Source of the DNA: Verrucomicrobiia bacterium
GTDB lineage: Bacteria > Verrucomicrobiota > Verrucomicrobiia > Limisphaerales > UBA1319
DNA length: 64,000 nt
Reading direction: 5' to 3'
NCBI GenBank assembly: GCA_963664225.1
Contig: OY760937.1
Coordinates: 3,648,001 to 3,712,000 of the forward strand
This document shows, piece by piece, positions 1 through 64,000 of the stretch; position 1 is the stretch's first letter; each line of letters starts with the position of its first letter. The notes under the pieces were generated by a model. It had not been told where the DNA came from, ran no database searches, and saw only the letters and a program-made list of their open reading frames with translations. A program made the translations under genes and the position numbers.

Positions 1-782
1 CGCGCCACCACAATGTAGGTTAATTTGCGCATTTCCAAAAACGTCACTAACGCCTCATCGAAGAACCCGCTGTCGGCACGCACGCACCGAATCCACGTTC
101 CCTCGGGCAACAGGGCCAATGCCTCCTGCAAAAACGGCACCACCCCGCGCGCGGCTCCGGTGTTGCCGCTGCGCAACCATCCATGCAGGATAAACGGCGC
201 TTCGGCCAGCACCGCCAGGAGCGGATGATGGCTCTTGCGCCCCTTGCGGCGTGGATTGTACCCCTTGGCAGCCCCCTCCTGCGAACCCTCCCGGCAGAAC
301 ACGGTCGAATCCAGATCCAACGAGAAGCCTGCCTTGGGGCAGGCCAGCAGATTGAGCAGCCATCGCCAGAGCGGTCGCCAGAACGCTTCGATGTGGCCCT
401 GGCCAAAGTGCAGGAAGAAGTTGCGGATGGTGTCATCGCCCGGGAAACGTTCCATCCCCAGCATGGCGTGCAGAACATGATCGGCACGCAGCCACTGACA
501 GTGGGCAAAGCGGCGTGCTCCCGCCACCACAGATACGATAAAACTGGTCAGCGTATGGGCTAGAGGAATGGCATTAGGTGAAGTGGGCGCGGCAAACGGC
601 AAGCACCGCTGCACCGCCTGCGCATAGCCGATCTGACCCAAAAAGGTTATGAATGAAGCCAGACCGCCGAAGGGGGTTATGGCCTTGGGAGTCTCATCCA
701 GATAGAGCTTGGCTTGGCCGAAAAGAGCGCTAATTTCGACTGGGGTCGTTTTGTGCGAGTCTGAAGCGGGCTTGTTTAGCAT
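1..782 (-). CDS. IS1380-family DDE transposase (5' part; runs off left edge)
   Basis: Absent from the ORF track because there is no stop in the window. Manual translation from ATG at 782: MLNKPASDSH...TPFGGL...FSLDLDSTVFCREGSQEGAAKGYNPRRKGRKSHHPLLAVLAE...WLRSGNT...VRADSGFFD. The LDxDST / GYNP / HPL / LRxGN / RADSGF motifs are typical of IS1380 transposases. Confidence 0.88.
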   Translation of the reverse strand, partial: MLNKPASDSHKTTPVEISALFGQAKLYLDETPKAITPFGGLASFITFLGQIGYAQAVQRCLPFAAPTSPNAIPLAHTLTSFIVSVVAGARRFAHCQWLRADHVLHAMLGMERFPGDDTIRNFFLHFGQGHIEAFWRPLWRWLLNLLACPKAGFSLDLDSTVFCREGSQEGAAKGYNPRRKGRKSHHPLLAVLAEAPFILHGWLRSGNTGAARGVVPFLQEALALLPEGTWIRCVRADSGFFDEALVTFLEMRKLTYIVVA

Positions 783-843
783 CAAACCCTATTGCCTCAG
801 AAGGTTGCGCATTGCGACCTCTTTTTCTATCTCGGAGTTCGGG
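1..843 (-). mobile_element. IS1380-family insertion sequence (one end in window)
   Basis: Transposase above. The minus strand reads CCCGAACTCCGAGATAGAAAAAG from 843, a CC-initiated end consistent with IS1380 termini. The other end is outside the window, so the IR pair cannot be confirmed. Confidence 0.7.
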
Positions 844-844
844 T

Positions 845-2819
845 GTGCGCCAGTGAAATTGGTAGCCTCGTGGGTGAAAGTCCCGCCGGTCGAATTAGAC
901 GGTTCACGACCGAAATGCAGCGTCCGGGACGAGGCCGTGAGGCCGAACCACAAGCGGGACGCTGAAAGAACTGTCGGGTCGTAACGAAAGTAAACCTCAT
1001 CAAATGAGCTCCGAAACCGAAATAACCGGTAAGCCGAGCCGCTACCCGAACGGCGAAGGCAGAAACGCGGCGTCATCAAATCGTCAAATGGGCGCTGTTG
1101 ATTCCGGCGGAGTCAGCGAGGGCGACACGACAGGAAGGGAAACCAAGGTAAGCTGGGAGATCTCTGGAGGCGGGGCGATAAAGCCTCAACCGCCGGTGCA
1201 AGGAGGAACACCCTCCGAGGCCGCACGGGCAGCCAGAGAAGTCGGAGTCTTCCATAGTAGCGAAGAAGCTGGGGCGACCAAAACCCCGGCGGAGCCAAGG
1301 GAAGGCACTTGGATCGAAGCGAATCAAAACAGCGAGGGACAGGGAGATGGCCTTGAGGGAGTGGAAACACTTTTTCAACGGATAACAACCCCGATAAAAG
1401 TTCAAAAGCTGCAGCGAGCGCTATATTGCAAAGCCAAGGCTGAGCCGAAGTATCGGTTTTACAGCCTCTACGGAGAACTGCTGCGGAAGGACGTGCTGGA
1501 AACGGCAATGGCCTCCGTGGCGCACAACAATGGCGCGGCTGGGATCGACGGGCAGACATGCGACGTCTATCTTGCCAGCGACGAAGCCTGGGACCAATGG
1601 CGGAACCAACTGCTGGAGGAGTTACGCACGAAGAAGTATCGGCCAAGCCCGGTGAAGCGTGTGTATATACCAAAAGGAGACGGGAAGCTGCGACCCCTGG
1701 GCATCCCGACAGTGAAAGACCGGGTGGTGCAGACAGCGGTGGTGATTGTATTGCTGCCGATTCTGGAAGCCGATAGTCATCCGAACAGTTACGCCTATCA
1801 TCCCAAACGCAATGCCCACCAAGCAATGGAGGCGATCAAGAAGGCTACGCTGACAGGACGCGTCGAAGTTATAGACGCGGACTTAAGCGGGTATTTTGAC
1901 AGCATTCCCCACAGGCGTTTGTTGCGCATAGTGGCCAAGCGGGTCAGCGATGGAACAATTCTCAAGCTGATCGCAGGATGGCTGCGCGCGCCCGTGAATG
2001 AACCGCAAAGCGACACAGGGAAAGGCGGGACAAAGGGGGGGCAAGGTCAGAATCGACGGGGGACTCCGCAAGGCGGGGTTGTATCGCCGATTTTAGCCAA
2101 TGCATACCTCAACCAGTTGGATTGGGAAGTCAACGAACGCTGCGAACTCAAACCCGTGATGGTGAGATACGCGGATGATTTCGTGATACTCGGACAGCCG
2201 GGGCAGGGACGGGAACTGATGGAACGACTGGAACGATGGCTGAAGCAACGCGAGTTAGTGCTCAACGAGAAGAAGACCCGCTTGGTGGACCTCCGCCAGG
2301 ATGGCATCAAATTCTTGGGATTCGCGCTAACAATGCGACAGGGGAAGGGGAAATGGAAATATCCGCATGTGGAACCCCATCCCAAGAGCCAGAAGAAGTT
2401 TCGAGACGGGATTCGGGAGAAACTCAACCGAAGCACGCTATGGCGTGATATCGGAGAGGTGATTCCCGAGCTCAACAAGAAACTCAAAGGTTGGAAGGGT
2501 TACTTTCACTACGGGAACAGCACCAAGGTGATGGGCCAGATGAACGAATACGTCAGCAGCAAGTTACAACGATGGTTGTGGCGCAAACACGGATGTAGTC
2601 GGGCGCAATGGTCCACATACCCCAAGGAGGATCTCTATGAGCGTTATGGTTTATACCAAATGCCGGAATATGCGGCATGGAAACGATGACGTCGAAGCGA
2701 TGCAACGTATGATCCCCGGAGAGCCGGATGCGGGAAAACCGCCTGTCCGGTTCGATGAGGGGCGAAATGCGACGGTCATTGGCCACGGCCATTCAATCCG
2801 TCCATTTCGCCTACTCTAC
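845..2819 (+). mobile_element. Group II intron (RT/maturase-encoding, no endonuclease domain)
   Basis: 5' GTGCG at 845 (alternative GTGTG at 843). Domain V GAGCCGGATGCGGGAAAACCGCCTGTCCGGTTC at 2721-2753 with AGC triad. Domain VI GGCGAAATG...CATTTCGCC-TACTCTAC ends in AC at 2819. Internal RT ORF. Confidence 0.92.
1361..2689 (+). CDS. ltrA: Group II intron reverse transcriptase/maturase
   Basis: KVQKLQRALYCKAKAEP (RT0), RPLGIPTVKDRVVQ, DADLSGYFDSI, GTPQGGVVSPILAN, RYADDFV, FLGF, and domain X (LKGWKGYFHYGN). No C-terminal HNH. Start uncertain: GTG 1361 chosen; the track start at 1004 lies in intron RNA domain I. Confidence 0.93.
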   Translation: METLFQRITTPIKVQKLQRALYCKAKAEPKYRFYSLYGELLRKDVLETAMASVAHNNGAAGIDGQTCDVYLASDEAWDQWRNQLLEELRTKKYRPSPVKRVYIPKGDGKLRPLGIPTVKDRVVQTAVVIVLLPILEADSHPNSYAYHPKRNAHQAMEAIKKATLTGRVEVIDADLSGYFDSIPHRRLLRIVAKRVSDGTILKLIAGWLRAPVNEPQSDTGKGGTKGGQGQNRRGTPQGGVVSPILANAYLNQLDWEVNERCELKPVMVRYADDFVILGQPGQGRELMERLERWLKQRELVLNEKKTRLVDLRQDGIKFLGFALTMRQGKGKWKYPHVEPHPKSQKKFRDGIREKLNRSTLWRDIGEVIPELNKKLKGWKGYFHYGNSTKVMGQMNEYVSSKLQRWLWRKHGCSRAQWSTYPKEDLYERYGLYQMPEYAAWKR

Positions 2820-4058
2820 TTAACCGTCAACAACAACCGATTCTCTGGATTCCTTGAAGATCCGTTTTTTATCATTCAATCACCTACCGGCCAACAGACG
2901 CAAATACGGCGGGAAAAAGTCGGCAAGGTCGTCTTTGCCAATCACAGCGCGGCGCCTGCCGGGATGCGACAAGGTCACTATATACGCCTTAAAAATGGCG
3001 ACTGGTGCAGCGGCGAGATGACATCGGAGTCTCTGACTTTAACAACTCCAGGCGGTAAGGAATCGTTCGATAGGATGACCATCAAATCGCTTGTATTCAC
3101 AGCGAGCACCCCTCCGCTCGCCATCGTCACGCCGCGCACGGGCGGAACCGTTCAAGGCAAATTGGACGTGGAAGACATATCGATACAGTTGGATGTGGGG
3201 CCGGTGATCGTCATTTACAGGGATAAGATTCAAAGCATTAGCGATGAGTTTTCCCCGGTTCCCACCAGCGCAGCCGCACTCACCGCTTCTCATGAAGCCG
3301 ATGCTCCAACGCAATCGGGCAGGATCGCATCCCAGCCAGGAACCACGAACATCGAAGGAATGGTTTGGATTCCAGCCGGCGAATTCAACATGGGCAGCCC
3401 CATCGACGAGGCGGGACGCGATGGAGACGAGGGACCAGTGACCCATGTGATCATTCCGCACGGTTTTTGGATGGGCAAATGCGAAGTGACCCAGGGCGAA
3501 TACCAGGCGGTCACGGGAAAGCGCCCGAGCAACGCCAGAGGCGAAACGAACGGACCGGTTGAAAAAGTAAGCTGGTACGACGCGATGCAGTATTGTGCCC
3601 AGCGAACACAGCAGGAGAATCTGGCGGCGAAACTGCCTGAAGGCTATGCCTATCGTCTGCCCACCGAGGCCGAATGGGAATATGCCTGCCGGGCGGGGAC
3701 ATCCACGCGCTATTGTTACGGTGACGACAAGGGCGAATTTCGACTGGGCGAATATGCCTGGTTTCTGCGCAATGGCGGTTCGATGACCCACCCCGTGGGA
3801 CTCCTTAAGCCCAATGCCTGGGGCCTCCATGACATGCACGGCAACGTTTGGGAGTGGTGCTTTGACCGCTGGCAGAGCATCCTGCCGGGCGGCAGCATCA
3901 CCAACCTCCCGGTTGCCGGCGAAGGTTCTCTGCGTGTGGCGCGCGGCGGTTCCTGGCTCTATGAAGGGAAGGCATGCCGGTCCGCCAACCGGGATGATTA
4001 CGGCCCATCAAACCGTTGCAGCGATGTCGGATTCCGAGTCGTTCTGGCCCCGCTTTGA
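2820..4058 (+). pseudogene. 3' exon of an interrupted gene: repeated small beta-domains plus C-terminal formylglycine-generating-enzyme (FGE-sulfatase) domain
   Basis: Frame resumes at TTA 2820 right after the intron. FGE motifs IPAGEFNMGS, EVTQGEY, RLPTEAEWEYACRAG, PNAWGLHDMHGNVWEWC, RGGSW, GFRVV. The 5' exon is separated by the IS and not in the window. Confidence 0.8.
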
Positions 4059-4198
4059 CGGGACCTGGCGATCAACACGCATTTTTCCCTCCTTAACCGC
4101 CCCGCCAAGGCTTGCTTGTCCGGATTGCTCTGTCGAATAAAGTTGAAAAAATCCGAATTTAAAAAAGAATCGGTACGTCGAACCTGATTGGACTGCAA

Positions 4199-5449
4199 AT
4201 GAAGAAGTGGATTGTCATATTTATTGTCGTAGCCGTGGTGGCCACTGGAGCTTTTTACAAGCTGCGTAACAGCAAAGCTTTAGGAGTTTCAGTTGCCGAA
4301 ACTGCGCGGCCCACCACCGCGGTCGTCGGGTACACGAACATTCTTTTTGCCATTACCGCCGCTGGCGATATAGGCCCTGCCGATCAAGTCTCCGTGCGAC
4401 CGGAAATCAACGGATTGATTCAGGATTTGCCCGTGGATATCGGCGATAAAGTCAAAAAAGACAGCATTCTGTTCACCTTTAACGATAAAGAACTTCAGAC
4501 ATCGAAGAAATCCCGTCTGGCTGAAATAGCAGGTGCCCAACTCCAATTGGAAAAATCCGAGCGGAATTATAAACGCAGCCAACTTCTTTTTAACGAAAAA
4601 TTGGTTTCGCAGGAAATTTTCGACGACAGCAAAACGGATTTTGAGCTGGCGAAAAATGCGCTGGAACGGGCGCAAACCGTGTTACATCAACTGGAAGAGC
4701 AACTTACAAAGACAAAAATTCTGGCTCCCTTTGACTGCACGGTTCTCACACGTCCGGTTTCCGTGGGGCAGGCGGTTTCCGGATCGGGTGGATTTAACAG
4801 CGGAACGGAAGTGATGACGATTGCGAATCTGAACGACATGATCATCAACACCCACATCAACCAGGCGGATATCACGCGGTTGAAGGTGAGCCAGGAGGTG
4901 GCCATCGAGGTGGAGGCCGTGCCGGGAATGAAACTCAAGGGCGTAATCGAACGTCTTGCGCCGCAAGCCACTGTGCGCAACGGCATCAAGGGTTTTGCGA
5001 CCCGGATCGCTTTGAAAGAACTGGATACGCGAGTGCGTCCGGGCATGACCGCGAACCTGTCCATACCGGTCGCCGCAGCCGATAATGTGCTCACCGTTCC
5101 TCTTTCTGCGGTGTTCACGGAGGAGACCGAGCGGTTTGTGCTGGTGAAAAAAGAAGATGGGACGCTGGATAAGCGGCCCGTGACGATAGGAGTGGCGGAT
5201 TTTTTCCAGGTGGAGATTCAAAGCGGATTGAAGCCTGGCGAAGTGGTTCTGATCGAGCCACCTGCGAATTTGGAAGGGGAACTGGCAGCCGCTTCAAAAC
5301 CCGGAGATACGAAGGGAATCGGGCGTCCTTTGGGGAGCCTGGGGTTGACGAGCACAGCCTCCGCAGCCACGGTGCCAAAAACCAATCTGGCCATCGCAAA
5401 GAGTCCCGCTTCGACCAACCGGCCTGCGACAACTCCAGCGGCCCGCTAA
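4199..5449 (+). CDS. Efflux periplasmic adaptor (MacA/HlyD family membrane fusion protein)
   Basis: N-terminal TM, lipoyl half-motifs (VDIGDKVKK; ILAPFDCTVL..VGQAV), coiled hairpin, RPGMTANLSI; upstream of an ABC ATPase and permeases. Confidence 0.9.
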   Translation: MKKWIVIFIVVAVVATGAFYKLRNSKALGVSVAETARPTTAVVGYTNILFAITAAGDIGPADQVSVRPEINGLIQDLPVDIGDKVKKDSILFTFNDKELQTSKKSRLAEIAGAQLQLEKSERNYKRSQLLFNEKLVSQEIFDDSKTDFELAKNALERAQTVLHQLEEQLTKTKILAPFDCTVLTRPVSVGQAVSGSGGFNSGTEVMTIANLNDMIINTHINQADITRLKVSQEVAIEVEAVPGMKLKGVIERLAPQATVRNGIKGFATRIALKELDTRVRPGMTANLSIPVAAADNVLTVPLSAVFTEETERFVLVKKEDGTLDKRPVTIGVADFFQVEIQSGLKPGEVVLIEPPANLEGELAAASKPGDTKGIGRPLGSLGLTSTASAATVPKTNLAIAKSPASTNRPATTPAAR

Positions 5450-5460
5450 ATTCCAAATTT

Positions 5461-6219
5461 ATGGCCCTGGTAGAGCTGCGCAACGTCAGTAAAATTTATA
5501 CCGTCGGCGATGAGGAAATCCGGGCGCTCGACGATGTGTCGCTGGATATCGGCCCCGGGGAATTCATTTCCATCATCGGACCTTCGGGCAGTGGAAAATC
5601 GACCCTGATGCACATTCTGGGTTGTCTGGACACGCCGACCAAGGGAACGATCTGTCTGGACGGAACGATGATTCACAACGCCACGCCCCGGCAACTGGCC
5701 TCGATTCGCAATCAGAAGATCGGGTTCGTTTTTCAGTTTTTCAATCTGCTGCCCAAGTTGAGCGTGCTTCAAAATGTGGAGCTGCCGATGGTGTATGCGG
5801 GGGCTTCGGCTGCCGAGCGGCGGGAGCGGGCCATGGCGGCGCTCAAGATGGTGGATCTGGAGAATCGCAGCAAGCATCGCCCCATGCAGCTTTCCGGCGG
5901 ACAGCAGCAACGCGCGGCCATCGCCCGGGCGCTGGTCAATAATCCACGCATTGTCTTTGCTGATGAACCCACGGGCAATCTCGATTCCCACACCGGCGAG
6001 GCCATTCTCACGCTATTTCACAAGTTGAGCACGGAGGGGCATACGATTGCGCTGGTCACGCACGATCCCGAGATCGCGGCGGTGACACCTCGGCGCATTG
6101 AGATTCGGGATGGAAAGATCGCCAAGAATGTCGATGCGCGGCTGGCGGGTTTGGATCGCACCGGCTTCACACTGCCCAAAGTCGAGGGTTCCGCCGCTGC
6201 GGCGCCCGGTCCCGCGTAA
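5461..6219 (+). CDS. ABC transporter ATP-binding protein (MacB/LolD-like)
   Basis: Walker [18 protein letters not shown] signature, [14 protein letters not shown]. Confidence 0.95.
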
Positions 6220-6254
6220 GGATCGATGAAGGATCGGAATCGCCTCCCGCACAC

Positions 6255-7625
6255 ATGAATTTCTCGACCACCATCCTGATCGGCTTCAAGGAAATCTGGG
6301 CGCACAAGTTCCGCTCGCTCCTGACGATGCTGGGGATCATCCTGGGCGTGTCGAGCCTGGTGGCGATGTCGGCCATGGTGAAGGGGATGGAGAACGGGAT
6401 GAAAGAGGCGCTGATCGCGATCGGCGGCCTGGAAAAAATATCGGTCGAGGCGCAGGCGGTTCCTGTTTATCAAAAACATCTGGCGGATCAGGCCATGGGC
6501 GTGACGATGAATGACGTGTATGCGCTGCAAAAAAGCGCGCCGCTCGTCCGCTTGATCCAGCCGACCATGGGAATGCGGCAGCCGACGATCACGCGCGCGG
6601 GCAAGTCCTTCAATCCCTGGGTCTGCGTGGGCACCTGGCCGAGCGCGTTGGAGATGAATGAGCATGTCATCCAGTATGGGCGCATGTTCAATGACATCGA
6701 CGACGAGCAGGCGCGCAACGTGTGTGTGATTGGCACGGCGGTGCGCGACGCGCTGTTTGGCGATCCCGAGGAAACCGGCAGGGAGATCATTCCACTGGGC
6801 GAGCGAATCAACATCAACGGGCGTCTTTTCACGATCATCGGAATGTTTGAGCATTACGAGGGGGAACTGGAAAAGAAGCAGCGGTTGCTCGCCAGGGAAG
6901 CCGGTCCGGCCCCCGCAGCCACCGGTCCGGCGCGCCGTCGCGGCGGCGGTGGTGGGAATAACCGCCGGGGCAGCTTTGTTTTTTATCTGAAGAACGCCAC
7001 GGTTTACATTCCGCTGAACACCATGTGGGTGAAATTCAGGGCTTCCGCCGGCACGAACAACATTCCCGATCCGCGTCTGACCCTGTTGAACTTCAAGATT
7101 ACGGATGTGGAGAAGATGGAGCCGGCCTTGCAACAGGCGCGCAATGTGCTAATGCAAACGCACAAGGGCGTGGAGGACTTTTCGTTTCGCACGCAGGAAA
7201 GCTGGGCCGAGAACATCACCACCTCCATTCGCAATGCCCGGATGAGCGGGGGAATCATCGCGGCCATCAGCCTCATCGTCGGCGGCATCGGCATCATGAA
7301 CATCATGTTCGCGAGCATCACCGAGCGGATTCGCGAGATCGGAATTCGCAAGGCGATTGGGGCGACGACCTTCGCCGTGTTCATTCAAATCCTGGTGGAG
7401 AGCCTGGTGATCGCAATACTGGGCGGGATGGCCGGATTGGTGACGTCGTTTGGCCTGGTGCGATTGCTGGCGTATTTGTCGCCGGGAGACAACGCCCCGC
7501 AAATCACGGCGTTCTCCATGGTCATCGCCTTTGTGTTCAGCGCGGCCGTGGGCGTGCTGGCGGGGATTTTGCCGGCCATCAAGGCGGCGCGGTTGGATCC
7601 GATCTCCGCACTGCGCTACGAATAA
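6255..7625 (+). CDS. ABC transporter permease (MacB/FtsX family)
   Basis: RSLLTMLGIILGV; ISLIVGGIGIMNIM..SITERIREIGIRKAIGA; AARLDPISALRYE. Confidence 0.93.
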   Translation: MNFSTTILIGFKEIWAHKFRSLLTMLGIILGVSSLVAMSAMVKGMENGMKEALIAIGGLEKISVEAQAVPVYQKHLADQAMGVTMNDVYALQKSAPLVRLIQPTMGMRQPTITRAGKSFNPWVCVGTWPSALEMNEHVIQYGRMFNDIDDEQARNVCVIGTAVRDALFGDPEETGREIIPLGERININGRLFTIIGMFEHYEGELEKKQRLLAREAGPAPAATGPARRRGGGGGNNRRGSFVFYLKNATVYIPLNTMWVKFRASAGTNNIPDPRLTLLNFKITDVEKMEPALQQARNVLMQTHKGVEDFSFRTQESWAENITTSIRNARMSGGIIAAISLIVGGIGIMNIMFASITERIREIGIRKAIGATTFAVFIQILVESLVIAILGGMAGLVTSFGLVRLLAYLSPGDNAPQITAFSMVIAFVFSAAVGVLAGILPAIKAARLDPISALRYE

Positions 7626-7631
7626 CCCGCC

Positions 7632-8993
7632 ATGAACTTATTCAACGCCATCGTCGTCGGTCTGAAGGAGGTTTGGGCGCACAAGTTCCGCTCGTTCCTC
7701 ACCATGCTCGGGATCATCCTGGGCGTGTCGAGCCTTGTGGCGCTGGCGGCGACGCTCAACGGCATGGAAAATGGCATGAAAGAATCGATGATCGCCATGG
7801 GCGGCCTGGACAAGGTGCTGTTGCGCCAGCAGGAGGTGCCGGCGTATCAGGAGCACCTGGCCGATCAGGCCCCGGGACGCACCTTGCGGGATGTGAAGGC
7901 GCTCATGCATAACGCATCGCTGCTGCGGGTCATTTCACCGGAAATGGGGATCGACGAAGGTCTGGTTTCCCGCGGGGACAAGTGGACCGAGGCGTCGGAA
8001 GTCGTGGGTGTCTGGCCCGCGGCCCTGGACATGAATCTGCACGAGGTTCAATACGGCCGTTTTTTCACGCCGCTGGATGAGGAATTCGCCAACAACGTCT
8101 GTGTGATTGGAACGGGCATCCGGGATGAATTATTCGGATCCCCCGAGGAGACCGGGCGCGAGATCATTCCCACCAACCAGGTCATTCGCGTCTGCGGCCA
8201 GTTGTTCACCGTGGTCGGGATGTTCAAGCAATACGAGAGCGAGCAGGACCGGAAGACACGCGAACTGGCGAAGACGCAGAAGAAGGTCGAGCAGGTGCAG
8301 AGCGGTCCCCCGCGGCGGCGCGGCTGGGGCGGGCGCGGCGGCTGGGCGTTCCGGCGCAAGAATAACACCGTGTATATGCCGCTCAACACCATGTGGCTGC
8401 GGTTTCGTTCCGCCACGGGCGACACCGATGTGCCCGATCCCAAGCTGACCGACATCGATTTGAAAATCGTGAGCATGGACAAGATGGAACCGGCGCTGCA
8501 ACAGGCCCGCAACATTCTCATGATTTCCCATAACGGCATCGAGGATTTTACTTTTGGCACGCAGGAAGGCGCCACGGAAAATATCAACAACGCCATGCGC
8601 AACGCGCGCATGAGCGGGGGAATTATCGCGGCCATCAGCCTCATCGTGGGCGGCATCGGCATCATGAACATCATGCTGGCCAGCATCACGGAGAGGGTGC
8701 GCGAGATTGGATTGCGCAAGGCCATCGGTGCGACCGACGTGGCGGTTTTTACGCAGATATTGGTCGAGAGCGTGGTGATCGCGGTGCTGGGCGGGCTCTT
8801 CGGTCTGGCCACCTCCTACGGGCTGGTGCATCTGCTGGAGGTGCTCACCCCCGCGCAAAACTCGCCGGTGATCTCCCTGCAATCGATGCTGTTCGCCTTC
8901 GCTTTCAGCGCCGTGGTGGGCGTGCTCGCGGGGATCTATCCCGCGGTGAAGGCCGCCCGGCTCGATCCGATCCAGGCCCTGCGCTACGAGTAG
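7632..8993 (+). CDS. ABC transporter permease (MacB/FtsX family), paralog of upstream gene
   Basis: Same motifs: RSFLTMLGIILGV, GGIGIMNIMLASITERVREIGLRKAIGA, LDPIQALRYE. Confidence 0.93.
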   Translation: MNLFNAIVVGLKEVWAHKFRSFLTMLGIILGVSSLVALAATLNGMENGMKESMIAMGGLDKVLLRQQEVPAYQEHLADQAPGRTLRDVKALMHNASLLRVISPEMGIDEGLVSRGDKWTEASEVVGVWPAALDMNLHEVQYGRFFTPLDEEFANNVCVIGTGIRDELFGSPEETGREIIPTNQVIRVCGQLFTVVGMFKQYESEQDRKTRELAKTQKKVEQVQSGPPRRRGWGGRGGWAFRRKNNTVYMPLNTMWLRFRSATGDTDVPDPKLTDIDLKIVSMDKMEPALQQARNILMISHNGIEDFTFGTQEGATENINNAMRNARMSGGIIAAISLIVGGIGIMNIMLASITERVREIGLRKAIGATDVAVFTQILVESVVIAVLGGLFGLATSYGLVHLLEVLTPAQNSPVISLQSMLFAFAFSAVVGVLAGIYPAVKAARLDPIQALRYE

Positions 8994-9001
8994 TTTGGGG
9001 T

Positions 9002-9262
9002 TCAGTTGAGAGCGCTGAAATTGTTAAGGACTTCTGACCAGTAGCGCCAGCCCAGCAACAACCCTCCCAAAACGACTAGCCCCAGCGTTCCCGGCTCTGG
9101 ACCCGGCTGGATGATGGTGAGCGTTCCCGCGTAGAATCCGTCGCCGCCATATACCATTGCACTATCGAGCACTTCAGTCGTGTTGTTAATGTTCGCGAAT
9201 TCGCCTCAGCTAAAGACGGGATATTGATAGACCTGACCGATGTGCTGACTCTTTTAGCCTGG
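9002..9262 (-). pseudogene. 3' remnant of a PEP-CTERM protein gene
   Basis: Manual translation ...GQVYQYPVFS*GEFANINNTTEVLDSAMVYGGDGFYAGTLTIIQPGPEPGTLGLVVLGGLLLGWRYWS...*. PEP + hydrophobic helix + WR; in-frame TGA at 9206-9208; 5' end lost at the REP element. Confidence 0.7.
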
Positions 9263-9362
9263 TATCCCGAAGGGATTAAATCAATTAGCCCGGGGTTGCG
9301 AGGAACGAGCTACCCCGGGTGGCGTCCTTATGGCGTCTCCAACACTGTAAGTGTTGAATCAA
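9263..9362. repeat. REP-like extragenic palindromic element (copy 1)
   Basis: TATCCCGAAGGGATTAAATCAATTAGCCCGGGGTTGCGAGGAACGAGCTACCCCGGGT...AACACTGTAAGTGTTGAATCAA; closely similar to 21602-21702. Confidence 0.75.
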
Positions 9363-9481
9363 TTCCAGTTGGGCTTTGGAAACCAGCCCTTCCTGACGTT
9401 TTTTGTCATACGCCTGCAACGCCTGGACGTGATAAAAAGTCATAAAAACTAGAACCCGATTCCCAGCCTCTTTGAGAGCCG

Positions 9482-10132
9482 CTATGGTATAGCCAGGCGA
9501 TTCGTGGCGCCATCGAGAACCATGATGGTGGCGCCAGCTCTGGCATTACTGAGTTGACTCACACTGCCGTCAGCGAAGGCAACGTTTCCTTTCTCAGAAT
9601 GCATTTCCTTGTTCCAGCCGATGGTGGAGTTGGTTGTGATATTAATCCACCGACTGTTGGCCGGTGCAATGTTGGTAAGATTTCGGTCTCCAGACATCAC
9701 AGCGGAAGGGAAATCCTGCCGTGCATCCAGGTTTAAGAAATAACTGACATTTGCCTCGGTCAGGCCGGATGAAAAAGTGGTTGCTCTACGTTTGGTCTTG
9801 TCTGCAGGACAACGCAGGATATACGGCGTGCTCAATTCGTTGGACATGACCAGGAAATGCGGGACGACCGAACCGTTGGTGGTCCATTCCATGGTGCCTC
9901 CATTGGTCACGGATACCTGCATTGGATAATTTTCGTAGTGGTCTGTGGCCCAGACCCGAAAAGACAGACCCACATTTTTTAAAAAGCTGATGCATCTTAT
10001 CCTTGATGCTTTGGCTTTTGCATTTTGGAGCGCGGGCAAGAGAATTGCCGCCAACAGCGCCAGACACGCGACGGTGACGAGAAGTTCGGTTCTGGTAAAC
10101 GCCTTTGTCAGTCTGGTTCGTGCCGAGCGCAT
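9482..10132 (-). CDS. Prepilin-type N-terminal cleavage/methylation domain protein with H-X9-DG motif (PVC pseudopilin-like)
   Basis: KAFTRTELLVTVACLALLAAILLPAL..AKAKASRIRC N-terminus; C-terminal HSEKGNVAFADGSV. Confidence 0.88.
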   Translation of the reverse strand: MRSARTRLTKAFTRTELLVTVACLALLAAILLPALQNAKAKASRIRCISFLKNVGLSFRVWATDHYENYPMQVSVTNGGTMEWTTNGSVVPHFLVMSNELSTPYILRCPADKTKRRATTFSSGLTEANVSYFLNLDARQDFPSAVMSGDRNLTNIAPANSRWINITTNSTIGWNKEMHSEKGNVAFADGSVSQLSNARAGATIMVLDGATNRLAIP

Positions 10133-10409
10133 ATATTCTTCAAGTTGATCCGACGCGATAGGGTGTGCAGATGATCAACCGTTATCGTTGGTTTGGTTCG
10201 TCCTGACAATATTCATTTTACAGCCTCTAACGATTGGTGCACAGGACAAAATTCAGGAAGCTGGTTAAAAGCCAAAACCGTACGAACCCAGCCAGGACGC
10301 CAGTCGGCGGTGTGGGGCATGTAGTCCGGCGCGGTGGCATCCTCCAAACCGTGCAATAAATCCAGCGCTCGCAATACTTCTCCTTCTCCTGGGGGAGAAG
10401 GAAGGGAGG

Positions 10410-11800
10410 GGTATGTTCTAAGGTGATGGGTAACAGTTTCTCCCAAGCACATGGGTTACACTTTGCGAATGTCATGGAAGGAAACCAGTGTGAAGGACGA
10501 ACGAACAATAATGATCAGCGAGTATCTCAGCGGAGACTATTCGATAGCCGAGGTGGCGCGGCGTAGCGGGGTCGCTCGCAAGACCGTTTACAAATGGATT
10601 CGCCGTTATGAGGAAGGGGAGGATCAGGGACTCCAGGATCAGTCCCGGGCTGCGCACCATCATTCCAACGCTATTTCCGAGCAGATGGAGGAGTTGATTT
10701 TGGAATGGAAAGCCAGGCACCCTTTGTGGGGAGCCCCCAAGATTCAGAGCAAGCTCACCGGGTTGGCGGACTGTCCGGCTGAGAGCACGGTGAGCAATGT
10801 GCTGCGTCGGCACGGGTTAACGCGCCAGGTGCGTCGCAGGATCCGTTCCCATGGCAACGCGCAGCCGATGGCCGGCCTGCTTGGACCCAATGAGCTATGG
10901 TGTGTGGATTTTAAAGGATGGTTTCGCATGGGCAATGGAGAGCGCTGCGATCCGCTGACGATTAGCGACGCCTACAGCCGTTACCTGCTAGGCTGTCAGG
11001 GGATTGTTGGGGCGACCGGGCATTTGACAGTGAAACCTCTCTTTGAAGGCATTTTCCGCGAGTATGGGTTGCCCCTGGCGATTCGCAGCGACAATGGACC
11101 GCCGTTTGCCTCACCGGGGTTGGGCCGCCTGAGCCTGTTGTCGGTTTGGTGGATGCGGTTGGGAATCAGATTGGAACGCATTGATCCTGGGCATCCTGAA
11201 CAAAATGGCCGGCACGAGCGGATGCATCGCACTTTGAAAGAAGCGGCGATAACGCCTCCGAAGGCGAACAAAGCGGCTCAACAAAAGGCATTTAACGCGT
11301 TTCGGCAGGAATTCAATCAAGAGAGGCCGCACGAGGCGTTGAACCAACACACGCCGGCCAGCGTGTTTACGCCATCCGTGAGGAACTATCCCGATCGGTT
11401 GATGCAGCCGGAGTATCCTGAGAGATGGGAAAAACGAGGGGTGCGCACCAACGGAGAGATCAAGTGGCAAGGAGGCATGATCTATGTCAGCCAGGCGTTA
11501 ATTGGCCAGTGGGTCGGGCTGGAGCCGACCGGGGATGGATTATGGAAAGTGCATTTTATGAGTCAGGAACTGGGCCATGTGGACGAGAAGCGAAGGCGCG
11601 TGCACCTCTGGAACAAGAAAAAACGTGAGCCAAACAAGAATCAAATGTTCCCCGTCCCCTCGGTTCCACTGCGCCTTTGTCGCTACGCTCCAAAGGCTCC
11701 GTTCCACCGAGGGGACGGGGGCGAGTTGGGTCAAATGAAACCTCAAAAAGTGTAACCTATGCGCTTGGAAGAAAGTGTTACCTATGTGCTTGAACATACA
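10410..11800 (+). mobile_element. IS481-family insertion sequence
   Basis: About 50-bp imperfect IRs: left GGTATGTTCTAAGGTGATGGGTAACAGTTTCTCCCAAGCACATGGGTTACACTTT vs reverse complement of right TGTATGTTCAAGCACATAGGTAACACTTTCTTCCAAGCGCATAGGTTACACTTT. Right end is ...ACA. Confidence 0.85.
10469..11755 (+). CDS. IS481-family transposase (HTH + rve integrase core)
   Basis: MSWKETSV start, HTH (SRKTVYKW-like ARKTVYKWIRRY), WCVDFKG, IRSDNGPPF, HPEQNGRHERMHRTLK, NQERPHEAL. Confidence 0.92.
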   Translation: MSWKETSVKDERTIMISEYLSGDYSIAEVARRSGVARKTVYKWIRRYEEGEDQGLQDQSRAAHHHSNAISEQMEELILEWKARHPLWGAPKIQSKLTGLADCPAESTVSNVLRRHGLTRQVRRRIRSHGNAQPMAGLLGPNELWCVDFKGWFRMGNGERCDPLTISDAYSRYLLGCQGIVGATGHLTVKPLFEGIFREYGLPLAIRSDNGPPFASPGLGRLSLLSVWWMRLGIRLERIDPGHPEQNGRHERMHRTLKEAAITPPKANKAAQQKAFNAFRQEFNQERPHEALNQHTPASVFTPSVRNYPDRLMQPEYPERWEKRGVRTNGEIKWQGGMIYVSQALIGQWVGLEPTGDGLWKVHFMSQELGHVDEKRRRVHLWNKKKREPNKNQMFPVPSVPLRLCRYAPKAPFHRGDGGELGQMKPQKV

Positions 11801-12049
11801 GTTGAGGGCGGTCGTCCTTTCAAATCTGACTCTTGCCGGACCCTCAATCGGCGCCCGGCCATTCCCGAAACTCTTGCTATATTTGTATCGTATATACTCA
11901 CATGCCCTTTTTAAGGACTTTTTCGCTTGTCGAAGAAATATGTCCTGCGCCCAATCATGTGATTTATCATTGTGCAAATTCGCTATAATGCTCTAATACT
12001 CCCACATTGCCGCTCGTCGGGGTGCGGCCTCTACGCAATGGGATCTCTG

Positions 12050-13474
12050 ATGAAAATGCTTAAATCAATCATCGCTCTGGCCGCCCTATTGGGCTGCCTG
12101 ATCATTCCCAGCCTTGCGCGGGCCGAGGAAGCCCATCCCGTGGTAACAGCCCTGGCCTCCACGACGCTGAGCGGGTATGTGGATACAAGCGCCATCTGGA
12201 ATTTTGGACCGGGGATTGGATTATTGCCTGTTACAAATTCAAATCCCACCGGCACATTTCCCGGAATTCCAGATCCGTGGTATTTCACCAATCGGCCCAC
12301 TCATTTCGTATCAATGCTCTCCTTCAGCACGGCCACAAATGCGTACTTTGCGGGAATGGGTGATTTTGTAATTGGATGCGACGGGCTTCAATTCAGCCTC
12401 GATGTTCCCGGCAACATCGTTTCTATTGCCGGAGCTACTTTATCGTCACCTTCCCGCCAGGTAAGCGTTGATCTCGGCCCGGCTCAGTTCTCCCCCATTT
12501 CCACCAATTCCTTCTGGCCGCCTTTCTATTCCGTTGACGGGGTTTGGCACTTCTCCGGCTCGGTTCCGCTTGGCGAAACCTTGCGCAACGCCCTGCAGGA
12601 TGGACAAGGTCAGCTCACCCTATACTTAAGTCGCAATATCTGGGACCAGCAGCAAGAGGTCCTCCGGGGAAACCTCCTGGGTTTATCAGATCCCAATTTA
12701 ACCAACTCCTCCGCCTGTTGGCTGCGCCATCCCCGCTCCATTTCAGCGCGCTATACACTGGCGTCGTCTGAAAGGATTCCGGCGCTTTACGAAGATGACC
12801 TGTTGGACTTGGATCACGACGGTCAACCTGATTACAGCCTCTCTGGTGGTTCGCTCTGCACCGCTTCCATCCCGCCATTCTGCACAACCTTTTTCGACAT
12901 TTCCTGTCTGGTCAGCAACGAACTGCTCTTAAACAACTACTCTTCTGCGATTCTCGAAATGGGCATCGAGATCGGTCCACAACAAACAACCAATGCCACC
13001 TGGGGGTTTTCCAACTCGGCAAACATCACTAGCGTCGGCTTTGGCGCAGGCGAATACTCCTACTGGGCCGGTCCTCTGGGTTTCGCAGGCGAGGGTTACC
13101 TGGGCATACGCATGCCTTTGGCCGACGGCTGGCATTACGGATGGATCCACATCCGCCTCCCTGGTGCGGCCGAAGAGGGTTTTCTGATTATCGAAGACTG
13201 GGCCTTCGAGCCACAGCCCAACACCCCCATCCTCGCGGGTGCCAAACCGTTTACAGTTCCAGAGCAGTTTCTGGGCATCGTGCGCCCGGGCTTTCTGCGC
13301 GTCTTAATCCCCACCGAACCAGGTCGCAGCTACATCGTCCAGCGCAAGCAAGCCCTCGCCGCCCTCGATTGGGAAAACGCCACCTACTTTTTCATCGCCA
13401 CTTCAACCGCCATTCAGATCGATCTGCCGCTGGGCGAGACCACGGGTTTCTACCGCGTTTTGGAAGCGGATTGA
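12050..13474 (+). CDS. Secreted hypothetical protein with C-terminal 'FYR' module
   Basis: Signal peptide MKMLKSIIALAALLGCLIIPSLARA; GYLGIR..WHYGWIHI..DWAFE..PILAG domain; C-terminal GRSYIVQ..W..TGFYRVLEAD. Confidence 0.7.
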   Translation: MKMLKSIIALAALLGCLIIPSLARAEEAHPVVTALASTTLSGYVDTSAIWNFGPGIGLLPVTNSNPTGTFPGIPDPWYFTNRPTHFVSMLSFSTATNAYFAGMGDFVIGCDGLQFSLDVPGNIVSIAGATLSSPSRQVSVDLGPAQFSPISTNSFWPPFYSVDGVWHFSGSVPLGETLRNALQDGQGQLTLYLSRNIWDQQQEVLRGNLLGLSDPNLTNSSACWLRHPRSISARYTLASSERIPALYEDDLLDLDHDGQPDYSLSGGSLCTASIPPFCTTFFDISCLVSNELLLNNYSSAILEMGIEIGPQQTTNATWGFSNSANITSVGFGAGEYSYWAGPLGFAGEGYLGIRMPLADGWHYGWIHIRLPGAAEEGFLIIEDWAFEPQPNTPILAGAKPFTVPEQFLGIVRPGFLRVLIPTEPGRSYIVQRKQALAALDWENATYFFIATSTAIQIDLPLGETTGFYRVLEAD

Positions 13475-13618
13475 TGCGCCACCGGGTTGTGCTGGCAGGC
13501 TGTCGCGAAGGATTATTCTCCGTGCAAGTGGGTGTTGCACCCAGGACCGAACCTGCGTAAAGTGAAGCTCCGTAAACAGTATCACCAACAATTAATTCAA
13601 CCAAAACAGGATACCGCC

Positions 13619-14464
13619 ATGATTTCTTCATTGAATCAGCAAGCTTCCCGCCGCGGATTTCTCAAGACAGCCGCCCTGGGCGCTGCCGCTCTGCAATTCG
13701 GCCTGCCCGCTCTTCTGGCCGCCGACAAGAAAATCCCCATCGGCCTCCAGCTTTACTCTGTGCGAAAGGATTGCGAGAAGGACCTTCCCAAGGTTCTCGA
13801 AACGGTGGCCAAGATCGGCTACAAGGGCGTCGAGTTTGCCGGCTACTACGGACGCAAAGCCACCGAACTGCGCAAGATGCTCGATGATAATGGCCTGGTC
13901 TGCTGCGGCACCCATACGCCGCTGGACACCATCAAGCCCGAGAATCTCGAGGCCACCATCGAGTTCAACAAAACGATCGGCAACAAGAACCTGATTGTTC
14001 CCTACATGGATCCCAAGACCAAGGAAGGCTGGCTCGAGATGGTCGAACTTTTCAACAAGCAGGCCGAGAAAGTCAAACCCGCCGGAATGCGCGTCGGTTA
14101 TCACGCCCATGCCCATGATTTCCAAAAGCTCGACGGCGTTTCCTGCTGGGACATTTTCTTCGGCGGTACTCACGATGACGTCGTCATGCAGTTGGACACG
14201 AGCAACTGCATGGACGGCGGTGCCAACCCCGTGGAAGTCCTCAAGAAATACAACAAACGCGCCGTCACCATTCACATCAAGGAATGGGGTGGCAAGAGCG
14301 ACGCGGTCATTGGCGAGGGCAAGGTCGATTTCCCGGCCGTCTTCGACATCTGCGAGCATAACGGCGTGACCGAATGGTACGTCCTGGAGCACGAGCGTGA
14401 AGAGGATGCCATCGAGAATGTCCGCCGCAGCTTCGAAGCCCTGAAGAAACTGGGCAAAGTTTAA
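13619..14464 (+). CDS. Tat-exported sugar-phosphate isomerase/epimerase (xylose-isomerase-like TIM barrel)
   Basis: SRRGFLK twin-arginine signal; IGLQLYSVR, GYKGVEFAG, GYHAHAHDF, QLDTSN, HIKE, WYVLEHE. Confidence 0.88.
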   Translation: MISSLNQQASRRGFLKTAALGAAALQFGLPALLAADKKIPIGLQLYSVRKDCEKDLPKVLETVAKIGYKGVEFAGYYGRKATELRKMLDDNGLVCCGTHTPLDTIKPENLEATIEFNKTIGNKNLIVPYMDPKTKEGWLEMVELFNKQAEKVKPAGMRVGYHAHAHDFQKLDGVSCWDIFFGGTHDDVVMQLDTSNCMDGGANPVEVLKKYNKRAVTIHIKEWGGKSDAVIGEGKVDFPAVFDICEHNGVTEWYVLEHEREEDAIENVRRSFEALKKLGKV

Positions 14465-14494
14465 TCGCGCCAGTTCATTCTGGAAAAAAATATC

Positions 14495-14528
14495 AACCCC
14501 GTCCTGGATCTTCCCAGGCGGGGTTTTC
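14495..14528 (+). terminator. Intrinsic terminator (possibly bidirectional)
   Basis: AACCCCGTCCTGG-ATCTTC-CCAGGCGGGGTTTT hairpin between convergent genes. Confidence 0.7.
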
Positions 14529-14614
14529 ATTGGTCACCGTGAATTTCAGGATTTCGCGAACAGGGAATATCATGTTCGCTTGCGGCCATGCGTCCCTTGT
14601 CCGCCGCACCCGCC

Positions 14615-15130
14615 TCATCGCTTGAATTCCCTGAATCCTAAAGCCAAAAGCTGCTTCCGCGCGGCATCTAGATTCGTTGCGGTAAAAAGCCGATAATATG
14701 GCTCCGACGGTTGTCCAGGTTTGAAGTAGAAGGAATCTGACTCTTTCGTGAAATGTTCAGGAATCTCAGCACGATACCGGCGCTCGCGGTCCAACATGTC
14801 ATGCGTGCTCTGAAACACGCCGCAAAAATGCTTCTCGCTCTCGAACCAATGGCCTTCGCTATCGAGCGCGACGGACTTGGAAACTGGTCCAAGAGTGTGG
14901 CTGTCGCGATACCGGATTGCCATCCACCCGCCGTTCGCTGGGGTGATGAACGCGCCCAGTTTGGTGACAACCTTCTTCAATTCATCTGGCGTCTTCGCGG
15001 CACTGAGCAGGCGAATGGATTCCCGCCTCTGCTGCCCCGGCCAGAGCGAAGGCTCAACGTAGGTCATAAACCCGACAAAACCGACCGCCAGCAGAACGAC
15101 CGTCAAAAATGTGATTTTTAGAATGCGCAT
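14615..15130 (-). CDS. Hypothetical membrane-anchored protein
   Basis: MRILKITFLTVVLLAVGFVGF N-terminal TM; follows the DUF4272 gene on the same strand. Confidence 0.6.
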   Translation of the reverse strand: MRILKITFLTVVLLAVGFVGFMTYVEPSLWPGQQRRESIRLLSAAKTPDELKKVVTKLGAFITPANGGWMAIRYRDSHTLGPVSKSVALDSEGHWFESEKHFCGVFQSTHDMLDRERRYRAEIPEHFTKESDSFYFKPGQPSEPYYRLFTATNLDAARKQLLALGFREFKR

Positions 15131-15158
15131 AATGGTCGCCTGATGCCACACGTTTCGC

Positions 15159-15947
15159 TCAAGTGTCCGTGGGCGTCTCATCCCATCGGTTGCCGGGGGC
15201 GTATCCGCAAAGCCAGTTCAGAGCGAAGTGCCGTTCTACAGTGATGGACGTGACCTCGGACCACTCCTCTTCGCTCAAATCGCGATACGCCTTTCCTTTC
15301 GCCGGGAAATCCTCATCGATGCATTTTGGAATTAGCCCCTCCTGCACCCCGTTGGATGCCGAAATTCGCACCACATCGTCATAGCAGCGCAATCCCGCTG
15401 TCTTCAAATCCTCTTCATCCGGGAATGGTTCTCCACGTTCAATCAATTCACGGGTGCGACTGCGCCAGTGCCAGAACTCCGCCGTTTCGCGCGCGGCATC
15501 GATCTCGGACTCTTCGCGCAATCGGGCGGATCCAATGAAGGCGTTGAGGCCATCGGTTGGAACCTGTTCGAGGAAGTCGAAGCTGACCCGCGCGTCGTAG
15601 GGAGGCAACTGAGGCAGCATCCCAAGCGCCCATGCCAGCATTTGCGCGGCTTCAATCCTCCATGTTGCATTAATGACCTGCTGTTCAGTCATCGTCATGA
15701 TGGTGCATGCGGCGTGCGCTTTTTCGAGGGGTGACAAATGCGGCCAAAGCCCGACATCGCGCAACCCCTGCCAGAATTGCCGGTATTGCGCTTCCGACGA
15801 CCGTTGAAACTTCTCACGCTCCTCCGCGCTCCACTGGCCGGATATTTCCAGCACAGGCGCAATCACGACAGACGCCGCCACATGTCGTAGTATGAGCAAC
15901 CGCCGCGCGGCATCCTCTGATGAGGGTCGTGAATGATTTTTTTCCAT
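15159..15947 (-). CDS. DUF4272 domain protein
   Basis: WRIEAAQMLAWALG, HWRSR, ERHFALNWL..WDETPTDT C-terminus. Confidence 0.8.
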   Translation of the reverse strand: MEKNHSRPSSEDAARRLLILRHVAASVVIAPVLEISGQWSAEEREKFQRSSEAQYRQFWQGLRDVGLWPHLSPLEKAHAACTIMTMTEQQVINATWRIEAAQMLAWALGMLPQLPPYDARVSFDFLEQVPTDGLNAFIGSARLREESEIDAARETAEFWHWRSRTRELIERGEPFPDEEDLKTAGLRCYDDVVRISASNGVQEGLIPKCIDEDFPAKGKAYRDLSEEEWSEVTSITVERHFALNWLCGYAPGNRWDETPTDT

Positions 15948-15959
15948 AACAGGGGATTC

Positions 15960-18377
15960 TCATTGCACCACGTACGAGGGCGGAAGTTCCGCCGGATCTG
16001 AGCCCCAGGACCGGTTCGGTTCAGCGCCCATTTCCAGTTCCAAAACCCCGCCCGCCACGATCTCCCTGTAATTCAGCCAGGCCCGATTCAGCGGTTTTCC
16101 ATTCAATTTCGCCTGCTGAATATAAATGTTCTTTTCGGAATTGTTATGCGCGATGACGGAGAATGTTTTGCCCGCCGAATATTTCGCATCCAGCCGGAGG
16201 GTCACCTTTTTAAACAGGGGACTGCCGATCACATAAATGCCGTCCACGGGCGATACGGGATGCAGGCCGATCGCGCTGAGAATATACCAGGCGGACATCT
16301 GCCCGACATCCTCGTTCCCGCACAGTCCCTTGATGCCGGGACCGTAGGCGTGGTCCATGATGAAGCGCGACCATTTCTGACTCAGCCACGGTTGGCCCGC
16401 ATACACAAAAAGGTAGGGCACATGGTGAACCGGTTCGTTGGCATGGTTGTAATAGTCGTTCCATTTGAAACTCGTCGGGGTTTTCTCGAAGAATTCCGTC
16501 AGGTGTTTCAGGAAATAATCCCGGCCCATCATCTCGATCATTCCGCGCACATCCTGCGGCACAAACCATCCCTGCTGGTAGGGATCGCTTTCCACGCAAC
16601 CCTGGCCCTGCGTCGTGGCGCCCTGCCATTGGGTCCAGGAACCATCGCTGTTTTTGGCCCGCATGTTTCCCACGGTGGGATCGTAAATATTCCGGTAATT
16701 CAGCGACCGCTTGAAGAGCCTCTGCGCGTCGTTGGTTTGCCCCAGCGCCTGTGCAAAACGACCGGCGCAATAATCGAAATAGGCATTTTCCAGCGTCACA
16801 GAAATACTGCCCGGCACGAAACCCAGCGCTTCGTATTCTTTGCGATTGTTGCGCCCGCTTTTGGTTTCATCCACCGAGCGCAGGCATAGTTGATAGGCCT
16901 TTTGCGCATCGTATCCGCGTATGCCGCTCAGATAGGCCGCCGCAAACACCGACACTGCGGGATCCCCAACCATGCAGCCGGATTCGGCCGCCACAATTTC
17001 CCAGCGGGCCAGATAACCGTTGCCGCTCAATTCCGCCTGTTGCATCAGCGAATTGACCGTGTCATTGACGACATCGGGCCGGATGATGGACAGCAGTGGA
17101 TACTGGCTGCGGAAAACATCCCAGCCGCTAAAGATCGTGCGATAGGTAAATCCGCTCGTTTTATGCACCTTGTGATCGGCGCCCGTATAGTCACCATCGA
17201 CATCCGAGAAGGCCCGGGGATCGATCATCGAATGATACAGCGCGGTGGCAAATGCTTCCCGCTGCGCGTCCGTTTCGCCTTCGATCGCCACATTGGCCAG
17301 TGCCGTATTCCACGATGCGAGCGCGCTCTTGTGAACCGCCTCGAAGTTCCAGCCGCTGATATCGTGCTTCAAATTGGCCCGTGCTCCTTCGACGCTGGCA
17401 AACGAAATGCCGCATTTGAGCAAAACCTGTTCGCCTTCTTTGGTTGCGAACTCGGTGAAAAACCCAAGGTGATCGCCTTCCATTTCCCGGCAGTTCTCCA
17501 GGACCTTGGCCGCCGCCACCACTTTCCGATAACGCGGGCTTTCGATATCCTCGCGCTTCCGTTTCCAGTCCGCCGGAATGTCCGCCGACCAGACGCCAAA
17601 TTTTGTCAGCGGCTTGCTGAACCGGGCGGAAAAATAGACCGTGTAGTCCGCCTTGCCATCGCCGTTGCCCCAGCCGCCCCCCGCCGGTGGGCACTTCATC
17701 CAACCTTCAATCGTGTCCGCACCCACCACTTTTACATACTGCCGGATGGAGGTTCCGCCCACACGATGCGCCAGATCGATCTGGATGCGCGATTGTTCGG
17801 ATTGTGGATACGTGAATCGGAGCATGCCCGCACGCGGCGCGGCCGCCATCTCCGCGCGAATCTTATAGTCGTCCAGTGTGACCGCATAATATCCCGCCCT
17901 GGCCACCTCGGTCCCGTGATTAAACCGTGATCGGAAGCCATCTTCAGCTCCCTTGTCACCGCGTTCCGTCTTGAGCTTGCCCGTGGTGGGCATGACCTGG
18001 AAATTTCCGAAATCCCCATACCAACCCACGCCGCTCATGTGGGTGAAACTGAACCCTTCAATGGATTTGTGTTCCCACGAATACCCCGGCCCGTTGTCGC
18101 CGCCGGTGATCGTATCCGGACTCAGTTGAACCAGGCCAAAAGGCGTGGCCGCCCCGGGAAACGTCTTTCCCTCCCCATACTCCGTGCTCGTGCTGGCGCC
18201 AATCATCGGGTTGATGCTGTCCGCAAGAGTCCGCGCGGCGTGTCCCGGGGAAGCCAATCCCAGCAGGGCAACAGAGGCCATCAGATACGAATTCAGAATG
18301 GCCCGGCGGACGGTCCCGGTGGAACCGTCCCGCCGGTTCTTCAAGGCCGAAGTGACAACCTTATTCATGGCGCGCAT
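15960..18377 (-). CDS. GH92 family alpha-mannosidase-like glycoside hydrolase
   Basis: TFPGAATPFGLVQLSPDT, FSGWDVFRS, NHANEPVHH, GNEDVGQMSAWYILSAIG; signal peptide. Confidence 0.92.
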   Translation of the reverse strand: MRAMNKVVTSALKNRRDGSTGTVRRAILNSYLMASVALLGLASPGHAARTLADSINPMIGASTSTEYGEGKTFPGAATPFGLVQLSPDTITGGDNGPGYSWEHKSIEGFSFTHMSGVGWYGDFGNFQVMPTTGKLKTERGDKGAEDGFRSRFNHGTEVARAGYYAVTLDDYKIRAEMAAAPRAGMLRFTYPQSEQSRIQIDLAHRVGGTSIRQYVKVVGADTIEGWMKCPPAGGGWGNGDGKADYTVYFSARFSKPLTKFGVWSADIPADWKRKREDIESPRYRKVVAAAKVLENCREMEGDHLGFFTEFATKEGEQVLLKCGISFASVEGARANLKHDISGWNFEAVHKSALASWNTALANVAIEGETDAQREAFATALYHSMIDPRAFSDVDGDYTGADHKVHKTSGFTYRTIFSGWDVFRSQYPLLSIIRPDVVNDTVNSLMQQAELSGNGYLARWEIVAAESGCMVGDPAVSVFAAAYLSGIRGYDAQKAYQLCLRSVDETKSGRNNRKEYEALGFVPGSISVTLENAYFDYCAGRFAQALGQTNDAQRLFKRSLNYRNIYDPTVGNMRAKNSDGSWTQWQGATTQGQGCVESDPYQQGWFVPQDVRGMIEMMGRDYFLKHLTEFFEKTPTSFKWNDYYNHANEPVHHVPYLFVYAGQPWLSQKWSRFIMDHAYGPGIKGLCGNEDVGQMSAWYILSAIGLHPVSPVDGIYVIGSPLFKKVTLRLDAKYSAGKTFSVIAHNNSEKNIYIQQAKLNGKPLNRAWLNYREIVAGGVLELEMGAEPNRSWGSDPAELPPSYVVQ

Positions 18378-18407
18378 AACGGATGATTTGCAATTATGAA
18401 CAGTGGA

Positions 18408-20780
18408 TTACTTTTTCAGCTCGGCGTTCAGACGGAGGGTTTCTCCGGCTTTAAGTGTCAAGGCTGCCGTCTTCTCTCCATAACGCGCCTTGAAGGCTCC
18501 GCCGGTCACGCTATGAATTTCCGCCGTTTGAAGTTTCCCATCCTTCCACTGGAGATTGACTTCCAGGCCGCCACGGGCCCGCAAGCCCTTCACACTGCCC
18601 GTGGGCCACGCCGCAGGCAGGGCGGGCAGAAGTTCGATCAGGTCGTTCTGGCTTTGCAGCAGCATTTCGGCAATGCCGGCCGTGCCACCGAAATTGCCGT
18701 CGATCTGGAAGGGCGGATGCGCGTCGAACATGTCGGGATAGGTGCGCTCCGGACTGAGCAGATATTGGAGAATGCTGTAGGCGTGATTCCCATCATGCAG
18801 TCTGGCCCAGAGGGCAAACCGCCAGGCCGTGGCCCAGCCCGTGGCCTTGTCGCCGCGCAGTTCCAGGGATTTTTTCACCGCCGCCGCAAGCTCGGGCGTC
18901 GTGCGCAAATCGATTTGCCCGCTGGGATACAAACCGTAAAGGTGCGAAACATGACGGTGATGACTGTCCGTTCCCGGCTTGTCATCCCAATCCTTCAACC
19001 ATTCCTGAAGCTGACCCTCCCACCCGATCTGCATGGGAGCCAGTTTCTCGCGCGTGGCGGAAACCTTGTCGCGAAACTCCTTGTCCACGCCCAGTGTTTC
19101 CGAGGCTTTGATGCAATTGGCAAACAGATCGCGCAGGATCTGCAGGTCCATCGTCGGACCGGCGCAAACGCTGGTTTTGCCTTCAGGATGGCCGTTTTCC
19201 GGTGAAACGGATGGGCTGGTCACGAGCCAGTGGTGGGTCGGTTCTTCAACCAGTGTGTCGAGGAAAAACTCCGCGGCGCCCTTCATGGCGGGATAAATCC
19301 GCTTCAAATATTCCGTATCGCCAGTGAACAGGTAGTGATCCCAGAGGTTCTGGCAAAGCCACGCGCCCCCGGTGGGCCAGATGCCGGAGAACGGCCCATC
19401 GATCGGAGCCGAAGCCCGCCACAAATCCGTGTTGTGATGAACCACCCAACCGCGCGCGTTATACATTTCCCTGGCCGTGCGGGCGCCCGTCTGCGTCAAA
19501 TCCAGCACCATGGCCGTCAGCGGCTCGATGCATTCGCCCATGTTGGCCGTGTCCACCGGCCAGTAATTCATTTCGGTATTGATGTTGATCGTGTATTTGC
19601 TGCCCCACGGTGGATTCATCGAATCATTCCAAATGCCCTGCAAATTCGCCGGCTGGCTGCCGGGACGCGACGAGCAAATGAGCAGATAACGGCCAAACTG
19701 GAAATACAGCGCGGCCAGTTGCGGATCGCCGCCCTCGGCGAAATGCGCAATGCGCTCATTGGTCGGCAGCTTCATCGCATCGGTTTCACCCAGATTCAAC
19801 GTGACACGGCGAAAGAGCCGTTGATGTTCCTTGGTGTGCGCCGCGAGCAGGGCCTTGAACGGTTTCTTCAGTGCGGCCGCAATCTGTTTCTTTGTAATCG
19901 CCTCGGGATCGGCGCTGGTGTCTTGAAAGCTCTTGTAGCTCGTGGCCGCGGCAACAAACAACGTCGCGGAATTGGCCCCGCTGACGCTGAGTGTGTTATT
20001 GGTTCCCGCCACGATTTTTCCTCCCTGCGCCAGAATATGAACGCGGGACTGGAACTTCAGCGCGCCCTTGATGCCTCCAGCCGATCCATTGACGCCGCTC
20101 ATGACCAATTCATTGGATTCGGCGGAAACCGTCGCCTTCTGCGGCGTCTTCATGCTGGCGACAAAGGAAATCTGGCCGGGCTTGTTTGCCGTAAGCCGCA
20201 CCACAATCACCTGGTCCACTGGGCTGGAAAACACTTCGCGCAAATACTCCACGCCGCCCGCGGAATAACTCACCTGGCTCACAGCGGTGTCGAGATTCAA
20301 GTCGCGGTAATAATTTTCAGGGGATTGTGCTCCTGGAAATTCGAGGAACAAATTACCCACCGTCTGATAGGGCATCTGACCGATCGGTTTGGCCATCATA
20401 TTCCGGCCAATCAATTTGTCGGCGTCATCGTACTTTCCATCGAAAATCAACTTCCGGATTTCCGGCAACGCGGCCAGCGTATTGGTGTTGTTGGGATTAT
20501 AGGGACCGCCCGCCCAAAGCGTGTCCTCATTGAGCTGGAGTTGCTCGCGTTCCACCCCGCCAAAAACCATCGCGCCGAGCCGGCCATTGCCCAGTGGCAA
20601 CGCCTCCGTCCAAACCTTGGCCGGCTGGCGATACCACAGGCTCAGCGGCGTGCGCTGCTTGGCAAGCTCCCTTTTGGCGGGGGTTGATGAACTGGGATCG
20701 GAACTGCCCTGTGCAGCATATGCGCCGTTGACCAACAGCGTGAATCCGAAAACCAAAATCGCGACTTTACAGTATTTCAT
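18408..20780 (-). CDS. GH95 family alpha-L-fucosidase
   Basis: EALPLGNGRLGAMVFG, FQFGRYLLI, NINTEMNYWP, HHRHVSHLYGL, FQIDGNFGGTAGIAEMLLQS. Confidence 0.93.
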   Translation of the reverse strand: MKYCKVAILVFGFTLLVNGAYAAQGSSDPSSSTPAKRELAKQRTPLSLWYRQPAKVWTEALPLGNGRLGAMVFGGVEREQLQLNEDTLWAGGPYNPNNTNTLAALPEIRKLIFDGKYDDADKLIGRNMMAKPIGQMPYQTVGNLFLEFPGAQSPENYYRDLNLDTAVSQVSYSAGGVEYLREVFSSPVDQVIVVRLTANKPGQISFVASMKTPQKATVSAESNELVMSGVNGSAGGIKGALKFQSRVHILAQGGKIVAGTNNTLSVSGANSATLFVAAATSYKSFQDTSADPEAITKKQIAAALKKPFKALLAAHTKEHQRLFRRVTLNLGETDAMKLPTNERIAHFAEGGDPQLAALYFQFGRYLLICSSRPGSQPANLQGIWNDSMNPPWGSKYTININTEMNYWPVDTANMGECIEPLTAMVLDLTQTGARTAREMYNARGWVVHHNTDLWRASAPIDGPFSGIWPTGGAWLCQNLWDHYLFTGDTEYLKRIYPAMKGAAEFFLDTLVEEPTHHWLVTSPSVSPENGHPEGKTSVCAGPTMDLQILRDLFANCIKASETLGVDKEFRDKVSATREKLAPMQIGWEGQLQEWLKDWDDKPGTDSHHRHVSHLYGLYPSGQIDLRTTPELAAAVKKSLELRGDKATGWATAWRFALWARLHDGNHAYSILQYLLSPERTYPDMFDAHPPFQIDGNFGGTAGIAEMLLQSQNDLIELLPALPAAWPTGSVKGLRARGGLEVNLQWKDGKLQTAEIHSVTGGAFKARYGEKTAALTLKAGETLRLNAELKK

Positions 20781-20948
20781 AATTTTTTTGTAAACGATCC
20801 GGCGGCGTGCATATAACAAGTAATCTGGCCACCTCCAGAATCACAGCTCTTTTTTCGGGGATGCCGCTCCGGGGGTGCATGGCAAAATTCTTCAGCATGC
20901 CGAAAAAGGCTTTATAACGACATGGAAGTGCGTCCGATGCTTTGTCCT

Positions 20949-21170
20949 TGTAGTCCGGGTGCCCCCACCCGGCGTCCGGAGAACAGCCCCTCAACCGAAT
21001 AATCCAATCGCGCGATTCGTCACTCCCGCCCTGCGAGGCACGAGCGGGGAGGGAGTTGGAGGGAGGGGATTCATTTTGGCTTTGAAAACACGTCTTTGTT
21101 CCAGAAGAATTTTCTCTCACTCCCGCGCTCCGGGGTGGGGGATCTGGCCAACGCCCTTGGGGAGGTCCGA
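20949..21170. repeat. Cluster of REP-like palindromic half-elements
   Basis: TGTAGTCCGGGTGCCCCCACCCGGCGTCC at about 20949 resembles the array motif at about 22198. CTCCCGCCCTGCGAGGCACGAGCGGGGAG..GAGGGG at about 21023. Confidence 0.5.
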
Positions 21171-21273
21171 AGATTTTCTCGAATCCGCTTGCCCCTGATT
21201 TTTAGTCTGCCATAGTCTTCACCGTTGTTGACGAACCCAAACAGGTTCGGCATCTTTTCTCGTTGTGGACATT

Positions 21274-21358
21274 GCCCGCGTGGCGGAATTGGCAGACGCG
21301 CTAGATTCAGGTTCTAGTGTTTAACGACGTACAGGTTCAAATCCTGTCGCGGGCACCA
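21274..21358 (+). tRNA. tRNA-Leu (CAG)
   Basis: GCCCGCG acceptor stem paired with CGCGGGC; D-arm TGGCGGAATTGGCAGAC; anticodon arm CTAGA-TTCAGGT-TCTAG; long variable arm; GGTTCAAATCC T-arm; encoded CCA. Confidence 0.97.
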
Positions 21359-21459
21359 TCACTTTCCCCCTTTAAAATCAGGGTTTTCAAGCGTAAACAT
21401 CCCCTCCAAAAAGGGCTCGCAGTACACCTACAGTACAATGTTTATTAGGGCTGCGCATT

Positions 21460-21582
21460 ATGGAACCGTCTAATCCACATAAAAAGGTTCTGGTAGAACT
21501 CTATGGCCATGAATGGCCGGTTTATCCCCTAAAATGCCGCAATTCAACGGTTTATCGCGTCTTCCACCGTGTCGATGGGTAG
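21460..21582 (+). pseudogene. Possible truncated N-terminus of a tRNA-associated integrase
   Basis: 40-aa ORF MEPSNPHKKVLVELYGHEWPVYPLKCRNSTVYRVFHRVDG* 100 bp after the tRNA, preceded by CAGTACA direct repeats at 21420 and 21431. Position and beta-rich basic sequence are suggestive only. Confidence 0.3.
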
Positions 21583-21601
21583 CACCGGATTTCCATCTCA
21601 T

Positions 21602-21702
21602 TATCCCGAAGGGATTAAATCATTCAGCCCCGGGTCGCGAGGCACGAGCCACCCGGGGTCCCCGTCCCCCAGGAAATCCCAACGCTGTAGGCGTTGAATC
21701 AA
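21602..21702. repeat. REP-like element (copy 2)
   Basis: TATCCCGAAGGGATTAAATCATTCAGCCCCGGGTCGCGAGGCACGAGCCACCCGGGGT...AACGCTGTAGGCGTTGAATCAA; matches 9263-9362. A degenerate partial copy lies at about 23901-23950. Confidence 0.75.
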
Positions 21703-21723
21703 ATCCCATCCTCCAATCCCGTC

Positions 21724-23873
21724 CATTCCCCCTTTCGTTTCCGCCACACGCAATGGCCCGTAGCGTGACGACGGTTGAAACACCCATGGCGGAGCGCCGA
21801 CTTTTAGTCGGCTTAACGCCTCCGATAAACCAGTTTGCGGGTATCGCTGCTCATCGGTTAAAACCCATCCCGTCCTGACTTTTTGTCTTATTCACTACTT
21901 CGCGCGAACCTTAAATTCCATTTTATTAGCGTCTATTACCGAGGATTAGCGGTTTCCTCCCTTCCGGCTCACCCCAGTCTCCCTCGGTATGGAGTCTCGG
22001 CTTCAGCCTGCGTGGACCGCTATGAAATCGAGCGGCTTGTAGCATTCGCAGCCTTCCAGCCGTAGCGCAGACATCCTGTCTGCTGTATCGCAGATTTCCA
22101 ATCTGCAATCGTTGATCCTCCTCAATCGTGCTTAAATGAACAGGTCTGTACCTCTGCTTCAGCCAGTCAGATCATCATATTATCCGCCGCATCAACTTGT
22201 AGGCCGTGTCCCCCGACCCGGCGTCCCTCGGTATGGAGTCCCGGCTTCAGCCGGTTCGGTCACCGTATCGCAGAGGCATTTGAACTCGCGCAACCCTTCG
22301 AAATTCAAAATCCCTCCTGCATTCCCCCTTTCGTTTTCGCCACACGCAATGGCCCGTAGCGTGACGACGGTTGAAACACCCATGGCGGAGCGCCGACTTT
22401 TAGCCGGCTTAACGCCTCCGATAAACCAGTTGGCGGGTATCGCTGCTCATCGGTTAAAACCCATCCCGTCCTGACTTTTTGTTTTATTCACTACTTCGCG
22501 CGAACCTTAAATTCCATTTTATTAGCGTCTATTACCGAGGATTAGCGGTTTCCTCCCTTCAGGCTCACCCTGGCGTCCCTCGGTATGGAGTCCCGGCTTC
22601 AGCCTGCGTGGACCGCTATGAAATCGAGCGGCTTGTAGCATTCGCAGCCTTCCAGCCGTAGCGCAGACATCCTGTCTGCCGTATCGCAGATTTCCAATCT
22701 GCAATCGTTGATCCTCCTCAATCGTGCTTAAATGATCAGGTCTGCACCCTGCTTCAGCCAGTCAGATCATCATATTATCCGCCGCATCAACTTGTAGGTC
22801 GTGTCCCCCGACCCGGCGTCCCTCGGTATGGAGTCCCGGCTTCAGCCGGTTCGGTAATCGTATCGCAGAGGCATTTGAACTCGCGCAACCCTTCGAAATT
22901 CAAAATCCCTCCTGCATTCCCCCATTCGTTTTCGCCACACGCAATGGCCCGTAGCGTGACGACGGTTGAAACACCCATGGCGGAGCGCCGACTTTTAGTC
23001 GGCTTAACGCCTCCGATAAACCAGTTGGCGGCTATCACTGCTCATCGGTTAAAACCCATCCCGTCCTGACTTTTTGTCTTATTCACTACTTCGCGCGAAC
23101 CTTAAATTCCATTTTATTAGCGTCTATTACCGAGGATTAGCGGTTTCCTCCCTTCAGGCTCACCCTGGCGTCCCTCGGTATGGAGTCCCGGCTTCAGCCG
23201 GTTCGGCCATCGTATCGCAGAGGCATTTGAACTCGCGCAACCCTTCGAAATTCAAAATCCCTCCTGCATTCCCCCTTTCGTTTCCTCCACACGCAATGGC
23301 CCGTAGCGTGACGACGGTTGAAACACCCATGGCGGAGCGCCGACTTTTAGCCGGCTTAACGCCTCCGATAAACCAGTTGGCGGGTATCGCTGCTCATCGG
23401 TTAAAAACCCATCCCGTCCTGACTTTTTGTCTTATTCACTACTTCGCGCGAACCTTAAATTCCATTTTATTAGCGTCAATTACCGAGGATTAGCGGTTTC
23501 CACCCTTCCGGCTCACCCTGGCGTCCCTCGGTATGGAGTCCCGGCTTCAGCCTGCGTGGACCGCTATGAAATCGAGCGGCTTGTAGCATTCGCAGCCTTC
23601 CAGCCGTAGCGCAGACATCCTGTCTGCCGTATCGCAGATTTCCAATCTGCAATCGTTGATCCTCCTCAATCGCGCTTAAATGATCAGGTCTGCACCCTGC
23701 TTCAGCCAGTCAGATCATCATATTATCCGCCGCATCAACTTGTAGGCCGGGTCCCCCGATCCGGCGTCCCTCGGTATGGAGTCCCGGCTTCAGCCGGTTC
23801 GGTCACCGTATCGCAGAGGCATTTGAACCCGCGCAACCCTTCGAAACTCAAAATCCCTCCTACATTCCCCCTT
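21724..23873. repeat. Tandem array of about 596-bp non-coding units (3 full + 1 internally deleted)
   Basis: Unit starts ATTCCCC at 21725, 22321, 22916, 23268, 23864 (periods 596, 595, 352, 596). Units differ by only scattered substitutions and 1-bp indels. Confidence 0.95.
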
Positions 23874-23967
23874 GCCGCCCATCCTCCGGGCTATGCGGAA
23901 CGCACTGCAATCATTCAGCCCACGTTGCCGTGGAAATGCTACCCCGGGTCGCGCGTTACAGTTTTTT

Positions 23968-24008
23968 GCGGTCAGCTGCAGTCAATCGGAATTTAACCGG
24001 TTGACCGA
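23968..24008. repeat. Left copy of about 40-bp direct repeat flanking the hcp cassette
   Basis: GCGGTCAGCTGCAGTCAATCGGAATTTAACCGGTTGACCGA; similar to 25746-25785. Confidence 0.6.
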
Positions 24009-24151
24009 TATCGTGCCTGGATGTCGCCCATACAAACGCCCTGTCCCGATTCGTTTGACAAATCCGATCGATGACGCGTATTTCTTAAATACGCCGGACG
24101 GCCCACGGCAACGCTGGCCATAACGGTAATTTATTCCATAAAGGTGACGCT

Positions 24152-24802
24152 ATGAATCGAAAAAATCTCCTCTTTCTTTTGTTCGGGCTGGCAAGTCTCC
24201 TGGCCTCAATCCAGGCTTCCGCACAGGGAACCTTGACGCCACCTGGAGCCCCTGCGCCCACCATGCGATCGCTCGATCAGATTTATAACGAAGTCACCAA
24301 ACTTACACCGGCCAGCCCGCTGCTCCTGACGTCGCCTCTGAGTCCCACCCAGCAAGGCGTCATCCATATGGCCGCCAGGGGCCAAAAGCAGGGTGACATC
24401 AAAGGCGAATGCACCATTACAGGATTGGAAAACACCACCGTATGCATTGGCTTCACGCATGAAGTGGTCAGTCCACGGGATGCAACGACGGGCCTGCCCA
24501 CCGGCAAGCGCCAGCATAAACCACTGACCATCACCAAGTATATCGACAAAACCACACCCTTGTTCTACAGCGCGCTGGTGAACAACGAGATTCTGACCGC
24601 GGTTTCCTTCAACTTCTTCCAGACCGACTCGAAAAACCAAACCACCAATTATTACCGGATCAAACTCACCAACGCCAGCCTGGTCGATATTCGCAGCAGC
24701 GATCCCAGCCAGGAAACCTTCCAATTCACTTACCAAAAGATCGAATGGAATTACGTGCCTTCAGGAATATTCGCCACGGATGATTGGTCGGTTTCGCCCT
24801 GA
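24152..24802 (+). CDS. hcp: Hcp/TssD (T6SS tube) domain protein with N-terminal signal peptide and PPGAPAPTM motif
   Basis: Residues about 70-216: GQKQGDIKGE..HEVVSPRDATTGLPTGKRQHKPLTITKYIDKTTPLFYSALVNNE..YYRIKLTNASLVDI..ETFQFTYQKIEW..DDW, classic Hcp1 motifs. N-terminus MNRKNLLFLLFGLASLLASIQASA|QG. Confidence 0.9.
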   Translation: MNRKNLLFLLFGLASLLASIQASAQGTLTPPGAPAPTMRSLDQIYNEVTKLTPASPLLLTSPLSPTQQGVIHMAARGQKQGDIKGECTITGLENTTVCIGFTHEVVSPRDATTGLPTGKRQHKPLTITKYIDKTTPLFYSALVNNEILTAVSFNFFQTDSKNQTTNYYRIKLTNASLVDIRSSDPSQETFQFTYQKIEWNYVPSGIFATDDWSVSP

Positions 24803-24829
24803 TTGCCCGGTCCGGAATTGGGATGGATT

Positions 24830-25720
24830 ATGAAACGATCTATCGTTTGGCTGTTGGTTTCAATCTGCCTGACTTTCTCCACACGGGCCGCCACCACGGT
24901 CAGTCAGACCAACCACTTTGCCTATGCCTCCAACCTGGGCTGGGTGGACTGGCGCGGAGACATCAGCAATGGGGCCACCATTGGCGACTACCTTTGCTCC
25001 GGTTACCTCTATGCGGCCAACGTGGGTTGGATCAACCTGGGAAGGGGGATGCCGCGAAACGGGATCCGCTACGGCAATCTCGCCGCGGCTGATTTCGGGG
25101 TGAATCACGACGGGGCGGGCAACCTCCAGGGCTATGCCTGGGGCGCGAACATCGGCTGGCTGACTTTTACCAACCGCGACGCCACCGGGAAGATTTACGA
25201 CGGGCCGCGCGTCAATCTCATCACCGGCCAGCTCAGTGGCTGGGTATGGGGCGCCAACGTGGGCTGGATCAGCCTTGGCAACGCCGTCGCGTTCGTCCAG
25301 GTGAATCGCCTGCAATCCGGAACCGACGCGGATCGCGATGGCATTTCCGACGCCTGGGAATTGGATCACTTCGGCAACCTGACCACCGCAAATGCCACGA
25401 GCGATCAGGACGGTGACGGCCTTGGCGATCTACAGGAGTATCTCGCTGGCACTGATCCGAAACAGGCTGCCAGCAACTTGAAGGGCGCGCTCGCACCATC
25501 TCCGGCCGGTCCCGTCCTTGTTTTTACCTGGTTGAGTCAGCCGGGCTGCCAATATCGAATTCTGCAAACCGACAGCCTGACGCCTCCAGTTTCCTGGTCG
25601 GACATGGGATTGGGCTGGATAAATCCCGATCCCGGAGGACCCGCCATCCATCAGATCGACATGAACGGAGCGGCCAGCGCTTTTTATCGCCTCGAAGCCA
25701 TCAAACCGCTTGGACCATGA
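24830..25720 (+). CDS. Secreted protein with four (Y/W)xxxxNxGW repeats, DxDxDG Ca-binding-like repeats and C-terminal 'FYR' module
   Basis: Signal peptide MKRSIVWLLVSICLTFSTRA; AYASNLGWVDW, LYAANVGWINL, AWGANIGWLTF, VWGANVGWISL; DADRDGISDAWE, DQDGDGLGDLQEYLAGTDP; ends AFYRLEAIKPLGP. Confidence 0.8.
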   Translation: MKRSIVWLLVSICLTFSTRAATTVSQTNHFAYASNLGWVDWRGDISNGATIGDYLCSGYLYAANVGWINLGRGMPRNGIRYGNLAAADFGVNHDGAGNLQGYAWGANIGWLTFTNRDATGKIYDGPRVNLITGQLSGWVWGANVGWISLGNAVAFVQVNRLQSGTDADRDGISDAWELDHFGNLTTANATSDQDGDGLGDLQEYLAGTDPKQAASNLKGALAPSPAGPVLVFTWLSQPGCQYRILQTDSLTPPVSWSDMGLGWINPDPGGPAIHQIDMNGAASAFYRLEAIKPLGP

Positions 25721-25745
25721 CACGCAGCACACTTTTGCGGGTGTC

Positions 25746-25785
25746 GCGGTCAACCGCAGTCAACCGCAGTCAACCGGTTGACCGA
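25746..25785. repeat. Right copy of about 40-bp direct repeat flanking the hcp cassette
   Basis: GCGGTCAACCGCAGTCAACCGCAGTCAACCGGTTGACCGA: three GTCAACCG units at 10-bp period plus an inverted copy. Confidence 0.65.
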
Positions 25786-25912
25786 CGTTTTCATGATGTA
25801 TTCCTCACGTTATGGAATTTATGAGAACTCGTGCATGGTGCTGGGAGTGATAGGTTTACGGATGTGAAAAAACAAGCCGGAGTGAGTTGAACTTTGCAGA
25901 AACAAAGTGAAA

Positions 25913-28900
25913 TTACTCCTTTTTTGCTTCCACCACTTGCAACTCCGCCACTGTGGCAAACTTGCGCCCATGCTGTTCGCTTAACACCACGAATTTCAGG
26001 TAGCGGGCCATGACGGGCTGAGGAAGCTGGATCAATTCTTCGGCGGCATCCCGATCAATCCGCCCTTTGGCTGCAGGGCCACCCCACGACTGTCCATCGT
26101 TGCTCAGATAGATTTCGTAATCCTTCACAAGGCCATTGTCATTGTCGTCTCCCCGCGCCACATACCTGACTGCGGCAATGTTCAGCGGTTGGGCATAGTC
26201 GATCGTCAGGAAATGCGGAGGATTTGCAGGCTCGCCGCTCCAGTGGCTGTGCCAGAATGTGTCCGTGTCGCCATCCACCGCGTGTTCCGCATCCCCTTCG
26301 CCTGCTTCAAAACTGCTGGCGGATACTACCTTGCCCTTGGGACTGGACGACGCGGCGGCCGGTTTTTCCATCTGCGGTTTGGCACGATTCTGCGGCGCCG
26401 TTAATCGTCCAACTGAGGAAAACTCCTTCTGCCCGGCAGGCAGCAAACGCAATATGTAGGAAAATTCCGCCGCCTCTGATCGTAGCATGTACGGCTCCAA
26501 CGGACGTGGTCCGCACCCATTCGAGCCAACGCCCAGTGTGCGACTGGCAAGGGTCACCACTGTGCTGACGCTGGGAGGCAGATCAACGGTATATTCGATG
26601 GGCGTCATCACTTCGTCGGTATAAGGCAAAGCCGAGACTTGAAGGAAGCCTCCTTCGGCTTGCGCCATCAAGGCGGGAAGTCCTTTTCCATACAACGCCG
26701 CCCAGCGGACATCCTCGTGGTTGCCGCACTCCATCGGCTTTTCGTAAGGGGTCATCTGCTGACGCACCGTGCTGTCATAAAAGCCCACATCGGATCCGCG
26801 TTTGCGATCGGAATAATTCTCCATCGGCCCGCGACCTAAATAGGCGAAGCGGTCATACTGCTTATCGAGTTGCAACCGCACACCCAACCGGGCCAGAGGA
26901 ATCCTCTTTCCCTGCGGCATGACTGCGTTGTCTACCGCAATCGATCCATCGCCATTGATCGTGAAAACAACTGAATGACTTACGCTGAAACGATTCTTAC
27001 CCGTTCCCTCCATGACGGATTCAATCCGCACCACAGCAGGAGCCGTTTGTGTGGCTCCCATGCGGACGAGGCTCCACTTCAAATCATCCAGGCCGTATTG
27101 GTGCCAGTCCTTGTAGGCCCACATGTCGTCCTTCTGGTGCGGCGCCCGCCAGAGATGCAACCGTGGCCCGCCGTTGGTAATTAGCAGGCTCTTGCCATCG
27201 CACACCAACTGTGAAATTGTTCCGGTGGCCTTGTCAAAAACGACCTGGAAACCTTTTCCTGACACTGTGATTTGCTGTTCGTTCTGCTCCAACTGAACCG
27301 CCGCCATTTGGGCCGCATCGGCAACAACAGGGGCGGCATTGACCGGCAGTTTGAATTGCGCCGCGGCCACCTCATAACCTTTCCGGGCCCACCGCTCCGT
27401 TTTGGCCAGCGTGAAGGACAGGTTCAGGAAATATTCCGCGCCTGGTTTTGGCTGAATGCGCTTGAATGGAATGGTGACCAACTTGTCCGTGCCGGGAGCG
27501 AGGTCCAGCTCCTCCATGGCTCCCTTGTCCATCACTTTGCCATCTTCGGTGAGAGTCCAATGTCCCTTGAAGCCTTCAAGTGTGATGAAGGCGTATTTGT
27601 TACAAATCTTAACCTGCCCGGTGGAAAGATCACCCGCCTCCATGCCGATCCATTGATATACGCGCTTCATTTCCGGGTAATGAGGCTTGGGCGAACGATC
27701 TGAAAAGATCACACCCTTGTGGATGAAATAATGGTCGTTGGGCACTTCACCGAAACCACCCCCATAGGCGATATACGGGCGTTTGGGATCGCGCCGGTTG
27801 TAAACGCCCTGATCCTCCCATTCCCAAATGGCGGCTCCCATGATGCTGGGATACTTGTCAAAGATGTCGTTGTAATCGCCGATGGACCCCATGGAGTTGA
27901 ACATCGCATGGGCGTATTCGCACATGTAATAAGGCTTGGTGTAATTGGTGCTGGTGGCGATCTTCTCAACCTCAGTGGGATTGGTGTACATCTGACTGTC
28001 CACATCGGCAGGGTTCCTCTTTCCAATCCCGAACGCCTCGTAATGCGCCGGACGGCTCTGGTCTATGGCTTTGATTGCTTTCAACGCGGAAACGAAGTTG
28101 CTGCCGCCTCCGCATTCATTGCCCAGCGACCACATGATCACGGAAGCGTGGTTCTTGAAATTCTCCACATTGGCCACATTGCGGTCCACAATCATCTTTT
28201 CGCAGGTGGGCTCGCGATCCAGAAAACCTCCGTAACCGTGACATTCCACGTTCGCTTCTGCGTTCAGGTAAATGCCCCATTCGTCACACAGCTCATACCA
28301 GCGCGGATCATCGGAATAGTGGCAGGTGCGAACGTGATTGCAATTGCCCTGCTTGAGAATTTCCAGATCGCGGATCATCCGCTCCTCGGTGATGTAATGG
28401 CCGGTGTCCGGCCAGTTTTCATGACGGTTGGCGCCCTTGAGCTTCACCGGCACGCCGTTGATGGTAAACACACGGCCCTTGATTTCGACCTTTCGAAAAC
28501 CGGTTCTGGCCGAAAGAATTTCACCTTTCTTTTCCCCCGATAGCGTCAGCACCGTCGTGTAAAGATTCGGGGTCTCCGCCGTCCATTTGGTTGGATTGTT
28601 GACCGGAAGCTCCAACTCTACCGTTGTTTCCTCGCCGGGCTTCAATCCGGGAACGCTCACTTTCGTTTGCGCCACCGACTGCCCCTTCAAGGTAAAAACT
28701 CCGACTTCCAATTCTCGCGCATTCGCAAGCTCGCCCGAGTAATTACGCACCTTGGCTGTCACTTTGAGCGTCGCATCTTTGTATTGGGTGTCCAAGTCGG
28801 TCTTGATGAAATAATCGCGAATATGCACCTCCGGCGCACTCCAGAGAGTTACGTTGCGGAAAATGCCGCTCAACCGCCACATGTCCTGATCCTCCAGATA

Positions 28901-29590
28901 ACTGCCCGCGCTGTAACGGTAAACCTCCGCCGCAACAAGATTCCTGCCCGGCTTTAAAAACCGGGTGATATCAAACTCCGCCGCGTTGCGGCTGTTCATG
29001 CTAAATCCCACCTTTTCCCCGTTGATCCACAGGAAGAATGCCGAGTCCACACCGTCAAAACAGATGAAGGTGCGTCGGCCTTTCCAATCGGAGGGCACTT
29101 CAAACTCCCGGCGGTAACTCCCCACCGGGTTGCGCTCGGTGTAAGCGGTGTAATTCTTGGGTGGTTCGCTCATGACCCGCGGCCAATCCCGTTGGAACGT
29201 GTAGCCAATGTTGCGGTAATACGGCGTTCCGTAACCGAGCAGTTGCCAGCAGGAGGGCACCGGAATCTCCTTCCAGGCACTCACATCAAATTCCGGTTTG
29301 TAGAAGTCCACGGGGCGTTGGGTCGGATGCGCCACCCAGTTGAATTTCCACTGGCCATTCAGGCTCCGATAAAACGAGGATTCCTGCCGTTTGGCCGCCA
29401 GCGCTTCCTTCAAATTGGCGTAAGGCATCAACGTCGCGTGGGCTGGCTCCTTGTTTACACCAAGGCATTGAGGATTCTCAATTTCAGGAGGCAGCGGGGC
29501 ATCCGCTCTCGATATCAGTGGCAGACAACAAAGAATGCTCAAAAATAAAGCAGCAAACAACCGATCCGCACTTGTTTTTCTCATAGTCAT
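25913..29590 (-). CDS. GH2 beta-galactosidase (LacZ-like) with C-terminal F5/8 type C (CBM32-like) domain
   Basis: SLNGQWKF, YLEDQDMWRLSGIFR, KGANRHE, NHVRTCHY, WSLGNE, CEYAHAM; C-terminal HAVDGDTDTFWHS..ARYLKF..VAELQV; signal peptide. Confidence 0.93.
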   Translation of the reverse strand: MTMRKTSADRLFAALFLSILCCLPLISRADAPLPPEIENPQCLGVNKEPAHATLMPYANLKEALAAKRQESSFYRSLNGQWKFNWVAHPTQRPVDFYKPEFDVSAWKEIPVPSCWQLLGYGTPYYRNIGYTFQRDWPRVMSEPPKNYTAYTERNPVGSYRREFEVPSDWKGRRTFICFDGVDSAFFLWINGEKVGFSMNSRNAAEFDITRFLKPGRNLVAAEVYRYSAGSYLEDQDMWRLSGIFRNVTLWSAPEVHIRDYFIKTDLDTQYKDATLKVTAKVRNYSGELANARELEVGVFTLKGQSVAQTKVSVPGLKPGEETTVELELPVNNPTKWTAETPNLYTTVLTLSGEKKGEILSARTGFRKVEIKGRVFTINGVPVKLKGANRHENWPDTGHYITEERMIRDLEILKQGNCNHVRTCHYSDDPRWYELCDEWGIYLNAEANVECHGYGGFLDREPTCEKMIVDRNVANVENFKNHASVIMWSLGNECGGGSNFVSALKAIKAIDQSRPAHYEAFGIGKRNPADVDSQMYTNPTEVEKIATSTNYTKPYYMCEYAHAMFNSMGSIGDYNDIFDKYPSIMGAAIWEWEDQGVYNRRDPKRPYIAYGGGFGEVPNDHYFIHKGVIFSDRSPKPHYPEMKRVYQWIGMEAGDLSTGQVKICNKYAFITLEGFKGHWTLTEDGKVMDKGAMEELDLAPGTDKLVTIPFKRIQPKPGAEYFLNLSFTLAKTERWARKGYEVAAAQFKLPVNAAPVVADAAQMAAVQLEQNEQQITVSGKGFQVVFDKATGTISQLVCDGKSLLITNGGPRLHLWRAPHQKDDMWAYKDWHQYGLDDLKWSLVRMGATQTAPAVVRIESVMEGTGKNRFSVSHSVVFTINGDGSIAVDNAVMPQGKRIPLARLGVRLQLDKQYDRFAYLGRGPMENYSDRKRGSDVGFYDSTVRQQMTPYEKPMECGNHEDVRWAALYGKGLPALMAQAEGGFLQVSALPYTDEVMTPIEYTVDLPPSVSTVVTLASRTLGVGSNGCGPRPLEPYMLRSEAAEFSYILRLLPAGQKEFSSVGRLTAPQNRAKPQMEKPAAASSSPKGKVVSASSFEAGEGDAEHAVDGDTDTFWHSHWSGEPANPPHFLTIDYAQPLNIAAVRYVARGDDNDNGLVKDYEIYLSNDGQSWGGPAAKGRIDRDAAEELIQLPQPVMARYLKFVVLSEQHGRKFATVAELQVVEAKKE

Positions 29591-29750
29591 ACGGGTTACA
29601 ACTTCATCCTGTCCAAGCGCAGGAAATCTTCAATAAGATATTGCTGATCTGCAGCGCTAAAGCCGGGATATTCGGCTGACCAATGCGGCGTGAGAAAGGG
29701 GGGGCACGAATCCGAATTCATTCCGAGTCGGCGTTCAGAATTAAATTGCC

Positions 29751-32066
29751 TTACTTCGTCGGGTGGCTGGAGATTCTGGTGCCACGAAGCTTTCGCCCGT
29801 TCCAGTTGACCATCACTTGATTCACCTTGCCCTTCCTGTTGCGGACAAACGTCAACCGAATGTCATCCCCGACGGTCGGGCCTGGGATGAAACTTGCTGC
29901 GCCCGTCGGAAAGAATTCTTCCCTGCCAAGTCCCGCCACATGCGCAATAAGATGGCCGCCGAATTCATCGGTCGTCTGTGAGATGTTTAACTTTGGACCG
30001 ACACCGATCATTCCGAATAGCAATGTCTTTCGATACTGACCAACAAAGTCTTTGCATGCAGCCGGATCCATTTGGACCGGAGCAGGCGGCTCAGGAACAT
30101 CCCCGGAGATTTGGGTCATTTCGATGGATCCCTGCCACCCCCAACTGGTCAGAACCATTTTGGAAGCCTGATGATCCGCCACGGGCAGGAACATGAGTTG
30201 GCAGTTCCGAAAGTCGTTGCAGAAGACCGATTCCGATTGCGGAAACATTTCTGCGCTCGGAACACGCGCGCGCTCGTCAGGATGCCCACGCCATTGAATG
30301 ATGAATCGATTCGGCTCAAGGCGGATAATCCAAATCGTGCCATCAGCAGTTTTGTATTGGCCCACATAACGGGCAAGGCGTGCCATGTCCAGCTGGGATA
30401 CGCCTGCGGGTTTTGGATATCGCCCGTCCAGCAATTGCCGCCACAGGCCTGGAACGAATGTGCTGTAGTTGGCGCAATTGGATAGAACAACGACACCCCG
30501 GCGCTTCCTGACATCGAAGCACAGCTCAGTTTGATAGCCATCGACCAGTCCGCCATGCTCGAAAACATCCCCGTATTCCTGCCACGCCAACGGTCGCTTG
30601 TCTCCAGACTCCAGTGAATGGAGCGCCTCCGCCTTCTTCATCAGCGCACTGAGTGGTGAAGGGGTCAATCCCGCATAGGCCGAGACAAATTTGAGCAGGT
30701 CATTCGCAGTCGAACGTATTGAGCCTGCGCCGAGGAGACTCGGCACGTAAGAATTCGTATCGTGATCAGGCGATGAAAAGCTCTGCAGCCGGTGGCCGGG
30801 AATCGCATGACCAATGGCCAGTCGTGCCTTCAGTTCGGGTGGCAGGCTGATTCGCGTGCTGCTCATGCCCAAAGGTTGGCAGATCCGCTCAACGACGAGT
30901 GTTTCATAATCTTTGCCCGCCTTCCGCGCGATGAGATGTCCGAGCAATCCCATCCCAAGATTCGAATATTCCCAGTGCATTCCTGGAGCCTGGCCAAGGG
31001 TGGAATGAGAGAGGAAGGCGTACAAATCTCCATCGCTTTCGCGCGGCAGACCGGAGGTATGCGTGGCCAGATGGAGCAGGGTAATCTCCCTGCCATGCCA
31101 GGTGGGCAATCTGACCGATTCGGGCAAGTATTTCTGCGCGGGATCGTCCAACTTCATTTCCCCTCGCTCAATCATGTCCTGCAGAAGCAGGGCCGTGAAT
31201 ACTTTCGCAACCGAGCCGATGTGGAACAGCGTGTCCCCGTCCACCTCCCGATCGGTGCCATTATCCAATTTGCCATGGCTGATGACCCGCGGGCCATGCT
31301 CATCCACGATTCCCACTGCAAGGCCGACGGTCTGTTTTTCCGTATCGACGTTGTCCTGCAGCATGGTTTTGATTTCGGCATCGCTGAGGAGATTGGTCGC
31401 GCCATTTTCGATGCCCGCGCGGAACATCTTCTGGCATTGAGCCTGCTCCTCATTCAAAATGCGACACGTAAAACCTGATGGTCCTGTGGTGTTCAGAACT
31501 TTCAATAGGAGATGGTTCTTCCCGGCCTGAAGTTCGACCGGGACCACGTCTTCGTCCACGCACACTCCGCGGCAAATCCAGTGTTCGTGGACTGGTTTGC
31601 CATTCAACCAGACTTTCACTCCTTCGTCGCTACCGATGCCGAGATAGGCTGCCTGCTTCTCTGACACCATGAACTCTGTCCAGGCATAAGTGATCGCGTA
31701 ATCCATGGGATGACCGTCATTGGCAGTAAAAAAGACCCCTGTATCCGACTCCAATGGTTGCCACTTCATTGTGCGGCTGGAAATTTTGGCCTTCATTCCG
31801 ACCTGTGGCAGGATCCGGGCCTCGCCACCATTGTCGAGCAGCCAATCCCGGGCGAACATCTGCTTTTGGGCCGCTTCATCCGGTGCCTTGCCACGAACTG
31901 TGGCAATGGGTATGGGCTTCAAAACCAACCAGTGTTTAAGAAACTCGCCGGGCAGCAGTTCCTCTTCGGCAGCCTGGAGAGCAGCCCTGCCTGGCATGAG
32001 AAGCGATAGAATTAGCAGAAAAAATAAAAGGCCGGATGGTCGCGTCTTCACTTGAAGACATGGCAT
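29751..32066 (-). CDS. Secreted serine hydrolase (beta-lactamase class C/AmpC-like) with N-terminal beta-sandwich domain
   Basis: FHIGSVAKVFT (SxxK), HLATHTSGLP, EYSNLG (YxN), EHGG; N-terminal IGSDEGVKVWLNG..GKNHLLLKV domain; C-terminal DUF3471-like repeats. Confidence 0.85.
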   Translation of the reverse strand: MPCLQVKTRPSGLLFFLLILSLLMPGRAALQAAEEELLPGEFLKHWLVLKPIPIATVRGKAPDEAAQKQMFARDWLLDNGGEARILPQVGMKAKISSRTMKWQPLESDTGVFFTANDGHPMDYAITYAWTEFMVSEKQAAYLGIGSDEGVKVWLNGKPVHEHWICRGVCVDEDVVPVELQAGKNHLLLKVLNTTGPSGFTCRILNEEQAQCQKMFRAGIENGATNLLSDAEIKTMLQDNVDTEKQTVGLAVGIVDEHGPRVISHGKLDNGTDREVDGDTLFHIGSVAKVFTALLLQDMIERGEMKLDDPAQKYLPESVRLPTWHGREITLLHLATHTSGLPRESDGDLYAFLSHSTLGQAPGMHWEYSNLGMGLLGHLIARKAGKDYETLVVERICQPLGMSSTRISLPPELKARLAIGHAIPGHRLQSFSSPDHDTNSYVPSLLGAGSIRSTANDLLKFVSAYAGLTPSPLSALMKKAEALHSLESGDKRPLAWQEYGDVFEHGGLVDGYQTELCFDVRKRRGVVVLSNCANYSTFVPGLWRQLLDGRYPKPAGVSQLDMARLARYVGQYKTADGTIWIIRLEPNRFIIQWRGHPDERARVPSAEMFPQSESVFCNDFRNCQLMFLPVADHQASKMVLTSWGWQGSIEMTQISGDVPEPPAPVQMDPAACKDFVGQYRKTLLFGMIGVGPKLNISQTTDEFGGHLIAHVAGLGREEFFPTGAASFIPGPTVGDDIRLTFVRNRKGKVNQVMVNWNGRKLRGTRISSHPTK

Positions 32067-32277
32067 AGCAGTTCCTTGTTATAGAATCAATGCCACAGAC
32101 AAGGTTAATCGCTCGTTCACAACGTTCATCAAGCAGCCCTTCGCATGGCGCCACCACCGCATCAATGGTTCGGGCGGCACATTGGCATATGAGGCCGACA
32201 CCTAACTGGGAGTCCAAGATCGGCTGGACAGCCCCTGCAATCTCCCCGTAATTCTTCGGAGCCAACTTCCTGCTCGT

Positions 32278-33129
32278 TTATCGCGATGACATGCTCCGTT
32301 TTTTCCACAGTGTTTCCCATCCATCGCCGCGCGTGGGGCGAGGAGGCAATTGAATGTCTGCGAAGAGCAATGCTTCGGCCTGGGCACCATAGGGCCCCAT
32401 CAGCACCTGTTTGCCATCCGGCCCCACCAACAGCGAGCATCCGATGCATTGACGCCCTTGCCAGGGACCGGCGCCGATCGGACCCACATTGCTGACGCCG
32501 GTAATCCAGAGGTTAAAATCCCGTGCCACTGGCTGATAGTTATCAAGCCAGAGCTGACCGTAGGGCTCCCGTGTGTTGTCATGGCCGGCAGGCACCGCCC
32601 AGGCCGATGGCGAAAGAATCAGATCGGCCCCCATCAAACCCAATGCACGGCTGATCACCTGGCCGCGTGCAAAGGCATCGGCGCAAATCATCACGCCGAT
32701 GGTGCCCAGTTCAGTGTGCGCCACGGTGAGACGGTCCCCTTGAGCATAAAACTTGTGCCCGATCTCCAGTTCGTTGAGCTTGCGATGCACCAACAGGATT
32801 TCGCCGTTGGGTGCAATGAGCACTGCCGAATTGAATACCTTCCCACAATCCTTTTCCACCAGACCGGCGCACACATGCACTCTGTTGGTCCGGGCGGCGG
32901 CGCAGAGGCGGGAGCAGGTTTCTCCACCGGGAATTGCATCCGCTTCAGTCTCCGCCGAGGGATGTGTCCACCCAAGATTCAAGGCCTCGGGCAGGATTGC
33001 AATCTGGGCTCCGTTTTGAGCGGCCTCGTTAATGCGCTGCTCGGCACGCTGCAAATTGGCGTTTTTACAACCGCCTTCCACGAGCATCTGTGCCAACGCA
33101 ATTTTGAATTTTTTGGGTAAGTGGTTCAC
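32278..33129 (-). CDS. Carbon-nitrogen hydrolase (nitrilase family)
   Basis: IALAQM, ILPE, FNSAVLI, HRKL, GVMICAD (E-K-C triad). Confidence 0.9.
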   Translation of the reverse strand: MNHLPKKFKIALAQMLVEGGCKNANLQRAEQRINEAAQNGAQIAILPEALNLGWTHPSAETEADAIPGGETCSRLCAAARTNRVHVCAGLVEKDCGKVFNSAVLIAPNGEILLVHRKLNELEIGHKFYAQGDRLTVAHTELGTIGVMICADAFARGQVISRALGLMGADLILSPSAWAVPAGHDNTREPYGQLWLDNYQPVARDFNLWITGVSNVGPIGAGPWQGRQCIGCSLLVGPDGKQVLMGPYGAQAEALLFADIQLPPRPTRGDGWETLWKKRSMSSR

Positions 33130-33412
33130 AAGTCTTCACTCGTTCCTATTCCAAGTGATTGAGGGATACACGATTTGGAAACGTCCGGTCCACTCGAAAA
33201 GCACGCTTCTTGTGACCGCATAGACCCAACAAAACACCCATGGAAAATGCTCAACTTTGAGAAAACCAACTCCCACTGCCGCCTACTCCCGCCAATTCCC
33301 CAGCGATCTGCGACATAAAAGATTCCAGAAACTCACATGATCTACTCGAAGTTTTCGTCTCGTCTTTCATCCCGCACTTTTGCCAGATCGCTTGGTACCG
33401 GACACGCCTGTT

Positions 33413-33557
33413 TATGGTCGCGTGCGTCGGTTTCTTGTTCAGGCCGTCACATTGTGAATTCTCGATCTCTTGGTGCAATGAAGCATCCGCTCTCGAAACC
33501 GTTGGCAGGCAGCATAGACGAACCTAAAACAAAACAGCAAACAACCGATCCGCATCT
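33413..33557 (-). pseudogene. Decayed duplicate of the 5' end of the GH2 beta-galactosidase gene
   Basis: Translates DADRLFAVLF*VRLCCLPTVSRADASLHQEIENSQCDGLNKKPTHAT vs SADRLFAALFLSILCCLPLISRADAPLPPEIENPQCLGVNKEPAHAT. A 20-bp identity CAGCAAACAACCGATCCGCA occurs at 29551 and 33535. Confidence 0.85.
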
Positions 33558-33636
33558 CCGGGCGCGAATCCAAAAGTATTCTGGCGATGCGTGGTCACCT
33601 CTGAGTAAAACAATCTGAGATTGAGGGTGCTCCTTC

Positions 33637-35094
33637 TTAATCCCCGATTTCCATGAGTTTGCGGTACAAGGTGGCCAGGCTGATGCCAAGGAGGGAAGCG
33701 GCCTTTTCCTTGTCTCCCTCGGCAATGGCCAGGGACTTCTTGATGTGGAGAACTTCCTGTTCGTGCAAAAAACCTTTCAAGGAATCGATAGGCCCGGCGT
33801 TACCCGGCACTTTGATCGTGTCAGTCGGATGGGCTTCAAGTAGGTCCGGCATTGCATTTGCTGCTTCGGCAGGGTTTACCCGCGAATCCGCTTCCATGCA
33901 TTTTGTCGCCTCTGTCTCATAGCGGACGAAAATCGGCGGCAGGTCGGCCGCCTGCAGCATATCGCCATCGCACAAGGCCGCGGCCCTTTCAATGGCGTTC
34001 TCCAGTTCCCGCACATTTCCGGGCCAATCATGCGCCTCGAGCGCCGCCATCGCCTGTTGTGTGATCCGATAGGGTTTGCCGGTGCGGGGACTGAACTTGT
34101 CGCGCAAAAAGTGAGCCACCAGCAACGGAATATCCTCCCGCCGCTCGCGCAAACTGGGCATCGGTATCGCAATGACATTCAGCCGATAGTACAGATCCTC
34201 GCGAAACGTTCCGGCCTTGATTTTCTGCTCCAATGGCTCATTGGTCGCCGCCAGGACACGCACATTGACATAGAAAGGGACGTTTTCGCCCACGCGGCGG
34301 ACTTCCTTCTCCTGCAAAACACGCAGCAACCGGCTTTGCAGAATTGGGGGCATGGAGGCGATTTCATCGAGAAAAATGGTCCCGCCATCGGCTTCCTGGA
34401 ACAGACCTTTTTTATCGTTAACGGCCCCTGTAAAGGCCCCGCGCCGATGACCAAACAGCTCGGATTCCAGTAGATTCTCAGGCAAGGCGCTGCAATTGAT
34501 TGGTATGAAGGGCGCGTTTTGCCGCCGACTGTTGAAATGCAGCGCGCGCGCCACCAATTCCTTGCCTGTGCCGCTTTCGCCCAAAATAAGAATTGTCGAG
34601 TCGGTGTTCGCCACCCGTTCGATCATTTTGAAGACCTCCTGCATTTTCGGGGCGGCGCCGATGATCCGGCTGAATTTGTATTTGGATTTGAGCTGTTTGC
34701 GCAGGTATTGATTCTCGGAAACCGCTTCATTATAGGACAATGCGCGCTGCACGCTCAGGCGCAACTCCTCGAGCTTGAACGGTTTTTCGACAAAGTCGTA
34801 GGCTCCCTTCTTCATTGCGTCCACGGCGGTTTCAATCGTTCCAAATGCCGTGATTAAAATGACTTGAGGAGGCGGAATCAAAGTTCTGGCGCGCTGGAGG
34901 ATTTCCAAACCGGCGGGATGCGTTTTCTCTGTGTAGAGGTCCGTAATCACCAGTTCCGGGCAGACAGACTCCATGGCGTCCAAGGCGGCTCTGGCACTGG
35001 TGAATGGGGCCACCTCGTGATGATCGGCGCGGAGCATCTCGCTCACCATTTGCACCATGGTTAATTCGTCGTCCACGAGAAGCACTTTGGCCAT
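33637..35094 (-). CDS. Sigma-54-dependent response regulator (NtrC/AtoC family)
   Basis: Receiver KVLLVDDE..ITDL..KPF; GESGTGKE, ESELFGHRRGAFTGA, FLDEI, WPGNVRELEN; C-terminal Fis HTH LGISLATLYRKL. Confidence 0.95.
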   Translation of the reverse strand: MAKVLLVDDELTMVQMVSEMLRADHHEVAPFTSARAALDAMESVCPELVITDLYTEKTHPAGLEILQRARTLIPPPQVILITAFGTIETAVDAMKKGAYDFVEKPFKLEELRLSVQRALSYNEAVSENQYLRKQLKSKYKFSRIIGAAPKMQEVFKMIERVANTDSTILILGESGTGKELVARALHFNSRRQNAPFIPINCSALPENLLESELFGHRRGAFTGAVNDKKGLFQEADGGTIFLDEIASMPPILQSRLLRVLQEKEVRRVGENVPFYVNVRVLAATNEPLEQKIKAGTFREDLYYRLNVIAIPMPSLRERREDIPLLVAHFLRDKFSPRTGKPYRITQQAMAALEAHDWPGNVRELENAIERAAALCDGDMLQAADLPPIFVRYETEATKCMEADSRVNPAEAANAMPDLLEAHPTDTIKVPGNAGPIDSLKGFLHEQEVLHIKKSLAIAEGDKEKAASLLGISLATLYRKLMEIGD

Positions 35095-35238
35095 GAGCCG
35101 GAAATTAGCGTTACTTAGGCGTGATTTCAATGCCGGAAACGTCGTTTTATGAGGCTTGCCAAGGAGGGAGCCTTCGATAATTATTGAACACAATACCCGT
35201 TTGAAACGTATATATCTATAACACTAGCACCAAAATTT

Positions 35239-36624
35239 ATGAATCCAACAGAGCCAAACACTGTGTCCCTGACAACCCGCAGGGAATTTCTGAAGACATC
35301 CACCAAAGCCGTTGCGGGCGCCGCGCTGGTCTCGGCCATCTCCAGGCCCGGTTACACTGCGGAAAGCAATACCATTCAGGTCGCTTTGATCGGTTGCGGT
35401 GGCCGCGGAACGGGAGCGGCAGCAGACGCTCTCTCCGATAAGAGCGGCCCCATCAAATTGGTCGCCATGGCGGATGTCTTTTCCGATCGCCTCAAGGGCA
35501 GTTACGCGGAAATCAAAAAGAATTTCAAAGACCAGGTGGATGTCCCCGAGGATCGCCAGTTCGTCGGATTCGATGCCTACAAGAAAGCAATGGATTGCCT
35601 CAAGCCGGGTGATATTGCGATCTTCGCCACACCTCCTGGGTTCCGCTGGGTGCATTTTACCTATGCTGTCGAAAAAGGCCTGAACGTGTTCATGGAAAAA
35701 CCCGTCACAGTCGATGGTCCTACAACGCGGAAGATGCTCAAGCTGGCCGAGGACGCCAAGGCCAAGAACCTCAAGGTGGGTGTTGGCCTCATGTGCCGTC
35801 ACAGCACAGCCCGAGCGGAATTGCTCACCCGCATCAAAGATGGCCAGATGGGCGATATTCTCATGCTGCGTGCCTATCGCATGCACGGACCTGTTGGATC
35901 AGCCTTTACCAGCCCCAAGACTGAGAACGATAAGATGAGCGAATTGCTCTGGCAGATTCAGCACTTCCACAGTTTCCTGTGGGCCAGCGGCGGCTGCTAC
36001 AGCGATTTCTACATCCACCACATCGACGAATGCTGCTGGATGAAAGACGCGTGGCCGATCAAGGCTCAGGCGATCGCGGGCCGTCATTATCGCGGCGATT
36101 GTATCGATCAGAACATGGACAATTACTCCGTCGAATACACCTTTGCCGATGGCGCAAAAATGTTTTTGGAAGGCCGCACCATGACGGGCTGCCATGAAGA
36201 GTTTGCCAGCCTGGCCCATGGAAGCAAAGGCTCTGCCATCATCTCCAATAACGGACATTATCCAGCCCCATGCCGCATTTTCAAAGGTCAAAACTTTGTC
36301 GATCAGGACATCGTCTGGAAGTTCCCGGGCAGCGAGCCTAATCCTTATCGCACCGAATGGAATCACCTGATTGACGCCATCCGTAATGATAAGCCTTACA
36401 ACGAAGTGGTCCGCGGCGCCATTGCCAGCCTCGTGACCTCGATGGGGCGCATGGCTGCCCACACTGGTGAAATCATCACCTACGACCAAATCCTGAACGC
36501 GCCCCAGGAATTCGCTCCGGGCATCATGGATTTCACAATGAATTCGGCCGCTCCCGTTCTTGCCGATGCCAAAGGCCAATACCCCATCCCGCAGCCGGGT
36601 AAAGTCACCGATCGCGAATATTGA
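35239..36624 (+). CDS. Tat-exported Gfo/Idh/MocA oxidoreductase
   Basis: TRREFLK; ALIGCGGRGTGAA; FATPPGFR; VFMEKP. Confidence 0.9.
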   Translation: MNPTEPNTVSLTTRREFLKTSTKAVAGAALVSAISRPGYTAESNTIQVALIGCGGRGTGAAADALSDKSGPIKLVAMADVFSDRLKGSYAEIKKNFKDQVDVPEDRQFVGFDAYKKAMDCLKPGDIAIFATPPGFRWVHFTYAVEKGLNVFMEKPVTVDGPTTRKMLKLAEDAKAKNLKVGVGLMCRHSTARAELLTRIKDGQMGDILMLRAYRMHGPVGSAFTSPKTENDKMSELLWQIQHFHSFLWASGGCYSDFYIHHIDECCWMKDAWPIKAQAIAGRHYRGDCIDQNMDNYSVEYTFADGAKMFLEGRTMTGCHEEFASLAHGSKGSAIISNNGHYPAPCRIFKGQNFVDQDIVWKFPGSEPNPYRTEWNHLIDAIRNDKPYNEVVRGAIASLVTSMGRMAAHTGEIITYDQILNAPQEFAPGIMDFTMNSAAPVLADAKGQYPIPQPGKVTDREY

Positions 36625-36919
36625 TTTGATCGTGTTATTCGGGATTAATCCCGGGACACTATTTATTGATACGAAGGGCCGGACGCGTTACGCATTGATT
36701 GCGGCGTTGTCCGGCCTTTGCTTTTGGAGATCACTTTCGCGTTCAGATTCACACAGACGGGCGTTGGGCGAATTCATTTGTGAGGGTGTAATCCGGTGAG
36801 CCCGGGAATGACGCGCCTCTCTCCACGGACCTCCTTGGGATGGAGGCGAGGGAGTGGACGCAATCAGGAAAGGCCAGTGCTGGGGCGCTGGATTGCAGAT
36901 GAAAGAACAGAAGGTTGGG

Positions 36920-37672
36920 TCAGGTTGGCAATGACGTGAAAATGCGGTTGGCTTCCTGGAGATGTTCCAGGGAACCGATGTCGTACCAAAGGCCGGGGAC
37001 TTTCCACGTATAGACCGGCTGGCGGGTATAGAGCCACTGGATGAGACGACCGGGTTGGTCGGGGTTGTTGCCCTCGGCAATGTATTGACGGATGGCGGGC
37101 AGGACTGCGCGCGGGTAGTAGTAGAGGGCGATTCCGGTGAGTGTGCTGACGGGATTTTTGGGTTTTTCCTCAAAAAAAGTGATCCGTCCGTCTGGAGCCA
37201 TGGAGATCGAATTATATTGTTTAATCTGCTCGAGATCGCCGACGTCATAGACGGCGAGAACTGGAGCCTGTTTTTCGCGGCAATAACGACCGAAATCTTC
37301 GAGGGAATGGCTGAAGAGGTTGTCGCCCGCGACGACAATGAGATCGTCGTCGATATTTTCGCGGTCCAGGACGAGGTGGAGATCTCCGATGGCGCCAAGT
37401 TTATTGGTGTCATCGGTGGAGTGGTCGTTGATGACGCGAATCTTGACGTCGGGATTCGGACGGTCCAGTTGCACCGACCATTCTTCGAACTGCACGGCAA
37501 ACAGGTCGTTGGTTACGACGTAAACGCAGTCGATGGTTCCCACAGTGGCCAGTTTTTCCATGACATGGTCGATCATGGGTTTTCCCGCGACGGGCAGGAG
37601 GGGTTTGGGTTTCGTGAGGGTTAGGGGGTGCAGGCGGGTAGCGTAACCTGCGGCAAGGATGAGGGCTTTCAT
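36920..37672 (-). CDS. NDP-sugar pyrophosphorylase / nucleotidyltransferase
   Basis: MKALILAAGYATRLHPLT..PKPLLPV, AGDNLF, FEEKP, WYDIG. Confidence 0.9.
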   Translation of the reverse strand: MKALILAAGYATRLHPLTLTKPKPLLPVAGKPMIDHVMEKLATVGTIDCVYVVTNDLFAVQFEEWSVQLDRPNPDVKIRVINDHSTDDTNKLGAIGDLHLVLDRENIDDDLIVVAGDNLFSHSLEDFGRYCREKQAPVLAVYDVGDLEQIKQYNSISMAPDGRITFFEEKPKNPVSTLTGIALYYYPRAVLPAIRQYIAEGNNPDQPGRLIQWLYTRQPVYTWKVPGLWYDIGSLEHLQEANRIFTSLPT

Positions 37673-39459
37673 TTGGGAGTCGAATCTTTGGCGTCAAAGA
37701 GGCCCGGGGCGGCGGTCTTAACGAAGGCTTCGCATCGGGAAAGGATTTCGGCTGACGATTCGCTGGTCATGGCGAATTGAGCCAGAGCTTCGGCTTCGGT
37801 TTGTTTTAATCGACGAATAAGATACTTGATTTGGGGGATGATCGGGGGCGCAACGCTGATTTCATCCACACCCAAGCCAAGGAGCAGGGGGGTAAAAGTG
37901 GGGTCGCCGGCCATTTCGCCGCAGACACCAACCCAGACGTTTTTCTTGTGGGCAGCGTCAACGGTCATTTTGATGAGTTTGACGATGGCCGGATGTGTGG
38001 GCTGATAGAGATGGGCGATTTTTTCGTTCAGCCGGTCCACCGCCATGGAATATTGAATGAGGTCATTGGTGCCAACGCTAAAGAATGAGACGTGTTTGGC
38101 AAGGGCATCAGCGATCAAGGCGGCCGACGGGATCTCGATCATGACGCCCACGGGCATTTTTTCGTCGAACGGAATCTTTTCGTCACGCAACTGTTGCTTG
38201 CATTCCTCAAGGAGAGCGTTGGCTTGGAGCAATTCATCGAGGCAGGAAATCATGGGATACATGATGTTCACGTTGCCAAAGGCGCTGGCCCGGAGGATGG
38301 CGCGGAGCTGAATGCGGAAAATCTGTGTCTCCTGCAGGCAGAATCGGATGGCCCGCCAACCCAGGAAAGGATTCATTTCCTTGGGAAACTGAAGATGGGG
38401 CATGAATTTGTCGCCGCCCAAGTCGAGCGTTCGGATGACAACGGCTTGCGGCTTGAGGACTTTGGCCACCTGGCTGTAGGCCTCAAATTGTTCCTCCTCT
38501 GTGGGAAGGCGATCACGGTTGATGAAGAGAAATTCGGTGCGGTAGAGCCCGACTCCATTGGCGCCACTGGCCTGAACGGGTTCGGTGTCGCTGGCTTGTT
38601 CGACGTTGGCCGCGAGGACGATGGAGGCGCCATCGAGCGTGGTGGCAGGGAGATTGCGGACTTCCTCGAGCACGACGCGCAGGTCGGCCTTTTTGTGGAC
38701 GAGTTGGCCGTATTCAAAAAGCGTCTGATCGGTCGGATTGACGATGAGCAGTCCATTAAAGCCGTCCACCAGCACGTAGTCTCCATTCTGGATAATGTGC
38801 GAGACGGACTGGAGTCCGACAATGGCTGGGATTTGAAGGGAGCGTGCAAGAATGGCGGTGTGGGACGTTTTGCTGCCCATGTCGGTGGCGAAGCCCAGAA
38901 CCATTTTGCGGTTCATCTGGGCTGTGGTCGAGGGGGCGAGATCTTCGCTGATGATGACGACGGGCTGGGTCAGCGATTTGATATCTTCCCGCTCGGGCAG
39001 GCCCATCAGATTGCGCATGACGCGGTTGGCCACATCGCGCATATCCTTGGCGCGCTCACGTAAATATTCGTCGTCGATTTCGCTAAGGGTGTTGGCGTAT
39101 TTTTCCGCAATGGCGTGAAAGGCAAACTCGATGTTGACTTTTTGCTCGTGAACCAAGCGGTTGACCTCTTCAATGATCGTCTGGTCCTCGAGAACCATCA
39201 GGTGGGCTTCGAAAATGCTGGCCTCCTGGGCGCCCATGGCCTCGTTGACGCGTTTTTGGACGTCAAGAATCTGATGGCGGGTTTGCAGAATGGCTTTTTC
39301 AAGGCGCGCGATTTGAGCCGGAATGTCGGCATCAGGGATGGCGCGCTTTTCGGCAGCTTCGCGGTGTTCGCCAAGTTTAAGGACTGTGCCTTTGCAAACT
39401 CCATCGGAAACCGGGATCCCGCGATATACTTTTTCGTTAGAACGAGCCAGTTGCGGCAT
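37669..39459 (-). CDS. ptsI: Phosphoenolpyruvate-protein phosphotransferase (PTS enzyme I)
   Basis: TSHTAILARS phospho-His motif, GVGLYRTEF, RTLDLGGDK, NPFLGWRAIR, MIEIP, GTNDLIQY, VCGEMAGD. Stop overlaps the next start. Confidence 0.95.
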   Translation of the reverse strand: MPQLARSNEKVYRGIPVSDGVCKGTVLKLGEHREAAEKRAIPDADIPAQIARLEKAILQTRHQILDVQKRVNEAMGAQEASIFEAHLMVLEDQTIIEEVNRLVHEQKVNIEFAFHAIAEKYANTLSEIDDEYLRERAKDMRDVANRVMRNLMGLPEREDIKSLTQPVVIISEDLAPSTTAQMNRKMVLGFATDMGSKTSHTAILARSLQIPAIVGLQSVSHIIQNGDYVLVDGFNGLLIVNPTDQTLFEYGQLVHKKADLRVVLEEVRNLPATTLDGASIVLAANVEQASDTEPVQASGANGVGLYRTEFLFINRDRLPTEEEQFEAYSQVAKVLKPQAVVIRTLDLGGDKFMPHLQFPKEMNPFLGWRAIRFCLQETQIFRIQLRAILRASAFGNVNIMYPMISCLDELLQANALLEECKQQLRDEKIPFDEKMPVGVMIEIPSAALIADALAKHVSFFSVGTNDLIQYSMAVDRLNEKIAHLYQPTHPAIVKLIKMTVDAAHKKNVWVGVCGEMAGDPTFTPLLLGLGVDEISVAPPIIPQIKYLIRRLKQTEAEALAQFAMTSESSAEILSRCEAFVKTAAPGLFDAKDSTPK

Positions 39460-39604
39460 GGTTGTATTATGTAAATCAGGGCGGACCTTTTGGAAAACTA
39501 AAAATTGCAATTATTTCGATAAAATGAATTTATTCGGTGCTGGAGAGGACGTTTCCATTGGTGGGTTGGCAAGGAAAACATAAATTACTTCGGATTATTT
39601 TAAG

Positions 39605-39621
39605 TGTCCTAAAATAGGACA
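39605..39621. promoter_or_regulatory. Palindromic TGT-N11-ACA site (candidate activator binding site)
   Basis: TGTCCTA-AAA-TAGGACA perfect inverted repeat in the AT-rich divergent intergenic region. Confidence 0.45.
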
Positions 39622-39890
39622 AAAGTGTCCAATGTGTAATCAATTGAGTCATGCGTATGCATGAACCGCAACGAGTTGCGCGGGTGGAACCGGACGGGTG
39701 GCAGACTTCGAAAGTTGCTTCTGCATGGGGCATGAATGGGGGCGGAGTGGGAACAAAAAGGGCTTATTTGACAGGGTGCAAAAGCGTGCCTATATTTGTT
39801 GGAGTTTTAGAAAATGAAAACAAAACAAAACGAAATCAAGCGCACTTTGCGCATTCACTGTGGGTAGCGCGATATACAAGGGGGAAAGTA

Positions 39891-39906
39891 AGCAAGCATT
39901 GTGCCA
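39891..39906 (-). promoter_or_regulatory. Sigma-54 (-24/-12) promoter
   Basis: Minus strand TGGCACAATGCTTGCT matches TGGCAC-N5-TTGCW exactly. Confidence 0.6.
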
Positions 39907-40063
39907 ATATATCTGAAAATAATAAGATAAATTGGAATGATAGTTAAAAAATATTTTGACAATATCGTGTAATGCCACGAATAAGTGTTGTCAGAAATTA
40001 GAGGTCTCGGTTTTAATTTGTTGTGCGGTGTCTGCCTACACTGCGTGATAAAGTTATTCGGTT

Positions 40064-40825
40064 ATGAACAGCTTTATGGACGTTTGCCTGGCAGAGCCGT
40101 GTAATCAGGGTGTTGATACTGTCATTCCCTTCTGGAAACGCTTTTTCGACATTACCTGCATTACTCTCACTTTACCTTTTTGGTTTCCGGTGATGGGAGT
40201 GATTGCGATTGCGATCAAAGTCCTTTCTCCGGGACCTGTGTTTTTCAAACAGGAACGCGTTGGCTTTATGGGCCGACGGTTCACCTGCCTTAAATTCCGC
40301 AGCATGAAACATGGCGCGGACACGGGAGTGCACCAGCAGCATTTGAAGCAATTGATCCAATCGGATCGGCCCATGACCAAGATGGATCGCGCGGGAGATC
40401 CCCGACTCATCCCCGGCGCCGCCCTCCTGCGGTCCAGCGGACTGGATGAGCTGCCCCAATTGCTCAATGTGATCGCGGGGGACATGAGCCTGGTGGGGCC
40501 CCGGCCTTGCACGACAAATGAATTTGCGGATTATATGGAATGGCACAAGGAGCGATGCCGCACGCTGCCAGGCTTGACGGGGTTATGGCAGGTGAGCGGA
40601 AAAAATAAAACAACCTTCTCCGAGATGATCCATATGGACATCCACTATGCGCGCAATTGCTCGCTATTGATGGATTTGAAAATCATGTTCCGAACATTTT
40701 CGACTTTGTTGGAACAAGTCCGGGAATCACGCGCGAAAGCGGATTCCAAACTGGAGGCCGCCACTGCCCAGCCAAGGGCATTCACTGGCGCCGATTCTGT
40801 GATAAATGGGCCCATTACGGGCTGA
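40064..40825 (+). CDS. Priming sugar transferase (WcaJ/WbaP C-terminal-type polyprenyl-phosphate glycosylphosphotransferase)
   Basis: KRFFDI, SPGPVFFKQERVG, KFRSM, LDELPQLLNV, GDMSLVGPRP, PGLTGLWQVSG. Confidence 0.93.
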   Translation: MNSFMDVCLAEPCNQGVDTVIPFWKRFFDITCITLTLPFWFPVMGVIAIAIKVLSPGPVFFKQERVGFMGRRFTCLKFRSMKHGADTGVHQQHLKQLIQSDRPMTKMDRAGDPRLIPGAALLRSSGLDELPQLLNVIAGDMSLVGPRPCTTNEFADYMEWHKERCRTLPGLTGLWQVSGKNKTTFSEMIHMDIHYARNCSLLMDLKIMFRTFSTLLEQVRESRAKADSKLEAATAQPRAFTGADSVINGPITG

Positions 40826-40885
40826 TCACCAGTTTATGCCGGTTTAGTTTTAAAATCCGCCTGCCAAGAAAAAGAAAAGAGAGCC

Positions 40886-42004
40886 ATGAGCACAACTAAG
40901 AAACCTATCAACGTCGGCGTTGTCGGATGCGGTTATTGGGGGCCAAACCTCATTCGTAATTTAAGGAGTCTGGAGGATTGCAACTTGAAGTTGATGTGCG
41001 ATCTGAACCAGCAGCGCCTCAACCATCTTCATAATTTATATCCGGAAGTCGAAGCGCATACAGATTTCAACCACGCCCTCAACGGAGCGGGCCTGGATGC
41101 GGTGGTTATCGCCACTTCCGTGAAGTATCATCACCGGATGGCCAAAGAGAGTCTGCTTGCGGGCAAGCATACCTTCATCGAAAAACCAATGGCCTCATCT
41201 TCGGAAGAATGCGAGGAATTGGTTGATCTGGCCCGCAAACAGGGTGTGGTCCTGATGGTTGGGCACACTTTCCTGTATTCGTCGCCGGTGCGGCGGATCA
41301 AACAGATTGTGGATGCGGGCGACATTGGGGAAATCCAGTATATCGCCTCGCGTCGATTGAATCTGGGCCTGTTTCAGAAGGACATCAACGTGGCGTGGGA
41401 TCTTGCGCCGCATGACATCTCGATCATTCTGTATATCATGGGAGAAGCGCCGGTGAGCATCCATTGCCAGGGCGACGCGCATATCACGCCCGGAATTGAG
41501 GATGTGACGACGATGTATTTGAGTTTCCCCAAGAATCGTTCGGCCATGATTCACAATAGCTGGCTGGATCCGCGGAAGGTGCGCGAGATGACGATTGTGG
41601 GGACCAAGCGGATGATTGTGTATGACGATCTGGCGCCGTTGGAAAAGATCAAGATTTTCGATGCGCGCGTTGAAGTGCCTCCGCATTACGATACTTTTGC
41701 CGAGTTTCAATATGCCTATCATTATGGGGATGCCTACATTCCCTACATCAAGCAGGAGGAGCCGTTGAAGGTGGAGTGCCAGCATTTTCTGGATTGCATC
41801 AGCAGCGGCAAAACCCCGTTGACCGGCGGGATTCAAGGTCGGGACGTGGTGCGAATTCTGGAGGCTTCATCGCAATCCTTGAAATCAGAGGGAGGCCGCG
41901 TGGTTTTTGAGGCCAATGCTCCTGAGGCGCATCGATCGATCAGTGGCAATGGACATGCGGACAATCCTTCAAGACTGGAACTAATAAACGGTGTCAGCGC
42001 ATGA
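40886..42004 (+). CDS. Gfo/Idh/MocA NAD-dependent oxidoreductase (WbpB/WlbA-like context)
   Basis: VGVVGCGYWG, HTFIEKP, VGHTFLY, WDLAPHD. Confidence 0.88.
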   Translation: MSTTKKPINVGVVGCGYWGPNLIRNLRSLEDCNLKLMCDLNQQRLNHLHNLYPEVEAHTDFNHALNGAGLDAVVIATSVKYHHRMAKESLLAGKHTFIEKPMASSSEECEELVDLARKQGVVLMVGHTFLYSSPVRRIKQIVDAGDIGEIQYIASRRLNLGLFQKDINVAWDLAPHDISIILYIMGEAPVSIHCQGDAHITPGIEDVTTMYLSFPKNRSAMIHNSWLDPRKVREMTIVGTKRMIVYDDLAPLEKIKIFDARVEVPPHYDTFAEFQYAYHYGDAYIPYIKQEEPLKVECQHFLDCISSGKTPLTGGIQGRDVVRILEASSQSLKSEGGRVVFEANAPEAHRSISGNGHADNPSRLELINGVSA

Positions 42005-42540
42005 GCGCCCCGCAAGGATCTCATTCGCTGATTGCGTCCGATGTGAAGTTGGGCGAAAGGGTTCGTGTTTACGCTTTCACCAACCTTTATGGATGCGAAA
42101 TCGGTGACGACACCAGGATTGGCACCTTTGTGGAAATCCAAAAGGGCGCAAAAATAGGCAGACGTTGCAAGGTTTCCAGTCATTCGTTCATCTGCGAGGG
42201 TGTGACGATCGAAGACGAAGTTTTCATCGGGCACAACGTGACTTTCATCAACGACCTTTATCCCAGGGCGGTAAATGCCGATGGCAGTTTACAGTCGGAC
42301 GCGGATTGGCAGTGTCGGCCGACTTTGATCAAACGGGGGGCTTCGATTGGGTCGAGCGCGACTCTATTATGTGGAGTCACGGTGGGGGAGGGCGCGCTGG
42401 TCGGAGCCGGCAGTGTCGTTATCAAAGATGTCGCTCCGTGGACCGTGGTGGCGGGAAACCCCGCGCGGGTGATCAAAGCACTGTGCCAGCCGGGCAAAAC
42501 AAACGAAATATTAAATGACAACCAAAGTACCATTTCTTGA
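42001..42540 (+). CDS. Hexapeptide-repeat N-acetyltransferase (WbpD/WlbB-like)
   Basis: Left-handed beta-helix repeats; FINDLYPRA; GALVGAGSVV..VAGNPAR. Confidence 0.88.
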   Translation: MSAPQGSHSLIASDVKLGERVRVYAFTNLYGCEIGDDTRIGTFVEIQKGAKIGRRCKVSSHSFICEGVTIEDEVFIGHNVTFINDLYPRAVNADGSLQSDADWQCRPTLIKRGASIGSSATLLCGVTVGEGALVGAGSVVIKDVAPWTVVAGNPARVIKALCQPGKTNEILNDNQSTIS

Positions 42541-43654
42541 TTTAAGGGCGCACCATGAGCCGCTGCGTGAGGAGATTCAGGCCGCAATTCAACAGGTGAT
42601 CGACAGCAGCGCCTTTGCGGGAGGGCCGTTTGTGGCGAAATTCGAGGCGGATTTTGCGGAGTTCTGCGGTTGCGCGCACGCGATTGGCGTGGGCAACGGC
42701 ACGGACGCCTTATGGCTGGCCTTGGTGGGCCTGGGGGTGGGCGTGGGAGACGAGGTGATCACCTCTCCCGGCACTTTCATTGCCACCGCTGAGGCGATCA
42801 GTCTGTGCGGCGCAAAGCCGGTGTTTGTCGATGTGGATGAGCAGACGTACACGTTGGACCCCGATTTGATTGAGAAGGCGATCACACCGCGGACCAAGGC
42901 GATCATACCGGTGCATTTGTTCGGTCAGATGGCGGATATGGATCCGATCATGGTGATCGCCCGCAAGCATCATTTATTTGTGGTGGAAGATGCCTGCCAG
43001 GCGCATGGTGCGACGTATAAGGGAGAAAAGGCGGGCACGATCGGCGATGCCGGTTGCTTCAGCTTCTATCCGGGCAAGAATTTGGGGGCTTTCGGGGAGG
43101 CGGGCGCGGTGGTGACTAACAACGCGGAATTGGCGAAGAAGATCCAGGTGTTTCGCGATCACGGCCAGGCCAAAAAGTATTACCACTCGGTTGTCGGATG
43201 GAATGCGCGCATGGACGGGATTCAAGGCGCGGTGCTGGGCATCAAGCTCAAGGGGTTGAAGCACAGTAACGAAGCGCGCCGCGAGCATGGGCGTTTGTAT
43301 AGTCAATTGCTTGGGGGCATGGAGGAGGTCATCACGCCGCATGAGGCTGGATATGGAGCACACGTTTATCATATCTACGCGGTCCGGGTGAAGAATCGTG
43401 ATGCGGTGTTGCAAATGATGGGGGAGAAAGGGATTGGCTGCGCGATTCATTATCCGATACCCGTTCATTTACAGGAGGCCTACCGCTCTCTGGGGTATCA
43501 GCAGGGCGCGTTTCCGGTGGCGGAGCGTTGTGCGGAGGAGTTTTTATCGCTTCCAATGTTTCCTGAATTGTCGCGGGACCAGGTTCAGACGACAGTGGAG
43601 GCTTTAATGTCCTGCGTGCAAGCGTCGAAATCGGAATATGCGTCTGCGGGCTGA
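42515..43654 (+). CDS. DegT/DnrJ/EryC1/StrS sugar aminotransferase (WbpE/WlbC-like)
   Basis: NGTDAL, PVHLFGQ, EDACQAHGA, FSFYPGKNLGAFGEAG. Confidence 0.93.
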   Translation: MTTKVPFLDLRAHHEPLREEIQAAIQQVIDSSAFAGGPFVAKFEADFAEFCGCAHAIGVGNGTDALWLALVGLGVGVGDEVITSPGTFIATAEAISLCGAKPVFVDVDEQTYTLDPDLIEKAITPRTKAIIPVHLFGQMADMDPIMVIARKHHLFVVEDACQAHGATYKGEKAGTIGDAGCFSFYPGKNLGAFGEAGAVVTNNAELAKKIQVFRDHGQAKKYYHSVVGWNARMDGIQGAVLGIKLKGLKHSNEARREHGRLYSQLLGGMEEVITPHEAGYGAHVYHIYAVRVKNRDAVLQMMGEKGIGCAIHYPIPVHLQEAYRSLGYQQGAFPVAERCAEEFLSLPMFPELSRDQVQTTVEALMSCVQASKSEYASAG

Positions 43655-44744
43655 AGCCAGCACAGGGTGGGCAACGGCGCTTCCCCGCGAGGAGACTTCG
43701 GTTGGCCGCCCGGAGTTGGAAGTGGTGGATCCAACGATTGGCGGGGATTGGGACAACGGCGTTCAGAGGCATCCCGAGGCCACTTTTTTTCATGGTGCGG
43801 CTTGGGCCAATGTCTTGTGCGATGCCTATCGGCATGTGCCTTTCTATATTTTATCGGCTCAAGGTGGGCGTGTAATGGGTCTTTTGCCCCTGATGGAAGT
43901 CCGAAGCATACTGACCGGCTGCCGCGGGGTGGCGTTGCCTTTTGCCGATGAATGCCCGTCTTTGGAAAGCGACCAGGCCAGCCGTGGCGCGCTATTTGAG
44001 AAGGCGCTGGAGATTGGGCGGAAGCGGCGTTGGAAGTATGTGGAATGCCGTGGATCCAACGGTTTTAAGGAGGGTGGTGCGCCGTCGGTCTCGTATTACG
44101 CGCACACACTCGATTTGGCGTCCGGCGAACAGGGATTGTTTGAGGGGCTGGATGGGGCCACGCGCCGGGCGGTTCGCAAGGCGGAGCACGAAGGACTGCG
44201 TTTTGAAATTGCGAGGAATCTGGATGGGATGCGGATTTTTTACCGGCTGCATTGCAGGACCCGGCGCAAGCATGGATTGCCGCCCCAGCCATTCGGATTT
44301 TTTCGGGCCATATTGACACGAATTCTGGAAAAAGACGCCGGGTTTATCGGGCTCGTTCATAAGGGAACGGAACCGTTGGCGGCTTTGGTATTTTTCTATT
44401 TTGGACAACGGGCCATCTACAAATTTGGCGCCTCCAATGAAAAGTTTCTGAATCTGCGGGCCAACAATCTGGCAATGTGGCAGGGGATTTGTTGGCTTGC
44501 GAATCGAGGCTTCAGGGAGTTGCACTTTGGGCGCACGTCTCTGTGCAATGAGGGTTTGCGCAGGTATAAGCTGGGATGGGGCGCTGTGGAGCGGCGCCTG
44601 GATTACTGGTGTTACGACTTGAAGAGAAACGCCTTTGTGGCGGAACAGGACCGGGCCGGGGGATGGCATAACCGGGTGTTCCGGGCGCTCCCTTTGCCGG
44701 TCTGCCGCTGGATGGGCGCGGCATTGTATCCCCATTTATCTTAA
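43638..44744 (+). CDS. FemAB-related GNAT protein (EPS / PEP-CTERM-locus type)
   Basis: TFFHGAAW, VALPFADEC, RRAVRKA, ANNLAMW, LHFGRT, GLRRYKLGWG. Confidence 0.8.
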   Translation: MRLRAEASTGWATALPREETSVGRPELEVVDPTIGGDWDNGVQRHPEATFFHGAAWANVLCDAYRHVPFYILSAQGGRVMGLLPLMEVRSILTGCRGVALPFADECPSLESDQASRGALFEKALEIGRKRRWKYVECRGSNGFKEGGAPSVSYYAHTLDLASGEQGLFEGLDGATRRAVRKAEHEGLRFEIARNLDGMRIFYRLHCRTRRKHGLPPQPFGFFRAILTRILEKDAGFIGLVHKGTEPLAALVFFYFGQRAIYKFGASNEKFLNLRANNLAMWQGICWLANRGFRELHFGRTSLCNEGLRRYKLGWGAVERRLDYWCYDLKRNAFVAEQDRAGGWHNRVFRALPLPVCRWMGAALYPHLS

Positions 44745-44831
44745 TTTAATTATGCCCAACGAGATGGAATTGGTTATATTACGAGATATGGTGGCGCGCG
44801 CGGGAATGAAACAAAACACTGGAGTGTTCGC

Positions 44832-47000
44832 ATGACAGAAGATGATGATGATGTGCAATCCCCAAGGTCTTCCATGGGGCTTGCGGACGTTTATTTTGTG
44901 TTGTTCCGGCACAAATGGCTTGTTTTGGGCGCGTCCCTCGCAGGGTTGCTCGCGGCCCTCGCCCTTTTCTTTCTGGACTCCCCTAAGTATCGCTCCGACG
45001 CCAAGCTTCTGATTCGTTATGTCATCGAAAACAAATCGGACAACCCGATGGGCAGCGATACGCAGATTAAATCGCCGGATTCGCGCGGAGAAAACATCAT
45101 CAATTCGGAATTGGAAATTCTGACAAGCCGCGATCTGGCGGAGAAGGTGGCTTCATTGGTGGGACCGGAGAAAATATTAAAAGGATCCTTTGAAGAATCC
45201 AACAGCACTGCGGCGGCCATTTACATAACGAAGAATTTGACTGTTGAAGTTCCCAAGCGCAGCGACATCATCCGATTGAGTTTTTCTCATCCCGAACCTG
45301 CGGTCGCCAGGGAAGTGATGCAGAGGCTGGTCACGGCCTATCTGGACAAGCACCGCGAAATCCATCAGTCGGCGGGCATGTTGGATGAATCTTTGCAACA
45401 ACAGACAGACCAGTGGCGAACGCGTTTGACATCCACGGAAGAGGAGCTTTTTAAAGCCAAGACCAACGCGGGAATCATCAACATAGAGGACTCGCAAAAG
45501 GTGATTGGGGAACAGATGAACAAAACCCGGATGGAATTATATGCTGCCGAGGCGGAATTGGCTGAAAAGCAAACATTCCTTAATGAAATCGGTAAATTGT
45601 CCGGCAATACTAACGAAAATCCAGCCAAAACGACCGACCTCTCTTCGATTGAAAAGATCAACCAATACAAGTCCGTCTGTGCGCAATTGGAGGCGTTTCG
45701 CAAGAAGGAGATGGACTATCTGGCGCAATACACGGAGGAAAATCCGCTGGTAAAGGCGGTGCGGGAGCAGATCGCGATGGCGGATAAACAAAGGCAGAAA
45801 CTGGAGCAGGAGAATCCGAGGCTGGCCATGTCTGGCGTCGCCACGCCCGACAACCGCCAGCAAAGCCTGGATCCGCTGGCCGAGAGCAGTCGGATTGCGG
45901 CCTTGAAGACGAAAATTGAAATCTTAAAGGGCCAGTTGGATAAATTGCGCCTGGATGCAGCGGGGGTGGATCAGGCGGGATCGCTCATTCGGCAGCTTGA
46001 GCGCAGGAAAGAGTTGGAGGAGACCAATTATCGCTATTATTCGATGAATTGGGAGCAATACAGGCTGACCAAGGAAATGGGGCCCGGGAAGGTGTCGAAT
46101 ATCAGCACAGTTCAGGAGCCGTCGATTGCGGTGTTGGATCCGGGCAAACTATTCAAATTCATGGGGATCGCGCTTGCGGGCGGGATTCTAGCAGGCGTGG
46201 GACTGGCTTTCCTGATTGAAATGTTCCTCGATCAAACGGTTAAACGCGCGAAAGACGTGGAGACCAGGCTCAAAATTCCCCTGGCCATGTCCATTCCCCA
46301 ATTGGACGCCTTTACCCGCAACGGGAAAAGTCAAAAGGGGATGAAGAAAGAGGACGGCACGGCGCTGGCGCTGTGGGCTCCAAATCATGCGATGAATCCA
46401 TATTTTGAGGCGCTGCGGGATCGGGTGACGATGTATTGCGAGCGGGTGCCTCACAAACCCAAGTTGGTGGGGTTGACCAGTTGTTCGCGCCAGGCCGGGG
46501 TGAGCACGCTGGCAATGGGTTTGGCGAGCGCGCTTTCCCAGACAGGCGACGGGAAAGTCCTTCTGGTGGACATGAATCCCGAGCGGGGAGCGACGCATGC
46601 GTTTTTCGATGGAAAGCCAGCGACAGGTTTGTTGGATGGCTTGGAAGAGGGCAGACGGGATAACGCCCTGGTTCAGGAAAACCTCTACGTGGTTAATGGG
46701 AATTCTCAGGATTCGCAGTTCAGTGTTCTACCGCGTAAGTTTGCGAATCTGGTCCCCAAGCTCAAGGCCAGCGACTACGACTACATTATTTTCGACATGC
46801 CGGCTGTGACGCAGACGAGCATTACGCCCCGGTTGGCGGGTTTGCTTGATATGGTGATGATGGTGATCGAAGCGGAAAAAACAAACGTGGATATTGTCAA
46901 TAAGGCAAGCGGCATGCTGACCCAGTCCAAGGACAATGTGACCGCGGTTTTGAACAAATACCACACCTACGTGCCCGAAAGGCTGCATCAGGAATTTTAA
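44832..47000 (+). CDS. Polysaccharide co-polymerase (Wzc/GumC-like) with degenerate kinase domain
   Basis: Two TMs flanking a long coiled-coil. C-terminal P-loop-like VGLTSCSRQAGVST, VLLVDMN, YDYIIFDMP. Confidence 0.85.
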   Translation: MTEDDDDVQSPRSSMGLADVYFVLFRHKWLVLGASLAGLLAALALFFLDSPKYRSDAKLLIRYVIENKSDNPMGSDTQIKSPDSRGENIINSELEILTSRDLAEKVASLVGPEKILKGSFEESNSTAAAIYITKNLTVEVPKRSDIIRLSFSHPEPAVAREVMQRLVTAYLDKHREIHQSAGMLDESLQQQTDQWRTRLTSTEEELFKAKTNAGIINIEDSQKVIGEQMNKTRMELYAAEAELAEKQTFLNEIGKLSGNTNENPAKTTDLSSIEKINQYKSVCAQLEAFRKKEMDYLAQYTEENPLVKAVREQIAMADKQRQKLEQENPRLAMSGVATPDNRQQSLDPLAESSRIAALKTKIEILKGQLDKLRLDAAGVDQAGSLIRQLERRKELEETNYRYYSMNWEQYRLTKEMGPGKVSNISTVQEPSIAVLDPGKLFKFMGIALAGGILAGVGLAFLIEMFLDQTVKRAKDVETRLKIPLAMSIPQLDAFTRNGKSQKGMKKEDGTALALWAPNHAMNPYFEALRDRVTMYCERVPHKPKLVGLTSCSRQAGVSTLAMGLASALSQTGDGKVLLVDMNPERGATHAFFDGKPATGLLDGLEEGRRDNALVQENLYVVNGNSQDSQFSVLPRKFANLVPKLKASDYDYIIFDMPAVTQTSITPRLAGLLDMVMMVIEAEKTNVDIVNKASGMLTQSKDNVTAVLNKYHTYVPERLHQEF

Positions 47001-47183
47001 GGCGGGGGGCGCATTTGGGTCGGGATATCGATCTTTGCGAACGCATCTCAGGGTTTACCACAGAAAATACGCCTGGATTAAAACGTCAGGCCAGCTTTGA
47101 AGCGTGCGAATTGACAAGGACGAAGTCTGTACGGGTGTCTCGATAATAGACCGGTCAAGGAAGAATCACTTCCCACCTGTGGA

Positions 47184-48230
47184 ATGGGCCTGCCCCAATT
47201 AAGTAAGCGCCTAAAAACAACGGCTTCCCGTTTTCGACATCCGAAAATCACCGACTCTTCTGCCATGGGATTCCTTGGGCCATATTATTGCGTCAAACCG
47301 TATATTCCAGGGCGGTTGCGTTTGATGATGCGGCGGTTTGTGGCCCGGCTTCAACTGGCGCGGTGCTCGGCAATCTGGCCCATCGACCTTAAAGCTGCCG
47401 ACACGCCCGCTGGCTGGCGTGGGTGGCCGGGGAAAAAGCAGTTCGCTTTTGTTCTGACGCACGATGTGGAATCGTTAAGGGGATTTCAGAGATGCGCGAC
47501 ATTGATGGATATCGATGAGAACCACGGGTTTCGATCCGCATTTTATCTGGTTCCGGAGGGGGAATATTCCGTGGATGAGGCGTGCCTGAGATCGATGCGC
47601 AGCAGGGGATTCGAAGTTGGTGTGCATGATCTTAAGCACGACGGAAAGCTTTTCCGATCAAAAGAAGTTTTTTTTTCAAGCGCGCAGCGAATAAACCAGT
47701 ATCTTGAGGAGTGGAAGGCAATCGGATTTCGGGCCGGGTTTATGCGGCATAATACGGAATGGGCGCATGCGTTGAAGGTTGCGTACGACGCGTCCACGTT
47801 TGACACGGATCCGTTCGAGCCGCAACCCGATGGATTGAAAACGATCTATCCGGCATGGATTGCGCGGGAAGGCGGAGGCGGTTACGTGACTCTCCCTTAC
47901 ACCCTGCCACAGGATTCGACGGTGTTTTTGTTGCTCAAGAACTCAAACATCGACATCTGGAAGAAAAAGATGGACTGGGTGGCGGAGAACGGAGGCATGG
48001 TTTTACTGGATTCGCATCCTGATTATATTGCCTTTGAAGGGGATAAGCAGACCTACAAGACCTATCCGGTGGCGCGATATGCGGAGTTTCTGACTCATGT
48101 CAAAAGGCGCTATGATGGCTGCTACTGGCATGCGCTCCCACATCAGGTGGCCGAATACGCAAAGAGCGAACTCCTGCGAGATCGCGCAACAGGGCAAATA
48201 TTAGCGGCCAATAACAAATTATTAGCATGA
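47184..48230 (+). CDS. Polysaccharide deacetylase-like protein
   Basis: FVLTHDVE, FEVGVHDLKHDG, GFRAGFM, LPYTLPQD, SHPDY. Start may be downstream of the track start. Confidence 0.72.
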   Translation: MGLPQLSKRLKTTASRFRHPKITDSSAMGFLGPYYCVKPYIPGRLRLMMRRFVARLQLARCSAIWPIDLKAADTPAGWRGWPGKKQFAFVLTHDVESLRGFQRCATLMDIDENHGFRSAFYLVPEGEYSVDEACLRSMRSRGFEVGVHDLKHDGKLFRSKEVFFSSAQRINQYLEEWKAIGFRAGFMRHNTEWAHALKVAYDASTFDTDPFEPQPDGLKTIYPAWIAREGGGGYVTLPYTLPQDSTVFLLLKNSNIDIWKKKMDWVAENGGMVLLDSHPDYIAFEGDKQTYKTYPVARYAEFLTHVKRRYDGCYWHALPHQVAEYAKSELLRDRATGQILAANNKLLA

Positions 48231-49273
48231 AGAAGGTTTGGATTGACTTGGACAATACGCCGCATGTGCCGTTTTTCGAGCCCATCTTGCTTGAACTAAA
48301 GGCGCGTGGATATCCGGTGTTGCTGACGGCCCGGGACGCCTTTCAAGTAGCGGAATTGGCGGAACAAAAGGGATTGCCGGTGGTCAAGGTGGGGCGGCAT
48401 TATGGAAAGAACAAACTGGTCAAAGTGGCGGGTTTGTTTTATCGCGCGTTGCAATTGATGCCGATTGTGCTCAGGGAAAAGCCGGTGATCGGGGTTTCTC
48501 ATGGGGCGCGTTCTCAAATCATTCTCTGCAATATGCTGGGGATTCCGACCATCCTGCTTGCGGATTATGAGTTTGCGAAGTATCCCCCGCTCATGCGTCC
48601 CACCTGGGAGATGGTGCCGGAGGTCATTCCCAATGAGGCGTTGTACTGTCCGCCCGAACGGGTGCGCAAATACCCCGGTATCAAGGAGGATGTTTACGTG
48701 GCGAGGTTCAAGCCGGATGAGTCGATTTACGATGCCTTAAATCTCAAGCGGGATTGTCTGTTGGCGACGGTCAGGCCTCCGGCCACAGAGGCGCACTACC
48801 ACAATCCGGAAAGCGAAGCGTTGTTTGACAGCCTCATGAACCGCCTGACCAGCATGCCCAATGTTCAGACGGTTTTATTGCCACGAAATAGAAAGCAGGG
48901 GGAACTGGCCCTTGGCACCCACCCGGAATGGTTTTCCGACCGAAAAACGGTCATTCCGGCCAGTGCCGTCGATGGCTTGAATTTGCTCTGGTTTTCGGAT
49001 TTTGTGGTCAGCGGCGGCGGCACGATGAATCGGGAGGCGGCGGCCTTGGGCGTGCCTGTGTATAGTATTTTCAGGGGAAAAACGGGTGCGGTGGACACGT
49101 ACCTTGAGCGGGCTGGAAAGTTGATTATGATCAAAACGCCGGAGGAAGTAATGCGGTCAATTCAGGTGGTGCGGCGGGATAAGACTTTTCACGCGGATCT
49201 GGGCAAGCCTGCGGCACTTTCCTCCATCGTTGGCCATATTGAGGCAATACTCAAGATGACCGGCGCGCAATAG
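48227..49273 (+). CDS. DUF354 family protein (glycosyltransferase-like)
   Basis: VWIDLDNTPHVPFF, YPGIKE, SGGGTMNREAAALGVP. Confidence 0.85.
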   Translation: MKKVWIDLDNTPHVPFFEPILLELKARGYPVLLTARDAFQVAELAEQKGLPVVKVGRHYGKNKLVKVAGLFYRALQLMPIVLREKPVIGVSHGARSQIILCNMLGIPTILLADYEFAKYPPLMRPTWEMVPEVIPNEALYCPPERVRKYPGIKEDVYVARFKPDESIYDALNLKRDCLLATVRPPATEAHYHNPESEALFDSLMNRLTSMPNVQTVLLPRNRKQGELALGTHPEWFSDRKTVIPASAVDGLNLLWFSDFVVSGGGTMNREAAALGVPVYSIFRGKTGAVDTYLERAGKLIMIKTPEEVMRSIQVVRRDKTFHADLGKPAALSSIVGHIEAILKMTGAQ

Positions 49274-49297
49274 GATGTTTAGAAGCAAAGCAAGATT

Positions 49298-50416
49298 ATG
49301 GCAGGACTCGGAAAAATACTGATTGTGGCGGGCGCCCGTCCCAATTTTATGAAAATAGCGCCAATCATCAAGGCGCTGGAAAAGCATAACAAACAGGACG
49401 CCTCGGGAAGGTCCACGCTTTCCTATAAATTGGTGCATACGGGCCAGCATTATGACGCGAAGATGTCGGATGTGTTTTTCTCGGAATTGGGCATCCCAGC
49501 CCCCGACATCAACCTTGAGGTGGGATCCGGTTCGCATGCGGTTCAAACCGCGAATGTGATGTTGAAATTCGAGGCGGTGTGCCTGCAAGAAAAACCGGAC
49601 TGGCTGGTCGTGGTCGGCGATGTGAATTCGACCATGGCCTGCACGCTCGTTGCAAGCAAATTGGGGATCAAGGTGGCGCATGTGGAGGCGGGTCTGCGCA
49701 GTTTTGACCGAACCATGCCGGAGGAAATCAACCGGCTCGTAACGGACGCGATTGCGGACCTGCTGCTGACCCCCTCGCAGGATGGTGATGATAATTTGCG
49801 CCGGGAGGGTGTGCCAGACGCCAAGATTCTGCAGGTCGGCAATGTGATGATCGATGCGGTGATTGCAAATCTTGGGATGGCGCGCAGCAATCGGATTCTG
49901 GATGAACTTGGGGTTGAGAAGAAGCCGTTCGTTTATGTCACGCTGCATCGTCCTTCGAATGTGGACGAACAATCCTCATTGGAGGGGATCATGAAACATT
50001 TGCAGCGGCTGGCGGGTCGGATGACTGTGGTCTTTCCGATGCACCCGCGCACGCGGAAAATGCTGGGCGAATTTCAAATTCATACCAACGGCAATTCGCA
50101 GTTTAAAATCATCGAACCGGTGGGCTATCACGAATCCTTGAGATTGACGGAGAACGCGCGGCTCGTTCTGACGGATTCAGGCGGGTTGCAGGAGGAAACG
50201 ACTTTTTTCCGCACGCCGTGCCTCACGTTGCGGCCCAATACGGAGCGGCCCATCACGATTACCATGGGGAGTAATAAGCTGACGAATCTTTCAATATTGG
50301 AGCAGGACCTCGAAAATATTTTACGCGGCGAGGAACGTCTCGGGCGAGTGCCGGAGTTGTGGGACGGAAAGGCGGCATCGCGCATTGTGGAGGCGCTCGC
50401 CGGGGAGTGCTCTTGA
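49298..50416 (+). CDS. wecB: UDP-N-acetylglucosamine 2-epimerase (non-hydrolysing)
   Basis: GARPNFMKIAP, HTGQHYD, HVEAGLRS, MPEEINR, TLHRPSNVD, TDSGGLQEE, TERP. Confidence 0.93.
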   Translation: MAGLGKILIVAGARPNFMKIAPIIKALEKHNKQDASGRSTLSYKLVHTGQHYDAKMSDVFFSELGIPAPDINLEVGSGSHAVQTANVMLKFEAVCLQEKPDWLVVVGDVNSTMACTLVASKLGIKVAHVEAGLRSFDRTMPEEINRLVTDAIADLLLTPSQDGDDNLRREGVPDAKILQVGNVMIDAVIANLGMARSNRILDELGVEKKPFVYVTLHRPSNVDEQSSLEGIMKHLQRLAGRMTVVFPMHPRTRKMLGEFQIHTNGNSQFKIIEPVGYHESLRLTENARLVLTDSGGLQEETTFFRTPCLTLRPNTERPITITMGSNKLTNLSILEQDLENILRGEERLGRVPELWDGKAASRIVEALAGECS

Positions 50417-50495
50417 TCGGGTCCGCTTCCAGGTTAAAAAGTTTTTTGCGTGGTAAATCAATTCAGCCAGGCATGCAACGAAGTCATATGACGTC

Positions 50496-51620
50496 ATGAT
50501 TCATGTGATTTTCACATTGGATTATGAGATCCACGGCAATGGGGAGGGGTCTCCTGACGAGCTGATGGTCGAACCGACCAGGCGAATGCTTGGCCAGTTT
50601 GATGAATATGGGGCCAGGCTTACGATTCTGGCTGATGTCGCCGAAATTCTGAAATTCAAGGAATTTCGCGGCGAGGCCGGACAGGACATATTCCATTATC
50701 GGAAGATCGAAGACCAATTACGAAAAGCCATACAGGGAGGTCACGATGTTCAACTGCATTTGCATCCCTCCTATTTTAATGCCCAATTTGAGGTTGACCG
50801 GTGGCGCATGGATTGGTCCGAATACGATTTTGCCACGCTGGATCCCGATCGGATGAGCGCCATGCTGCGGGCCGGCCGGGACTATCTGGAGAGCCTGCTT
50901 CAACCGATGGATGGCCGCTACCGTTGCAATGTATTTCGCGCGGCAAATTGGGCGGCTCAGCCATCCCCGAATGTCGTGCGAGCGTTGATCGACGCGGGGT
51001 TTGTTGTGGACACCAGCGTCTTCAAATACGGGCACAGAATCGGTCGGGTCAATTTCGATTATTCGAATGCGCCCAGCGCTATTTTGCCCTGGCGGGCCTC
51101 CGTAAAAGACATCTGTGTGGAGGATCCTGATGGCAAGTTATGGGAGTCACCCATCTATTGCGAGCAACGCTGGTTGGGGGCATTTTTGACGCTGAACCGC
51201 CTCTATCGCGTCTGGCAGAGTTACCGGCATAAGTTCCCAAAGTCGGACGGAGCGGGCAAGGCGACAACGTCCGCTGGAACTAATGGAGGCTATGGTAAAG
51301 CGCGGGCCTCCTTGAAGGACCGGCTTTTCAAGAACGCATGGAAGGCGGATTTCAACCAATGTTCGGGGCGGCAATTGGTGAAAACCTTGGAAAGGGTCGA
51401 GCGCACGTATGGCAATACCCGGGCGGAAGTTCCTTTCGTGCTCATTGGTCACTCCAAATTATTCACGCCATACAATCAAACATCGCTTGCGCCATTCTTA
51501 AAACACGTTGAAGCGCATCCTCAGAAGTATTGCTTTAGTCGGTTTAAGGACATGCATTGGGAAAACGGATCAAAGGAAATCGCGCAGACAACAGGGACGA
51601 CGACTTTATCACATGGTTGA
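50496..51620 (+). CDS. Polysaccharide deacetylase-like protein
   Basis: IFTLDYEIHG, GHDVQLHLHP, FRAANW, VDTSV, IGHSK. Confidence 0.72.
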   Translation: MIHVIFTLDYEIHGNGEGSPDELMVEPTRRMLGQFDEYGARLTILADVAEILKFKEFRGEAGQDIFHYRKIEDQLRKAIQGGHDVQLHLHPSYFNAQFEVDRWRMDWSEYDFATLDPDRMSAMLRAGRDYLESLLQPMDGRYRCNVFRAANWAAQPSPNVVRALIDAGFVVDTSVFKYGHRIGRVNFDYSNAPSAILPWRASVKDICVEDPDGKLWESPIYCEQRWLGAFLTLNRLYRVWQSYRHKFPKSDGAGKATTSAGTNGGYGKARASLKDRLFKNAWKADFNQCSGRQLVKTLERVERTYGNTRAEVPFVLIGHSKLFTPYNQTSLAPFLKHVEAHPQKYCFSRFKDMHWENGSKEIAQTTGTTTLSHG

Positions 51621-52593
51621 TCTGTCCATCATCATCGTCAACTACAAGACCCGGAGTTATCTGGAACCGTGCCTCGAATCGATCAAGGCATGTCGTCCAT
51701 CCGTGAGCCATGAGGTGATCGTGGTGGACAACGCCTCTTACGATGGCTCGAAAGAGATGATCGAGGCCAAATATCCGGATACAATCTATATCCAGTCAGA
51801 CGCGAACCTTGGGTTTGCAAAGGCGAACAACCTGGCCGGTAAGAGGGCCCTGGGGCGGGCTTTTCTGTTTCTGAATCCGGACACTCTGGTCCTGGGGACG
51901 GCGCTGGAAACGTTGTATGAGTCGTTACAGTCGGATCCTGCATCAGGGAGCGCCGGACCGGTATTGCTCAACAGCGACATGACGCTGCAGACCAGTTGCA
52001 TCCAGTCCTTTCCGACCATTGTCAATCAAGTTGCGGATTCCGAGTATCTGCGGCGCGCGTTTCCAAATTCCAGTTTGTGGGGATTTTCACACGCCAACAA
52101 GCCGGAGAAACTACCTTCGGAAGTGGATGTGATCTCGGGGGCTTGTTTGATGGTTCGAAAAGAGGTGTTCGAGGCGGTGGGAGGGTTTAGCGAAGACTAC
52201 TTCATGTATTACGAGGATACGGACCTTTGCTACAAGATTCGGAACAAAGGCTGGAAGAATATATTCGTTCCGCAGGCCAAAGTGGTTCATCACGGTGGCG
52301 GCAGCACCAAGGTGTCCAGCAGCACGTTCTCGGACGTGATGATGGCGGAATCGATGTGGCGTTTCTTCAACAAGACCAGGGGACGGACATATGGATGGGC
52401 GGGTCGCTGCGCGTTTGGCGCGGGCGCATTTGCGCGTTTATCGGTGTTGTCACTGGCCTGGCTGGCGCGCGGCAAAGGCGAACAACGGAAGCTGTTGACG
52501 AAGTCATTGGAGAAATGGCGCGCCTTGCTGCGCTGGTCCTTTGGCATGGAGCGCTGGGTGTTGCGATATTACTCCGGTGAGCGGCTGTCATGA
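51613..52593 (+). CDS. GT2 family glycosyltransferase
   Basis: LSIIIVNY, VVDNAS, NLGFAKANN, FLNPDT, SGACLM, YYEDTDLC. Confidence 0.92.
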   Translation: MVDLSIIIVNYKTRSYLEPCLESIKACRPSVSHEVIVVDNASYDGSKEMIEAKYPDTIYIQSDANLGFAKANNLAGKRALGRAFLFLNPDTLVLGTALETLYESLQSDPASGSAGPVLLNSDMTLQTSCIQSFPTIVNQVADSEYLRRAFPNSSLWGFSHANKPEKLPSEVDVISGACLMVRKEVFEAVGGFSEDYFMYYEDTDLCYKIRNKGWKNIFVPQAKVVHHGGGSTKVSSSTFSDVMMAESMWRFFNKTRGRTYGWAGRCAFGAGAFARLSVLSLAWLARGKGEQRKLLTKSLEKWRALLRWSFGMERWVLRYYSGERLS

Positions 52594-53483
52594 ATCGTGA
52601 TTATGTAATAATTACGCCGGTCCGCAATGAGGAGCGAACCATTGGGACGACGATTGAAAGCGTTGCATACCAGACGGAGAAACCCAGGGAGTGGGTGATT
52701 GTCAGCGACGCATCGACGGATCAGACGGATGAAATTGTAAAGGTCTGGGCCTCCCGTCTTCCATTCATCCATTATCTGCGGCTGGAGAATCGACCCGACC
52801 GGATATTTTCCTCGGTGGTTTTTGCGATTGAAGCAGGGCTGGAGGCATTGCGCGCCAGGGATTATGGATTCATCGGCATACTCGATGGAGACATCCGCTT
52901 CGCTCCGGACTATTACATGCAAATTCTGGACCGATTTGAGCAGAACAAAAAACTTGGGCTTGCAGGTGGTTTGGTTCTCGATGTGATTGACGGGAAGCAT
53001 GTCATTCAGGCCCAATACTTGAAGGATGTTGCGGGGGCGGTTCAATTGTTTCGAAGGGAATGCTTCGAGGCGCTGGGTGGGTTGATCGCCATTCCCGAGG
53101 GCGGCTGGGATGCCATCACGTGCATTGGCGCCCGCATGAATGGATTTGAGACCCGGACTTTTGAGCACATAGTCGTGGACCACCTCAAGCCGCGGAACAG
53201 TGGCATGGGAGGCTGGCTGACACGCAAGTGGATCATGGGATCGCGAGATTACGCCCTGGGGTATCATCCAGTATTCGAGTTTTTCAAATGCTGCGGACGA
53301 ATGATGGAGTATCCCCCGGTCATCGGGTCGTTAACCTGGTGGCTATCCTTCGGATATGCGACAATTCTGGGGAAGAAGCGATTGTTGCCCGAGGCAGTGA
53401 AAAGTCAGGTTCGCAAGGAACAGATGGAACGCCTGCGGGAGAAGTTTGGAATGGGTCCGACCGCAAAGGCTAATGCCCGGTGA
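52590..53483 (+). CDS. GT2 family glycosyltransferase
   Basis: IITPVRNEE, VSDASTD, ILDGDI, GGWD. Confidence 0.88.
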   Translation: MNRDYVIITPVRNEERTIGTTIESVAYQTEKPREWVIVSDASTDQTDEIVKVWASRLPFIHYLRLENRPDRIFSSVVFAIEAGLEALRARDYGFIGILDGDIRFAPDYYMQILDRFEQNKKLGLAGGLVLDVIDGKHVIQAQYLKDVAGAVQLFRRECFEALGGLIAIPEGGWDAITCIGARMNGFETRTFEHIVVDHLKPRNSGMGGWLTRKWIMGSRDYALGYHPVFEFFKCCGRMMEYPPVIGSLTWWLSFGYATILGKKRLLPEAVKSQVRKEQMERLREKFGMGPTAKANAR

Positions 53484-53508
53484 TGCTGCTCGAAAATAAA
53501 GAAAACGG

Positions 53509-54906
53509 GTGAAGTATCTTTTATTAATCGGATTGTGCCTTCTGACCGTTCGATGCTACTCGAAGTCCTATATCCGAGGGCTTGCGATGGCCGGATTGCT
53601 GATCGTATGCGTGACCGATAAATTGCGGCTTGATATGCCGGGAGGTTTGCCTGAACTGACCATTCAGCGTTTGCTTCTGCTCATCAGCGTATATTATTGG
53701 CGTCGGGAAAAGCGTTATCGAATAAAGAATCCTGATCACGGAGTTATTAACACATTACTACTTAATATATTTCTGGTGTTCTTCTCAACCGTGTTTTCCA
53801 TCGCCCTGGATTTGAGTCTCAAAAGTATTATTTCTCTGGCCTTCGAGGAATACTTCTTTTTCTGGCTCGTTTATACGAGCATGCACAATGAAAAGGATAT
53901 ACTGCGGGTGTTTAAACATATTGGGTATGGACTGGGGATTGTCGCGGTGCTGGGTTTTATTGAGTATTACACGCAGTTCAATCCCGTTGATGAGTATATC
54001 GTGCAGGGCCCCAGACCTGATATGGGTCTGGCCTATGCCGGGTGGTATGATGTGTTGGGGACTTTCCCTCACCGAATTTTATTTGGCTACGCGATGGTTT
54101 GCGGGGCAATGATCACGTTCGGGTGTTACTTTTTGGAGAAAACCAAACTTCGACGCATAATGTGGCTGGTCCTCCTCGCGTTTTTTTCTGCAAGCACCTA
54201 TTTTTCAAACAGCCGTGGTCCATGGTTTGCGTTGCCCCTGGCTGTGGGTGTTATCGCGGTGTGGGGTAGTTCGCGAAGCCGGAAACTCATTTTATATCTT
54301 GGCCTGGCCATCATCATCGGACTTTTGATCAAGCCTGGCGTCCGGGAGACGATTTTCGAACTCGTCGGCGAGACTTTCCAGAAAGACACGCACAAGGGTG
54401 AATCGTATGAGTATCGCTGGCTGTGCTGGAGCGTTGCCTACAGAAAAATCGTCGAATCGCCTATCAGGGTTTTGTTTGGATACGGGGGCCTGTCCACGGA
54501 ACGAATGGACCTGCAAGACATGTTTGCGTTCGGAGGATCGACTTACAAGCTGGGCTATACAAGCTGGGACAACCAATACGCCGCGAACCTGATCGAATAT
54601 GGAATGCTGGGATTCATGGGGTTTAACCTGGTGTTTTTTGTCGTATGCACGAGACTGTTTGCCAGAAATTCACGATTAAGCCCTTCACTTGTCTGCGTAG
54701 TGACTTCGGCCAAAGCGATCATGGTTGTGTATCTGTTTCTCATGACAAATGTGTACAGCTTCAGTAATCAGTTGAAATACATGCTTTGGGGCATCATAGC
54801 GCTTGCCCTGGCCGCACCTCGAATGCGGGAGAAGGCGGCGATTGCGCCCGTAGAATTTGAGGTGACAGGGTTGCAGAGTGTAAAAGGTTCAAATGAGACC
54901 CTCTAA
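53509..54906 (+). CDS. O-antigen ligase / Wzy polymerase family membrane protein
   Basis: About 10-12 hydrophobic segments; SNSRGPW, FGYG, DNQY motifs of Wzy_C. Confidence 0.8.
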   Translation: MKYLLLIGLCLLTVRCYSKSYIRGLAMAGLLIVCVTDKLRLDMPGGLPELTIQRLLLLISVYYWRREKRYRIKNPDHGVINTLLLNIFLVFFSTVFSIALDLSLKSIISLAFEEYFFFWLVYTSMHNEKDILRVFKHIGYGLGIVAVLGFIEYYTQFNPVDEYIVQGPRPDMGLAYAGWYDVLGTFPHRILFGYAMVCGAMITFGCYFLEKTKLRRIMWLVLLAFFSASTYFSNSRGPWFALPLAVGVIAVWGSSRSRKLILYLGLAIIIGLLIKPGVRETIFELVGETFQKDTHKGESYEYRWLCWSVAYRKIVESPIRVLFGYGGLSTERMDLQDMFAFGGSTYKLGYTSWDNQYAANLIEYGMLGFMGFNLVFFVVCTRLFARNSRLSPSLVCVVTSAKAIMVVYLFLMTNVYSFSNQLKYMLWGIIALALAAPRMREKAAIAPVEFEVTGLQSVKGSNETL

Positions 54907-56518
54907 AATCTCTGTTCTTCAAAAAGGAGAACGAACGCGCATAACTCCGTTGCTTGAAGTTCTTGGGAAAATGCACCATGTGGAATGGCGTACATGCCGT
55001 GATTTGTCAGAACTAAGGGACGAGGACGCCGTCATCGCGCTGGATGCGGATGGAAAATGCCTCGATGGGCTGTCCGCCCGGGCGAAATCCGCACTGGTCT
55101 TCCCGGATCCTTCGCTGTGGAGTCACAGGAGGGATGTCGAGCGGTTCCAACTGGCGCCAAGCCCGGAAGCGCCCGCTGGGATGAGCGGCGCCTGGATGGG
55201 GGGGGCGCAGAAAACCAGGTCGGGGAATTGGGATCAGGATCTTTGCAGGCAGGTGGTGGCGCAGGATGCCGCAGGACCCATCTGGCTTCGGCGTCGTCAG
55301 GGTCAGGTGAGACTGGATGTTGCGATCGTGAGTTTCGAAGACACGGTGGCTTATGGCGTGTTTTCACCGGCAATGTGGCATGAACAGTTGTTGCAGTTGA
55401 TCATTTTCATCGATTTTGTGCGTGAGGTTGCCGGCGATTCCCAATGGACGAATCCGGCGCCTACGGCGTCTGTGATCTTTGACGATCCCAATTTGCACAG
55501 CATGCGCTATGGTTTCGTGGACTATGTGGAATTACTGGAGAGCATGCGCCGGTATCATTATCATGTTGCGGTGGCCACCATTCCGATCGATGCCTGGTAT
55601 GTTTCGCGGCGGGTGGCCGCTTTTTTTCGGGAACACCCCCGTGAATATTCTTTTTTGTATCACGGCAATGACCACATCAGCAACGAGTTGGCCAGAGACT
55701 GGACGCATGCGGAGCGAGCCGGGCTGGTCACGCAAGCGCTGCAAAGGATTGCCCGATATGAGGCTGCCCCCCATATCGAGGTGGAGAAGGTCATGGTGGC
55801 GCCTCATGGCGCGTGCAGCGATGCGATGTTGCGGGAACTCGCCGTGCATGATTTTCAAGGCGCGTGCATTTCCTGGGGTTCTTTAAATTATCACAATGGT
55901 GAAATGCCCTGGGCTAAGGAACTGGGGATCAAAAACACGGAAGTTATCCACGAATTGCCAGTGTTATCGCGCACTGCGTTTGAAGGGGTTGATGAAAAGA
56001 GCATTCGTCTGGCGCTGTTTCTGCACCAACCGATCATCCTCCGTGGGCACCATAACGATCTAAGAAAGGGGCTGGGAGATCTGGAAGAAAAAGTCCGCCT
56101 GGTCAATGAATTGGCGCATCCACGATGGGATTCCATCGGGCAAATCATGAAATCGAATTACAGGACGCGTCTGCGCAACGAACGCCTGGAAGTTCGTCCT
56201 TATGCGCGATGCGTTGAAGTGGAGGTCCCTTCTGAATGCGCGACGGTCGCGGTGGATGATATCCAAAGCGGTTTTGGCGTTTGGGACCAGAATTTGGGCG
56301 ACTGGATTTGTCAGGAAACCCGAATCAAGGCTCAGTGCGAATCAGGCCCAGAGCATGGCTGCGGTTTGCACGCCGGTGGCAGAGTCACCATTCGACGAAA
56401 GAATCTCCTGGCGCAAGAAAATAGTGGTTTTATGAGAAAATGGCCGGCATTGTGGCCGCTAACGCGCCGTTTCTTAACGGAGACTCGGGATCGTGTGGCA
56501 CCTTATGTGCGCCGATGA
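54893..56518 (+). CDS. Hypothetical EPS-locus protein with deacetylase-like TIM domain
   Basis: IFDDPNL, YHGNDH, MVAPHG, GHH; translationally coupled within the operon. Confidence 0.6.
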   Translation: MRPSKISVLQKGERTRITPLLEVLGKMHHVEWRTCRDLSELRDEDAVIALDADGKCLDGLSARAKSALVFPDPSLWSHRRDVERFQLAPSPEAPAGMSGAWMGGAQKTRSGNWDQDLCRQVVAQDAAGPIWLRRRQGQVRLDVAIVSFEDTVAYGVFSPAMWHEQLLQLIIFIDFVREVAGDSQWTNPAPTASVIFDDPNLHSMRYGFVDYVELLESMRRYHYHVAVATIPIDAWYVSRRVAAFFREHPREYSFLYHGNDHISNELARDWTHAERAGLVTQALQRIARYEAAPHIEVEKVMVAPHGACSDAMLRELAVHDFQGACISWGSLNYHNGEMPWAKELGIKNTEVIHELPVLSRTAFEGVDEKSIRLALFLHQPIILRGHHNDLRKGLGDLEEKVRLVNELAHPRWDSIGQIMKSNYRTRLRNERLEVRPYARCVEVEVPSECATVAVDDIQSGFGVWDQNLGDWICQETRIKAQCESGPEHGCGLHAGGRVTIRRKNLLAQENSGFMRKWPALWPLTRRFLTETRDRVAPYVRR

Positions 56519-57896
56519 ATTGATTTCTGGCAATCGACAAATGATTCCAACCGAAGAGATGGACACTGGAACCGCCCGGAAGGTGTTGCTTTTGGGGGCG
56601 GGATTTGACACTCAGAATCTGGGGGTTGAAGCCCTAGCAATCGGCACGCTCCAAATCATCAACACGCATTATCCCGTTGCGCAAGTCGAGTTGTTGGAAT
56701 ATGGGAAAACCAGCCAACAATACTCGATTGAGGTCAATGGAAGCAGAATTGAGATAACCACCCTAAACATTCGTTTTTCAAACAATATAACGTTACAGAA
56801 TCATATTATTTGCTTGATCCTGTGTGGGATTGTGGTTCGAATGTTTCCGTCTTTCAGAATCCGATTGAGAAAATGGAATCCATATTACCATGCAATTGAC
56901 GACAGCGCGGCTGCGTTCTCGATTGCAGGAGGAGACAGCTTTAGCGACATCTACGGGTTGGAGAGGTATTTCTATGTCACTCTGCCTCAACTGTTGATGG
57001 TGATCATGAGGAAACCCCTGCATCTGCTTCCTCAGACTTTTGGGCCCTACCGAACATGGATTTCCCGCGTGGTGACAAAATATTTATTAAGAAAAGCCGA
57101 ATCGGTCCACGGTCGGGATCATCCAAGCATTGCTCGTATAAAAAAACTAATGGGGCCAAAGACACGGGATATAGGTTTTTGCCATGATGTGGCCTTTGGA
57201 TTGAGACCGGAAAAAATGGCCGATACTTGCTGCCAGGCCGACCTGGCTGGAGGACCGATGGTCGGGCTCAATGTGAGCGGGCTGCTTTATTTCAGAAAGG
57301 CAAACCGCTTTGACTTGAAGTGCGATTATCGTCAATTGGTGGAGATGGTCCTGGATTATTTCTGCGGAACGTTGGGTCGGAGGGTTTTGCTGATGCCGCA
57401 TGTCATAACCACAGAGGAAGACTCGGAAAGCGATGTGCGGGCGAATGCGGCTTTGATGCAGCAATTTAATGCGAGATATGGGAATCGACTGATCACTGCG
57501 GAAGGCATTACAAACGCGGCCCGCGCCAAAGCGGTAATTGGACGGTGTGATTTCTTTTTAGGCAGCCGGATGCATGCGTGCATTGGGGCGTTATCTCAGG
57601 GCATTCCGGCGATCGGTCTGGCCTACAGCGGTAAATTTGCAGGTCTGTTTGCAACGGTTGGGGTCGAATCCCTGGCGTTGGACATGACACAACTTGCGGA
57701 GGCTGAACTTATTAAACAAATCGCCGCAATATACGAGCAACGGGCGAAGTGGGGTGATGTTTTGCAATGCGAATTGCCGCAGGTGGAACGAACTTACGAG
57801 CGAATGGCGGCATCTTGGAAGGGCGGCATGCTTTCTGCTGAAGTGGCGGGCAGTTGGCATGTTTCGGCGGCGTTGCCAAAAAGCAGTTCGAAATGA
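56505..57896 (+). CDS. Polysaccharide pyruvyl transferase (WcaK-like)
   Basis: NLGVEAL, GGDSFSDIYG, LPQTFGP, DVAF, GSRMHACIGALSQG..AYSGKF. Start uncertain. Confidence 0.87.
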   Translation: MCADELISGNRQMIPTEEMDTGTARKVLLLGAGFDTQNLGVEALAIGTLQIINTHYPVAQVELLEYGKTSQQYSIEVNGSRIEITTLNIRFSNNITLQNHIICLILCGIVVRMFPSFRIRLRKWNPYYHAIDDSAAAFSIAGGDSFSDIYGLERYFYVTLPQLLMVIMRKPLHLLPQTFGPYRTWISRVVTKYLLRKAESVHGRDHPSIARIKKLMGPKTRDIGFCHDVAFGLRPEKMADTCCQADLAGGPMVGLNVSGLLYFRKANRFDLKCDYRQLVEMVLDYFCGTLGRRVLLMPHVITTEEDSESDVRANAALMQQFNARYGNRLITAEGITNAARAKAVIGRCDFFLGSRMHACIGALSQGIPAIGLAYSGKFAGLFATVGVESLALDMTQLAEAELIKQIAAIYEQRAKWGDVLQCELPQVERTYERMAASWKGGMLSAEVAGSWHVSAALPKSSSK

Positions 57897-57983
57897 TGGT
57901 TCGGACATGTTTTAACAAAACGTCGAATTAATGATAGAGTCGCCTGGAAGGTCTCAGGCGGTTGCAGAGAAAAGGAAAATTTT

Positions 57984-59465
57984 ATGCGAAGACTGGTATT
58001 CGCAATGAGTTATTGTTTTTTGTGGTTGGTTTCACAAGCTGTAAGCGCCCAAGGCGCGTCATGGTATGTGGATAACGTGGCAGCCGGGGCGGGCACGGGC
58101 AAATCCTGGACGGATGCCTGGAGCAGCTTCGCCAACGTCAGGTGGGGGACAGGCGGTGTCACCGCTGGAGACACCCTGTATATCAGCGGGGGCAGCAGCA
58201 GCAAGACCTACACCCAGAGCCTCAATGTCGGGGCGGGTGGCCAGGCGGGCAATCCACTGTATATTCGCGTCGGACAGGACGCCGGACATAATGGCCGCGT
58301 GGTGTTTAGCAATTCGTCGATCAAATGCAGCGACTATCAGTATTTGTATGTGAGCGGCCAATACCAATCATCGACCAATTTATATTTTAACGATATCACC
58401 ACGGGTACGGAATACACACCGGCAATCGGCGGTTCTGGCGGCGGACATGTGGTGGAATATGTCATCGTTAACAACACCATGGCCGGGATTACCTTTGGCA
58501 ATGGCCTCACTGCGCCTACGATCGTCAGGAATTGCGCCATCTATGGCGTTCGTGGCAAGGTCGGCATCTCCCTCCGCGGCGAGATGGCCGTCGGTCAGTG
58601 GGACAAATACGTAATTCAGAATTGTTTTGTGCAGGGCATCAGCTCTGGCGCCGCCGGACCCGACTTGATCCACGTAAATGCTGGCTCCACAGTGGCGAGC
58701 AATTATTTCACTTATCTGGCGGGGACTCCCAGCACCGACGAGCATCCTGACATGATCCAAGCCATGGGCCCGAAATATGTGAAGGTGTGCAACAATGTTT
58801 TCGATAGCCCCACGGATTCATGCGTGGACTTGGACTTGTGGTACAGTGGATCAGACACGACGATGACCAATGTGTATTTGTTCAACAATCTCGTGAAATC
58901 CACGAAGGGAAGTTACCTGGGCTGGCAGGGATTTCGTATCTATCATTCAAGCGGCGCCATTACCCGGATTCAGGGCTTGAAAATCTTTAACAACACATTG
59001 ACCGATCTGGGCAACCGGACAATCGGAGTGTTTTATACTGGTGGATCCACGGTCGTCAAGGACTGCGAGATCAGAAACAACATCCTGGCCAACACAACGG
59101 GAATCAGTATTGAAGCGAACACCGGCTATAAGGCATCCGATTGGAACGTGGACTACAACGTGATTGCGGCCGGACCATCGGGGAACAGTACCTGCGTGGT
59201 GGCGGGGGCCCCTTATGTGCAGGCTCACGGTTCGACAGCCATGCCGGTGTTCAACAGTTACACGCAGAACTCGCCGGGCAATGACTTGCGTCTGTCGCAA
59301 TCCGACTCTGTGGCCCGGGCCGCGGGTGTTGATTTGTCGGCATACACGCAGACGGATATCTCGGGAAGCATTCGCCCCAGTGGATCGGCATGGGATATTG
59401 GGGCCTATACGGGCTCGCCATCGGCGCTACGTCCGCCAACCCGCCTCATGATTGTCAATCAGTAG
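57984..59465 (+). CDS. Secreted right-handed parallel beta-helix protein (pectin lyase-like fold)
   Basis: Signal peptide; WYVD..GTGKSWTDAW; AGDTLYISGG; repeated N-x-F/I stacks; HPDMIQ; C-terminal DLRL..AGVDL..WDIGAY. Confidence 0.78.
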   Translation: MRRLVFAMSYCFLWLVSQAVSAQGASWYVDNVAAGAGTGKSWTDAWSSFANVRWGTGGVTAGDTLYISGGSSSKTYTQSLNVGAGGQAGNPLYIRVGQDAGHNGRVVFSNSSIKCSDYQYLYVSGQYQSSTNLYFNDITTGTEYTPAIGGSGGGHVVEYVIVNNTMAGITFGNGLTAPTIVRNCAIYGVRGKVGISLRGEMAVGQWDKYVIQNCFVQGISSGAAGPDLIHVNAGSTVASNYFTYLAGTPSTDEHPDMIQAMGPKYVKVCNNVFDSPTDSCVDLDLWYSGSDTTMTNVYLFNNLVKSTKGSYLGWQGFRIYHSSGAITRIQGLKIFNNTLTDLGNRTIGVFYTGGSTVVKDCEIRNNILANTTGISIEANTGYKASDWNVDYNVIAAGPSGNSTCVVAGAPYVQAHGSTAMPVFNSYTQNSPGNDLRLSQSDSVARAAGVDLSAYTQTDISGSIRPSGSAWDIGAYTGSPSALRPPTRLMIVNQ

Positions 59466-59496
59466 GACGACAAAGCAGATTCATTGCATTGAACGT

Positions 59497-59535
59497 GCCC
59501 GGCGGGAGAATTCCACTCCCGCCGGGTAATTTTTA
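59497..59535 (+). terminator. Intrinsic terminator
   Basis: GCCCGGCGGGAG-AATTCCA-CTCCCGCCGGGT followed by AATTTTT. Confidence 0.75.
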
Positions 59536-59766
59536 TGTTGGGAACGCCTGCGGCAAGAGGCGTTCTGGTTGCGGAACCGTGTTATGTTCTCCCGTGAGAA
59601 CCGCAATGCTCATCCCGCGTCTGTTTTGCGAGCAGCTCTTAGCGCCATCTGCTTGTTTCTGAGGAGGATTTGCAGCGCCGGCTTTGGGATTTATCCTTTG
59701 CCCTTTTCGCAAACCAAGTCATTCTTCACCGACTGAGTTCGTTTCTTTACGAGGCTCTGTTTAAAT

Positions 59767-61293
59767 ATGCTGCCGATACCAACACAAAAAACAACACATG
59801 GGGGCGAGGATCGGACTTCGTACAGGCAGATAATAAAATCCACCGCCATCATCGGCGGTTCCTCAGTGATTGTCATTATTCTTGGAGCCATTCGCAATAA
59901 ATTGCTCGCGGTCATGGCCGGCACGGAGGGCTACGGGCTGTATGGCAATTATGATATTATTGTTTCCATGGGCTACGCGGTGGCGAGCCTGGGAATTGGG
60001 ATGAGTGGGGTGCGGCAAATATCCGAGGCGGTGGGCAGTGGCGATCAGGTCAAGGTTGCCGGAACGATCGCTGCGGTGCGAAAGGCGGCGTTGTATTTGG
60101 GGATCATTGGGACGGTTCTTTTTTACCTGTTCCACCGGCAAATCTGCCAATTCACCTTTGGCAATTACGACCATGCCCAACCGGTGGCCATATTGTCGTT
60201 GACGATGTTTTTCAGTCTGATCTGCATTGGGCAAAAGGCGCTTTTAAACGGCCTGCGGCGGATCGTGGAACTTGCCAAGATGAACATCTACGGATCCGCG
60301 ATTGGAACCGTGGTCAGCATTCCGATCATTTATTATTATGGGATTTCCGGGGTGGCGTGGTATGTCGTGGCGATGGCGCTGATCAACATGGTAACCGCCT
60401 GGTGGCTGGCGCGAGGCATCGAGATTCCGGTTGTTCAGTTGAGCAGGAAAGACATGAATCTGGAGATTCAAAGTTTGCTCAAGCTGGGTGTGGTGTTGAT
60501 TTCGGCAACACTGATGTCCACCGGGGCGGCACTGTTGGTGCGTGTCCTGGTGACGCGGCAACTCGGGCTCGATGCGGCGGGCTTGTTTCACGCCTCGTCC
60601 ACCTTGTCCCTGCTGTATGTGGGATTCGTGTTGCAGGCCATGGGAACGGACTTTTATCCCCGGCTGACGGGGATAGCCAAGGATCATGTCGAGTGCAACC
60701 GGATGGTGAACGAGCAGGTGGAGATATCGGTGTTGATCGCCATTCCAGGGATTGTGGCCACAATGATTTTGTCTCCCATTGTCATTGAATTATTTTATTC
60801 GAAGACGTTCCTGCCGATGATGGATTTGCTCCGGTGGCAATTGCTGGGCGTGGTGCTGCGCATCGTGACCTGGCCGCTGGGTTACATCCTCCTGGCAAAG
60901 GGGGCGGCGAAGACCTATTTCATTTCGGAATCGGTCACCAATATCGCCTACATCCTCTTGATTGGCGTCGGGATCAAACATTTCGGTTTATCCGGGAGTG
61001 GAATGGCCTTTTTGGGAATGTATATTTTTTACATCGTATTGATCTATTTCATCGCTGCTCGCATGACTGGTTTTCGCTGGTCGTTCCAGAATATGAAATT
61101 GGCGGTGGTATTATTGCCGGTCGTGGTTCTGGCATTCCTGGTTTCCAGGTTTTGCGGCAGCCTTGTCAATGCGGTGGCTGGCAGCGCGCTGATCCTGTTG
61201 TCATTTATTTTCGTTTACCGGGAGACACGGCATCTTTTCGATCTGCGATCATTGGCGGCCAAATATTTAAAAATCGGCCAGTCGAAGGTATGA
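59767..61293 (+). CDS. wzx: Wzx-type polysaccharide flippase
   Basis: IKSTAIIGGSS..RNKLLAV..GTEGYG; about 12 TMs; DFYPRL; RWQLLG. Confidence 0.85.
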   Translation: MLPIPTQKTTHGGEDRTSYRQIIKSTAIIGGSSVIVIILGAIRNKLLAVMAGTEGYGLYGNYDIIVSMGYAVASLGIGMSGVRQISEAVGSGDQVKVAGTIAAVRKAALYLGIIGTVLFYLFHRQICQFTFGNYDHAQPVAILSLTMFFSLICIGQKALLNGLRRIVELAKMNIYGSAIGTVVSIPIIYYYGISGVAWYVVAMALINMVTAWWLARGIEIPVVQLSRKDMNLEIQSLLKLGVVLISATLMSTGAALLVRVLVTRQLGLDAAGLFHASSTLSLLYVGFVLQAMGTDFYPRLTGIAKDHVECNRMVNEQVEISVLIAIPGIVATMILSPIVIELFYSKTFLPMMDLLRWQLLGVVLRIVTWPLGYILLAKGAAKTYFISESVTNIAYILLIGVGIKHFGLSGSGMAFLGMYIFYIVLIYFIAARMTGFRWSFQNMKLAVVLLPVVVLAFLVSRFCGSLVNAVAGSALILLSFIFVYRETRHLFDLRSLAAKYLKIGQSKV

Positions 61294-61351
61294 CGAAGGA
61301 TTGAGGAGAGACACGTTGCGCGAATAACTCTTTGAAGTTATTATCTAAGAT

Positions 61352-62119
61352 ATGGCGGTCGAACATCAGTATTTAAACCAACCAAGCAGCCTCAGGGTCG
61401 ATCCTCAAGCCGTTAAAACTGCCAGTAAACGAGGGACGACGTTTCATTCAATATTTGGAGGGGTGATGGGCGAGTTGTATCATGTCAAGGTGTTTCGTCC
61501 GCTTGTGCGCTGGACACTGAACAGGTTTGAGCGCGGCACCATGTTTTCGAAGACCTGGCGGGAGATTCTCTTGAAGCAATATCAGGTCAAGGTCGGCATG
61601 TACACCTACGGGGAATGCTTGAAGCCGGGCTTATTGCCTCCGGGAACGGAGATTGGCAATTATTGTTCCATCGCCAATAATTTCACGGTTTTTCGTCGTA
61701 ATCACCCTGTGGATCGCATTTCGCAACATCCGTTCTTTTACAATGTGAAGTGCGGCTTGATCAGTTACGACACTCTGGAAATCGATCTGTGCAACCCCCT
61801 GATCATCGAACACGATGTGTGGATTGGGGCTGGAACGATTATTTTGCCCAAATGTCGGCGCATTGGCACAGGAGCGGTGATTGGAGCGGGATCGGTGGTC
61901 ACCAGAGACGTGGAAAAATTCAGCATCGTGGCCGGGAATCCGGCCAAACACTTGCGAGACCGGTTTCCAACCGAAATTCAGGAAGATTTATTGATAAGCC
62001 AATGGTGGAATTTCCCGGTGGAACTGTTGATGGAGAATCTCCCGGATATGATCAAGCCAGCCGAACATGAGGCGATTGGGCGTGTGATGAGTGTGGCCGG
62101 CAAATTCAATAAGAGCTGA
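61352..62119 (+). CDS. CatB/Vat-related hexapeptide O-acetyltransferase
   Basis: IGNYCSIA, NHP, HDVWIG, GAVIGAGSVVT, VAGNPAK, QWWN. Confidence 0.85.
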   Translation: MAVEHQYLNQPSSLRVDPQAVKTASKRGTTFHSIFGGVMGELYHVKVFRPLVRWTLNRFERGTMFSKTWREILLKQYQVKVGMYTYGECLKPGLLPPGTEIGNYCSIANNFTVFRRNHPVDRISQHPFFYNVKCGLISYDTLEIDLCNPLIIEHDVWIGAGTIILPKCRRIGTGAVIGAGSVVTRDVEKFSIVAGNPAKHLRDRFPTEIQEDLLISQWWNFPVELLMENLPDMIKPAEHEAIGRVMSVAGKFNKS

Positions 62120-62128
62120 TATTTTCAA

Positions 62129-63382
62129 ATGTTTTCGAACAAAGTCAGGACAGTTGAAGACATCGTCGGATGGAGGCTTTGCCTGGGATGTGGCGCCTGC
62201 GCGTATGTGTGTCCCGAGAAAAACATTACGTTAACCGACGTTCTGGAAGAGGGAATCCGCCCCCGGATTGGAGACAGGGAAAAATGCAGGGATTGCACGG
62301 ATTGCCTGAAGGTTTGTCCCGCATGGACATTGGAAGCGGTGGATGGTGTCGCGCAAAATAACGGTTTTGCGGCGGTCCGGAAGTATTTTGGGGAAATTCT
62401 CGAAGTGTGGGAAGGGTATTCGGCGGATGAGGAGATTCGGCATCGCGGGGCTTCGGGAGGCATTCTGACGGCATTGGCTTGTCACTGTGTCGAGGCGGAG
62501 GGCATGTCCGGGGTATTACATATCGGACAGGACGACCGAAATCCCCTGGTGAACAAAACTTACTTGAGCAGAACCCGGGCGGAAATGTTGTCAAGAACAG
62601 GCTCGCGCTACGCGCCGGCCTCCGCATGCGACCGTCTGGATTTAATCGAGAAATCCGAAGACCCCTGCGTTTTCATCGGGCAGCCTTCCGAGGTTGCGGC
62701 TTATAGGAACGCGCAACGAATGCGTCCACAACTCAACGCAAAAACCGGCTTGGTGCTTTCGTTTTTTTGCGCCGGCAGTCCTTCAACCAGGGGCAATCAG
62801 GAGTTAATCAGACAGGCCGGCATCGACCCAGTAAAAGTGAAGGAGATACGCTACCGGGGGCGCGGGTGGCCGGGCAATTACGAGGTGTTTGGGAAAGAGC
62901 GGTCCACGCCTTTGTGGAGCACCACGTATCAAGACTCCTGGGCATTTCTACAGGCGTTTCGGCCTTATTCCGTGCATCTGTTTCCCGACACCAGCGGGGA
63001 ATATGCGGACATCTCGGGAGGGGACCCATGGTATCGTGAAAAGGAAGAAGGGGAGGCGGGATCCTCGTTGATTGTTGTGCGGACAGAGCGCGGGCGCGAA
63101 ATACTTCAGCGGGCCATGCGCGCAGGTCGCATTGTGGCCAGACCGGTGGGTGTTTCCGAGTTGTTGGAATCGCAAAAGAATCTCGCAGCCAAACGGAGTG
63201 CCATTTGGGGCCGGCAATTGGCATTCCAAACGATGGCCATTCCAACGACCCGTTATCGGGGTTTTGCATTGTTTGCGAGCTGGCTTGAATTGCCGACAAG
63301 CCAGAAACTGGCGTCCGTGTTTGGCACATTGCGGCGCATCGTTAAAAGAAAATATTACAAACGACATGAACTTCCCGATTAG
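62129..63382 (+). CDS. Coenzyme F420 hydrogenase/dehydrogenase beta-subunit (FrhB)-like Fe-S flavoprotein
   Basis: CLGCGACAYVCP and CRDCTDCLKVCP ferredoxin motifs; ASGGILT, GSRY, IGQPSE, FCAG, YRGRGWPG, ADISGGDPW. Confidence 0.85.
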   Translation: MFSNKVRTVEDIVGWRLCLGCGACAYVCPEKNITLTDVLEEGIRPRIGDREKCRDCTDCLKVCPAWTLEAVDGVAQNNGFAAVRKYFGEILEVWEGYSADEEIRHRGASGGILTALACHCVEAEGMSGVLHIGQDDRNPLVNKTYLSRTRAEMLSRTGSRYAPASACDRLDLIEKSEDPCVFIGQPSEVAAYRNAQRMRPQLNAKTGLVLSFFCAGSPSTRGNQELIRQAGIDPVKVKEIRYRGRGWPGNYEVFGKERSTPLWSTTYQDSWAFLQAFRPYSVHLFPDTSGEYADISGGDPWYREKEEGEAGSSLIVVRTERGREILQRAMRAGRIVARPVGVSELLESQKNLAAKRSAIWGRQLAFQTMAIPTTRYRGFALFASWLELPTSQKLASVFGTLRRIVKRKYYKRHELPD

Positions 63383-63475
63383 CGCCGGAACAGTCCTGTT
63401 TTTAGCGTCGTCTGAACGTATCGTTATGAAGAGCTGCGGCCGGGTGTGGAAGACTTGTCGATGGCAGATTACGGC

Positions 63476-64000
63476 ATGAGCTTGACAACAAGTCCGATGG
63501 AAACGAGCAATCTCGTCGCAGGCGACTCGGGAGCCGCCGAGCATGCCTTTTACCAAAATGTAAACGGCGTGAATATTTTCTCGGTGGTACACAAGGCCCG
63601 GCATCCCCAAGCCCAAGCCCTGCTGATGGGATCCCATGCGATCGATCGTCCGCTCGCCTATACAGCATGGAGAAACTGGGCCCGCTATCTGGCGGACAAC
63701 GGGGTTGACGCGCTGCGCTTCGACTATCGCTGCATTGGGGAAAGCACCGGCTGTTTTGAGAAAACCGGCCTGCCGGATTGGGAGGAGGATGCCGCGGAAT
63801 TGGCGCGACGGCTGCAAGAGCAGTCTCCGGAGCTGCCGTTGTTTTTAATCGGACTTCGCTTTGGAGGATTGCTGGCGACGAGACTTTTTGCGCGGGGTGT
63901 TGGCAGCGCCATGCTGGCCTGGTCGCCCAATGCCAGCGGACGGGATGTGTTGAATGAGGCGCTGATGCTGCGCATTGCCAACGACTATGTGTTGCATAAG
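63476..64000 (+). CDS. Alpha/beta-hydrolase-fold protein (exosortase-associated 'hydrolase 2'-like), partial
   Basis: Absent from the track (runs off right edge). Manual translation MSLTTSP...WARYLADNGVDALRFDYRCIGESTG...LFLIGLRFGGLLA...LAWSP. Confidence 0.78.
   Translation, partial: MSLTTSPMETSNLVAGDSGAAEHAFYQNVNGVNIFSVVHKARHPQAQALLMGSHAIDRPLAYTAWRNWARYLADNGVDALRFDYRCIGESTGCFEKTGLPDWEEDAAELARRLQEQSPELPLFLIGLRFGGLLATRLFARGVGSAMLAWSPNASGRDVLNEALMLRIANDYVLHK

Follow-up and report, generated by a model that had tools for sequence, protein, structure and literature searches.

A likely Sec-exported, type VI secretion-independent Hcp protein as candidate cargo of an undescribed tag-plus-partner module in Verrucomicrobiota

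The window, that is, the whole stretch of 64,000 nucleotides analysed here, encodes an Hcp protein that probably functions independently of a type VI secretion system (T6SS): the evidence on balance favours a Sec-exported Hcp that travels as cargo of an undescribed module, consisting of a short N-terminal tag on the passenger and a separate partner protein. The Hcp fold thus appears to have found a further use, in the envelope or on the outside of the cell. In textbooks, Hcp is a tube that is built in the cytoplasm and fired by the sheath, and its canonical form has no signal peptide.

Results

The Hcp open reading frame carries a Sec-type leader

The Hcp open reading frame is intact and runs from 24152 to 24802 on the forward strand, starting with ATG and encoding 216 aa in four parts: a Sec-type leader, a conserved tag, a Pro-rich linker and a complete Hcp/TssD domain. 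A Shine-Dalgarno-like AAGGTG, read from the sequence at 24141..24146 on the same strand, stands 5 nt upstream of the ATG. On inspection, Met38 (24263) has a weaker start context, with GGAG 14 nt upstream, and no Shine-Dalgarno-like site precedes Met73 (24368). Promoter and terminator scans at the locus found nothing. Horizontal transfer, an idea raised by an upstream tRNA and repeats, was rejected, as the two genes, at 0.53-0.60 GC, do not stand out from their flanks.

The putative signal peptide covers aa 1-24 (24152..24223, forward strand) and reads MNRKN / LLFLLFGLASLLA / SIQASA. By inspection, it has a charged n-region (R3, K4), a 13-residue h-region (L6-A18) and small residues at -3 and -1 (A22-S23-A24|Q25), the n-h-c architecture of Sec/SPase I substrates, with a predicted signal peptidase I cut after A24; this agrees with the classical signal peptide described in the sequence-only reading. 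Leader residues 3-18 are helical in the AF2 model. Across the homologue alignments, the hydrophobicity of the leader is kept and its sequence is not, and the A-x-A|QG pattern recurs in Verrucomicrobiota relatives and in tag-bearing ORFs of other genomes. In the tag-bearing ORFs listed, the tag lies directly behind a hydrophobic stretch, mostly one with an A-x-A end. Planctomycetota homologues are less classical in what follows the h-region (VTG|GD, for example), which makes an uncleaved anchor conceivable.

Behind the predicted cut lies the tag (aa 25-48, QGTLTPPGAPAPTMRSLDQIYNEV; 24224..24295, forward strand), delimited by alignment and profile, which would form the mature N-terminus. A Pro/Ser/Thr-rich linker follows (aa 49-70; 24296..24361, forward strand), as seen in the AF2 model and the homologue alignment; it has a pLDDT of 52-66 and no regular structure, and among homologues its length is constant and its sequence variable. 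The Pro-rich QGTLTPPGAPAPTMRSLDQIY segment that had been pointed out earlier is present and conserved.

The C-terminal part is a complete Hcp domain

The remainder of the protein (aa 71-216 plus stop; 24362..24802, forward strand) was assigned to Hcp/TssD by TIGR03344, PF05638 and Foldseek. Pfam PF05638 (T6SS_HCP) matches residues 81-201 with E 2.2e-30 and 106 bits against a cut-off of 23.5, and NCBIfam TIGR03344 (TssD) matches residues 71-213 with 117.5 bits against 58.9. Ten-residue blocks of the AF2 model have a mean pLDDT of 82-96 over residues 71-210, and Foldseek returned 89 PDB matches at E <= 0.001, the top ones all Hcps, among them 6a2v_B (E 2.2e-16), 4hkh_A (TM 0.89, rmsd 1.7) and 3he1_B (34% identity across the aligned portion). 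Of the solved Hcps, 3HE1 is P. aeruginosa Hcp3, 4HKH is EAEC Hcp1, and 5MXN contains the Hcp of V. cholerae. The model has the Hcp beta-barrel fold, and the full C-terminal Hcp/TssD domain recognised from sequence is borne out by both profiles and by structure.

Identity to canonical 162-aa Hcps is about 47-50% over the domain. The SPRDxxxGLPTGKRQHKP hairpin of the family is kept, and in the homologue alignments it is invariant or nearly so; columns P108, D110, G114-G118, R120 and H122 are invariant in an alignment of 22 sequences. The protein differs from canonical Hcp/TssD in its 70 extra residues of Sec-type leader, tag and linker, and in a cysteine pair, Cys87 and Cys98, that is present in part of the tagged clade. 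Of 40 tagged Hcps, 14 have both cysteines, as against none of 49 canonical Hcps and none of 30 with other hydrophobic leaders; the pair's restriction to tagged Hcps fits an oxidising compartment.

The host genome lacks core families of contractile systems

No T6SS gene was found in the 64-kb window, as had been claimed, and the absence extends to the whole host genome, a single contig of 5,783,426 bases that is 96.35% complete. Profile searches for six families, TssC (PF05943), TssB (PF05591), TssF (PF05947), Phage_GPD/VgrG (PF05954), GPW_gp25 (PF04965) and Phage_sheath_1 (PF04984), gave no match. As far as these six families go, the sheath (TssB/TssC), baseplate (TssE/TssF) and spike (VgrG) genes that accompany a canonical Hcp are absent from the genome of this protein. 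A T6SS component should also lack a signal peptide and assemble in the cytoplasm; here the homologues keep a 70-residue N-terminal extension with a hydrophobic leader. TssC is likewise missing from the other genomes with a tagged Hcp (0/5), and the T6SS independence proposed earlier therefore holds at the genome level. Among 301 genomes sampled from the phylum, Hcp occurs in 21, TssC in 15, and Hcp without TssC in 8. The host genome holds two further Hcp genes, adjacent to each other and about 1 Mb away, both with hydrophobic leaders; because of these two genes, calling the Hcp an orphan was an overstatement.

The tag is a portable N-terminal module

The tag follows the consensus G-x-L-x-P-x3-P-x2-T-M-[KR]-[ST]-L-x-[EQD]-[IVL], directly behind the A-x-A site, and its G, L, P, P, T, M and L columns are invariant in alignment A3. 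AF2 places a short helix at residues 41-49, with low pLDDT, and neither Pfam nor NCBIfam has a model over the tag or over the GW domain of the partner protein described below. A homologue search with the tag region gave a single match (P0121, E 1.2e-3) and was too insensitive, and genomes were searched with profiles instead. In the host genome, the A3 profile scores 58.3 bits at this locus and 12.8 at the next place, so that the tag occurs once. In the 301 genomes it has 49 matches, in 23 genomes, in accordance with the earlier remark that other secreted proteins, too, begin with a PPGAPAPTM segment.

Hcp is one of several passengers. A Pfam scan of 23 tag-bearing ORFs found Beta_helix/NosD in 14, Lcl_C in three, FGE-sulfatase in two and no domain in four, and Hcp is a rare passenger (1/49 tag matches). 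At loci L013 and L006, the tag is found on beta-helix proteins and on an Hcp of a second type. The beta-helix passengers end in a DPWANF-type C-terminal tail; the Hcp of the window has no such tail. The suggestion of a modular tag with a swappable passenger is therefore upheld across genomes and fails within the host, where a tag that occurs once is not a multi-passenger tag.

By our own regex and hydropathy classes, 40 of the best 120 homologue clusters retain the N-terminal extension, and another 30 have other hydrophobic N-terminal extensions. Tagged Hcps were found at 12 loci, in MAGs or isolates of Verrucomicrobiota, Planctomycetota and Kiritimatiellales, so homologues that retain the extension do exist. 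On a tree made by a quick method and rooted on divergent paralogues, tagged Hcps fall into a few clusters and the label takes five changes. The 30 plain-leader clusters, some of them with a collagen-like stalk, represent putatively exported Hcps, to which tag and partner are an addition here.

A GW-hairpin partner gene follows the tagged gene

A gene of 296 aa follows on the same strand (24830..25720, forward), 27 nt after the Hcp stop. From the model and the sequence, it comprises a signal peptide (aa 1-20) and four GW hairpins (aa 21-165), then two TSP3-like Ca-binding repeats (aa 166-215) and an FN3-like domain (aa 217-296), all on the forward strand. TSP3_bac scores 23.5 bits, slightly below its 25-bit cut-off. 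This conserved partner gene, the most informative feature of the locus, was overlooked in the sequence-only reading.

The AF2 model of the partner is confident (pLDDT 91.6, pTM 0.84), and Foldseek found no PDB match for it at E <= 0.001. With VIA-align, residues 217-296 resemble FN3 (5g56_A, Z 7.2), and the likeness of residues 21-159 is to small barrels of eight strands such as hemophilin (7re4_A, Z 7.4). Over this group (hemophilin 7RE4, the HpuA C-barrel 5EE2, OprF-N and NspA), the GW model reaches Z 6.1-7.4 and rmsd 2.7-3.4 over 93-102 residues, with an identity of 5-16%; these are middling matches, with Z values that unrelated models can reach, and they indicate a likeness of fold that names no function. 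Slam (PF04575), searched for because of the hemophilin-like barrel, had no match in the genome, and the control genomes were silent too. In the ESM Atlas, a homologue of the partner led only to clusters named 'hypothetical protein'. The partner scores 201.9 bits against profile A5 and shares 51% identity with the gene after the Hcp of locus L004.

Tag and partner genes occur together

The single GW domain of the host genome adjoins its single tag gene; the window has the tag right behind the predicted signal peptide and an adjacent GW partner on the same strand. Across the 301 genomes of the phylum, which are related and not independent, the tag occurs in 23 and GW in 25; 21 have both, two the tag only, four GW only and 274 neither. 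A tag match lies within 2.1 kb on the same contig for 24 of 32 GW matches, and the other eight have no tag nearby. Many tag matches have no GW gene nearby, for instance most of the 11 in genome G067, and in genome G106 the two lie on separate contigs.

Around Hcp itself, a GW gene is present in the flanking DNA of four of the 12 tagged-Hcp loci, and the gene clusters of tagged Hcps that contain one are L004, L006, L013 and L014. It was not found at the 68 other loci of the set, nearly all of which match in the Hcp domain only. Loci such as L008 and L011 have ample flanking sequence and no GW gene, so the partner is not obligatory beside Hcp. The tag was not found in any of 150 representatives of the GW family, as expected if tag and receptor are separate chains. 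None of 27 long GW-family proteins is fused to Hcp; TSP3, Laminin_G_3, NHL and DUF7453 were the only domains seen. A complex prediction of GW (aa 21-180) with tag and linker (aa 25-72), run without controls, gave no answer (score 0.01 against a mark of 0.32) and speaks neither for nor against contact. In the literature, no paper was found on exported Hcps or on a tag-plus-partner module.

Discussion

We propose the following mechanism. The Hcp-fold protein would be exported by the Sec pathway and cut by signal peptidase after A24, so that the mature protein begins with a tag of about 24 residues and continues through a flexible Pro-rich linker into the Hcp domain. Lineages of the PVC group (Verrucomicrobiota, Planctomycetota and Kiritimatiellales) place this tag on secreted beta-helix, FGE-sulfatase-like and Lcl_C proteins and, rarely, on Hcp. 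The partner, with its GW-hairpin barrel, TSP3-like repeats and FN3 domain, may recognise the tag and retain or direct the protein that bears it, within the envelope or at the surface. The whole would be a module for tag-plus-receptor display or sorting, with Hcp as one of its cargoes.

The same logic is known from other systems. In cohesin-dockerin and similar tag-receptor display, one short module is common to varied secreted passengers, and the gene of a dedicated partner lies adjacent; in two-partner secretion, the N-terminal TPS domain is on a beta-helix cargo and the transporter gene is its neighbour. The present module differs from both, since its tag is a stretch of about 24 residues and no domain, and since the binding of tag and partner is here a proposal. 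Pfam and NCBIfam scans detected no cohesin, dockerin, TPS or Omp85 domain, and neither Hcp nor its partner carries Dockerin_1 or Cohesin. TSP3-like repeats resemble dockerin loops.

Three other explanations need to be weighed against this mechanism. We consider it unlikely that the tag serves as a short stretch for oligomerisation or as a stalk, in the way of the necks, collagen-like or coiled-coil, of fibre adhesins, with the GW protein co-expressed in the same pathway and making no direct contact with the tag. The Pro/Gly-rich composition of the tag would suit a stalk, and so would the tag ORFs L102, L110, L112 and L127, which run straight into heptad-like helical stretches, as well as the exported Hcps P0060 and P0095, in which collagen repeats precede Hcp (with Pfam Collagen below cut-off). 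Lcl_C, one of the tag passengers, points the same way: it is named for the Legionella collagen-like protein Lcl, where it lies behind collagen repeats. Yet a single PPGAP makes the tag too short for a collagen helix, its position is always that of the predicted mature N-terminus, and the partner gene follows the tag irrespective of the passenger.

Less probable still is an uncleaved signal anchor that tethers Hcp to the inner membrane, facing the periplasm. A stretch of 13 hydrophobic residues is short for a stable membrane span, and A-x-A|QG is conserved in the window and in Verrucomicrobiota relatives; the AF2 helix at residues 3-18 and the Planctomycetota homologues, with long h-regions and then V-x-G-G instead of A-x-A, are what speak for an anchor. 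We give very little credence to an ordinary cytoplasmic Hcp that starts at an internal Met and serves an unrecognised contractile machine, or to a decaying relic. Database gene calls P0008, P0015, P0020 and P0034 do begin at the Met of the tag, and the absence search was confined to six contractile-system families, but the protein is conserved upstream of that Met across phyla, the best ribosome-binding site belongs to the first ATG, and these six families are absent from a one-contig genome. The Hcp domain is also well conserved, with invariant columns across 22 sequences. Of the sequence-only reading, the observation is confirmed and the interpretation stands in part, namely for the conserved N-terminal extension, for T6SS independence and for the tag on other secreted proteins; its ring, filament or nanotube is a conjecture.

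A bolder version of the cargo reading is a tentative one: the tag and the GW barrel may be a new peptide-receptor pair that mounts varied secreted modules, with an Hcp hexamer displayed as a ring scaffold or carrier. The modules mounted in this way would be beta-helix enzymes or adhesins, lectin-like domains and Hcp rings. Hcp would then be wholly removed from the T6SS, as a putative extracellular or periplasmic ring.

The surface biology of Verrucomicrobiota and Planctomycetota is poorly known. Because Hcp is here tied to a tag that is short and portable, and to just one partner gene, the locus makes the question of its role testable. A conserved Sec-exported Hcp lineage without contractile machinery would mean a second, unstudied role of the fold, either extracellular or in the envelope, and bears on how parts of phage tails are recruited for other uses. 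If tag and GW domain bind each other, protein display in these two groups would have a peptide-receptor pair of natural origin.

An Hcp with a predicted signal peptide in a genome without the T6SS families searched

The ORF at 24152-24802 (+ strand) is intact and encodes 216 aa from an ATG start, with an AAGGTG site, read from the sequence, 5 nt before the ATG on the same strand. The C-terminal two thirds is an Hcp/TssD domain. The sequence-only reading had taken this domain to be complete, which is borne out by profile matches to Pfam T6SS_HCP (residues 81-201; E 2.2e-30, 106 bits, cut-off 23.5) and NCBIfam TIGR03344 (residues 71-213; 117.5 bits, cut-off 58.9). The AlphaFold2 model, computed with 17 homologues as input, has a mean pLDDT of 78.8; ten-residue blocks across residues 71-210 reach 82-96, and the N-terminal extension stays at 44-66 with a single short helix at 41-49. 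Foldseek against the PDB gave 89 matches at E <= 0.001, and those at the top are all Hcps (6a2v_B, E 2.2e-16; 4hkh_A, TM 0.89, rmsd 1.7), with identities of 34% to 3he1_B and 32% to 5mxn. By inspection, residues 1-24 are laid out like a Sec signal peptide (n-, h- and c-regions), and A-S-A precedes Q25.

No T6SS genes were found within the 64-kb window, as the same reading had stated. The genome is a single contig (C1) of 5,783,426 bases, 96.35% complete, and it has no match to TssC, TssB, TssF, Phage_GPD/VgrG, Phage_sheath_1 or GPW_gp25, the six families searched. It has three Hcp matches including the window's. The two further paralogues (185 and 283 aa) are adjacent to each other, about 1 Mb away, at 7961-8518 and 8547-9398 of locus L130 (C1:2671000-2689000); in both, a plain hydrophobic leader runs straight into the Hcp domain, and in the second a C-terminal extension of ~95 aa follows. 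Their surrounding genes are GH39, melibiase/NPCBM, GH92 and GH9, so that secreted glycoside hydrolase genes flank them as they do the window's Hcp; the occurrence of GH92 genes near both loci is possibly chance, the genome being GH-rich.

Among 301 genomes evenly drawn from the phylum, Hcp occurs in 21 and TssC in 15: both in 13, Hcp without TssC in 8 (this genome included) and TssC only in 2. Thus, genuine T6SSs occur in the phylum, and this genome is not a host. In five public genomes with an extended Hcp (completeness unstated), TssC was found in none and Hcp in all five.

The window also holds glycoside hydrolases GH92, GH95 and GH2, a beta-lactamase-family gene, a nitrilase-family gene, a sigma-54 activator, a MacAB-type exporter, a polysaccharide-synthesis cluster, a group II intron reverse transcriptase/maturase ORF (1004-2689) and an IS481-type transposase ORF (10451-11755). 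Between tRNA-Leu (CAG; 21274-21358) and the Hcp gene lies a tandem array (21724-23996) of about four copies of a ~595-bp unit, one shortened, at 95-98% identity and spacings of 596, 595 and 352. Rfam gave no match to the unit, and ORFs within the array look like translated repeats; a second array lies in opposite orientation at ~1.9604-1.9646 Mb, and short fragments occur elsewhere in the genome. The GC content of the Hcp gene and the gene following it does not stand out from that of the flanks, and thus gives no indication of a recent island.

The N-terminal extension is conserved among homologues

A protein search with the Hcp ORF over 5.8 billion proteins gave 1778 candidates, 1354 of them at E <= 0.001, and the best 120 clusters were classed by our own regex and hydropathy rules. 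Canonical Hcps of ~162 aa, lacking an extension, account for 49 of these (the best share 44-51% identity over the domain), and 40 carry a conserved block of ~24 residues (the tag; residues 25-48 in the window's Hcp), five of them being gene calls truncated at or just past the tag's Met. In another 30 the N-extension is hydrophobic but of a different kind, some having a plain signal peptide and others a leader with collagen-like repeats before Hcp (for example, clusters P0060 and P0095), and one cluster is unclear. In the alignments, G-x-L-x-P-x3-P-x2-T-M-[KR]-[ST]-L-x-[EQD]-[IVL] is conserved behind a hydrophobic stretch of variable sequence. Homologues keeping the extension thus exist, also in public genomes, where 12 loci hold Hcps aligning from residue 26 or earlier: two in Verrucomicrobiota MAGs, three in Anaerohalosphaeraceae (including one isolate), three in Phycisphaerae or Phycisphaerales, three in MAGs labelled Pirellulales and one in a Kiritimatiellales MAG. 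Judging from sequence, the N-extension of the window's Hcp is translated and conserved. Cys87 and Cys98 occur together in 14/40 tagged Hcps, 0/49 canonical Hcps and 0/30 Hcps with other leaders, a pattern compatible with a disulfide formed where conditions are oxidising.

At two Planctomycetota loci, a Terminase_6C terminase-like gene follows the tagged Hcp at a distance of 0.4-2 kb (L010:2843-4342; L011:10547-12043). Both loci have a CARDB-domain protein upstream, and L011 has a BglII-type restriction enzyme and an MT-A70 methylase between the Hcp and the terminase-like gene; this may be a mobile-element context.

The tag heads many other proteins

The sequence-only reading also placed PPGAPAPTM at the start of further secreted proteins, and this holds. 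A tag profile (A3) built from 11 tags scored 58.3 bits at the window's gene against 12.8 at the next-best place in the genome, so the tag is unique there; over the 301 genomes it matched 49 places in 23 genomes and 19/149 genera, with a maximum of 11 places per genome and open frames mostly of 345-907 aa. In the tag-bearing ORFs read, a hydrophobic stretch, mostly ending in A-x-A|QG, precedes the tag, which would make the tag the predicted mature N-terminus. Among 23 tag-bearing ORFs, Pfam assigned Beta_helix/NosD to 14, Lcl_C to three, FGE-sulfatase to two and no family to four, one of which has an NCBIfam parallel beta-helix repeat. Similarly, the 385-aa protein P0121 has the same leader and tag followed by beta-helix-like sequence, and a DPWANF-type C-terminal tail, common to the beta-helix passengers, is absent from the Hcps. 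Only 1/49 tag matches, that of this genome, coincides with an Hcp match, and Hcp is thus a rare passenger; at one locus (L013), a single cluster holds a tagged beta-helix protein, a tagged second-type Hcp and a tagged Hcp of the window's type.

The window itself encodes a 473-aa FGE-sulfatase-domain protein (2637-4058), a domain type that is a tag passenger in other genomes; it is untagged here, because A3 found one tag in the whole genome. In NCBIfam, two tag-bearing FGE-sulfatase-like proteins (L103, L111) also match the T9SS/gliding lipoproteins GldK/PorK and GldJ below threshold (127 bits, cut-off 350), most likely reflecting a common FGE-sulfatase-type domain, which GldK and GldJ presumably contain.

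A partner gene accompanies the tag

The gene at 24830-25720 (+ strand; 296 aa) begins 27 nt past the Hcp stop. Its product has a signal peptide, four hairpin repeats of the type [YW]-x-x-N-x-G-W-[IVL]-x-[LF] (the GW domain), two TSP3-like Ca-binding repeats (23.5 bits, cut-off 25; 25.4 in the copy at locus L004) and a C-terminal beta-sandwich. The AF2 model is confident (pLDDT 91.6, pTM 0.84), and Foldseek gave no match for it at E <= 0.001. By VIA-align, residues 21-159 lie near small 8-stranded barrels (hemophilin 7re4_A, Z 7.4, rmsd 2.7 over 95 residues; HpuA, HphA, OprF-N and NspA, Z 6.1-6.7) and residues 217-296 near FN3 domains (5g56_A, Z 7.2), all of these Z scores being within the range of unrelated models. 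Neither Pfam nor NCBIfam has a model that covers the GW domain, and Atlas clusters of a partner homologue carry the name 'hypothetical protein'. The family is large: at E <= 1e-30 it has 461 representatives, and TSP3 repeats swell the counts at looser cut-offs.

The partner gene accompanies the tag across passengers and phyla. In this genome the sole GW domain adjoins the sole tag; elsewhere, a partner homologue directly follows the tagged Hcp (L004; 51% identity to the window's partner), lies between a tagged beta-helix gene and a tagged Hcp (L006), or directly follows a tagged second-type Hcp (L013, L014). A GW domain was found in 14/29 loci cut +-1.5 kb around tag matches and in none of 68 other Hcp-search loci, nearly all of which match the Hcp domain only. 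Over the 301 genomes, the GW profile (A5) matched 25: both tag and GW occur in 21, tag only in 2, GW only in 4 and neither in 274, counts that overstate independence, as the genomes are related. For 24/32 GW matches there is a tag match on the same contig no more than 2.1 kb away, to either side, and such a close pair exists in 20/21 genomes with both, the exception being G106. None of 150 GW-family representatives carries the tag itself. Where a genome has several tag genes, many of these lack an adjoining GW gene, and 8/12 tagged-Hcp loci have none in the DNA examined.

Discussion

From the intact, conserved Hcp gene with its conserved export-type leader, the missing six families, the portability of the tag and the partner linkage, we infer that this Hcp would be exported by Sec and work outside the cytoplasm. 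We propose that the partner recognises the tag, either to retain the passenger in the envelope or on the cell surface or to route it there. A full-text literature search (supplements aside) returned no paper on an Hcp with a signal peptide or on Hcp in T6SS-less bacteria. 'Orphan Hcp' papers, in their available text, concern hcp genes outside the main cluster in T6SS-positive bacteria, and in the available part of a 2012 polymorphic-toxin survey Hcp1 is mentioned only as a T6SS part or toxin fusion partner.

The window's protein is a true Hcp-family member, not a T6SS component, within an undescribed tag-partner module. The other passengers of this module have a beta-helix, an FGE-sulfatase-like domain or an Lcl_C adhesin head, which we take to be kinds of surface or glycan-binding proteins; by this analogy, the Hcp more probably serves in display or binding than as a tube.
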